Source: an uncultured Leptospiraceae bacterium (GTDB lineage Bacteria; Spirochaetota; Leptospiria; Leptospirales; Leptonemataceae). From it: a stretch of DNA of 12,451 nt. Location of the stretch: NCBI GenBank assembly GCA_964530305.1, contig CAZGYS010000114.1, positions 598 to 13,048 of the forward strand, in the 5' to 3' direction. Positions within the stretch are counted from its first letter, which is position 1, and every line of letters starts with the position of its first letter. A program made the translations under genes and the position numbers. Below, piece by piece: positions 1-12,451 of the stretch. Under the pieces are notes generated by a model. That model worked only from the letters and a program-made list of their open reading frames with translations, was not told where the DNA came from and searched no databases.

Positions 1-2075
1 AACTCTCGTATTCTAGTAAATCTAAAATGACTACCACCTGGCGCGTCACCGGGACGGTGGTGGATCGGGGCGGACGCGTCGGCTCCTCCGTTAAGAAGTT
101 TCTTTCCACCAAGGAATTAACGGCGCGATTGGCCGTGCCCCGTTATTTGAACACGGGCTCCACCGGTCGCGCGTCGGGCATCGTGCGCAATCTTACGCGT
201 AAGCCCATGACCGTCATCGCGCAGTTCCGCGCCAGGGGCGGCCTCAAGCTGGGCAAGCCGGGCGATTCCACGTCCAGCTTCGCGCGCAGCCAGACCTTTC
301 GCGCTACCCTGCAACCCGGTCGTCGAGCCAGCTTCACCGTGAGCGTGTTTTCGCGTACGGAAAATCGCAACGCGAAGATTCAGTTCTTCGCGCGCACCAC
401 CGACGGCAAATACAAGGACAGCCTGGAGAAGAAACTCCCGGTCTATGAAACCGGCCTGACCCACACCCTGGCCTCCAACGACAGCCTGCTCCACGGCAAG
501 GGTCCGGGCGGCAGCAAGGTCATTCGCCTGGAAGGCGATGTACTGCGCCTCGGGAAAGACAAGATCAAGCCGGTGAAATACGAAGTCGTGGTCTACCCCA
601 ATCTCATGGGTTCGGTGCTGGGTTCGCTGGAATACCTGCTCGAGTATCCCCACGGTTGCGTGGAGCAAACCACCAGTCGCTTTTTGCCCAATATCGAAGT
701 GCTGCGCTTCTTGAAGGAGAACGGCATTCGCAATCGCCGTCTGGAAGGCAAGCTTCAGCAAAACATCCAGGGCGGCATTAATAATCTGCTTGAATTGCAA
801 AACCCGAAACGCGGCGGCTGGGGCTGGTGGCGAAGTCGCGGCGGTTACGCCGTGAATCACTGGATGACGGCCTATGCTCTCTATGGTCTCGTCACGGCCA
901 AGAACGCCGGGTTCGACGTGGACCAGGCCAAGCTCAAGAAGGGCCTGGATGCGCTGTATAAAATCATGTACGCGACGGGCGGGGATCGCACCAGCGAACT
1001 GGACGAGCGGGACTATCCCATCAAGGAAAGCTTCGTCGTCTTCGCCAACTATATCCTGACGTCCGCCGGCCGGGGAGAGCCCAGCATCACGGACGCCATC
1101 ACCGTTCTGCAACAGCGCTCGAATCTCGAAGCCCTGGGCTGGGCGGCGCGAGCGCTGGTGCTGGAAGGACGCTGGAAGGATCTGGCGGAACTCCGTAATG
1201 TTATCCTGCGCCAGGCCATTAACTTTCGCTTCCTGCAAGAAGACGTGAACGGCCCCAACACCAGCCAGACTTACTACACGGCCATCGCCCTGGGCGGCAT
1301 CTTCGCCGGTTCGCGCTGGTCAAAAGGCGATTCCATCGAGTTCATCAAGAGCCTGCTGGCCAATCGCTCGGCGGATGGTAAGTTCATTTCCACCCGGGAG
1401 ACGGCGGCGTCCATTCTGACCATGCTGAATTTCCTGCGGGCCAATAAGCAGTACATGCGGCCCAACATGAACGTCACCCTGAAGCTGCCGGACGGTAAGA
1501 CGCGCAAGATTACCATCAATCGCCGCAGCTCCGTATTCAAACCCACGGTGGTGCCCATCGCCCTGTCCGGTTTCGACCCTTCCAATCCGCGCGTGCGCGT
1601 TACCTGGAGCGGCACGGGCCTGGCGCAGGTTTATCTGCGCGCGAAGGTCTTCGAAAAGACGAAGGAATTCAAACCGCGCGACAACGGCATCAGCGTGGAG
1701 CGCAAGTACGTGCCCGAGGGCGCCGACCCCAATCGCGTTAAGTTTTCCGGCATCGTTTCCCAGGGAGACGCGCTGGACGTGATCATTCGCGTGAAGATCA
1801 ACTCGGGCGGCAACTACCTGGCGGTCACCGAATACATTCCGGCCGGCTTCCAACTGGTATCCAGTTTCGATTACTCGTCCGGTCGCACGAACGTTGTCGT
1901 GAAGAAGGACCGTATTCACTTCTACGTGGAGAACTACAGCGGCGTGGAGACGATTCGCTATCGCCTCCGGGCGGTGAACCCGGGTCACTACCTGGTGCAA
2001 CCGGCCAAGGCCGAACTCATGTATCGGGACACCATCAATGGTTCGTCTCGCGCCGAGGTCCTGAAAGTCAACTGA
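1..2075 (+). CDS. Alpha-2-macroglobulin (A2M) family protein, C-terminal portion. It covers a bait-like linker, an MG/CUB-like segment, the thioester domain and a receptor-binding-like C-terminus. The reading frame is open back to window position 3, so the 5' end is probably outside the window. The first in-window ATG is at 27.
   Basis: The translation contains LLEYPHGCVEQTTSRFLPNIEVLRFL. This closely matches the A2M thioester region consensus (P-x-GCGEQ-NM...PNIYVLDYL), and the GCVEQ thioester motif sits at nt 654-668. Downstream there is a Trp/Gly-rich alpha-toroid-like segment (GGWGWW...YALYGLVTA) and a C-terminal beta domain (YLAVTEYIPAGFQLV), as expected for TED plus the receptor-binding/MG8 domain. 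Only about 210 aa precede the thioester, whereas full A2Ms have over 1000 aa of MG domains there, so the protein is probably truncated by the window. The stop codon TGA (2073-2075) overlaps the next ATG. Confidence 0.8.
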   Translation, partial: LSYSSKSKMTTTWRVTGTVVDRGGRVGSSVKKFLSTKELTARLAVPRYLNTGSTGRASGIVRNLTRKPMTVIAQFRARGGLKLGKPGDSTSSFARSQTFRATLQPGRRASFTVSVFSRTENRNAKIQFFARTTDGKYKDSLEKKLPVYETGLTHTLASNDSLLHGKGPGGSKVIRLEGDVLRLGKDKIKPVKYEVVVYPNLMGSVLGSLEYLLEYPHGCVEQTTSRFLPNIEVLRFLKENGIRNRRLEGKLQQNIQGGINNLLELQNPKRGGWGWWRSRGGYAVNHWMTAYALYGLVTAKNAGFDVDQAKLKKGLDALYKIMYATGGDRTSELDERDYPIKESFVVFANYILTSAGRGEPSITDAITVLQQRSNLEALGWAARALVLEGRWKDLAELRNVILRQAINFRFLQEDVNGPNTSQTYYTAIALGGIFAGSRWSKGDSIEFIKSLLANRSADGKFISTRETAASILTMLNFLRANKQYMRPNMNVTLKLPDGKTRKITINRRSSVFKPTVVPIALSGFDPSNPRVRVTWSGTGLAQVYLRAKVFEKTKEFKPRDNGISVERKYVPEGADPNRVKFSGIVSQGDALDVIIRVKINSGGNYLAVTEYIPAGFQLVSSFDYSSGRTNVVVKKDRIHFYVENYSGVETIRYRLRAVNPGHYLVQPAKAELMYRDTINGSSRAEVLKVN
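654..668 (+). other. Thioester site motif GCVEQ of the A2M-family protein. The Cys and Gln would form the reactive beta-cysteinyl-gamma-glutamyl thioester.
   Basis: The codons ggt tgc gtg gag caa at 654-668, read in the ORF frame, give G-C-V-E-Q. The flanking residues match the conserved A2M/C3 thioester context. Confidence 0.7.
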
Positions 2076-2917
2076 TGAGCCGGCATCTCCAATACAGACG
2101 GGCACCCGGCGTCGATCGGTTCGCGGCCATGTGCGCTTGCGCGATTTTCGCGGCCGTACTGGCCGCTTCCTGCGCCACGTCGACCGCCGCCTCTTCGACG
2201 CCGAGCAGTGCTTCGAGCGCGCTGAAGGTCAAGACGTCCGCGCAACTCGTACGCGAAGACAGCCAGCGAGCGGCCGCGGGCAAGGTAATCGCCCGACACA
2301 AGCTGCTGATTACGGCTTATGAATTCGGCGTGACGCGCAACGTGGACGTGGCCGCGCAAAAGCTGAACTACTTTCTGCTGCCTCCCGGCGCGTCCTTTTC
2401 CCTGAACAAGCACCTGGGTAAGCGCACCCCGGACAAGGGTTATAAGAAAGCCCCGGTATATGCGGGCGCGGGGGCGCGTATCAAGGACTTCGGCGGCGGC
2501 CTGTGCATGGTCTCCTCGGTTCTATACAATATTTTTCTACGGGGCGGTCTGGAGATTCTGGAACGCCATCCCCATCGTAAGATTGTGAAATACGTTCCCG
2601 CGGGACTGGACTCGGCGGTGGACTGGGGCAGCAAGGACCTGCGCGTGCGCAACAACCAGCCCCATGCCCTGGTCATTCGCGTCTACCGCGAAGGCAAAAT
2701 CGTACATGGGGAACTCATGGGACCCGCGGGTCCCGCCCATGAAATCGAAATCAAACGCCATCTGTCCCGGGCCATCATTCCGGGCGTTTTGCAAAACGGC
2801 TTTCGCGTCCGAACCACGCGAACCTTCTTCGAACCCGGCGGGGAATTACTCCGAGAAGAAATTCTCTCGGAGGATACTTTCCTGCCCATCAACTACCAGG
2901 GAGCACCCGCTCAATGA
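2075..2917 (+). CDS. VanW-domain protein (VanW/YoaR-like, peptidoglycan-associated protein of unknown biochemical function). It has an N-terminal signal peptide and is possibly a lipoprotein.
   Basis: The 280-aa ORF carries the diagnostic VanW motif block KDFGGGLCMVSSVLYNIF...ERHPHRKIVKYVPAGLDSAVDWGSKDLRVRNNQPHALVI. The VanW consensus is GGGxCQVSTTLYNA...ERHNH...Y...G.DATV, so the match is close. The N-terminus has a basic n-region, a hydrophobic stretch (FAAMCACAIFAAVLAAS) and a Cys. The start overlaps the upstream stop (TGATG), and the stop overlaps the next start (ATGA), which indicates translational coupling. Confidence 0.8.
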   Translation: MSRHLQYRRAPGVDRFAAMCACAIFAAVLAASCATSTAASSTPSSASSALKVKTSAQLVREDSQRAAAGKVIARHKLLITAYEFGVTRNVDVAAQKLNYFLLPPGASFSLNKHLGKRTPDKGYKKAPVYAGAGARIKDFGGGLCMVSSVLYNIFLRGGLEILERHPHRKIVKYVPAGLDSAVDWGSKDLRVRNNQPHALVIRVYREGKIVHGELMGPAGPAHEIEIKRHLSRAIIPGVLQNGFRVRTTRTFFEPGGELLREEILSEDTFLPINYQGAPAQ

Positions 2918-3873
2918 AATCGCATCTTAAATTCACGGCACCGGCAACGGCCGCCCTGACCCTCGCGGCGGCGCTGACCCTGCTCGGGGGATTTTCGGAC
3001 GGACCCCGGGCCCAGGCTTCGTCGACGCGCTACGTTACGGCGAAGTACGGCCTGCGCATGAGGTCCAGGCCTTCCCTGCGTGGGAAACGCGTCGCCACCA
3101 TTCCCGCGAAGGCGCAAGTCTACCTGATAAGGGAGTACGGTCGCACGCAAGTCATGAGCGGAAAGCGCGGTCGCTGGTCCTACGTGCGCTGGAATAAGCG
3201 CGCGGGCTGGGTCTTCGGAGGCTTCTTGAGTCGCCTGCGCCCCGGCGCGAAGGCCGGCATGCCCCGCATCACGATTCTCTCCCCGGGCAGCGGCTGGACG
3301 GCTAAAAAGATCGTCGTAGTAAAAGGGATGATTGAAAGCTCGGAGCCCGTGCGCGAAGCGCGATTTACCCAGAACGGGATCTCGCGCAGCATTCCCGTGA
3401 ACTCGGGACGCTTCTCGCAAAAGATTGTCCTGGGCTCCGGCGCGAACTACATCAAGATCGAAGCCACGAACGCGGGCGGCACTTCGGCGGCGGCGCTGAA
3501 ACTGGTTACGAACAACAGCCCCATGGACATGAAGGTGGTGCTCTCGTGGGATACGAACAACACCGACGTGGATCTGTGGGTTACCGATCCCAACAATGAA
3601 AAGGTTTCCTACCGGAACAAGCGCTCGAAGATAGGCGGGCAACTGGACGTAGACATCACCTCGGGCTACGGCCCCGAGACCTTCACCCTGGCCCGCGCCC
3701 TCCCCGGCGAATACCTGGTTCAGGTTCAGTATTACGGCGGCGCGCGTCCTACGATGGCCCGCGTGCTGGTCGTGCTCTATGAAGGCACCCCGAAAGAAAA
3801 ACGCCTGACCTTTCCCGCGCTTCTGCATAAACGCGGCAGCGGCATCACCATCGGCCGCTTCAAGGTGGACTAA
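2914..3873 (+). CDS. Secreted protein with three parts: an N-terminal bacterial SH3-like (SH3b) domain, an Ig-like beta-sandwich and a C-terminal YfaP-like (DUF2135-like) domain.
   Basis: The signal peptide is MKSHLKFTAPATAALTLAAALTLLGG...AQA. The segment YVTAKYGLRMRSRPSLRGKRVATIPAKAQVYLIREYG...WSYVRWNKRAGWVFGGFL has the SH3b signature (Y-V-x-a-xxLNVRSGPS...G-x-V...WxxV...G-x-GWV). The C-terminal block VLSWDTNNTDVDLWVTDPNNEKVSYRN...GGQLDVDITSGYGPETFTLARALPGEYLVQVQYYGG resembles, from memory, the conserved core of the YfaP/DUF2135 domain that is linked to A2M loci. There is a GGGAG 14 nt upstream of the ATG, and the ATGA overlap with the VanW gene indicates coupling. Confidence 0.7.
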   Translation: MKSHLKFTAPATAALTLAAALTLLGGFSDGPRAQASSTRYVTAKYGLRMRSRPSLRGKRVATIPAKAQVYLIREYGRTQVMSGKRGRWSYVRWNKRAGWVFGGFLSRLRPGAKAGMPRITILSPGSGWTAKKIVVVKGMIESSEPVREARFTQNGISRSIPVNSGRFSQKIVLGSGANYIKIEATNAGGTSAAALKLVTNNSPMDMKVVLSWDTNNTDVDLWVTDPNNEKVSYRNKRSKIGGQLDVDITSGYGPETFTLARALPGEYLVQVQYYGGARPTMARVLVVLYEGTPKEKRLTFPALLHKRGSGITIGRFKVD

Positions 3874-3895
3874 TCAAAATTTCCGGACAATACAC

Positions 3896-4651
3896 ATGAA
3901 GAAAAACGGCAAAATACTCTCCCTCATTCTCGCGGCGGGCATGCTCGCGGTCGTCCCCTGGTCCGAAACCGAGGCCACCAGCTTGACGACGGTCATTCGT
4001 AAAGTTAAGCGCGGCGATCGCAATGCCCTGACCAGTATCAGCTCGCGCGATTTTACGCGCCTGCATAATTACCGCGGCAAGTACTACTATATACCGCGCT
4101 TCATCGGCAAGAAGGCCGTGCGGAGCCTGTTCGGATGCTTCCGAAATCCGGACCGCGAAGTGCGGCGACTGTGCGCGGACAATCTCTACCAGTTCAAACT
4201 CACCTACGTGCACAAGAAACTGATTTTGTATTATATGCAAAAGGAAACCCACAAGCCGACGCGACTGGCCCTCCAGGACCTCATGATTCGCATCGATGAG
4301 GAACGCTTCGCGGAAGCCCGGCGCCTGGGAGACCGGAACTTCCTCACCAAGATTGATTTCGACCACATCCAGCCTTTTACGGAAAAGGGTTACCCCTCCG
4401 GCGGAGCCTACACCGACCGGGACATTCGCTTTTTGCGGGGCGGCCTGGGTAATAAGGACTATCGCATGCGGGTTTACGTCATTCGGATGATGGGACGCGT
4501 GCGCGGCGCCGACGCCACGCTCCTGCGCGTGCTGGCCATCCGGAAGAAACGCGAGTCCAACACCTCGGTTCGGCGCGCCATCGACGAATCCATTCGCTGC
4601 ATTCGCTCGCCCCGGTCCTGCCCGGACCTCTACGGCCCCTCGGATCAATAA
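3896..4651 (+). CDS. Secreted hypothetical protein with HEAT/PBS-lyase-like alpha-helical repeats.
   Basis: The 251-aa ORF starts 23 nt after the previous stop, in the same orientation. Its signal peptide is MKKNGKILSLILAAGMLAVVPWSETEA. It has repeated D/N-x-x-VRR-x-(A/C)-x-x-(L/I) segments (DREVRRLCADNL, DYRMRVYVIRMMGRV, NTSVRRAIDESI) typical of HEAT-like repeats. There is no recognisable catalytic motif. Codon usage is consistent with the neighbouring genes. Confidence 0.55.
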   Translation: MKKNGKILSLILAAGMLAVVPWSETEATSLTTVIRKVKRGDRNALTSISSRDFTRLHNYRGKYYYIPRFIGKKAVRSLFGCFRNPDREVRRLCADNLYQFKLTYVHKKLILYYMQKETHKPTRLALQDLMIRIDEERFAEARRLGDRNFLTKIDFDHIQPFTEKGYPSGGAYTDRDIRFLRGGLGNKDYRMRVYVIRMMGRVRGADATLLRVLAIRKKRESNTSVRRAIDESIRCIRSPRSCPDLYGPSDQ

Positions 4652-4671
4652 TATTCGAACACTATATGGTT

Positions 4672-4704
4672 CGCCGTCGTCTAAATTTATAAATGCCGGC
4701 GGCG
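4672..4704 (+). terminator. Stem-loop 21 nt downstream of the HEAT-protein stop codon. The stem is GC-rich and 10 bp long (one mismatch, one G-U pair), and it encloses the AT palindrome ATTTATAAAT. It could be an operon-end terminator or a protein-binding site.
   Basis: CGCCGTCGTC (4672-4681) pairs with GCCGGCGGCG (4695-4704). The loop is TAAATTTATAAAT, which contains the perfect palindrome ATTTATAAAT. On the + strand it is followed by an A-rich rather than a U-rich tract, so intrinsic-terminator character is weak. Confidence 0.25.
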
Positions 4705-4774
4705 ATCCAAAAAGTACTTGTCTATCATCGTGCTTTCGACATCCTTCCAGCCGCGGGCATTGGGGGCACATTCC

Positions 4775-4794
4775 CGGAACGTTACAGCGTTCCG
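4775..4794 (+). promoter_or_regulatory. Perfect inverted repeat CGGAACG-N6-CGTTCCG in the long intergenic region. It is a candidate operator or protein-binding palindrome, or a small hairpin.
   Basis: CGGAACG (4775-4781), spacer TTACAG, then CGTTCCG (4788-4794). The arms are exact reverse complements. There is no downstream U-tract. Confidence 0.25.
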
Positions 4795-4929
4795 CCGCAT
4801 GCGTGCTCCCGAGTTTTCACGACATAAACCATTAAGCGGTGGCGGACGATTTTCGCATTGCGATTGATTCGTTCGTCGTAGCCGTGCATAGTTTACCCTC
4901 ACGAACCTTTATCGGTTCGCGCGGGGTTA

Positions 4930-4959
4930 GCGGCGTATTTCGCGTCGCATGGTTTTTTT
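4930..4959 (+). terminator. Weak candidate intrinsic terminator: a short GC hairpin followed by a T7 tract.
   Basis: GCGGCG (4930-4935) pairs with CGTCGC (4943-4948) using one G-U pair, around the loop TATTTCG. ATGG and then TTTTTTT (4953-4959) follow. The stem is short, and there is a 4-nt gap before the T-tract. Confidence 0.2.
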
Positions 4960-4979
4960 GAGACATAGTCCGCTTCAGG

Positions 4980-5007
4980 ACGTATTTAATATATACGAAA
5001 CGTATTC
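4980..5007 (+). promoter_or_regulatory. Direct repeat ACGTATT ... ACGTATT spaced 20 bp apart (two helical turns). The copies flank TAATATATACGAA. This is a candidate transcription-factor site or AT-rich promoter element.
   Basis: ACGTATT occurs at 4980-4986 and at 5000-5006. The intervening sequence is strongly AT-rich (TTAATATATACGA), and it lies about 110 nt upstream of the yqiJ-like start. Confidence 0.2.
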
Positions 5008-5050
5008 AGCGGCGCACGCAAGCGCGACGCTTCGCGTAAAACAAAACGCA

Positions 5051-5080
5051 TTACAACAGCCTGGCAAGAGAATATAGATA
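5051..5080 (+). promoter_or_regulatory. Candidate sigma70-type promoter for the yqiJ-like, flotillin and giant-ATPase operon.
   Basis: TTACAA (5051-5056) and TATAGA (5073-5078) are separated by a 16-nt spacer. The predicted transcription start is about 25-30 nt upstream of an AAGGGAG Shine-Dalgarno-like element (5091-5097), and the ATG is at 5113. These are sequence-only predictions. Confidence 0.3.
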
Positions 5081-5112
5081 GAGAGCATCAAAGGGAGTAC
5101 TGAAGAAAACAA

Positions 5113-5856
5113 ATGCCGCCCATCATAGCCGAATCCATCAAACTGGTTAACCTTCCTTATACCATCTTCCTGGGAGTCATCATCATCTTCTGGCTCACCG
5201 TCATGCTCGGCGCGCTGGACATGGAATCCCTGGACGTGGACGCGGATGTCGACGCCGATGTTGATCTCGACCTCGACGTGGATATGGACGTGGACGCAGA
5301 CTTCGATGCCGATATCGACGCGGACGTGGACGCCGACCTGGATACGGATCTGGATGCCGACGCCGGCATGGGCGGCGGCGCGCTGGGCAGTTTCTGGGCC
5401 GCCTTGAACCTGGGCGCCGTGCCCCTATCCGTCTGGCTTTCCATCTTCGGAATCCTGTGCTGGTTCCTGTCCGTCAGCGGCAACATCATCGTGGACGGCA
5501 CGGTCCTCAAGAGCATTCATAACTTCTTTCGCCTGGTGCTGGGCAGTCTGTTGATCATTCCCCTGGCCGCGTTCATTACGCGTTTCGCCGTAATACCCCT
5601 GCGCCCGGTGTTTCGCATTCCGGACCCCAAGGACAATAAGGACTACGTCCGGGACATCTGCAAGATTACGTCATCAAAAGTGACGCCGACCTTCGGCATG
5701 GCGGAAATTCCCACGGACGCATCGCCCCTGCTCGTCAATGTTCGCGCCCGCGAAGAAGAGGGTCTGACCAAGGGCGACAAGGCGATGATCCTGCGTTATC
5801 ATAAAGATAAAAATTATTACGATGTAACCCGCTTCGAACACGAGAGCCTGAACTAG
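5113..5856 (+). CDS. YqiJ/NfeD-like inner-membrane protein (flotillin-associated). It has three predicted transmembrane helices and a C-terminal OB-fold-like beta domain. A 44-residue alternating Asp-X tract sits between TM1 and TM2.
   Basis: The 247-aa ORF has hydrophobic helices at about aa 14-35, 92-120 and 138-162. The C-terminal soluble segment (TFGMAEIPTDASPLLVNVRAREEEGLTKGDKAMILRYHKDKNYYDV) resembles the NfeD/YqiJ C-terminal beta-barrel, including a TKGDK-hydrophobic motif that I recall from E. coli YqiJ. It lies immediately upstream of a flotillin gene, which is the canonical nfeD/yqiJ position. An AAGGGAG RBS-like element is present upstream. Confidence 0.75.
   Translation: MPPIIAESIKLVNLPYTIFLGVIIIFWLTVMLGALDMESLDVDADVDADVDLDLDVDMDVDADFDADIDADVDADLDTDLDADAGMGGGALGSFWAALNLGAVPLSVWLSIFGILCWFLSVSGNIIVDGTVLKSIHNFFRLVLGSLLIIPLAAFITRFAVIPLRPVFRIPDPKDNKDYVRDICKITSSKVTPTFGMAEIPTDASPLLVNVRAREEEGLTKGDKAMILRYHKDKNYYDVTRFEHESLN
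5233..5361 (+). repeat. In-frame imperfect hexanucleotide tandem repeat (GAY-NNN), about 22 units. It encodes the strictly alternating dipeptide tract DVDADVDADVDLDLDVDMDVDADFDADIDADVDADLDTDLDAD.
   Basis: Direct reading of 5233-5361 shows Asp codons (GAC/GAT) at every second codon. The intervening codons encode V/A/L/M/F/I/T. The period is 6 nt and the frame is never broken. Confidence 0.85.
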
Positions 5857-5868
5857 CGGGCTACCGCT

Positions 5869-5895
5869 TCGCGCGGACATCGCCGCACCGCGCGA
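5869..5895 (+). other. GC-rich intercistronic stem-loop between the yqiJ-like gene and the flotillin gene. The stem is 8 bp and the loop 11 nt. It could be a partial terminator, an attenuator or an mRNA-stability element.
   Basis: TCGCGCGG (5869-5876) pairs perfectly with CCGCGCGA (5888-5895). It sits 13 nt after the TAG stop at 5854-5856. It is followed by CCTCTTCATG and has no clean U-tract. The flotillin RBS AAGGAGA lies about 40 nt downstream. Confidence 0.3.
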
Positions 5896-5951
5896 CCTCT
5901 TCATGATTGAAGAGCACCTACTCGGCGAATTTACGAAGGAGAAATGAATAG

Positions 5952-8036
5952 ATGAAGGAAATACTGGATCTTTTAACCAGCGGATTGATTGGCCTGTCGG
6001 TACTGGTAATCTTTTTGCTGATTGGCATAGTCTTTTTGCTGACCCGCTTTCTGGCCAAGGTGGAGCCGGGCAAGGCATTGATCATCATCAGTCCTTTCAA
6101 GGGCATGAAGGTATCATTCACCGGCGCGCTGGTATTTCCTTTAATTCATAGAATGGAGATCATGGACATCTCCACCAAGATGATTACCGTGGAAAGGCGG
6201 GGCAAGGACGGCCTGATCTGCAAGGACAACATGCGGGCCGACATATCGGTGAACTTCTACCTGCGCGTAAATCCCACGCGGGAAGACGTCACCCAGGTCG
6301 GCCAGAGTATCGGTGTGGCGCGTGCCTCAACGCGGGAGACGCTGGACTCCCTCTTTCAAGCTAAATTCTCCGAAGCCCTCAAGACCGTGGGTAAACAGAT
6401 GGACTTCGAGGATCTGTTCATGGAGAGAACAAGTTTCAAGGAGCAAATCGTAGAGAGCATCGGAGATAACCTGAACGGCTACAGCCTGGAAGATACGGCC
6501 ATCGACTATCTGGAGCAAACGCCCCTCGAGGAACTGGATGAAAACAACATCATGGACGCGGAAGGTATTCGCAAGATTACCGAAATCACGCTGACCAAAA
6601 AGGAAGTCGTCGAGAAGCGCACCACGGAAACCCGCGAGCGCATCCTGGAGCTGGAAAAACAGCGCAAGGAAGCGGAAGCCAAGCAGAAAAGTGAAATCAT
6701 GATCATCGAAGCCAAGGAAGAGGCCGAAGCCAAACGCGTACAGGAAGAAGAACGCCTGAAGGCCGAATCCGCGCGCATTGCATCGGACGAAAGCATCTCC
6801 GTGGGCGAAGTCAACATGGCTCGTCAGATCGAAGTGGCGGAGAAAAACAAGGAACGGGAAGTCGCCGTGGAAACCGAGCGCGTTGAAAAAGACCGCGCCC
6901 TGGAAGCCACCGACCGCGAAAAGCTCGTGGCCCTGGCCACCATCGAGAAAGACCGCGTGGTGGAAGCCGAGCGCAAGAACATCGCCGATATCGTGCGTCA
7001 ACGCGTGGCCGTGGAAAGAACCGTGGCCGAAGAAGAAGAGACCACGAAGAATACCCGCGCCTTCGCCGGAGCCGACCGGGACAAGCGCGTGGCCATCACC
7101 CACGCCGAAAAGGAAGCCGAGGAAAAACTGGTACTTGAAATCAAGTCCGCCGAAGCACGCGAAAAAGCGGCCGCTCACTTGGCGCGGGAAAAAGAAATCA
7201 ACGCGGACGTGGAGTTCTCCACCGCTTCCAAGCACGCCGACGCCAAGAAGACCCTGGCCGAGGGTATCATCGCCGAGGAAAGCGCCGAGGGCCTGGCCAA
7301 AGTCAAGGTCAAGCAGGCCGACGCCGACGCCATCCGCCGCGTAGGCGAAGCCGAGGCCAAGGCCAAGGAATTCGACTACGAAGTGGAAGCCAAGGGCATC
7401 AAGGAGAAGGGCCTGGCGGAAGTAAACGTCCGCAACGCCAACGCGGAAGTCACCGAACGCATCGGCCAGGCGGAAGCCGAATCCAAGCGCTTCATGTACG
7501 ACGTGGAAGCTCAAGGCATCGAGAAAAAAGCGGAAGCCATGAAAAACTACGACGGCGTGGGCCGCGAACACGAGGAATACAAACTGCAACTGGCCCTGCG
7601 CGAAAAGCTGGAGCTGGAGCGCATCGGCGTGAACAAGGACATCGCCATTGCGCGGGCGGAAGTCCTGGGAACCGCGTTGGAGAACGCGAAGATCGACATC
7701 GTGGGCGGGGACGGACAGTTCTTCGACAAGATCGTCGGGGCCGTTTCCGACGGACGCTCCGCGTCGGCCTTCATGAAGAACAACGAGCCTTTGACCGAAG
7801 TCAAGGACGCCCTGCTGGCCTCCGGGGACGACAATTTGTTGAATCGCATCAAGACCCTGGCCGATCACACCGGCATCTCGGCGGAGAGCGTGAAGGATCT
7901 CACCATCGCCGCGGTGCTCACCAAAATGGCCGTGGCCACGGACGACGGTTGGGTCAAGGAACAAGTCAATTCCCTCTCCGCCATGGCGGACAAGGTCGGC
8001 CTGAGCGATATGAAGCTCGGAAAACTGATGGGTTGA
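5952..8036 (+). CDS. Flotillin-like SPFH/band-7 family protein (YqiK/FloT-like). It has an N-terminal membrane anchor, an SPFH domain and a long Glu/Ala/Lys-rich coiled-coil flotillin tail.
   Basis: The 694-aa ORF begins with a transmembrane helix (LIGLSVLVIFLLIGIVFLLTRFL). The SPFH core is PGKALIIISPFKGMKVSFTGALVFPLIHRMEIMDISTKMITVERRGKDGLICKDNMRADISVNFYLRVNPTREDVTQV. It is followed by about 450 aa of EAxxK/ExxER heptad-like repeats, which are typical of bacterial flotillins. A strong SD (AAGGAGA) lies 11 nt upstream of the ATG. The gene follows a yqiJ/nfeD-like gene, as in known flotillin operons. Confidence 0.9.
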   Translation: MKEILDLLTSGLIGLSVLVIFLLIGIVFLLTRFLAKVEPGKALIIISPFKGMKVSFTGALVFPLIHRMEIMDISTKMITVERRGKDGLICKDNMRADISVNFYLRVNPTREDVTQVGQSIGVARASTRETLDSLFQAKFSEALKTVGKQMDFEDLFMERTSFKEQIVESIGDNLNGYSLEDTAIDYLEQTPLEELDENNIMDAEGIRKITEITLTKKEVVEKRTTETRERILELEKQRKEAEAKQKSEIMIIEAKEEAEAKRVQEEERLKAESARIASDESISVGEVNMARQIEVAEKNKEREVAVETERVEKDRALEATDREKLVALATIEKDRVVEAERKNIADIVRQRVAVERTVAEEEETTKNTRAFAGADRDKRVAITHAEKEAEEKLVLEIKSAEAREKAAAHLAREKEINADVEFSTASKHADAKKTLAEGIIAEESAEGLAKVKVKQADADAIRRVGEAEAKAKEFDYEVEAKGIKEKGLAEVNVRNANAEVTERIGQAEAESKRFMYDVEAQGIEKKAEAMKNYDGVGREHEEYKLQLALREKLELERIGVNKDIAIARAEVLGTALENAKIDIVGGDGQFFDKIVGAVSDGRSASAFMKNNEPLTEVKDALLASGDDNLLNRIKTLADHTGISAESVKDLTIAAVLTKMAVATDDGWVKEQVNSLSAMADKVGLSDMKLGKLMG

Positions 8037-8037
8037 C

Positions 8038-11000
8038 ATGGCCGAGGAAACTTCCACGACAATCGCGGACGAAGAAGTCGGACCGGGCGAAAGCCCGGCC
8101 GGCGAAGGCTCCCAGGGCGGCGGCGCCCTTGAGGGTGGTTCCTATGAGATCATTCGCAATCGCCTTTCCAAAATAGGCGATGAACTCCTGGAGCGCATCA
8201 ACCAGCTCAACGGCCGACGCAAGGAAGTCTTCGGCGCGCTGGACAATCGCCTGGTGGGGCAGGAGCAGATCCTCACCGACACCAATTGCGTCCCCATCGA
8301 CATGAAGTCGCTGGGCGGCAATCGCTTGATTTTCGGTTATCGCGTCTATTTAGGTTTGAAGACGACGCCGAAGATCTCGGATGTCTTCAGCCTGTATGAA
8401 TTCAAGGACGATAAATTCGAACCGGCACCCGCGGATTTTCTGGAGACGCCGGCCTTCGTCCGCGATTTCAACGACCTCTTTAACTATTATAAGAACTCCC
8501 GGTTCGTAACCTTTCATAAGGACGAATCGCGCCTGCTGATGGTTTTCCAGGTGGGCAAGGAAAGCGAGGACATTCGTGCCTTCAAGTGGCTCCTGAACGG
8601 GGACAATACCCTGACCTACGTAAACAATCGCGCCGAGCGCGAATACGTTTACCCGCCCCAGCACGAATTCGAATGGAAGCGAGCCACGCGGGATCAACAG
8701 ATCTACGGCACGCACCCGCACATCTCCATCGAGGACAAGGTTTTCGTGGAGTGTACCGGCGGCGATTTAACCATCAAGGTCGAGAACAATACCGATTCCG
8801 GCGCCGGCATTTATCGCGAGGACGTGGAACACAAGGACCAGACGCTGGACGACGCGGAAGTTCACTACGCCGTTCTGGATCACGTGGTACTTTTGCGCAT
8901 CAAGCCCTTTCGCGAAAAGGACTACCGCTATATTATTTTTAATGAGAAGACCGAAAAGGCCGTGCGGGTGGACGACATCGAGCAGAGCGCCATTCGTCTG
9001 CCCGAGGACGACGGTCTGATCTTTCCCCGGGGTTACTATCTGGAGAGCGGCGAATATAAGCGCTTCGAGCTGGAGATTCCCTCCATGCAGTATCGCAAGC
9101 TCTTGCCCTCGTCAAACGGCGAAGACTTCCTGTACGTTTTCTTCAACGCCGACCTGGGCGAATACATTCTGCTGCAATACAATCTAATCGAAAAGAAAGT
9201 CGAAAACCCCATCTACTGCCACGGCTTCGCGCTCTACGAAGACGGCAAGATGATCTTCTTCAAGGGCGATGAGCAGGCCAAGAAGAATCACGGCATTCAA
9301 ATCTGGCAAACGCCCTTCGTCAGCGACAAGCACATGCAACTGGCCGTGAAGGACGATTCGGAACTGAATCGCATCGGTAACAAGGAGCTGGTGCGGGGCA
9401 TAGCGGATTTGCGTTCCGTGTTGAATCTGTTGCGCACGGAAAAAGTCTACCTGGGTCTTTATCATCAAATCGCCCGCAAGGTTACCAATACGCTGGACTT
9501 CCATCACTGGATGGGATCCGACCAGGTCTTTAATCCGAAGGAAGTCCTGCAACGCGCGGGCGAAACCGCCAAGGGCGCGCTGGAAGAGTACGAAAAAGTC
9601 GTGCAAATTCGCGCGAACACCGAGAACGCCGTGAAGGCCGCCTCGAGTCGCATGGAAAAACTGGAGCTGGAGCTGGGCGGCCGTCGCTTCGAACAGATCG
9701 AGCAGTACGTGGAAACCCTGGCGGATCTGCGCATGGAGCGCGGCAAGATCATTTCCCTGAAAGAATTGCGCTACGTCGACGCGAACAAGGTCGACGAGCT
9801 GGAAGCCATCGCCGTAAGGCTGCACGACGTGACCGCCCATGGGTGCGTGGAGTTTCTGTTAAAACCCGAGGCGCTCACGCCCTTCATGGACAAACTCAAG
9901 GACTACGAGGGGCAAATCACGGAGCTGGAGAAAGTGGCCCAGTTGCGCGAACTGGGTGAGAAAATCGCCCAGGTAAACGAGAGCGCCAACCTGCTGACCG
10001 AGATGGTCAACAACCTGGAGATCGACGACGCCACTCAGACCACGAACATCATCAACAACATCTCGAATGTTTATACGCGCATCAACCAGGTCAAGGCCGC
10101 GCACAAGAAACACACCCATTCCCTGCACGCCCAGGAGTCCAAGGAAGAGTTCGCCGCGCAGTTCAAGCTCATCAGCCAGACCGTGGCCACCTTCCTGGAT
10201 CAAGCCGATTCGCCCGAACGCTGCGAAGAGCTTCTGACGCGGGTTCTCGTTCAACTGGAGGAACTGGAAGCACGCTTCGCCGATTTCGACGAGTACATCG
10301 AGGAGCTTTCGCGCAAGCGCGAGGAGATCTACAGCGCCTTCAATTCGCGCAAGGTGCAACTGGAAGAAGGTCGCAACAAGCGCAGCGCCACGCTATGGAA
10401 ATCCGCGGAGCGCATCCTCAAGGGCGTATCCAATCGCATGTCCCAGTTGAAGGGCATCGACGAACTAAACGCCTACTTCGCGGGAGACGCCATGATCACC
10501 CGCGTGCGGGACATCGTTGAGAAACTGGCGGAGATGGGAGATCAGGTGAAGTCCGAGGACATCGCCGGTCGCCTCAAGAGCCTCAAACAAGAAGGCGCGC
10601 GTCAGTTAAAAGACAAGCTGGACCTCTTCGCCGACGGCGCGGACGTCATCAGTCTGGGTCGCCATAAGTTTCTGATCAATACCCAGTCCGCGGAACTGAC
10701 CACCGTCAATCGCGACGGAGAAATGTGCTTTCATTTAACGGGCACGGAATTCTTCGAACCCATTCAAGACGAAAGCTTCGAAGCCACCCGACCGTTCTGG
10801 GAACAGGAGCTGCCTTCGGAGACGTCGGAGATCTATCGCGCCGAATACCTGGCGTACAAGATTATCCGCTCCGTGCGTGAGGAAGGCACGCCCCTTTCGG
10901 AAAAGGAACTCCACGACATCACCCGGGACCTGGACCGCGAATTTCACAACGCCGAACCCAACGAACTCCAGGAAGCCCCGGACTTTCAGAAACTACTGGA

Positions 11001-12451
11001 AGCCGTACGATCCTTCATGGCCGGGCGCTATTCCGAGGGATATGAAAAAGGCGTGCACGATCTGGATTGCGCGCGCCTGCTGACGGCCCTCTACCCCGTG
11101 TACGCCCGCGCGGGCGCATTGCGATTCGCGCCGGATACGCGCGCTTATGGATATTTGTACTGGCGCCACGCGGAGCACACCGAGGCCAAGGAGTTGCTGG
11201 GTCGCAAGATTCGCTCCTATGGCCTTCTGGGCGAACTGACTCCCACGGCCAACGCTCATCCCGTTTACGTCGAGCAATTGAACGAGATGGTCGCCGCCTG
11301 GTTCGAGGACCAGGGCATTCCCGCGAAACCGGGGGCCCTGCGCCACACGGCGGACTACCTATTCGAGGAACTCAAGGCGGGCCGCGGCGACGCCATGGGC
11401 GGCGCGAAGGGCACCGGCCACATGTTTCCCATCAACGGGCAGGCCTATGATATCTACATGGCCTTTCGCGATTTTCTCAAGTCGAAGAAATCCATTCGCC
11501 GTTTCAATGAAGCCGTGAAGAGCATCGGTCCGGGAGCGGGAGGACGCCTGTCCATCATTCAGGACTGGGTGGGAGCTTTCGTGGATGCCCACGAGGAGAT
11601 GAATTCGGACTTCGTCCTGGAAACCTCCATGGCCGTGCTCGACGAAACGCTGGACGATAAACTGGACGGCGATCTGGATTCCGGACTCGTCGTGAAAATC
11701 GACACAACCTGCACGGCACGAGGCATGATGGGGCGTCACCCGCGCATCGAAGACGGCAACCTCAGCGTGGACGTGGCCGACTTCCTGATGCGACTCGACG
11801 AATTCGAGACCGAGAGCGTACCGCGCTACCGCGATTACACGCAACTCAAGCACGACCTTACCGAAAAACAAAAAGACGTCATGCGTCTGGACGAATTCAA
11901 GCCGCGCATCATGAGCGCCTTCGTGCGTAACAAACTCATCGATACGGCCTACCTGCCCCTCATCGGCGCGAACCTGGCCAAGCAGATGGGTTCCTACGGC
12001 GATCAAAAACGCACGGACCTCATGGGCCTGTTGATGCTGATTTCGCCGCCCGGTTACGGCAAGACGACCTTGATGGAGTACATCGCCAATCGCCTGGGGC
12101 TGATCTTCATGAAGATCAACGGTCCGGCTCTCGGCCACAATGTCGTGTCCCTGGATCCGCAGGAGGCGCCCAACGCCACCGCGCGCGAAGAGGTGAACAA
12201 ACTCAACCTGGCGCTGGAGATGGGCAACAACGTCATGATCTACCTGGACGACATCCAGCACACGCACCCGGAGTTTCTTCAAAAGTTTATTTACCTCTGT
12301 GACGCGCAGCGCAAGATCGAGGGTGTCTATCGCGGACGCACGCGAACCTACGACCTGCGGGGCAAGCGCGTCTCGGTGGTCATGGCCGGCAACCCGTATA
12401 CGGAAAGCGGCGAAAAGTTCCAGGTCCCCGATATGCTGGCCAACCGGGCCG
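8038..12451 (+). CDS. Giant multidomain protein, 3'-partial, with at least 1471 aa in the window. It has an N-terminal beta-rich region (about aa 1-480), a central coiled-coil region of about 370 aa, an alpha/beta middle region and a C-terminal AAA+ ATPase domain. Its architecture is reminiscent of the large proteins annotated as 'DNA repair ATPase' (DUF3686 plus AAA), but I have not verified this.
   Basis: ATG 8038 lies 1 nt after the flotillin TGA (8034-8036). Frame 1 has no stop from 8038 to the window end. I translated it myself. The ORF track omits it because it lacks an in-window stop. Every other + strand ORF listed in this span is in a different frame and is R/P-rich junk. The translation is protein-like throughout and begins MAEETSTTIADEEV...GGSYEIIRNRLSKIGDELLERINQL. 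It has heptad-rich segments (EKLELELGGRRFEQIEQYVETLADLRMERGK, VLVQLEELEARFADFDEYIEELSRKREEIYSAF). It ends with an AAA+ core: Walker A LISPPGYGKTTLMEY (nt 12043-12069 encode SPPGYGKTT), Walker B VMIYLDDIQH (YLDD at 12241-12252), sensor-1 VVMAGNPY (12376-12393), then PDMLANRA at the window edge. Confidence 0.8.
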   Translation, partial: MAEETSTTIADEEVGPGESPAGEGSQGGGALEGGSYEIIRNRLSKIGDELLERINQLNGRRKEVFGALDNRLVGQEQILTDTNCVPIDMKSLGGNRLIFGYRVYLGLKTTPKISDVFSLYEFKDDKFEPAPADFLETPAFVRDFNDLFNYYKNSRFVTFHKDESRLLMVFQVGKESEDIRAFKWLLNGDNTLTYVNNRAEREYVYPPQHEFEWKRATRDQQIYGTHPHISIEDKVFVECTGGDLTIKVENNTDSGAGIYREDVEHKDQTLDDAEVHYAVLDHVVLLRIKPFREKDYRYIIFNEKTEKAVRVDDIEQSAIRLPEDDGLIFPRGYYLESGEYKRFELEIPSMQYRKLLPSSNGEDFLYVFFNADLGEYILLQYNLIEKKVENPIYCHGFALYEDGKMIFFKGDEQAKKNHGIQIWQTPFVSDKHMQLAVKDDSELNRIGNKELVRGIADLRSVLNLLRTEKVYLGLYHQIARKVTNTLDFHHWMGSDQVFNPKEVLQRAGETAKGALEEYEKVVQIRANTENAVKAASSRMEKLELELGGRRFEQIEQYVETLADLRMERGKIISLKELRYVDANKVDELEAIAVRLHDVTAHGCVEFLLKPEALTPFMDKLKDYEGQITELEKVAQLRELGEKIAQVNESANLLTEMVNNLEIDDATQTTNIINNISNVYTRINQVKAAHKKHTHSLHAQESKEEFAAQFKLISQTVATFLDQADSPERCEELLTRVLVQLEELEARFADFDEYIEELSRKREEIYSAFNSRKVQLEEGRNKRSATLWKSAERILKGVSNRMSQLKGIDELNAYFAGDAMITRVRDIVEKLAEMGDQVKSEDIAGRLKSLKQEGARQLKDKLDLFADGADVISLGRHKFLINTQSAELTTVNRDGEMCFHLTGTEFFEPIQDESFEATRPFWEQELPSETSEIYRAEYLAYKIIRSVREEGTPLSEKELHDITRDLDREFHNAEPNELQEAPDFQKLLEAVRSFMAGRYSEGYEKGVHDLDCARLLTALYPVYARAGALRFAPDTRAYGYLYWRHAEHTEAKELLGRKIRSYGLLGELTPTANAHPVYVEQLNEMVAAWFEDQGIPAKPGALRHTADYLFEELKAGRGDAMGGAKGTGHMFPINGQAYDIYMAFRDFLKSKKSIRRFNEAVKSIGPGAGGRLSIIQDWVGAFVDAHEEMNSDFVLETSMAVLDETLDDKLDGDLDSGLVVKIDTTCTARGMMGRHPRIEDGNLSVDVADFLMRLDEFETESVPRYRDYTQLKHDLTEKQKDVMRLDEFKPRIMSAFVRNKLIDTAYLPLIGANLAKQMGSYGDQKRTDLMGLLMLISPPGYGKTTLMEYIANRLGLIFMKINGPALGHNVVSLDPQEAPNATAREEVNKLNLALEMGNNVMIYLDDIQHTHPEFLQKFIYLCDAQRKIEGVYRGRTRTYDLRGKRVSVVMAGNPYTESGEKFQVPDMLANRA
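11900..12451 (+). other. AAA+ ATPase domain (truncated by the window end) at the C-terminus of the giant ORF.
   Basis: The P-loop GYGKTT, a hydrophobic run followed by DD (Walker B), and an Asn-containing sensor-1 (AGN) appear in the canonical order and spacing (about 65 aa from Walker A to B, about 45 aa from B to sensor-1). The Walker A variant SPPGYGKT differs from the usual GPPGTGKT. Confidence 0.7.

Follow-up and report, generated by a model that had tools for sequence, protein, structure and literature searches.

The window, that is, the whole stretch of 12,451 nucleotides that was analysed, contains at positions 3-4651 four translationally coupled genes for exported products, namely the C-terminal part of an A2M (alpha-2-macroglobulin), a VanW-family protein, a YfaP homologue bearing an SH3b domain, and a HEAT-like protein; this segment covers the two-thirds at the 3' end of a conserved periplasmic operon. 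All four genes lie at the coordinates given before, with support far above chance. The features are the following:

3..2075, + strand: thioester-containing bacterial A2M, C-terminal 690 codons (Pfam, phmmer, relatives)
654..668, + strand: GCVEQ thioester motif (CxEQ) of the A2M (translation)
2075..2917, + strand: VanW-family protein, single domain, exported, putative L,D-transpeptidase (PF04294, hydrophobic N-terminus, junction)
2504..2611, + strand: proposed VanW catalytic triad, Cys144 at 2504-2506, His167 at 2573-2575 and Asp179 at 2609-2611 (alignment)
2914..3873, + strand: ORF3, exported SH3b + YfaP/MagA/MagF-type protein (Pfam, BLASTP, hhalign)
about 3049-3231, + strand: SH3b region of ORF3 (Pfam)
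3253-3870, + strand: YfaP-homologous body of ORF3, including DUF2135 at 3697-3813 (BLASTP, hhalign)
3896..4651, + strand: ORF4, exported HEAT-like alpha-solenoid of 251 aa (alignment, profile search, AF2)
4652..5112, no strand: non-coding, AT-richer spacer of 461 bp, at the position of the class-A PBP gene in relatives

The A2M reading frame stays open up to the edge of the window and lacks its 5' end, which the window/contig edge removes; the MG1-MG6 domains and the bait region fall outside the window. Pfam recognizes A2M, TED_complement (1e-13) and bMG10 (7e-15), and phmmer matches the protein to E. coli YfhM/ECAM (4e-13) and to insect TEP1 (about 1e-13); its identity to the A2Ms of the related loci L001-L005, which are 1474-1544 aa long, is 45-58%. 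The thioester is retained, as the earlier note had stated, with GCVEQ at nt 654-668 and HGC[VT]EQTT in all module orthologues. Of the gene junctions described before, the TGATG (2073-2077), in which the VanW start overlaps the A2M stop, and the ATGA (2914-2917), in which the ORF3 start overlaps the VanW stop, are both present, while the ORF3-ORF4 gap measures 22 nt (3874-3895) and not 23. Signal peptides had been assigned to all four products: hydrophobic N-termini are found on VanW, ORF3 and ORF4, and the signal peptide of the A2M is visible only in orthologues because its N-terminus falls outside the window.

The VanW assignment is borne out by a PF04294 match that, at 133.9 bits (E=3e-39), exceeds the cut-off of 27, and the protein contains a possible lipobox, LAASC. 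Cys144, His167 and Asp179 do not vary across an alignment that also includes VanW-B (E. faecium) and Bacillus and Acetoanaerobium VanW, and the three residues are kept in 93/93 VanW domains collected, including every A2M-linked VanW. The description of VanW as a family without an assigned biochemical activity is outdated, since work of 2024 established these domains as L,D-transpeptidases (LDTs) with a Cys-His-Asp triad (PMC11348318; review PMC12729407); both LDT and LD-carboxypeptidase activities have been demonstrated in the family, and the Cys is essential (PMC11348318).

The YfaP-like character proposed for ORF3 is confirmed by DUF2135/YfaP_C above cut-off (35.5 vs 22 bits) and by homology to the full-length E. 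coli YfaP, to which residues 114-319 align (BLASTP 1e-26; hhalign 99.6%) with 32% identity over about 180 aligned residues in BLASTP, the profile alignment covering about 200; over residues 116-319 the identity is 59-67% in every orthologue. Pfam also gives Glucodextran_B (27.2 bits vs cut-off 27). The SH3b domain is marginal here, SH3_3 lying just under its cut-off (26.1 vs 27 bits), and the L004 orthologue carries a precomputed SH3_3 match. Similarly, the HEAT-repeat call for ORF4 does not reach the Pfam cut-off (HEAT_2, 16.7 vs 27.7 bits) and is sustained by other evidence: the six remote matches scanned from a profile search of 1.84 billion protein representatives are all HEAT_2 repeat proteins, and AF2 predicts a solenoid made entirely of helices (pLDDT 81). 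The same search returned only 6-7 clusters at E<1e-15, and the ORF4 family is specific to the A2M-VanW module. Four cysteines (C81, C93, C235, C242) are invariant among the orthologues.

The order A2M-VanW-YfaP homologue-HEAT-like is kept in 11 related loci (L001-L005, L009-L012, L089, L090), where the last three genes show 36-67% identity and overlapping stop/start codons; the full order in relatives is exported AMMECR1 - thioester A2M - VanW - YfaP homologue - HEAT-like - class-A PBP. A conserved, non-canonical operon in which a true YfaP homologue and VanW accompany a thioester A2M is upheld by Pfam, BLASTP, hhalign and the relatives. In none of the relatives is there a PBP upstream of the A2M; that position, at which the earlier note had proposed to look for pbpC, is taken by an exported AMMECR1 gene in 7/7 related loci with upstream DNA. 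At the other end, a class-A PBP is gene 5, directly after gene 4, in 9/9 related loci extending past gene 4, and its start overlaps the gene 4 stop in four of these nine, so that the "novel partner set without PBP1c" is peculiar to this genome, the only one among such loci with no PBP there. The window itself does lack a PBP, as was noticed: tblastn with five orthologous PBPs gave nothing at E<0.1 and no PBP remnant. The spacer at 4652-5112 has a terminator-like hairpin at 4930-4948 plus a T-run, and the junction without PBP is repeated on five independent short contigs. The PBPs of the relatives keep the GT51 motifs EDxxFxxHxG and GGSTI[TS]QQ; SxxK and SxN occur in 5/5 PBPs examined and the C-terminal KSG in 4/5, the exception being that of L004, whose 3' end is split into two ORFs. 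NCBIfam PBP_1c is their best or second-best model, at 144-203 bits vs a cut-off of 494, and they have no BiPBP_C domain.

The neighbourhoods of some other bacterial A2Ms also contain VanW, a co-occurrence for which a survey had been proposed and which is found here in at least three further lineages, where distant VanW genes adjoin thioester A2Ms. Among 80 metagenomic VanW loci, the order A2M->VanW with a thioester A2M occurs in L113, L139, L142 and L156, and weakly in L100, and the order VanW-AMMECR1-A2M in L109, L120, L125 and L131, these linkage frequencies being biased upward because the VanW loci were collected with motifs of the A2M-linked clade as seeds. In one lineage the two proteins are fused in a 1680-aa A2M::VanW (L105-L108, identical or nearly so), of which L112 is an 82-83% identical orthologue. 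This recurrent linkage, together with the fusion, is the new point, and the A2M-VanW operon arrangement was not found described in the literature searched. The mixture of type I and type II features, in contrast, is not unique as had been supposed: in about 30 species representatives a thioester A2M directly adjoins YfaP-type genes, a pairing common in Leptospirales, Planctomycetota and Myxococcales. Peptidoglycan enzymes, too, adjoin thioester A2Ms more generally, the Leptospira-type loci reading DUF1175 (NlpC/P60-like) - A2M - YfaP - transpeptidase-only PBP.

The best reading, with an about even chance of being correct, is a periplasmic envelope-breach kit that would couple a protease trap to peptidoglycan repair via 3-3 cross-linking; what the proteins do, the complex they would form and their role in the cell are predicted from the gene content and its conservation. 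After a breach of the outer membrane, the A2M would capture proteases entering the periplasm through cleavage of the bait and a subsequent attack by the thioester. An A2M-binding accessory subunit would be the YfaP homologue, as MagA and MagF (COG4676), of the YfaP class, bind MagD 1:1 in Pseudomonas (PMC3735191, PMC5764988); the Cys-rich HEAT-like protein would probably act likewise, and the SH3b domain in this genome is a likely extra peptidoglycan-binding handle. VanW, as an LDT, would reinforce or patch the sacculus with 3-3 cross-links at the site of A2M action and, in relatives, would partner the glycosyltransferase/D,D-transpeptidase of the class-A PBP, whose gene may have been lost from the operon or relocated elsewhere in this genome. 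An A2M with PBP1c was proposed earlier as a defence/repair pair (PMC5764988), and E. coli PBP1b, LdtD and PBP6a form a repair set under outer-membrane stress (PMC7554673). With these roles, the module would therefore be the canonical "A2M plus peptidoglycan synthase" defence-and-repair pair with the addition of an LDT and type-II-style accessory subunits. Several points count against this reading. LDTs depend on tetrapeptide donors, and the operon has no evident D,D-carboxypeptidase. The absence of the PBP gene from its conserved position in this genome makes the PBP dispensable in cis, the exported AMMECR1 is unexplained by the model, and when seven foreign VanW proteins were tried in C. difficile, four had no LDT activity (PMC11348318). 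Moreover, a fusion to A2M exceeds the need of a general repair enzyme and fits an enzyme acting on or with the A2M.

The main rival is the covalent anchoring of the trap to peptidoglycan, in which VanW would be a protein-to-peptidoglycan ligase and not a cross-linker, tethering the A2M and any caught protease to the sacculus; it is considered doubtful, as is its presumed route, a thio-acyl intermediate with a tetrapeptide stem followed by stem transfer to an amine on the A2M or a partner. Stem transfer of this kind is how Lpp, OutB or outer-membrane proteins are attached by YkuD-type LDTs. The existence of the fusion, the tight linkage in several lineages and gene orders, and the retention of VanW in a genome with no PBP at this position speak for a ligase, as does the anchoring of proteins to peptidoglycan by LDT families (PMC12729407; LdtA-C in PMC7554673), for which PMC12274547 is also cited; however, no VanW-family enzyme is known to attach proteins, and neither the A2M (...NVE/KVN) nor the YfaP homologue (...KVD/TVE) nor the HEAT-like protein has a conserved C-terminal Lys/Arg. 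Acceptor sites for a ligase may be internal or N-terminal.

A housekeeping envelope role in spirochaete-like diderms, for instance peptidoglycan remodelling or control of endogenous periplasmic proteases, is improbable; equally improbable is its specific version, in which the A2M would regulate a self protease and VanW would be an LD-carboxypeptidase or exchange enzyme. Orthologues have a bait-region domain and the thioester is intact, both hallmarks of broad protease trapping, and no conserved protease gene is found in the neighbourhood of the related loci, even if LD-carboxypeptidase activity is also known for VanW enzymes (PMC11348318), the conserved exported AMMECR1 hints at chemistry beyond defence, and the module occurs, according to database descriptions, mainly in free-living/environmental Leptospirales/Spirochaetota MAGs and not in host-associated pathogens. 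It is more improbable still that this is a canonical type I A2M-PBP operon in which VanW, the YfaP homologue and the HEAT-like gene are unrelated passengers, their adjacency having no mechanistic meaning. The class-A PBP does share the operon in relatives, with PBP_1c as best or second-best model, but these PBPs score far under the cut-off and have no BiPBP_C; the three genes keep a constant order with overlapping codons in 11/11 related loci, VanW is linked to thioester A2Ms in lineages with no nearby PBP and fused to one, and YfaP-class proteins are known direct A2M binders.

Compared with the type I systems (E. coli YfhM/ECAM-PbpC; Salmonella Sa-A2M), the module shares the CxEQ thioester, TED, bMG10, periplasmic export, the proposed logic of protease trap plus peptidoglycan repair and, only in relatives, a bifunctional class-A PBP in the A2M operon. 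It differs in having VanW, the YfaP homologue and the HEAT-like gene between A2M and PBP, in the exported AMMECR1 upstream and the divergent PBP (under the PBP_1c cut-off, without BiPBP_C) of the relatives, and in this window by the lack of a PBP gene after the HEAT-like gene. With type II (P. aeruginosa magABCDEF; E. coli yfaP-yfaQ-yfaS-yfaT-yfaA) it has in common a true YfaP/MagA/MagF-class protein, a class that binds A2M 1:1 in Pseudomonas; in contrast, its A2M keeps the thioester, its YfaP homologue has here an extra N-terminal SH3b, and homologues of YfaQ/MagB (DUF2300), YfaT/MagC (DUF1175) and YfaA/MagE (DUF2138) are missing from the module.

The VanW LDTs (C. difficile Ldt4/Ldt5; VanW-B of enterococcal vanB clusters) share with the module VanW the PF04294 domain, the Cys-His-Asp triad and export, whereas the latter comes from a diderm (Spirochaetota-like) bacterium, VanW being reported as scarce outside Gram-positives, is single-domain without PG_binding_4 or G5, and is embedded in an A2M operon. 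In the E. coli PBP1b-LdtD-PBP6a set, too, a class-A PBP glycosyltransferase and an LDT patch peptidoglycan on outer-membrane failure, but the LDT is YkuD-type and not VanW-type, the genes are dispersed and co-regulated and not in an operon, and no A2M is involved. Finally, the Leptospira-type operon found in this analysis (L020, L. haakeii: DUF1175 - A2M - 2x YfaP - transpeptidase-only PBP), from the same phylum, likewise joins a thioester A2M to YfaP-type partners and a peptidoglycan enzyme; unlike the module, it is devoid of VanW, HEAT-like and AMMECR1 genes, with an upstream gene for an NlpC/P60-like DUF1175 protein and a downstream one for a monofunctional transpeptidase.

The four plus-strand genes at 3–4651 form the compact locus described in the earlier note, in which A2M and VanW are joined by a TGATG overlap and VanW and ORF3 by an ATGA overlap; the gap between ORF3 and ORF4 has to be corrected, from 23 to 22 nt, and the signal peptides ascribed there to all four genes are seen on the last three, the A2M N-terminus lying outside the window. 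The interpretation given in that note holds in part.

Features of the A2M locus (nucleotide positions in the window)
3–2075, plus strand: A2M, C-terminal 690 residues, 5' open at the window edge (Pfam A2M, TED_complement at 1e-13, bMG10)
654–668, plus strand: thioester motif GCVEQ (CxEQ), within the thioester domain (TED) of the A2M
2075–2917, plus strand: VanW-domain protein (Pfam PF04294 at 133.9 bits, cut-off 27)
2914–3873, plus strand: ORF3, SH3b and YfaP-class protein (Pfam SH3_3, marginal; Glucodextran_B-like beta-sandwich; DUF2135/YfaP_C)
3896–4651, plus strand: ORF4, HEAT-like protein (HEAT_2 at only 16.7 bits, cut-off 27.7; no Pfam family above threshold)

The A2M carries the bacterial C-terminal MG10 domain (bMG10) at residues 562–675 (Pfam, E=7e-15), and among solved proteins it is best matched by E. 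coli YfhM/ECAM and the insect TEP1 (~1e-13). The domains bMG3, MG2 and A2M_BRD (the bait region) are present in the orthologues of the related loci L001–L003; the N-terminal part of the window A2M lies outside the window, the source contig of 13,048 bp starting about 600 bp upstream, and N-terminal hydrophobic export signals are found on VanW, ORF3 and ORF4. The HMM searches upheld both domain assignments proposed in the earlier note, VanW for the second gene and DUF2135/YfaP-like for the third. In particular, DUF2135 is recognized in ORF3 with 35.5 bits (Pfam), and residues 114–319 are homologous to essentially the whole of E. coli YfaP (BLASTP 1e-26, 32% identity; hhalign 99.6% in a profile alignment of ~200 columns), so that ORF3 is a true YfaP-class protein with an extra N-terminal SH3b domain. 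The latter is marginal (SH3_3, PF08239, 26.1 bits against a gathering score of 27) and is missing from the ORF3 orthologues other than that of L004, in which it appears in the precomputed annotation. ORF4 belongs to a small family with four invariant cysteines in its alignment; a profile search of 1.84 billion representatives retrieved just 6–7 clusters of real family members, and the weaker multi-stretch matches were multi-repeat HEAT_2 proteins in all six cases scanned. The AF2 model of ORF4 is an all-helical solenoid (pLDDT 81) whose best Foldseek matches in the PDB are ARM/HEAT folds, all weak (E 0.08 or worse). No NCBIfam family scored above its cut-off for A2M, ORF3 or ORF4.

A word-indexed search of 5.8 billion proteins returned only eight homologues of the window VanW, and a scan of genome contigs with this single VanW found no relative, an alignment-based scan being needed. 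The loci compared here were pooled from the contigs of those eight homologues, from the scan of GTDB species representatives and from a metagenome scan, and were annotated by HMMs built from the module proteins. Eleven related module loci (L001–L005, L009–L012, L089 and L090) come from Leptospirales, Leptospiraceae or Spirochaetota MAGs. The gene order A2M, VanW, YfaP homologue, HEAT-like protein is the same in every one of them, with 36–67% identity to the window proteins. A fifth gene encodes a bifunctional class-A PBP (Transgly and Transpeptidase, 646–695 aa) in all nine loci that extend past the HEAT-like gene; in L001, L002, L003 and L005 the HEAT-like stop and the PBP start overlap. The GT51 motifs are conserved in these PBPs, and in addition SxxK and SxN occur in five of five and the C-terminal KSG in four of five; Pfam recognizes Transgly and Transpeptidase alone, with BiPBP_C absent, and the NCBIfam PBP_1c model (TIGR02073) gives 144–203 bits against a cut-off of 494, with similar scores for PBP_1a. 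The relatives' PBPs are divergent.

The window itself is free of this gene, as had been noticed before; the partner set without PBP1c, considered novel on that basis, is therefore that of the window and not of its relatives. In fact, tblastn with five orthologous PBPs, covering 10.4 kb downstream of the A2M, gave chance matches only (E 0.14 or worse), and the HEAT-like gene is followed by a non-coding spacer of 461 bp, containing a terminator-like hairpin, and then by unrelated genes. An identical HEAT-like protein with the same downstream gene occurs on five short contigs (1.2–2.8 kb) of other assemblies, so that the absence of the PBP is not an assembly artefact; these contigs carry no DNA upstream of the module, and exact matches to the VanW and ORF3 proteins of the window were sought with no result. 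In L004, the closest context-bearing relative, the PBP (6126–8307) is split into overlapping ORFs at 6126–8090 and 7813–8307, the first of which is devoid of the C-terminal KSG motif; the split reflects a frameshift, an error of assembly or decay of the PBP, and decay would be of interest given that the window has no PBP at all. Downstream of the class-A PBP, L001 (14433–15152) and L002 (14360–15079) encode a 239-aa ankyrin-repeat protein (Ank_2, E=7e-38), which is absent from the window and from the other relatives.

The remainder of the window is occupied by a plus-strand cluster of three genes (5113–12451) unrelated to the A2M module.

Features of the downstream cluster
D-x repeat at about nt 5221–5361, plus strand: long acidic repeat of a 247-aa membrane protein, DVDADVDADVDLDLD...
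within 5113–12451, plus strand: 694-aa flotillin-like protein (Band_7/SPFH), its very long coiled coil rich in E, K and A
8038 to past the window end, plus strand: DUF3686, DUF7902 and AAA ATPase protein of at least 1471 aa (DUF3686 E=1e-177)

The strong AT skew at 6500–8000 is due to the coiled coil of the flotillin-like protein, and the DUF3686/AAA gene is missing from the mechanical ORF listing because it runs off the window. The minus-strand ORFs at 9184–9840, 9859–10359, 10993–11346 and 11359–12282 were rejected as antisense shadows of this gene. Rfam and tRNA scans of the window gave no match.

The earlier note regarded VanW as a protein with no assigned biochemical activity, a view that is outdated: VanW domains were described in 2024 as a second family of peptidoglycan L,D-transpeptidases (LDTs) with a Cys-His-Asp triad, whose 3-3 cross-linking requires the Cys and which also display LD-carboxypeptidase activity; of seven foreign VanW proteins assayed there, three were active (Bollinger et al., PNAS 2024, PMC11348318). 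A 2025 review makes the same assignment and considers VanW mostly restricted to Gram-positives (PMC12729407). In the alignment of the window protein with the enterococcal VanW-B and the Bacillus and Acetoanaerobium VanW, all taken from plasmid records, C144, H167 and D179 are invariant, and the triad is kept in all 93 VanW domains collected. Since the family is one of LDTs and the triad is retained, the window VanW should be read as a putative LDT and the locus as an A2M plus an LDT. A sequence search for a solved VanW structure found none. The N-terminus of the window VanW (2075–2170) contains a lipobox-like AAVLAASC and an alternative start at Met19, and the protein may be a lipoprotein instead of a soluble one; the orthologous VanWs have ordinary signal peptides without Cys. 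A second VanW at 11844–11497 on the minus strand, indicated by a weak tblastn match of the L002 VanW (E=0.014), was discarded as it is antisense to the plus-strand DUF3686 gene and its minus-strand ORF is empty in Pfam.

AMMECR1 is normally a cytoplasmic protein of unknown function. In each of the seven module loci with upstream DNA, the A2M is preceded by the gene of an AMMECR1-domain protein whose N-terminus carries a signal or anchor sequence, and such a gene probably lies just upstream of this window. It is placed directly upstream of A2M or between VanW and A2M, and is also found in the lineage of an A2M::VanW fusion and in four further loci.

Exported AMMECR1 genes (positions in each locus)
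L001: 2669–3397
L002: 4751–5470
L010: 2672–3382
L107: 4693–5586
L109: 1386–2072
L131: 10438–11253

The linkage of A2M and VanW extends beyond the module. The metagenome scan collected 80 VanW loci, most 32–45% identical to the window VanW, a sampling biased by the VanW motifs of the module clade with which the scan was seeded. Among them, A2M precedes VanW in L113, L139, L142 and L156, and the order VanW, AMMECR1, A2M is found in L109, L120, L125 and L131; the A2Ms adjoining VanW carry CxEQ, and in L100 the A2M is seen as a 24-bit fragment only. The flanks of these more distant loci showed no class-A PBP. In one lineage the two partners are a single polypeptide.

A2M::VanW fusion
L107, 5582–10624 (same in L105, L106 and L108): 1680-aa protein with bMG3, MG2, bait region, A2M, TED, bMG10 and a C-terminal VanW domain

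The VanW domain of the fusion (Pfam E=8e-50) has an intact Cys-His-Asp triad, the thioester is kept in the A2M part, and an AMMECR1 gene precedes the fusion. The protein is 99.9–100% identical across L105–L108, and an orthologue in L112, interrupted by ambiguous bases, is 82–83% identical, so that the fusion represents one lineage with two sequence variants. A search with its C-terminus in the 5.8-billion-protein set was swamped by Bacillota VanW and recovered no fusion, the known ones being those of L105–L108 and L112. In a crude neighbour-joining tree, for which many loci were too short to be scored, the VanWs linked to A2Ms separate into four groups or more.

Bacterial A2Ms are now sorted into two locus types, and the functions assigned to their partners, PBP1c included, are largely conjecture. 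The locus has the CxEQ motif inside the TED and the bacterial MG10 domain of type I A2Ms, together with a partner, ORF3, of the YfaP/MagA/MagF class (DUF2135, COG4676) typical of type II; COG4676 is taken here to be YfaP/DUF2135, in agreement with the E. coli reference yfa locus, checked for comparison, in which YfaP is annotated as a DUF2135 protein. It belongs to neither type as defined, since the relatives' class-A PBP is located four genes downstream of A2M instead of adjacent to it and is not of the PBP1c type, the thioester is present, and YfaQ/MagB (DUF2300), YfaT/MagC (DUF1175) and YfaA/MagE (DUF2138) were found neither in the window proteins scanned with Pfam nor in the precomputed Pfam annotation of the module loci, a custom DUF1175 model also giving no match in either. 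In its working, the locus may resemble an enlarged type I system. The mixture of partners of both types noted earlier is thus real, since thioester and YfaP class coexist, and is not peculiar to this locus: about 30 more species representatives, retrieved by scanning with the YfaP homologue, have one or two YfaP-type genes immediately next to a thioester A2M. Among them are Leptospira haakeii, L. sarikeiensis, other Leptospirales and Spirochaetota, Planctomycetota and Myxococcales. Some of these form a sister operon, of which no description was found in the literature searched.

Sister operon
L020 (Leptospira haakeii), 4377–14216: DUF1175 protein, thioester A2M, one or two YfaP, transpeptidase-only PBP (364 aa), 599-aa protein

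A similar arrangement occurs in L017, L021, L022, L025–L029, L031–L033 and L038, and saprophytic Leptospira are among its carriers; the DUF1175 protein is of the YfaT/MagC class and NlpC/P60-related, and the 599-aa protein has no Pfam match.

The best-supported interpretation of the module is a periplasmic breach-response unit, all of whose activities and interactions are predicted from sequence. Incoming proteases would be trapped by the A2M; the YfaP homologue, and probably also the HEAT-like protein, predicted to be disulfide-bonded, would be A2M-bound accessory subunits; the SH3b domain of this genome and of L004 would be a likely peptidoglycan-binding handle; and the VanW LDT would reinforce the sacculus via 3-3 cross-links, acting in the relatives with the class-A PBP. 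In Pseudomonas, MagA and MagF, both COG4676, bind the A2M MagD 1:1 (PMC3735191, PMC5764988). Every variant observed combines the trap with a peptidoglycan enzyme, be it a class-A PBP, a transpeptidase-only PBP, an NlpC/P60-like protein or a VanW LDT, and this constant pairing strengthens the idea of a trap plus wall repair. The conserved gene order, together with the linkage of VanW and A2M also where no PBP is present, leaves poorly supported the reading of VanW, YfaP and HEAT-like proteins as passengers in a canonical A2M operon.

In the main rival reading, VanW would link the trap or one of its partners covalently to peptidoglycan, which is favored by the A2M::VanW fusion and the tight linkage of the two genes; however, no VanW is known to anchor proteins, and the search for an Lpp-like conserved terminal Lys/Arg acceptor on A2M, YfaP homologue and HEAT-like protein found none. 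An extension of this reading, judged improbable, sees in AMMECR1, thioester A2M and VanW the core of a third, undescribed A2M class, in which VanW would couple the A2M or the protease-loaded trap to stem peptides, immobilising invading proteases on the sacculus, and the exported AMMECR1 would add a further periplasmic activity; if true, it would provide the first protein-anchoring VanW, the first physiological context of VanW in diderms and the first extracytoplasmic role of AMMECR1.

The genuinely new elements are the recurrent A2M–VanW partnership with its fused form, the HEAT-like protein specific to the module and the exported AMMECR1 neighbour; neither A2M with VanW nor A2M with AMMECR1 is mentioned together in the literature searched. 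The scheme of two types is incomplete, since thioester A2Ms accompanied by YfaP-type partners are common in Spirochaetota, Planctomycetota and Myxococcota. VanW LDTs, regarded as mostly Gram-positive, are recurrent and once-fused partners of A2M in diderm-type contexts, which offers them a concrete and testable physiological role, and the signal-peptide-bearing AMMECR1, as a steady neighbour, is a starting point for work on this uncharacterised domain. For the A2M and LDT fields these observations, built on metagenomic sequences and a biased VanW sampling, constitute a solid and testable comparative-genomics lead. The proposed breach-response unit finds its parallels in the A2M/PBP1c pair, as proposed earlier (PMC5764988), and in the E. 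coli repair set PBP1b/LdtD/PBP6a, which is induced by outer-membrane stress (PMC7554673).

Follow-up and report, generated by a model that had tools for sequence, protein, structure and literature searches.

Why would a bacterial flotillin and its membrane partner be encoded together with a giant ATPase? SPFH2 proteins and their NfeD partners form two-gene operons in E. coli (yqiJ-yqiK) and B. subtilis (yuaF-floT) (Hinderhofer et al. 2009, PMC2636767). In the 12,451-nt stretch of DNA from an uncultured Leptospiraceae bacterium that we analyzed (the window), such a pair is followed by a third gene for an AAA+ protein of unusual size. With moderate confidence, we view this cassette as a PspA-less ("abbreviated") copy of a conserved operon for a YqiJ/YuaF protein, a Band-7/flotillin and a β-propeller/coiled-coil AAA+ protein, which may provide an ATP-driven remodeler in membrane-stress maintenance.

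Organization of the cassette and its proteins

The region 5113–12451 comprises three co-directional genes, A, B and C (Table 1). An ORF check reproduced all coordinates given in an earlier note on this DNA, including the flotillin stop at 8034–8036 (TGA), the 1-nt spacing to the ATG at 8038, and a downstream ORF of more than 1470 aa, whose frame runs through 1471 codons without a stop before the window ends. The GC3 value is 0.75–0.76 in each gene. Long antisense ORFs across the cassette were rejected as composition artifacts. The upstream ~5 kb of the window is occupied by an unrelated α2-macroglobulin/VanW operon, and the hairpin with T-run behind it forms the upstream boundary of the cassette. 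The palindrome in front of gene A is a candidate operator or promoter element.

Table 1. Coordinates of the features of the cassette and its upstream flank in the window.
Feature	Position	Strand	Basis or remark
Terminator-like hairpin and T-run	4930..4958	+	Sequence; ends preceding unrelated operon
Imperfect AT-rich palindrome ACGTATTTAATATATACGAAACGT	4980..5003	.	~110 nt 5′ of gene A
Gene A, YqiJ/YuaF (NfeD-type) inner-membrane protein, 247 aa	5113..5856	+	ATG ORF; family profile
A, first hydrophobic (TM) segment, aa 17–35	5161..5217	+	Kyte-Doolittle scan
A, acidic D-x repeat, aa 36–85	5218..5367	+	Sequence and family consensus
A, second and third hydrophobic segments, ~aa 98–156	5404..5580	+	Kyte-Doolittle scan
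A, C-terminal soluble NfeD/YuaF-like (OB-type) domain, ~aa 165–247	5605..5853	+	Profile alignments
Gene B, YqiK-type flotillin (SPFH2), 694 aa	5952..8036	+	Band_7; family profile
B, single N-terminal TM anchor, aa 12–30	5985..6041	+	Hydrophobicity scan
B, SPFH/Band_7 domain, aa 36–181	6057..6494	+	Pfam
B, Glu/Ala/Lys-rich coiled-coil ("flotillin") region, ~aa 200–560	6549..7631	+	Composition, profile
B, conserved C-terminal domain, aa 561–694, motif IDIVGG..FFD	7632..8033	+	Homolog conservation
Gene C, giant soluble ATPase, 3′ end missing, at least 1471 aa	8038..12451	+	ORF, Pfam, homologs
C, DUF3686, predicted β-propeller of ~seven blades, aa 49–490 (strands aa 71–424)	8182..9507	+	
C, helical region, ~aa 442–865	9361..10632	+	Pfam, model
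C, small β domain (~aa 873–911), then all-helical middle domain and long connecting helix	10645..11907	+	AF2
C, AAA+ α/β core, ends with the window just past the putative arginine finger	11920..12450	+	Pfam
C, Walker A SPPGYGKT, aa 1336–1343	12043..12066	+	Family alignment
C, Walker B MIYLDD, aa 1400–1405	12235..12252	+	Family alignment
C, predicted β-hairpin before the sensor-1 strand, KIEGVYRGRTRTYDLR, aa 1426–1441	12313..12360	+	AF2 secondary structure
C, putative sensor-1 Asn1452 (VMAGNP) to putative Arg finger Arg1470 (LANRA)	12391..12447	+	Alignment

The earlier assignment of the three proteins as YqiJ/NfeD-like, flotillin and DUF3686 plus AAA was right, as judged by Pfam for B and C and by hhalign for A and B. 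Protein A, with a predicted three-TM topology, gave no Pfam match with its own sequence. Its family profile matched E. coli YqiJ with an hhalign probability of 96.8% (E 2.7e-10), and among 45 homologs YqiJ_N was matched in 18 and NfeD in 6. The C-terminal domain of A aligns with the C-terminal part of YqiJ and, marginally (E 0.08), with the soluble domain of YuaF (2k14); homologs match NfeD in Pfam at this place. In the acidic repeat 23 of the 50 residues are Asp, and the D-x-D pattern is kept in the family consensus.

The Band_7 domain of protein B was detected by Pfam with 30.2 bits, and the family profile matched E. coli YqiK over 393 columns (hhalign probability 100%, E 6e-40). Homologs of B carry the database names "flotillin family protein" or "YqiK". 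The coiled-coil region has a weak profile match to the coiled coil of QmcA, and the strong AT skew of the DNA at this place is due to its amino acid composition. Protein B is ~140 aa longer than YqiK. Its conserved C-terminal domain lies outside the limits of the hhalign alignment with YqiK and may be a docking site for C. Genes A and B resemble the E. coli operon in homology, gene order and tight coupling, but in E. coli no third gene is present and yqiK is followed by sibD/ibsD.

Full-length homologs of C have 1610–1980 aa, so some 140–500 C-terminal residues are expected beyond the window end. No TM segment was predicted in the at least 1471 aa of C by a hydrophobicity scan. Pfam matches were found for DUF3686 (591 bits, aa 49–490), DUF7902 (aa 611–692, nt 9868–10113, inside the helical region) and AAA (aa 1333–1407). 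The DUF3686 region is a β-propeller in the AF2 model, in agreement with Foldseek. A coiled coil of ~370 aa had been proposed to follow; this part is indeed helical, but it covers ~420 aa, and the modeled portion (aa 442–699) is predicted to consist of helical hairpins and three-helix, spectrin-like bundles. The region between the helical part and the AAA+ core was taken from an AF2 model of the C-terminal half of homolog P0001 (pLDDT 79.8) and placed by P-loop offset. It shows the small β domain and, behind it, an all-helical domain of ~270 aa; no known relative was found.

The AAA+ core was matched by the Pfam families AAA, AAA_5 and RuvB_N. Foldseek comparison with RuvB, MCM, the MoxR-type NorQ/CbbQ and ClpB gave probabilities up to 1.0 but E values of only ~2e-3. 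The atypical P-loop that had been pointed out in C is present and invariant across 14–35 homologs, with Ser replacing the first Gly of the consensus. Walker B carries Asp-Asp in place of the usual Asp-Glu, which is also family-invariant. The β-hairpin corresponds to strands 570–575 and 578–583 of the AF2 model and may be a pre-sensor-1 hairpin. The Asn1452 and Arg1470 positions are both invariant in the family, and their sensor-1 and arginine-finger roles are suggested by position. The pore-loop region is conserved yet lacks the usual aromatic residue. Protein C is thus a soluble protein in which the nucleotide-binding motifs are intact.

Conservation of the trio and its link to PspA

The trio shows strong synteny. 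A flotillin gene was found upstream of C in 63 of the 66 C loci with sufficient upstream DNA, representing about ten phyla, and A was detectable upstream of B in 56 of 61 loci. Starting from the flotillin, C was found in 3/3 loci. The tentative statement in the earlier note that genes named "DNA repair ATPase" stand beside flotillin genes is correct. The trio also occurs in Pseudomonas (pQBR103), Streptomyces, Deinococcus and Proteus. The closest relatives of the window proteins are from uncultured Spirochaetota-like MAGs (59–73% identity). The three genes have been inherited together over about ten phyla. Between phyla C is ~45% identical, and the family forms only 677 clusters at 50% identity among 1.84 billion representatives; this low number suggests a cellular machine that evolves slowly.

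The close junction of B and C had been taken to imply co-translation and a physical complex, an argument that does not generalize. The median B–C gap is 123 nt, and a gap of ≤10 nt occurs in just 2 of 71 loci. In Bacteroidota the two genes are separated by small genes unrelated to them. The 1-nt junction is peculiar to the window locus. Across loci the tightly coupled pair is A–B: its median gap is 13 nt, and overlaps of 4 nt are frequent.

PspA_IM30 (140.9 bits) is present in 16 Bacteroidota loci of the trio. In 15 of these the PspA gene lies just upstream of A on the same strand, and in 14 an XRE-HTH regulator and a CesT/YbjN protein are also encoded upstream. On the Pseudomonas plasmid pQBR103 a yjf-type PspA operon directly precedes the trio. 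The trio is thus joined to PspA operons in two separate lineages, Bacteroidota and Pseudomonadota. The link may be accessory, since most non-Bacteroidota loci have no PspA nearby. PspA is absent from the window, which covers ~5 kb upstream and ends inside gene C.

The trio does not represent an undescribed pairing. The same operon was reported by Ravi et al. 2024 (mSystems, PMC11237479; preprint 2020), in one form joined to a CesT/Tir-PspA dyad and in an "abbreviated" form without PspA. Our finding of the PspA-linked form in the 16 Bacteroidota loci and on pQBR103 was independent of that work. The three proteins (e.g. Dokdonia donghaensis ANH61663.1) have the same architectures, order and strand as in the window. 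These authors found the abbreviated form "more widely distributed", proposed that it may act with PspA encoded elsewhere, and already interpreted the operon as a system for sub-membrane assembly or remodeling. The cassette is therefore not of a new kind; comparative genomics had linked it to the PspA membrane-stress system (PMC11237479). Compared to the CesT/Tir-PspA operon, the window trio has no adjoining PspA, CesT/Tir or XRE regulator, and its B and C are only ~45% and its A 25–30% identical to the Bacteroidota copies. No experimental work on any family member was found in the literature search, and the statement that the trio has no characterized function still holds as far as the literature could be searched.

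Possible roles of the giant ATPase

Most likely, protein C uses ATP to remodel a cytoplasmic assembly of flotillin and YqiJ as part of membrane-stress maintenance, by a mechanism that we infer as follows. Protein A would nucleate or anchor a large oligomer of B at the cytoplasmic face of the inner membrane, by analogy to the role of NfeD partners for SPFH proteins. Protein C would build an AAA+ ring and dock on this assembly with its propeller and helical arms, and its use of ATP would allow the assembly to be put together, remodeled or dismantled under membrane stress. It would probably cooperate with an ESCRT-III-like PspA polymer encoded elsewhere, as Vps4 serves ESCRT-III. Because B and not PspA is the near-obligate neighbor of C, the flotillin/YqiJ assembly is the likelier direct partner. 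Among the roles suggested earlier (membrane remodeling, repair, envelope stress or phage defense), membrane stress or repair is best supported by context due to the PspA link in Bacteroidota and Pseudomonadota, whereas phage defense found no support.

Two known systems offer parallels. HflK/C-FtsH also combines an SPFH scaffold with an AAA+ ATPase and served as a working analogy for cooperation between flotillin and C. However, FtsH is embedded in the membrane and has an M41 protease, while C is soluble, lacks a protease and falls into another AAA+ lineage, which is unclassified. Furthermore, the HflK/C cage is periplasmic (PMC2636767) and the assembly of B is presumed to be cytoplasmic. ESCRT-III/Vps4 and PspA-associated AAA+ proteins share with C the genetic tie of an AAA+ enzyme to a membrane-bound polymer system, but the constant partner of C is flotillin instead of PspA. 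Unlike in Vps4-type enzymes, no MIT domain was detected in C by Pfam, and its one AAA+ module is divergent, with a pre-sensor-1 hairpin predicted in it. Some features count against remodeling, among them the absence of PspA from the window and from the vicinity of most non-Bacteroidota loci, the loose B–C spacing in most genomes and the inserted genes in Bacteroidota. Without the pore-loop aromatic residue, C fits a remodeler less well than a classical unfoldase would. Since Walker B has DD instead of DE, C could turn over ATP slowly, or for regulation instead of mechanical work.

Alternatively, the flotillin/YqiJ assembly might corral damaged or unassembled membrane proteins, with C as the unfoldase or extractor that acts on these clients and not on the scaffold. 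This would resemble FtsH within the HflK/C cage, except that C has no protease of its own. SPFH cages are known to pair with AAA+ proteases, and a staphylococcal flotillin is reported to stabilize unfolded proteins (PMC13220708, PMC11222466). The propeller is a typical substrate- or adaptor-binding module, C has an AAA+ ring fold according to Foldseek, and the synteny agrees with client processing as well as with scaffold remodeling; the present data cannot separate client from scaffold. We judge client processing unlikely in view of the lack of a protease domain in C, of a conserved protease in the neighborhood, and of an aromatic residue in the pore-loop region. A membrane-coat or vesiculation machine is very unlikely; here C, in which long helical repeats follow the β-propeller, would polymerize on flotillin patches in the manner of a coat protein and bend or pinch the membrane, with the AAA+ part recycling the coat. 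Foldseek matches of the N-terminal model do include coat-type proteins that combine a propeller with helices, namely the clathrin heavy chain terminal domain plus linker, Vps18 and IFT-A, and PspA, to which the family is linked, is an ESCRT-III relative. But the TM-scores are low (0.13–0.21), any WD40-type propeller matches equally well, and the helical part resembles generic three-helix bundles and not an α-solenoid. The abundance of the family in Planctomycetota, Verrucomicrobiota and Lentisphaerota would suit a coat, but Bacteroidota, Myxococcota and Actinomycetota, where it is just as common, are to our knowledge not noted for internal membranes.

Slightly below it we place a role in phage defense or abortive infection, in which the system would detect infection at the membrane and the ATPase would serve as its sensor or effector. 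The family is patchily distributed and has some copies on megaplasmids (pQBR103, Streptomyces linear plasmids), and C is a large multi-domain NTPase, a type that defense systems often include. PADLOC gave no meaningful match, with none for A and B and two weak partial ones for C (E 5e-5 for a 67-aa stretch with a cyclase model; E 1e-3 with mad8). No homolog was found in phages, and matches among plasmids were limited to 13 of 72,556 records. Several of these 13 are replicons of 1.7–12 Mb, which are likely chromids or mislabeled chromosomes. These results and the few clusters at 50% identity argue against a defense system; together with the identity between phyla the latter indicates very low divergence for a conflict gene. 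Furthermore, no toxic effector domain was detected in C by Pfam, no conserved defense neighbors were found around the trio loci, and no paper in the literature search ties flotillin plus AAA to defense. A DNA repair ATPase, as the database name has it, is close to untenable. Its support comes from the Pfam description of DUF3686, the names taken from it, and a weak P-loop-level similarity to RuvB. This similarity is confined to the generic AAA+ core shared with p97, MCM, MoxR and ClpB; Pfam detected no DNA-binding, nuclease or helicase accessory domain in C, the constant partners are two membrane proteins, and the literature search gave no support for a repair role.

Layout of the window and conservation of the gene order

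All credible genes of the window lie on the plus strand, and the plus-strand ORFs have a GC3 of 0.70-0.78. Minus-strand ORFs at 3860-4771, 2911-3828 and 6327-8057 were dismissed as GC-composition artefacts after comparison of GC3 values, because these long frames show the mirror-image GC3 pattern expected of such artefacts. The cassette of three genes described in the earlier note was confirmed, and the coordinates of A (the YqiJ/NfeD-type gene), B (the YqiK-type flotillin gene) and C (the giant gene for a DUF3686 and AAA+ ATPase), as well as the open frame of the last, check out (see the table of features). A single base separates the TGA stop of B from the ATG of C, while the gap between A and B is 95 nt. 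Scanning of the coding strand gave no terminator-like site between A, B and C. The genes preceding the trio form an unrelated operon in which the partner gene of the alpha-2-macroglobulin (A2M) is of the VanW type and not of the PBP1c type. A stress regulator could use the palindrome upstream of A as its operator. Scanning for the sigma-70 consensus gave no promoter-like site before A, and an Rfam scan of the window found no RNA.

Features of the window and their positions
Feature	Position	Strand	Remarks
Secreted-protein operon	1-4651	+	Unrelated to the trio; overlapping genes
Bacterial alpha-2-macroglobulin	to 2075	+	Truncated; A2M/TED/bMG10
VanW-domain protein	2075-2917	+	
SH3_3/Glucodextran_B/DUF2135 protein	2914-3873	+	
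251-aa protein	3896-4651	+	Signal peptide; weak HEAT match
Terminator-like hairpin	4930-4958		After the A2M/VanW operon
Imperfect AT-rich palindrome	4980-5003		ACGTATTTAATATATACGAAACGT; ~110 nt upstream of A
Gene A	5113-5856	+	247 aa
Gene B	5952-8036	+	694 aa
Gene C	from 8038	+	ATG at 8038; frame open for 1471 codons up to the window end
Walker B of C	12235-12252		MIYLDD, aa 1400-1405

At the level of 90%-identity clusters, C has more than 4,900 relatives, with lengths of 1,610-1,980 aa and identities to the window copy of about 45-59%. The phyla in which they are found include Spirochaetota, Planctomycetota, Bacteroidota, Verrucomicrobiota and Desulfobacterota. A full-length homologue of 1711 aa with 48% identity is listed for a eukaryotic protein set (P0030, eukprot g33011.t1), which could be due to contamination or horizontal transfer.

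We collected 84 loci and analysed them by tblastn and ORF calling. Where more than 3.2 kb of sequence was available upstream of C, a B homologue preceded it on the same strand in 63 of 66 loci, and a detectable A was found upstream of B in 56 of 61. When loci were picked from the flotillin side, C lay directly downstream in all three. The expectation of the earlier note that the giant ORF would be found beside a flotillin is thus borne out, and these counts show that co-inheritance of A, B and C is near-obligate. At L013, L045 and L063 no flotillin or YqiJ homologue was detectable within 7-8 kb upstream of the giant ATPase. The full trio also occurs on the Pseudomonas fluorescens plasmid pQBR103. 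The flotillin together with C was found on a Streptomyces linear plasmid, a Deinococcus megaplasmid and the Proteus mirabilis chromosome, and in these three copies the flotillin is preceded by a small protein that is not identifiable as A by tblastn.

A and B are the tightly coupled pair of the trio: the median distance between them is 13 nt, and many loci show a 4-nt overlap. For B and C the median gap is 123 nt, and a gap of at most 10 nt was seen in only 2 of 71 loci; in Bacteroidota it often holds unrelated, variable small genes (DMP19, DUF3997, PH_40, DUF6141-like and small TM proteins). Since this gap is mostly long, the 1-nt junction that had earlier been taken as a signal of flotillin/ATPase coupling is a local feature of the window rather than a family trait, and it was dismissed as a conserved coupling signal. 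No conserved gene was found downstream of C among the collected loci.

Domain architecture of the encoded proteins

Protein A contains three hydrophobic segments as well as a region of D-x pattern in which 23 of 50 residues are Asp. The window copy alone gave no match in a Pfam scan. A family profile was built from an alignment of 45 syntenic homologues, of which 18 carry Pfam YqiJ_N and 6 the NfeD C-terminal domain. E. coli YqiJ aligned nearly end to end with this profile (hhalign probability 96.8%, E 2.7e-10), and in a PDB profile search the solved soluble domain of YuaF was a marginal match. Protein B consists of a single N-terminal TM segment, a Band_7 region (30.2 bits; Pfam cut-off 23.6), a coiled coil of ~360 aa that is rich in Glu, Ala and Lys, and a C-terminal domain that is conserved. 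E. coli YqiK matched the B family profile over the SPFH and coiled-coil regions (hhalign E 6e-40). The Pfam Flot model was not matched by B, and a PDB profile search with B returned only a weak match to the QmcA coiled coil. PDB sequence searches with B and with a full-length C homologue matched nothing. At the level of these profile comparisons, A and B are homologues of YqiJ and YqiK.

The Pfam matches of C are DUF3686 (591 bits), DUF7902 and a weak AAA match. An AlphaFold2 model of aa 1-700 (pLDDT 85.5) starts with a disordered N-terminus and one long helix, followed by ~27 strands between aa 71 and 424 and by helical hairpins from aa 442 on. Foldseek returned 122 PDB matches at E<=1e-3 for this model, and WD40-type or other beta-propeller proteins form the majority among the matches listed. 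The C-terminal half was modelled for the closest full-length homologue (pLDDT 79.8) and contains a small beta domain, an all-helical domain of ~270 aa and a single AAA+ module. The models show that C has a propeller/helical/AAA+ architecture. Matches to the propeller domain fall into only 677 clusters at 50% identity among 1.84 billion representatives, a count that shows strong purifying selection on C; among the matches listed, the propeller is at the N-terminus in nearly all. According to precomputed Pfam domains, the giant ATPase of Desulfobacterales HSG16 (P0026, locus L005) carries extra ankyrin repeats, which suggests lineage-specific recruitment of partners.

Foldseek searches with the C-terminal model confirmed the AAA+ fold and found no close relative. 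The module matched RuvB, MCM, MoxR-type NorQ/CbbQ and ClpB, all weakly (E about 2e-3), with RuvB, MCM and MoxR ranking highest. The position of C relative to the classical AAA clade (p97, Vps4, FtsH, NSF), which has a second region of homology and lacks a pre-sensor-1 hairpin, is tentative. Similarity of C to p97 and NVL is limited to ~35 residues around the P-loop, and a PDB profile search with C likewise matched the P-loop stretch only. The Walker A motif SPPGYGKT is invariant; it keeps Gly-Lys-Thr and has Ser instead of the first Gly of GxxxxGK[ST]. In Walker B, Asp-Asp stands where Asp-Glu with its catalytic Glu is usual, and every aligned homologue shares this invariant pair. The loop at the expected position of pore loop 1, NGPAxGHxVxSLDPxEAPNA, is almost invariant and contains no aromatic residue. 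In the C-terminal model, a hairpin is predicted directly before the sensor-1 strand. Asn1452 and Arg1470 are invariant and would serve as sensor 1 and Arg finger, roles assigned by position only. The window stops at the Arg-finger region, whereas homologues run 140-500 residues further and include the AAA+ lid domain.

Association with PspA and relation to described operons

Clustering of flanking ORFs identified a PspA/IM30 gene near the trio in 16 Bacteroidota loci (L012, 2456-4924, and 15 others, such as L015, L018, L020 and L025), in 15 of which it lies directly upstream of A on the same strand. In 14 of the 16, the upstream genes also encode a CesT/YbjN-like protein and, divergently, an XRE-type HTH regulator. 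On pQBR103, a 425-kb environmental megaplasmid of P. fluorescens SBW25 (L085, record 85112-97641), a complete yjf-type PspA/polyamine operon encoding PspA, a rhomboid protease, DUF2491, DUF350 and DUF1190 proteins and a glutathionylspermidine synthase runs straight into the trio. The Bacteroidota loci and pQBR103 therefore join the trio to PspA in two operon types and two phyla, which shows that its fusion to PspA operons is recurrent. PspA is not within reach of the trio in most other phyla, nor in the window.

An operon of a CesT/Tir-PspA dyad and three further proteins was described by comparative genomics by Ravi et al. 2024 (PMC11237479; preprint 2020), and their Dokdonia example (Table S3) has the arrangement found here in Bacteroidota. 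As in that operon, A of the window is a 3-TM protein of the YqiJ/YuaF type, B is a Band-7/flotillin protein, here with one TM segment, C is a propeller-coiled-coil-AAA+ protein, and the trio is adjacent and co-directional. The full form has the dyad adjacent to the trio, whereas a terminator and the A2M/VanW/SH3 operon precede A in the window, which therefore fits the abbreviated form. Popp et al. 2022 (PMC9239133) reported PspA beside band-7/FloT and NfeD genes, and Hinderhofer et al. 2009 (PMC2636767) defined the two-gene SPFH2-NfeD operon; neither mentions the ATPase. The yqiJK and yuaF-floT units have, like the window, an NfeD/YqiJ-type gene directly upstream of an SPFH2 flotillin, but they stop after the flotillin, where the window continues with C; a C-type gene is missing from the E. 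coli yqiJK locus. Literature searches yielded nothing further than Ravi et al., with no experimental study of the trio and no paper with the Pfam family names. Since the association of flotillin and ATPase was already published as a genomic observation, the window locus reveals no new kind of system; its trio belongs to a described operon type that is still without a characterised function. What is added here is the quantitative synteny, the structure models and the negative case against defence and DNA-repair readings.

Possible functions of the giant ATPase

The common view of bacterial flotillins is that of passive scaffolds. A giant, highly conserved ATPase beside the flotillin in ~95% of the loci examined, in about ten phyla, is the obvious candidate for an energy-driven step in the building or dismantling of flotillin assemblies and for a link to PspA membrane repair. 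A role of the trio in membrane stress is the best supported reading. Protein A would anchor or nucleate the flotillin oligomer at the cytoplasmic face of the inner membrane, and C would form a ring whose propeller and helical arms dock on the flotillin assembly, with the conserved C-terminal domain of B as a candidate docking site. Under membrane stress, C would then spend ATP to assemble, remodel or dismantle the flotillin assembly, alongside any PspA that is present. Since the constant neighbour of C is B and not PspA, its direct partner is more likely to be the flotillin/YqiJ assembly. Caveats on this mechanism are the Asp-Asp Walker B, the non-aromatic pore-loop region and the loose B-C spacing in most genomes. 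We consider it rather improbable that C is the motor of a so far unrecognised bacterial membrane-remodelling machine as specific as the following: C forms an AAA+ hexamer, its propeller-plus-spectrin-like arms dock on the apex of a flotillin dome in the cytoplasm, and the ring opens, closes or recycles the dome or a recruited PspA/ESCRT-III polymer. If C were indeed a motor on such a dome, this would constitute an energy-dependent flotillin cycle, so far undescribed in any organism.

By analogy with FtsH inside HflK/C, C may instead unfold client proteins, and the present data do not tell this model from remodelling of the scaffold. FtsH combines its AAA+ domain with an M41 protease and TM anchors, whereas C has no protease match in Pfam and no hydrophobic segment, and no protease is conserved nearby. 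The only hint of a coat-like role comes from low-scoring Foldseek matches to proteins of the clathrin, Vps18 and IFT-A types. The database name of C, 'DNA repair ATPase', is misleading: its sole basis is the label itself and a generic P-loop similarity to RuvB, but Pfam and NCBIfam searches gave no DNA-binding, nuclease or helicase accessory domain and the conserved neighbours of C are membrane proteins.

Phage defence, an option raised in the earlier note, is disfavoured. In PADLOC-DB 2.0 no match was found for A and B, and C gave two weak partial matches (cyclase, E 5e-5 over 67 aa; mad8, E 1e-3). A search for phage homologues found none, and no defence neighbours are conserved among the collected loci. 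Only 13 of 72,556 plasmid records matched, several of them replicons of 1.7-12 Mb, and the divergence of C is unusually low. A literature search found no paper tying flotillin to anti-phage activity.

The window locus strengthens a well-defined, testable system and corrects a misleading label. Candidate genetic hosts include Proteus mirabilis and P. fluorescens SBW25 carrying pQBR103, the trio of which is a ready-made transferable copy for experiments.

Follow-up and report, generated by a model that had tools for sequence, protein, structure and literature searches.

A 43-residue alternating aspartate tract in a divergent YqiJ/NfeD2-like protein as the probable expanded form of a family-wide acidic loop

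In the window analyzed here, a stretch of 12,451 nucleotides of DNA from an uncultured Leptospiraceae bacterium, a membrane protein encoded upstream of a flotillin-like gene carries aspartate at every second position over 43 residues. This locus raises the question of whether such a tract reflects an unstable DNA repeat or a feature maintained in the protein and, in the latter case, what it may do next to the membrane. With a probability of about 0.9, the tract is an expanded form of an acidic loop which, throughout the YqiJ/NfeD2 (DUF1449) family, links the first transmembrane (TM) helix to the short helix preceding the second one. The features of the locus are as follows.

4930..4958, + strand: putative terminator-like hairpin and T-run, from a consensus scan alone
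5113..5856, + strand: yqiJ/nfeD2-like gene, 247 aa, with three TM helices, an acidic loop and a C-terminal OB-fold
5143..5205, + strand: TM1, residues 11-31, an AlphaFold2 (AF2) helix, with W27 and, just beyond, G33, both near-invariant
5215..5232, + strand: entry motif "LDMESL", residues 35-40, defined from the N-terminal sequences of 267 homologues
5233..5361, + strand: strict (Asp-X) tract D41-D83, from the translation, 22 Asp and 21 small or hydrophobic residues
5362..5379, + strand: Gly-rich hinge "AGMGGG", residues 84-89, which closes the loop, from the sequence
5380..5424, + strand: short helix, residues 90-97, and "LNLGAVP" motif, residues 98-104, leading into TM2, from AF2 and conservation
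5425..5499, + strand: TM2, residues 105-129, an AF2 helix
5521..5613, + strand: TM3, residues 137-167, with a K/R-rich, probably cytoplasmic exit, from AF2 and the K+R count of the family
5653..5832, + strand: NfeD-type OB-fold, strands within residues 182-240, from Foldseek
5952..8036, + strand: flotillin/YqiK-like SPFH protein, 694 aa, operon partner, from Pfam and BLASTP

Within the tract, Asp is found at every odd position from D41 (5233) to D83 (5361) with zero exceptions, the 21 intervening residues being seven Ala, six Val, four Leu and one each of Met, Phe, Ile and Thr. The strict alternation with small or hydrophobic residues described in the initial annotation is thus borne out. As for its length, the tract spans 129 nt, that is 43 codons, and the 44 residues first given hold only if A84 (to 5364) is counted. 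Asp accounts for 4.6% of the residues in five other window genes, a rate at which Asp at all of 22 fixed positions would arise with a probability of ∼4e-30, and a scan of all six frames for other (D-x)n runs with at least five Asp returned none. The whole loop contains 24 Asp or Glu and zero Lys or Arg. A minus-strand ORF which overlaps the tract (5157-5516) encodes an S/T/A repeat and was set aside as an unsupported shadow ORF.

At the DNA level, the Asp codons of the tract are all GAY (13 GAC and nine GAT). The 22 units comprise 15 distinct hexamers, the longest exact internal repeat is 12 nt, and Tandem Repeats Finder (TRF) returned 70% matches with scores of 34-49. What had been described as an imperfect 6-nt microsatellite is in fact a very imperfect one and, because the repeat is degenerate and its longest exact copy is only 12 nt, the window DNA is not a slippage-prone microsatellite.

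The identity of the host protein is established by homology, despite the lack of any significant Pfam family in the protein itself: YqiJ_N (PF21001) reached E=0.1 and 13.2 bits against a gathering score of 23, and the Pfam search gave no match to a YqiJ OB-fold model. A first database search with the full protein returned 604 homologues. Some named "DUF1449 family protein" are among the matches at E=1e-42 to 1e-24, several homologues are named "OB-fold-containing protein" and many carry PF21001. Escherichia coli YqiJ itself matches the window protein by BLASTP with E=1e-5 and 22% identity. In both proteins, three TM helices at the N-terminus precede an NfeD-type OB-fold at the C-terminus; both are encoded directly upstream of a YqiK-type flotillin, and in both an acidic patch after TM1 is followed by an "LN(I/L)G..P" motif. 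They differ in the loop, which amounts to ∼8 residues in E. coli ("LDAHLDHYD") and to 43 alternating residues with 22 Asp in the window protein; the short acidic patch which the initial annotation attributed to E. coli YqiJ is therefore real. Collectively, these matches, the OB-fold and the downstream flotillin uphold the YqiJ/NfeD-like assignment, and the window gene is a new, divergent member of a known family. Its gene pair corresponds to the NfeD2-SPFH2 operon type (Hinderhofer et al., 2009; PMC2636767), and YqiJ/YuaF has been termed a "3TM domain protein" in a later comparative study.

Other identities were considered and rejected. The only NCBIfam matches to the tract are staphylococcal SD-repeat adhesin models (15.7-18.2 bits versus cut-offs of 999-2500), and an SD-repeat MSCRAMM adhesin (ClfA/B, SdrC/D) can be discarded, as just the tract aligns, the resemblance is compositional and the scores are far under the cut-offs. 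An EF-hand-like DxDxDG calcium-binding loop was similarly rejected: the tract ends in "...DLDADAG", D-x-D-x-D-G does not occur and the region has no confident structure. PADLOC anti-phage defense models gave no match for the NfeD2-like protein, the flotillin and six neighboring ORFs. A search with the tract alone returned a single match (E=0.49) and nothing usable, and neither the family profile nor the tract, used as queries against PDB sequences, retrieved anything relevant or a comparable solved segment.

An AF2 model of the 247-aa protein, built from a 119-sequence alignment, has a mean pLDDT of 85.6. It predicts the three TM helices (11-31, 105-129 and 137-167) with pLDDT above 90 and a five-stranded C-terminal barrel, for which Foldseek found PH1510-C (3wwv) as the best PDB match (TM 0.83, rmsd 2.3 Å) and YuaF (2k14) with TM 0.66. 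As first proposed, the tract lies between TM1 and TM2 and outside any TM segment of the model. It is predicted with a pLDDT of ∼50, versus above 90 elsewhere, and without secondary structure. The β-strand with one acidic and one hydrophobic face which had been suggested for it thus finds no counterpart in the AF2 monomer. On either side, the loop is bordered by conserved elements. The entry motif follows the family pattern G-x-x-D-h-[DE]-x-h, then D-h-D, among 267 homologues, in which even short-loop members keep its minimal acidic patch; G-rich loop ends similar to "AGMGGG" occur in many homologues, and P104 of "LNLGAVP" is invariant in the conserved alignment columns.

Nearly all of the top 120 matches of the first search contain a (D-x)n run straight after TM1, with strict runs of 6-66 residues. 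This search seeds on exact 5-mers and is biased toward Asp-X tracts; because such seeding favors Asp-X words, the search was repeated with the tract-free C-terminal 164 aa, using index-free HMMER against 1.84 billion cluster representatives. It gave 1175 matches at E≤1e-3, and among the best 150 of these the loop between TM1 and "F-L-N-x-G-x-V-P" is mostly acidic but hypervariable. It occurs as 1) a minimal "LDFDFE(VD)" in homologues of roughly 190-210 aa, 2) Asp-X runs, 3) mixed Asp/Glu alternation, 4) His-containing forms in the same register, such as "HVDAHVDAHVD" and "HHDFDMDHDIDMHHDFDAH", and 5) period-4 "DGAL/EGAA" repeats.

Among the best 150 of the 1175 matches, the limits of the loop could be set in 105 representatives, to which the loop statistics refer. 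Two acidic residues hardly ever stand side by side (autocorrelation of 0.01 at lag 1) but they recur at lag 2 (0.42) and lag 4 (0.40). At least five residues of alternating D/E/H are found in 75 of the 105 loops, 68 are devoid of Lys and Arg, and 22 contain at least three His. A strict Asp run of at least 21 residues is reached in just three representatives and none reaches 31, which places the 43-residue pure-Asp run of the window, as judged from these sequences, in the long tail of a family-wide trait. The intervening positions are likewise constrained. They are ∼96% V/A/L/I/F/M in the word-seeded set, never K/R/E/Q/N in either set, and rarely Gly (1-8%), though GGY is one mutation away from GAY.

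The tract is not the lineage-specific expansion proposed initially, as the acidic period-2 loop is family-wide and pure Asp-X runs of 30-66 residues occur in several phyla. The long-tract DUF1449 homologues, from metagenomes and MAGs of Planctomycetota, Bacteroidota, Myxococcota and Spirochaetota, share the architecture and Asp-hydrophobic alternation of the window protein while being at most 50% identical to it; their strict runs extend over 66 (P0092), 62 (P0069), 46 (P0007) and 36 (P0005) residues. In the nearest relatives (P0002-P0004 and P0121, 46-54% identity), strict Asp runs are shorter, at 6-22 residues; P0002-P0004 also show an Asp/Glu alternation that extends over 24-31 residues.

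Closely related homologues show how such loops change in length. P0271 and P0056, from the same 90% cluster, are 97% identical and their sole indel is an eight-residue deletion inside the tract; P0095 and P0272, 95% identical, differ by a four-residue indel, also inside the tract. P0056 and P0092, with flanks 93.5% identical, differ by 12 residues, and further pairs by two or six. Among close relatives, indels are thus confined to the tract and come in multiples of two residues. Because relatives that are 95-97% identical differ by in-frame four- or eight-residue indels, length polymorphism is, at the level of the sequences compared, real in the family. In the P0092 lineage, where the DNA contains tandem repeats of 24 and 42 nt and an exact one of 30 nt, expansion is by tandem duplication of multi-codon units, as read from these repeats. 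Such fresh 24/42-nt repeats set some long-tract lineages apart from the window. The in-frame length variation anticipated for the locus therefore holds within the family, while the part of the claim that relied on a slippage-prone microsatellite does not apply to the window DNA, which is too degenerate.

The decay of the window repeat is informative in itself. From a GAY codon, non-synonymous paths exceed synonymous ones 3.5-8 fold, and the repeat is eroded at both synonymous sites and X positions, with all 22 Asp kept and X still hydrophobic or small. If duplication gave rise to the tract, it follows that Asp is under purifying selection. On the same assumption, we infer that the pattern is upheld by protein-level selection and not by repeat homogenization, since GAC and GAT are mixed yet 22 of 22 Asp are intact, against the far larger number of non-synonymous paths.

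These data also bear on a simpler explanation, in which the loop would be a tolerated low-complexity spacer. Only the short acidic motif after TM1 would matter, the other Asp-X units being by-products of duplication or slippage, and the pattern would persist as duplication copies it and as basic or purely hydrophobic variants are harmful. The extreme variability in loop length, the existence of minimal "LDFDFE(VD)" loops, the "LDAHLDHYD" of E. coli, the indels between proteins that are 95-97% identical, the 24/42-nt tandem and 30-nt exact repeats of one lineage and the disorder predicted by AF2 are all what a spacer would lead one to expect. A mere copying of units accounts less well for the window, in which the DNA repeat has decayed (12 nt at most, GAC/GAT mixed) yet 22 Asp and hydrophobic X residues are intact, for the period-2 rule with almost no adjacent acidic residues, which holds across phyla with an unbiased query, or for the disfavor of Gly and polar residues at X. 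We consider a spacer unlikely on balance, though it deserves to be kept in mind.

The yqiJ/nfeD2-like gene is followed, on the same strand and after 95 nt, by an ORF with an N-terminal TM segment, a Band_7/SPFH domain (PF01145, E=5.7e-7) and a long Glu/Ala/Lys-rich coiled coil, which matches E. coli YqiK by BLASTP with E=1e-36. The same nfeD2-like/flotillin gene order is repeated at the homologous loci L002-L005. In the flotillin, the TM segment is directly followed by K/R residues (juxtamembrane "TRFLAK"). A cytoplasmic orientation is predicted for YqiK-type flotillins (PMC10434171), and an NfeD OB-fold has been described as cytosolic and flotillin-binding (PMC11222466). Similarly, the SPFH-NfeD complex QmcA-YbbJ is described, as cited in PMC13086221, as a cage of 26 heterodimers protruding into the cytoplasm.

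Across the family, the 24 residues around and after the end of TM3 contain on average 4.0 Lys or Arg, the N-terminal tail has a net negative charge, and loop 2 is short with hardly any charged residues. Three TM helices, the K/R cluster after TM3, the acidic N-terminal tail and the orientation of the flotillin and of the NfeD OB-fold thus make an N-out/C-in topology, with a cytoplasmic tract, the probable arrangement. This topology is not certain, because, by the positive-inside rule, a K/R-free loop would seldom be expected on the inside.

The function that we favor, tentatively and at somewhat less than even odds, is that of a selected, disordered polyanionic juxtamembrane element which condenses cations or acts electrostatically. 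The loop would be located on the cytoplasmic face of the membrane, adjoining the OB-fold and either beneath the flotillin assembly or at its side. Taken alone, it would behave as a disordered polyanion with a charge of ∼-22, and its carboxylates, ∼7 Å apart, would promote condensation of divalent or polyvalent cations such as Mg2+, polyamines and possibly Fe2+ or Mn2+. Cation condensation at a carboxylate spacing of ∼7 Å is standard polyelectrolyte behavior. Once its charge is neutralized, the tract could adopt an amphipathic extended strand at the membrane interface, with the hydrophobic side toward the lipids and the carboxylate side toward the cytoplasm. Selection would hold the Asp/hydrophobic pattern, while repeat number would drift fast by in-frame duplication and deletion.

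Designed (LE)8 peptides provide a precedent, as they form β-sheet fibers and gels with Ca2+ (PMC6473879). In Shewanella, loss of the flotillin SO1377, whose gene adjoins the DUF1449 gene SO1376, was found to lower free iron three-fold, and the authors speculated that SO1376 may be a metallochaperone (PMC1468410). This phenotype concerns the flotillin and not the tract. Further points weigh against the cation-condensing element: with loops of ∼12-153 residues in the family and only ∼8 acidic or His positions in E. coli, a long tract appears unneeded for the core function; AF2 shows no strand in the tract; the period-4 "DGAL/EGAA" variants misfit a simple β-strand model; and the cytoplasmic K/R-free loop sits uneasily with the positive-inside rule.

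The polyanionic loop could instead serve in electrostatic docking or as a holdase, by binding K/R-rich parts of the flotillin ("TRFLAK" or the coiled coil) or basic and unfolded clients. The tight pairing of the gene with a flotillin, here and at homologous loci, would fit such a role, as would the report that S. aureus FloA-NfeD stabilizes unfolded proteins (PMC11222466); a cage of 26 QmcA-YbbJ heterodimers, as cited in PMC13086221, would concentrate many such loops. The published NfeD-flotillin contacts are nevertheless made via the OB-fold and not the loop (PMC11222466), and the NfeD proteins of the cited papers belong to other subfamilies and are presented with no mention of an acidic tract. 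Docking therefore appears rather improbable.

Less probable still is a periplasm-facing version of the Ca2+- or Mg2+-binding loop put forward in the initial annotation, in which the tract would adjoin the inner membrane on its outer side. The supply of divalent cations is far greater outside the cell, and with 24 Asp or Glu and no Lys or Arg the positive-inside rule alone would place the loop outside. However, with three TM helices the OB-fold would then be periplasmic, which disagrees with the K/R cluster after TM3, with the K/R residues that directly follow the TM segment of the flotillin, predicted to be cytoplasmic, and with the binding of NfeD OB-folds to the cytoplasmic part of SPFH/flotillin proteins. 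The Ca2+-loop idea is accordingly weakened, the cytoplasmic topology suggested by these features favoring Mg2+, polyamines, other cations or protein partners.

A bolder version of the cation-condensing element can be formulated, which we regard as a long shot: the (Asp-hydrophobic)n loop would be a cation-switchable amphipathic strand, and the loops of all subunits would form an anionic β-sheet-like layer on the cytoplasmic leaflet. In a 1:1 NfeD2-flotillin cage of ∼20-26 subunits, as in QmcA-YbbJ, ∼500 carboxylates would be brought together and would assemble with bound Mg2+, metal ions or polyamines. If true, a protein-made surface would define the microdomain and store or sense cations locally, with an area and a charge tuned by the number of repeats.

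The weakest explanation is a contingency locus, in which frequent hexanucleotide slippage would generate length variants within a population: the repeat unit is in frame and length is polymorphic at the family level, but 15 hexamers in 22 units, a 12-nt longest exact repeat, 70% TRF matches and an independent contig with one SNP in 2751 nt and an identical tract make it scarcely credible. This contig (L006) is the sole near-identical one and hence a single comparator; no close relative beyond it emerged when genome and metagenome contigs were scanned. The database copy of the window protein (P0001) differs by one residue (I/M), owing to a SNP at 5709.

Among known repeats, the tract can be compared with the SD repeats of the staphylococcal Clf/Sdr adhesins, in which Asp also occupies every second residue. 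Short in-frame DNA repeats encode these SD regions, whose length differs from strain to strain and which serve as a spacer. In these adhesins, X is Ser and the repeat is extracellular and wall-spanning, whereas in the window protein X is hydrophobic and the tract forms a loop between two TM helices; the adhesins are moreover characterized by a signal peptide, an A-domain and an LPXTG anchor, and the window protein stays below their full-length model score.

ZIP and CDF metal transporters possess variable cytoplasmic (His-X)n loops. As in the tract, a metal-ligand residue alternates with a variable one in a length-variable, probably disordered cytoplasmic loop of a membrane protein, and in some DUF1449 loops His and Asp occur together in one register. 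The families are unrelated, His takes the place of Asp as the ligand, and NfeD2 proteins have no known role in transport. Finally, the (LE)8-type designed peptides share the strict polar/non-polar alternation of the tract; they are synthetic, free and mostly Glu-based, whereas the natural tract is anchored by a TM helix at either end. The His-containing variants of the same loop in the family are a further lead to a possible link with cations.

Little is understood about the NfeD proteins that accompany bacterial flotillins, and the literature found covers just their OB-fold and TM region. The YqiJ, DUF1449 and NfeD literature searched contains no description of an acidic tract or loop, which, as a family feature, appears to be undescribed, though it is visible in many database sequences. 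The YqiJ/NfeD2 branch thus possesses a conserved, strongly patterned and length-hypervariable acidic loop with Asp probably under selection, offering a concrete experimental handle on the contribution of NfeD2 to flotillin microdomains. While the tract does not indicate a new kind of system, it would be a natural case of a protein-level periodic motif outliving its decayed DNA repeat. With respect to the surroundings of the gene pair, the putative terminator (4930..4958) sits between an upstream A2M/VanW gene cluster and the nfeD2-flotillin pair.

Among homologues of the NfeD2-like protein, the loop after TM1 occurs in forms other than the strict Asp-X alternation. In P0167, P0198, P0139, P0257 and P0249, it is formed by period-4 repeats ('DGAL DGV(D/E)GA' or 'EGAAEGA') which can extend up to ~100 residues. 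This variant is at odds with a simple beta-strand model and points to a second way of meeting the requirement served by the period-2 acidic loop. Another variant, found in P0164, P0093, P0151, P0191 and P0264, is a His-rich loop (e.g. 'HVDAHVDAHVD', 'GHGDHGDHGHADHGDHGD') in which the period-2 register is retained. At least three His residues were present in the loop of 22 of the 105 unbiased representatives, homologues with a delimitable loop among those retrieved by a search with the tract-free C-terminal 164 aa.

An independent ENA contig (ERZ27264718, 2751 nt; L006) differs from the window at a single position, 5709, where T in the window is replaced by G. In the NfeD2-like protein, this substitution changes Ile (window) to Met (L006) within the OB-fold region. 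Both sequences are essentially from the same strain.

Upstream of the NfeD2-flotillin pair, four genes are encoded in the window:

27-2075, + strand, bacterial alpha-2-macroglobulin, C-terminal part (A2M, TED and bMG10 domains)
2075-2917, + strand, VanW-like protein
2914-3873, + strand, SH3_3/Glucodextran_B/DUF2135 protein
3896-4651, + strand, HEAT-repeat protein (weak)

The alpha-2-macroglobulin ORF probably extends past the window start. Stop and start codons abut or overlap among the first three genes, which suggests that they form one operon.

Downstream of the flotillin, the window differs from the two homologous loci closest to its own. In these loci (L004, 8001-15833; L005, 5760-13879), large DUF3686/DUF7902/AAA+ ATPase genes follow the pair on the same strand, an arrangement corresponding to the extended operon type of the PSP comparative-genomics preprint. 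In contrast, the window does not contain these ATPase genes and, past the flotillin, only minus-strand ORFs were found, among them:

8350-8721, - strand, ORF
9184-9840, - strand, ORF
9859-10359, - strand, ORF
10993-11346, - strand, ORF
11359-12282, - strand, ORF

None of the five had a match in Pfam, nor did the four other than 10993-11346 in NCBIfam and PADLOC.

In the lineage of the long-tract homologue P0092, a 129-aa ORF with zero Pfam matches adjoins the nfeD2 start codon (L002, 5612-6001; L003, 171-560), and a BFN-domain gene is located after the flotillin. The order 129-aa ORF, nfeD2, flotillin and BFN-domain gene is kept in both contigs, L002 and L003.

The flotillin gene itself contains a repeat in its coiled-coil region:

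7416-7476, + strand, 27-nt tandem repeat (2.3 copies, 76% matches)

A larger internal duplication was also observed in the flotillin protein, near 'EFDYEVEAKGI...' and 'FMYDVEAQGI...'.

Follow-up and report, generated by a model that had tools for sequence, protein, structure and literature searches.

A giant DUF3686-family AAA+ ATPase encoded beside a flotillin-like protein and a YqiJ/YuaF-type membrane protein in a Leptospiraceae genome

The NfeD-flotillin pairs YqiJ-YqiK of Escherichia coli and YuaF-FloT of Bacillus subtilis are of the same type as the first two genes of the cassette described here, and to our knowledge neither of these model operons includes a gene for a giant ATPase. The FtsH-HflK/C and Vps4-ESCRT-III systems follow a logic like that of the present cassette, in which an AAA+ protein is coupled genetically to an SPFH scaffold and, in Bacteroidota, also to PspA of the ESCRT-III superfamily. 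The same operon has been described by comparative genomics, including longer versions with PspA and CesT, by Ravi et al. [quoted passage not shown] That study neither assigns the ATPase to a clade nor gives its motifs or structure; these are supplied in the present analysis. Elsewhere, Makarova et al. 2024 gives general SPFH/ESCRT context only, a 2026 survey of Pseudomonas SPFH proteins and a 2022 phyletic paper on Psp do not mention the ATPase, and our literature search under the names of the DUF3686 family or its partners found nothing on the protein.

We analyzed a stretch of 12,451 nucleotides (the window) from an uncultured Leptospiraceae bacterium, in which three genes make up the cassette:

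5113-5856, forward strand: YqiJ/YuaF-type (NfeD-like) membrane protein, 247 aa, first cassette gene
5952-8036, forward strand: flotillin-like SPFH/Band 7 protein, 694 aa, second cassette gene
8038-12451, forward strand: giant DUF3686-family AAA+ ATPase, third cassette gene, of which the first 1471 codons are present

The ATPase has the same domain order as that in PMC11237479, and the same two partners precede it in the same order. Because a tblastn search for PspA and CesT found neither in the window (best E 0.18), the window corresponds to the 'abbreviated operon' of that study, which comprises YqiJ/YuaF, band-7/flotillin, and the ATPase only, without PspA and CesT/Tir. The Bacteroidota loci that we compared match the full published operon, including its divergent HTH and protease regulator, with PspA_IM30 (E 3e-34) and CesT_Tir_1 (E 1e-55) genes upstream in 12-14 loci.

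The initial annotation had reported an uninterrupted frame of more than 1471 codons as the largest gene in the window and absent from its list of open reading frames, and our translation agrees with this: positions 8038-12451 on the forward strand contain 1471 codons with zero stops and one leftover base, the runners-up in the window reach 694 and 682 aa, and the gene is missing from the list because its frame leaves the window at the 3′ edge. The start is unambiguous, since no start is possible between the in-frame stop at 8026-8028 and the ATG at 8038, which a single base separates from the TGA of the upstream SPFH gene (TGAcATG). The unusual length and the missing stop codon are all that would speak for an assembly or frameshift artefact fusing separate genes. 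The chance of an open frame of 1471 codons at the base composition of the window is about 1e-23, in-frame GC3 stays at 0.72-0.80 across all 600-nt blocks, and codon usage is coherent along the frame, with correlations of 0.82-0.85 among its thirds against -0.15 for a control shifted by +1. In one BLASTP alignment with a homologue of 1691 aa, residues 11-1471 pair with its residues 4-1457 (59% identity), and from this single colinear alignment it follows that no frameshift or fusion is present; moreover, 186 homologues of at least 1500 aa have the identical domain order. The colinear alignment and the codon statistics rule out an artefact, for which we would leave a practically negligible probability, and 8038-12451 is a real gene that is colinear with full-length homologues. 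The homologues run on for about 230 aa or more, and, judged by their length, some 230 C-terminal residues lie beyond the window edge, so that the window encodes the first ~87% of a ~1,700-residue cytoplasmic AAA+ ATPase of the DUF3686 family.

The first partner, of 247 aa, has transmembrane (TM) helices, an acidic D-x repeat linker at aa 40-83, and a compact C-terminal domain; genes in the equivalent position of Spirochaetota, Bacteroidota, and Planctomycetota loci encode its homologues. The window copy itself falls below Pfam significance. Among 61 members of its family, YqiJ_N is matched by 22 (best E 3.5e-8) and the NfeD C-terminal domain by 5, and the top solved structure for the family profile is B. 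subtilis YuaF (2K14), at a marginal E of 0.03. In the second partner, of 694 aa, a TM helix at the N terminus is followed by an SPFH domain (aa 36-181), then by a long helical stretch rich in E, A, and K, and lastly by a C-terminal domain; its counterparts at this position in three phyla share 46-62% identity with it. It matches Pfam Band_7 at E 5.7e-7, over the curated cut-off, and its family profile finds QmcA of E. coli, an SPFH cage protein (8Z5G), at E 3e-4. At ~700 aa, it is longer than proteins of the YqiK/FloT type, and the generic Band_7 model is the only one that it matched, as none of the flotillin-specific Pfam models matched even at E<=1. The label "flotillin-like" is thus a provisional one, taken from the architecture and from PMC11237479. 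Both partners carry TM segments, and the ATPase has none.

In the window, the three genes are co-directional and follow one another at 5113-5856, 5952-8036, and from 8038, a single base separating the second gene from the third. The SPFH gene stands directly upstream of the ATPase gene on the same strand in 63 of the 66 loci compared, both partners do so in the same order in 59 of the 66, and the three genes co-occur across at least nine phylum-level groups. For each of the three window proteins, the loci of three phyla encode a homologue. No conserved gene was found downstream of the ATPase gene or between the SPFH and ATPase genes in these loci. The genes inserted in some Bacteroidota are lineage-specific, such as that for a PH_40 protein in Pontibacter. 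A promoter and terminator scan of 4500-6100 gave no excess over shuffled sequence and so does not define the 5′ boundary of the operon. On gene order and co-occurrence, we conclude that the ATPase gene is the last gene of a conserved, predicted three-gene operon.

We next give the layout of the ATPase upstream of its AAA+ module, where the structured parts come from Pfam matches and from AF2 models (pLDDT 83.7 and 81.3):

8038-8133, forward strand: disordered acidic, Gly-rich N-terminal tail, aa 1-32 (pLDDT 31-36)
8182-9507, forward strand: Pfam DUF3686 match, aa 49-490, with the predicted propeller as its core
8248-9309, forward strand: predicted divergent beta-propeller, aa 71-424, after a helix at 34-65
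9361-10626, forward strand: predicted long helical rod, aa 442-863, with helices of up to 58 residues
9868-10113, forward strand: Pfam DUF7902 match within the rod, aa 611-692
10645-10761, forward strand: small beta domain of five short strands, aa 870-908, in the AF2 model
10837-11907, forward strand: all-alpha domain and linker, aa 934 to ~1290, in the AF2 models

The N-terminal tail varies between homologues, whose alignments start at about aa 11-31. The initial annotation had suggested a propeller or beta-sandwich from five hydrophobic blocks; all five lie on predicted strands, and 3D comparison of the model matches propeller folds. A profile-profile search for internal blade repeats reached a best probability of only 12%, so the propeller call is taken from 3D comparison only, and the N-terminal third is best described as a predicted divergent beta-propeller. 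The middle had been called a coiled coil, and it is indeed a long helical rod in the models, but 3D comparison gives spectrin-like, generic three-helix bundles, which would describe it better than a coiled coil does. The propeller, rod, and AAA+ module of that earlier domain list are all recovered, and two domains had been missed. One is the small beta domain, with the invariant residues G867, F878, N881, G902, and T903; the other is the all-alpha domain, which has a conserved motif, YxEGYxKGVHDxDA (aa 997-1011), and the invariant residues E1000, Y1002, K1004, G1005, D1008, D1010, and R1035, and for which Pfam and PDB searches returned no match.

The last part of the frame holds the AAA+ module, with the following features:

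11935-12451, forward strand: AAA+ alpha/beta core, aa ~1300-1471, cut by the window edge just past the probable arginine finger
12043-12066, forward strand: Walker A P-loop SPPGYGKT, aa 1336-1343, with Ser replacing the usual first Gly
12238-12261, forward strand: Walker B strand IYLDDIQH, aa 1401-1408, with Asp-Asp instead of the usual Asp-Glu
12313-12354, forward strand: predicted pre-sensor-1 beta-hairpin, aa 1426-1439, between Walker B and the sensor-1 strand
12385-12450, forward strand: AGNPYTESGEKFQVPDMLANRA, aa 1450-1471, with the beta4 strand, probable sensor-1 Asn1452, and probable arginine finger Arg1470

An AAA+ domain continuing past the window edge had been proposed from the sequence, and both structure prediction and structural neighbours support the fold. 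The window copy has Walker A, Walker B, a polar sensor-1 residue after beta4, an arginine finger, and a Rossmann-like alpha/beta core; the roles of Asn1452 and Arg1470 are probable, being assigned from the canonical AAA+ layout. The P-loop and sensor region, which lie where the initial annotation had placed them, had also been put forward as family-specific markers, and this is borne out by 179-185 of 185-186 family members. SPPGYGKT is identical in 185 of the 186 members of at least 1500 aa and invariant in three family alignments, the hhhhDD pattern of Walker B, on strand beta3 of the AF2 model, is found in 181 of 185, AGNPY in 179 of 185, and PDML.NRA in 181 of 185. Past the window edge, the homologues have a helical lid with an invariant GSYR (183 of 185). 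Judged from these alignments, all four motifs (SPPGYGKT, the DD Walker B, AGNPY, and PDML.NRA) are genuine signatures of the family, and the near-invariance of the nucleotide-site motifs makes it very probable that the protein is active as an NTPase.

A propeller followed by a helical rod is also the plan of clathrin, nucleoporins, and HOPS, and the protein could be mainly a structural scaffold or coat whose AAA+ module only regulates its own polymerization on flotillin-marked patches, rather than remodelling its partners. Foldseek matches to the terminal domain and linker of the clathrin heavy chain, to a nuclear pore scaffold chain, and to Vps18 point this way, the DD Walker B may be a sign of slow, switch-like hydrolysis, and Planctomycetota and Verrucomicrobiota have many members of the family. 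However, the TM-scores are low, the helical part resembles generic three-helix bundles and not alpha-solenoids, the candidates for sensor-1, arginine finger, and sensor-2 are nearly invariant, as in a working ATPase, and the family is no less common in Bacteroidota, Myxococcota, and Clostridia. We consider a coat function unlikely.

For placement within AAA+, a structural search with the module returned NorQ, CbbQ, midasin, and dynein at the top, by a small margin over Clp and Lon. The DUF3686 model has in common with the MoxR-type proteins (NorQ, CbbQ, and RavA) and with the AAA_5 modules of midasin and dynein the pre-sensor-1 hairpin, here predicted from strands at 263-268 and 271-276 in the model of the P0001 module (adding 1163 gives the window residues). 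It differs from the MoxR/AAA_5 group in its Ser Walker A and DD Walker B, in having no VWA/MIDAS domain in the ATPase or in the conserved neighbour proteins, and perhaps in the helix-2 region (module residues 199-216), where DSSP of the predicted model gives a conserved loop with short helices and no hairpin insert. There is one AAA+ module per chain, compared with six in midasin and dynein. Pfam AAA_5, whose cut-off is 22 bits, scores 20.3 bits on the window copy, which is cut by the edge, and 27.7 bits on the complete P0001 module, yet PF00004 (31.4) and AAA_22 (30.5) equal or exceed this. The classical AAA clade (Vps4, p97/Cdc48, FtsH, and katanin) has a full PF00004 domain with the second region of homology and lacks a pre-sensor-1 hairpin, and this combination is not found in the DUF3686 ATPase. 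PDB sequence searches with the single protein and with the family profile gave only matches of P-loop length to p97 and RuvB, which are uninformative on the clade. On the predicted structure, the module appears closest to MoxR-type NorQ/CbbQ and midasin, and not to Vps4, p97, or RuvB.

The family itself is already catalogued. PF12458 (DUF3686) matches aa 49-490 over positions 1-448 of the 448 in its profile (E 1.2e-177, 591 bits, cut-off 25), PF25472 (DUF7902) matches the helical middle at E 3.6e-22, and the combination of DUF3686, DUF7902, and AAA is not a new architecture. Homologues number more than 4900, come from at least 575 species, and have full lengths of about 1650-1900 aa, and in 689 representative clusters the DUF3686 module is nearly always N-terminal in proteins of about 1600-1900 aa. 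The nearest database relative of the window ATPase is 59% identical and comes from a Spirochaetota MAG. As the find of a genome scan, the window copy is ordinary, being a partial copy of a catalogued family in a published type of operon.

Databases name the protein 'DNA repair ATPase', and with this name and the Pfam description, the weak matches to RuvB_N/RuvB (E 1e-4 to 3e-3) and, in Bacteroidota, the divergent HTH and weak S24 (LexA/CI-like) regulator adjoining the operon could suggest action in the manner of RuvB or of a coiled-coil protein such as SMC, Rad50, or RecN. The NCBIfam RuvB model gives 21 bits against a cut-off of 282, NCBIfam as a whole yields only sub-threshold P-loop matches to RuvB and CDC48, domain searches found no DNA-binding domain in the ATPase, and structural comparison makes it AAA+ and not ABC, with none of the ABC heads of SMC, Rad50, and RecN. 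A role in DNA repair is very unlikely, and 'DNA repair ATPase' is a mislabel, a name without support.

We also weighed an anti-phage or conflict system, in which the ATPase would be motor or sensor and the membrane partners the effectors, for instance in abortive infection through membrane perturbation. The distribution is patchy though wide, the flanks outside the cassette vary, and the combination of a propeller 'sensor' with a giant multi-domain NTPase recalls some STAND/NLR-like defence proteins; in one locus, an Apyc1-like gene adjoins the cassette. Matches in PADLOC-DB 2.0 (mad8 at E 1e-3, and cyclase at E 5e-5 in the helical region) are marginal and fall on generic P-loop or coiled-coil stretches, the partners match nothing there, and the defence reading is not adopted for this reason. 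No effector domain, whether nuclease, protease, TIR, pore-toxin, or another, is found, the ATPase keeps 45-60% identity over 1450 aa across phyla, unlike fast-evolving defence genes, and it is linked to PspA and CesT, which are housekeeping envelope-stress proteins. We regard a defence role as quite improbable.

The reading that we favour, with slightly better than even confidence, is that of a flotillin-linked DUF3686 ATPase in a membrane-remodelling operon. Most likely, the ATPase would use ATP to remodel assemblies of flotillin or PspA at the inner membrane, and the flotillin-ATPase system is predicted to be involved, probably, in membrane maintenance. The AAA+ modules would assemble into a ring like those of NorQ, CbbQ, and other AAA+ proteins, and the propeller at the end of the rod would bind the flotillin-like oligomer or the YqiJ partner, plus PspA where present. 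ATP hydrolysis could then remodel sub-membrane assemblies through assembly, through turnover or disassembly, or through extraction of a client, in the service of inner-membrane maintenance or the stress response. Functional parallels would be found in FtsH and its HflK/C cages, in Vps4 and ESCRT-III, and in midasin, which pulls factors from a large complex. More tentatively, and as something that we hold possible but well short of probable, the DUF3686 ATPase may be the long-missing remodeller of bacterial sub-membrane scaffolds, a MoxR/midasin-type ring with six propeller-tipped, spectrin-like arms that grip flotillin cages and, in the longer operons, PspA/ESCRT-III polymers, to disassemble or recycle them.

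If this were true, the protein would be the equivalent of Vps4 in function while having arisen independently, from another AAA+ clade, in lineages for which reviews at present report that there is no such ATPase. The turnover of SPFH cages and ESCRT-III-like polymers without a Vps4-type motor would have in the DUF3686 ATPase a concrete candidate, as it is among the few AAA+ proteins genetically tied to both bacterial flotillins and PspA. What is added here, namely the clade assignment, the domain map with coordinates, the signature motifs including the DD Walker B, and the operon statistics, is a basis for mutant design and for correction of the annotation. The DUF3686 family, which is large, highly conserved, and misleadingly named, is a worthwhile target.

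The frame at 8038–12451(+) is open throughout, comprising 1471 sense codons plus a single base left over, and the chance probability of 1471 open codons is ~1e-23 at this base composition. The initial annotation had claimed a giant uninterrupted ORF here, missing from the ORF listing, and this is what we find; the sole cause of its absence is that the frame runs past the 3′ edge. ATG 8038 is the earliest start codon following the in-frame stop at 8026–8028, and the TGA of the upstream gene ends one base before it (…ATG GGT TGA c ATG GCC…). The check on codon-usage coherence that had been proposed came out clean: in-frame GC3 is 0.72–0.80 per 600-nt block, the same as in neighbouring genes, and codon usage correlates at 0.82–0.85 among thirds of the ORF versus −0.15 for a +1-shifted control. 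In one BLASTP alignment at 59% identity, residues 11–1471 are colinear with residues 4–1457 of a homologue 1691 aa long, with no hidden frameshift or gene fusion over that span. We therefore regard an assembly or frameshift artefact, which is refuted by both the alignment and the uniform codon usage, as having practically no chance of being correct. Minus-strand ORFs of up to 576 aa overlie plus-strand genes at 2911–3828(−), 3860–4771(−), 6327–8057(−), and 11359–12282(−). By GC at each codon position, the first two are non-coding shadow ORFs, typical in GC-rich DNA (the real gene across the 3860–4771 stretch is 3896–4651(+), GC3 0.76 vs 0.53), and we assume that the other two are likewise shadows.

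The encoded ATPase belongs to the DUF3686 family, as seen from its Pfam matches:

Pfam matches of the ATPase
aa 49–490, DUF3686 (PF12458), full profile length, E 1e-177
aa 611–692, DUF7902 (PF25472), E 4e-22
aa 1333 onward, AAA-type P-loop models

Among 5.8 billion proteins searched, >4900 are homologues at E<1e-10; the top one, from a Spirochaetota MAG, is only 59% identical. Full-length homologues have 1650–1900 aa, so the window copy is short of ~230 C-terminal residues; most are unnamed or labelled "DNA repair ATPase". In an exhaustive HMMER search, the first 500 residues match 689 representative clusters, among which the DUF3686 module is nearly always at the extreme N-terminus of ~1600–1900-aa proteins. 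Shorter matches look like contig-end fragments, and the domain is essentially limited to one architecture. Scanning one genome per species gave at least 575 carriers. The spread below was counted on 80 fetched loci, with Spirochaetota added from the protein homologue search.

Taxonomic spread of the ATPase (fetched loci of 80)
Bacteroidota, 29
Verrucomicrobiota/Lentisphaeria, 21
Planctomycetota, 14
Desulfobacterota, 5
Clostridia, 4
Myxococcota, 3
Fibrobacterota, 1
Gammaproteobacteria, 1
unclassified, 2

The 1906-aa homologue P0026 (locus L005, Desulfobacterales bacterium HSG16) has Pfam ankyrin-repeat matches besides DUF3686, DUF7902, and AAA, and is a variant carrying an additional protein-binding module. 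Another full-length member, P0030 (EukProt g33011.t1, 1711 aa, 48% identical to the window ATPase), is filed in a eukaryotic data set, which could reflect contamination or horizontal transfer. Our literature search turned up no experiments on the ATPase, no papers naming DUF3686 or PF12458, and no solved structure of the family. The window gene adds a truncated copy to a family already catalogued and described computationally.

An AlphaFold2 model of residues 1–1200, made from a 79-sequence alignment (mean pLDDT 83.7), divides the protein as follows:

aa 1–32, disordered tail
aa 34–65, helix
aa 71–424, all-beta domain of 26 strands, pLDDT >90
aa 442–863, long helices, the longest of 58 residues
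aa 870–908, small beta domain of five strands
aa 934–1200, all-alpha domain

The architecture of this real gene had been read well in the initial annotation, and all five of its "beta-strand-like blocks" fall on predicted strands. We read the N-terminal third as a predicted divergent propeller, so that of the earlier "propeller or beta-sandwich" the propeller stands. The middle is helical as claimed, but in the monomer model it fits a spectrin-like helical rod better than a coiled coil. Two invariant polar patches, YxEGYxKGVHDxDA in the alpha domain (window 11029–11070, aa 998–1011) and HPH.SIED..FVE..GGDLTIK.E.NT..G.GIY.E.V...DQ.LDD in the propeller (aa 224–272), are candidate binding or catalytic sites judging by sequence.

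The AAA+ C-terminus that had been proposed is borne out by the P-loop matches from aa 1333 and by an AAA+ fold in a model of homologue P0001, whose residues we mapped onto the window protein. The neighbour scores of this module are:

NorQ, 13.7
CbbQ, 13.6
midasin, 13.0
dynein, 12.3
ClpA, 12.1
ClpB, 11.9
Lon, 11.6
p97, Vps4, and FtsH, 9.2–10.5
RuvB, 9.5

In the model, a beta-hairpin corresponding to window residues 1426–1439 separates Walker B from the sensor-1 strand. Classical AAA proteins lack this pre-sensor-1 hairpin. The PF00004 alignment covers the first half of its profile only, whereas AAA_5 covers positions 2–127 of 139. From the scores, the hairpin, and the AAA_5 coverage, we class the predicted module as MoxR/AAA_5-like. 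It falls short of a canonical MoxR, because it has no VWA partner, the helix-2 insert is unclear (DSSP of the model shows no helix-2 hairpin), and the margin of the MoxR-type neighbours over Clp and Lon is small.

The suggestion that its motifs could be family-specific markers holds up, since they are near-invariant in family proteins 1500 aa or longer:

SPPGYGKT, 185/186
Walker B Asp-Asp (window 12238–12261), 181/185
AGNPY, 179/185
PDML.NRA, 181/185
lid motif GSYR, 183/185

By analogy with the canonical AAA+ layout, sensor 1 is probably Asn1452, the arginine finger is probably Arg1470, and sensor 2 is probably the arginine of GSYR. The sole truly unusual catalytic feature is the near-invariant Asp that replaces the Walker B glutamate, which may make hydrolysis slow or regulated; among AAA+ families, it is unusual to lose the catalytic glutamate while keeping all other nucleotide-site motifs. 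The protein could instead be mainly a structural propeller-plus-rod coat in which the AAA+ module is regulatory, but we consider this unlikely because TM-scores are low and the nucleotide-site motifs look like those of a working ATPase.

The most informative evidence is the operon context. Two genes directly precede the ATPase in the window:

5113–5856, small membrane protein, 247 aa, carrying an acidic repeat and, at its C-terminus, a compact domain
5952–8036, SPFH protein, 694 aa, with an N-terminal TM helix, SPFH/Band 7 (E 6e-7), a long E/A/K-rich helix, and a C-terminal domain

The same three-gene order, with a homologue of each protein, is seen in Spirochaetota, Bacteroidota, and Planctomycetota loci. 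We searched all ORFs of the fetched loci with HMMs of both partners; among the 66 loci whose upstream sequence reaches 3.3 kb or more, the SPFH gene lies directly upstream of the ATPase on the same strand in 63, and both partner genes are present in 59. Gene order is always small protein, SPFH, ATPase; three loci have a solo ATPase, and no conserved gene lies downstream among the fetched loci. Both partners contain TM-like segments but the ATPase contains none (maximum 19-residue hydropathy 1.06), making it a soluble ATPase with two membrane-protein partners.

The small protein is of YqiJ/YuaF (NfeD-like) type: YqiJ_N matches 22/61 family members (best E 3.5e-8), the NfeD C-terminal model matches 5, and the best solved structure for the family profile is Bacillus subtilis YuaF (2K14, marginal E 0.03). 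Its alternating acidic repeat, DVDADVDADVDLDLDVDMDVDADFDADIDADVDADLDTDLDAD (window 5230–5361, aa 40–83), separates the first TM helix from the remainder, gives spurious matches to staphylococcal SD-repeat adhesin models, and may bind cations; in homologues the acidic stretch at this position is shorter. The SPFH family profile matches the Escherichia coli cage protein QmcA (E 3e-4). No flotillin-specific Pfam model gave a match, so the label "flotillin-like" is based on architecture. AT skew is very strong (0.48–0.50) at 6500–7500, where the E/A/K-rich region is built from purine-rich codons. A terminator-like hairpin and T-run at 4930–4948(+), between gene 3896–4651 and the first cassette gene, may mark the 5′ operon boundary, but such sites are no commoner than in shuffled sequence. 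Farther upstream, 27–3873(+) holds three operon-like genes with overlapping stops and starts, unrelated to the cassette:

first gene, cut at the 5′ edge, bacterial alpha-2-macroglobulin C-terminal part (A2M, TED, and bMG10 domains)
2075–2917(+), VanW-like protein (Pfam)
2914–3873(+), SH3_3/Glucodextran_B/DUF2135 protein (Pfam)

Comparative genomics has described this operon as CesT/Tir-PspA plus three further genes, one a 3TM protein with YqiJ and YuaF as prototypes; shortened versions that keep just the final three genes have a wider distribution, and a chaperone-like role in assembly of membrane-linked complexes was proposed (Ravi et al. 2024, PMC11237479). The Dokdonia donghaensis neighbourhood in their supplementary table has the gene order of the Bacteroidota loci recovered here. 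In 12–14 of these, the cassette follows genes for CesT_Tir_1 (E 1e-55) and PspA/IM30 (E 3e-34); the window has no PspA. Linkage of the three genes is tight across phyla and the PspA/CesT extension is optional. In some Bacteroidota, one or two additional genes, none of them conserved, separate the flotillin-like gene from the ATPase (e.g., a PH_40 membrane protein in Pontibacter; 9147–9875 in locus L003; gaps in L007, L019, L041, and L069), and in L063 short ORFs lie there in tandem duplicate.

In the Bacteroidota operons, a divergently transcribed regulator with HTH_3 and a weak Peptidase_S24 match (LexA/CI-like) adjoins CesT_Tir_1 and PspA, ~4–6 kb upstream of the ATPase (L013, L015, L019, L023, L026, L027, L053, L062, L069, L074, L082, and L084). 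Its presence hints that an autocleaving repressor controls the operon, and this could be the one slender tie to a DNA-damage signal. That the protein is itself a DNA-repair ATPase is very improbable, given that RuvB matches are of P-loop length only, there is no DNA-binding domain, and the cassette context is membranous. An anti-phage role for the cassette is improbable too, as it has no PADLOC support and no effector domain, and sequence conservation is high.

We are nearly certain of the gene and operon identity, evenly divided on ATP-driven remodelling, and slightly in favour of the two combined. In the remodelling mechanism, the AAA+ modules would form a ring, the propeller tipping the helical rod would bind the flotillin-like oligomer, YqiJ, or PspA, and ATP would drive remodelling of those sub-membrane assemblies in membrane maintenance or stress. 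According to a 2025 review, bacteria appear to lack a Vps4-like ATPase (PMC7619361). An SPFH to ESCRT-III link recurs (Makarova et al. 2024, PMC10936438). Speculatively, the ATPase may remodel flotillin and PspA scaffolds of bacteria in the manner of Vps4, having evolved independently around a MoxR/midasin-type ring.
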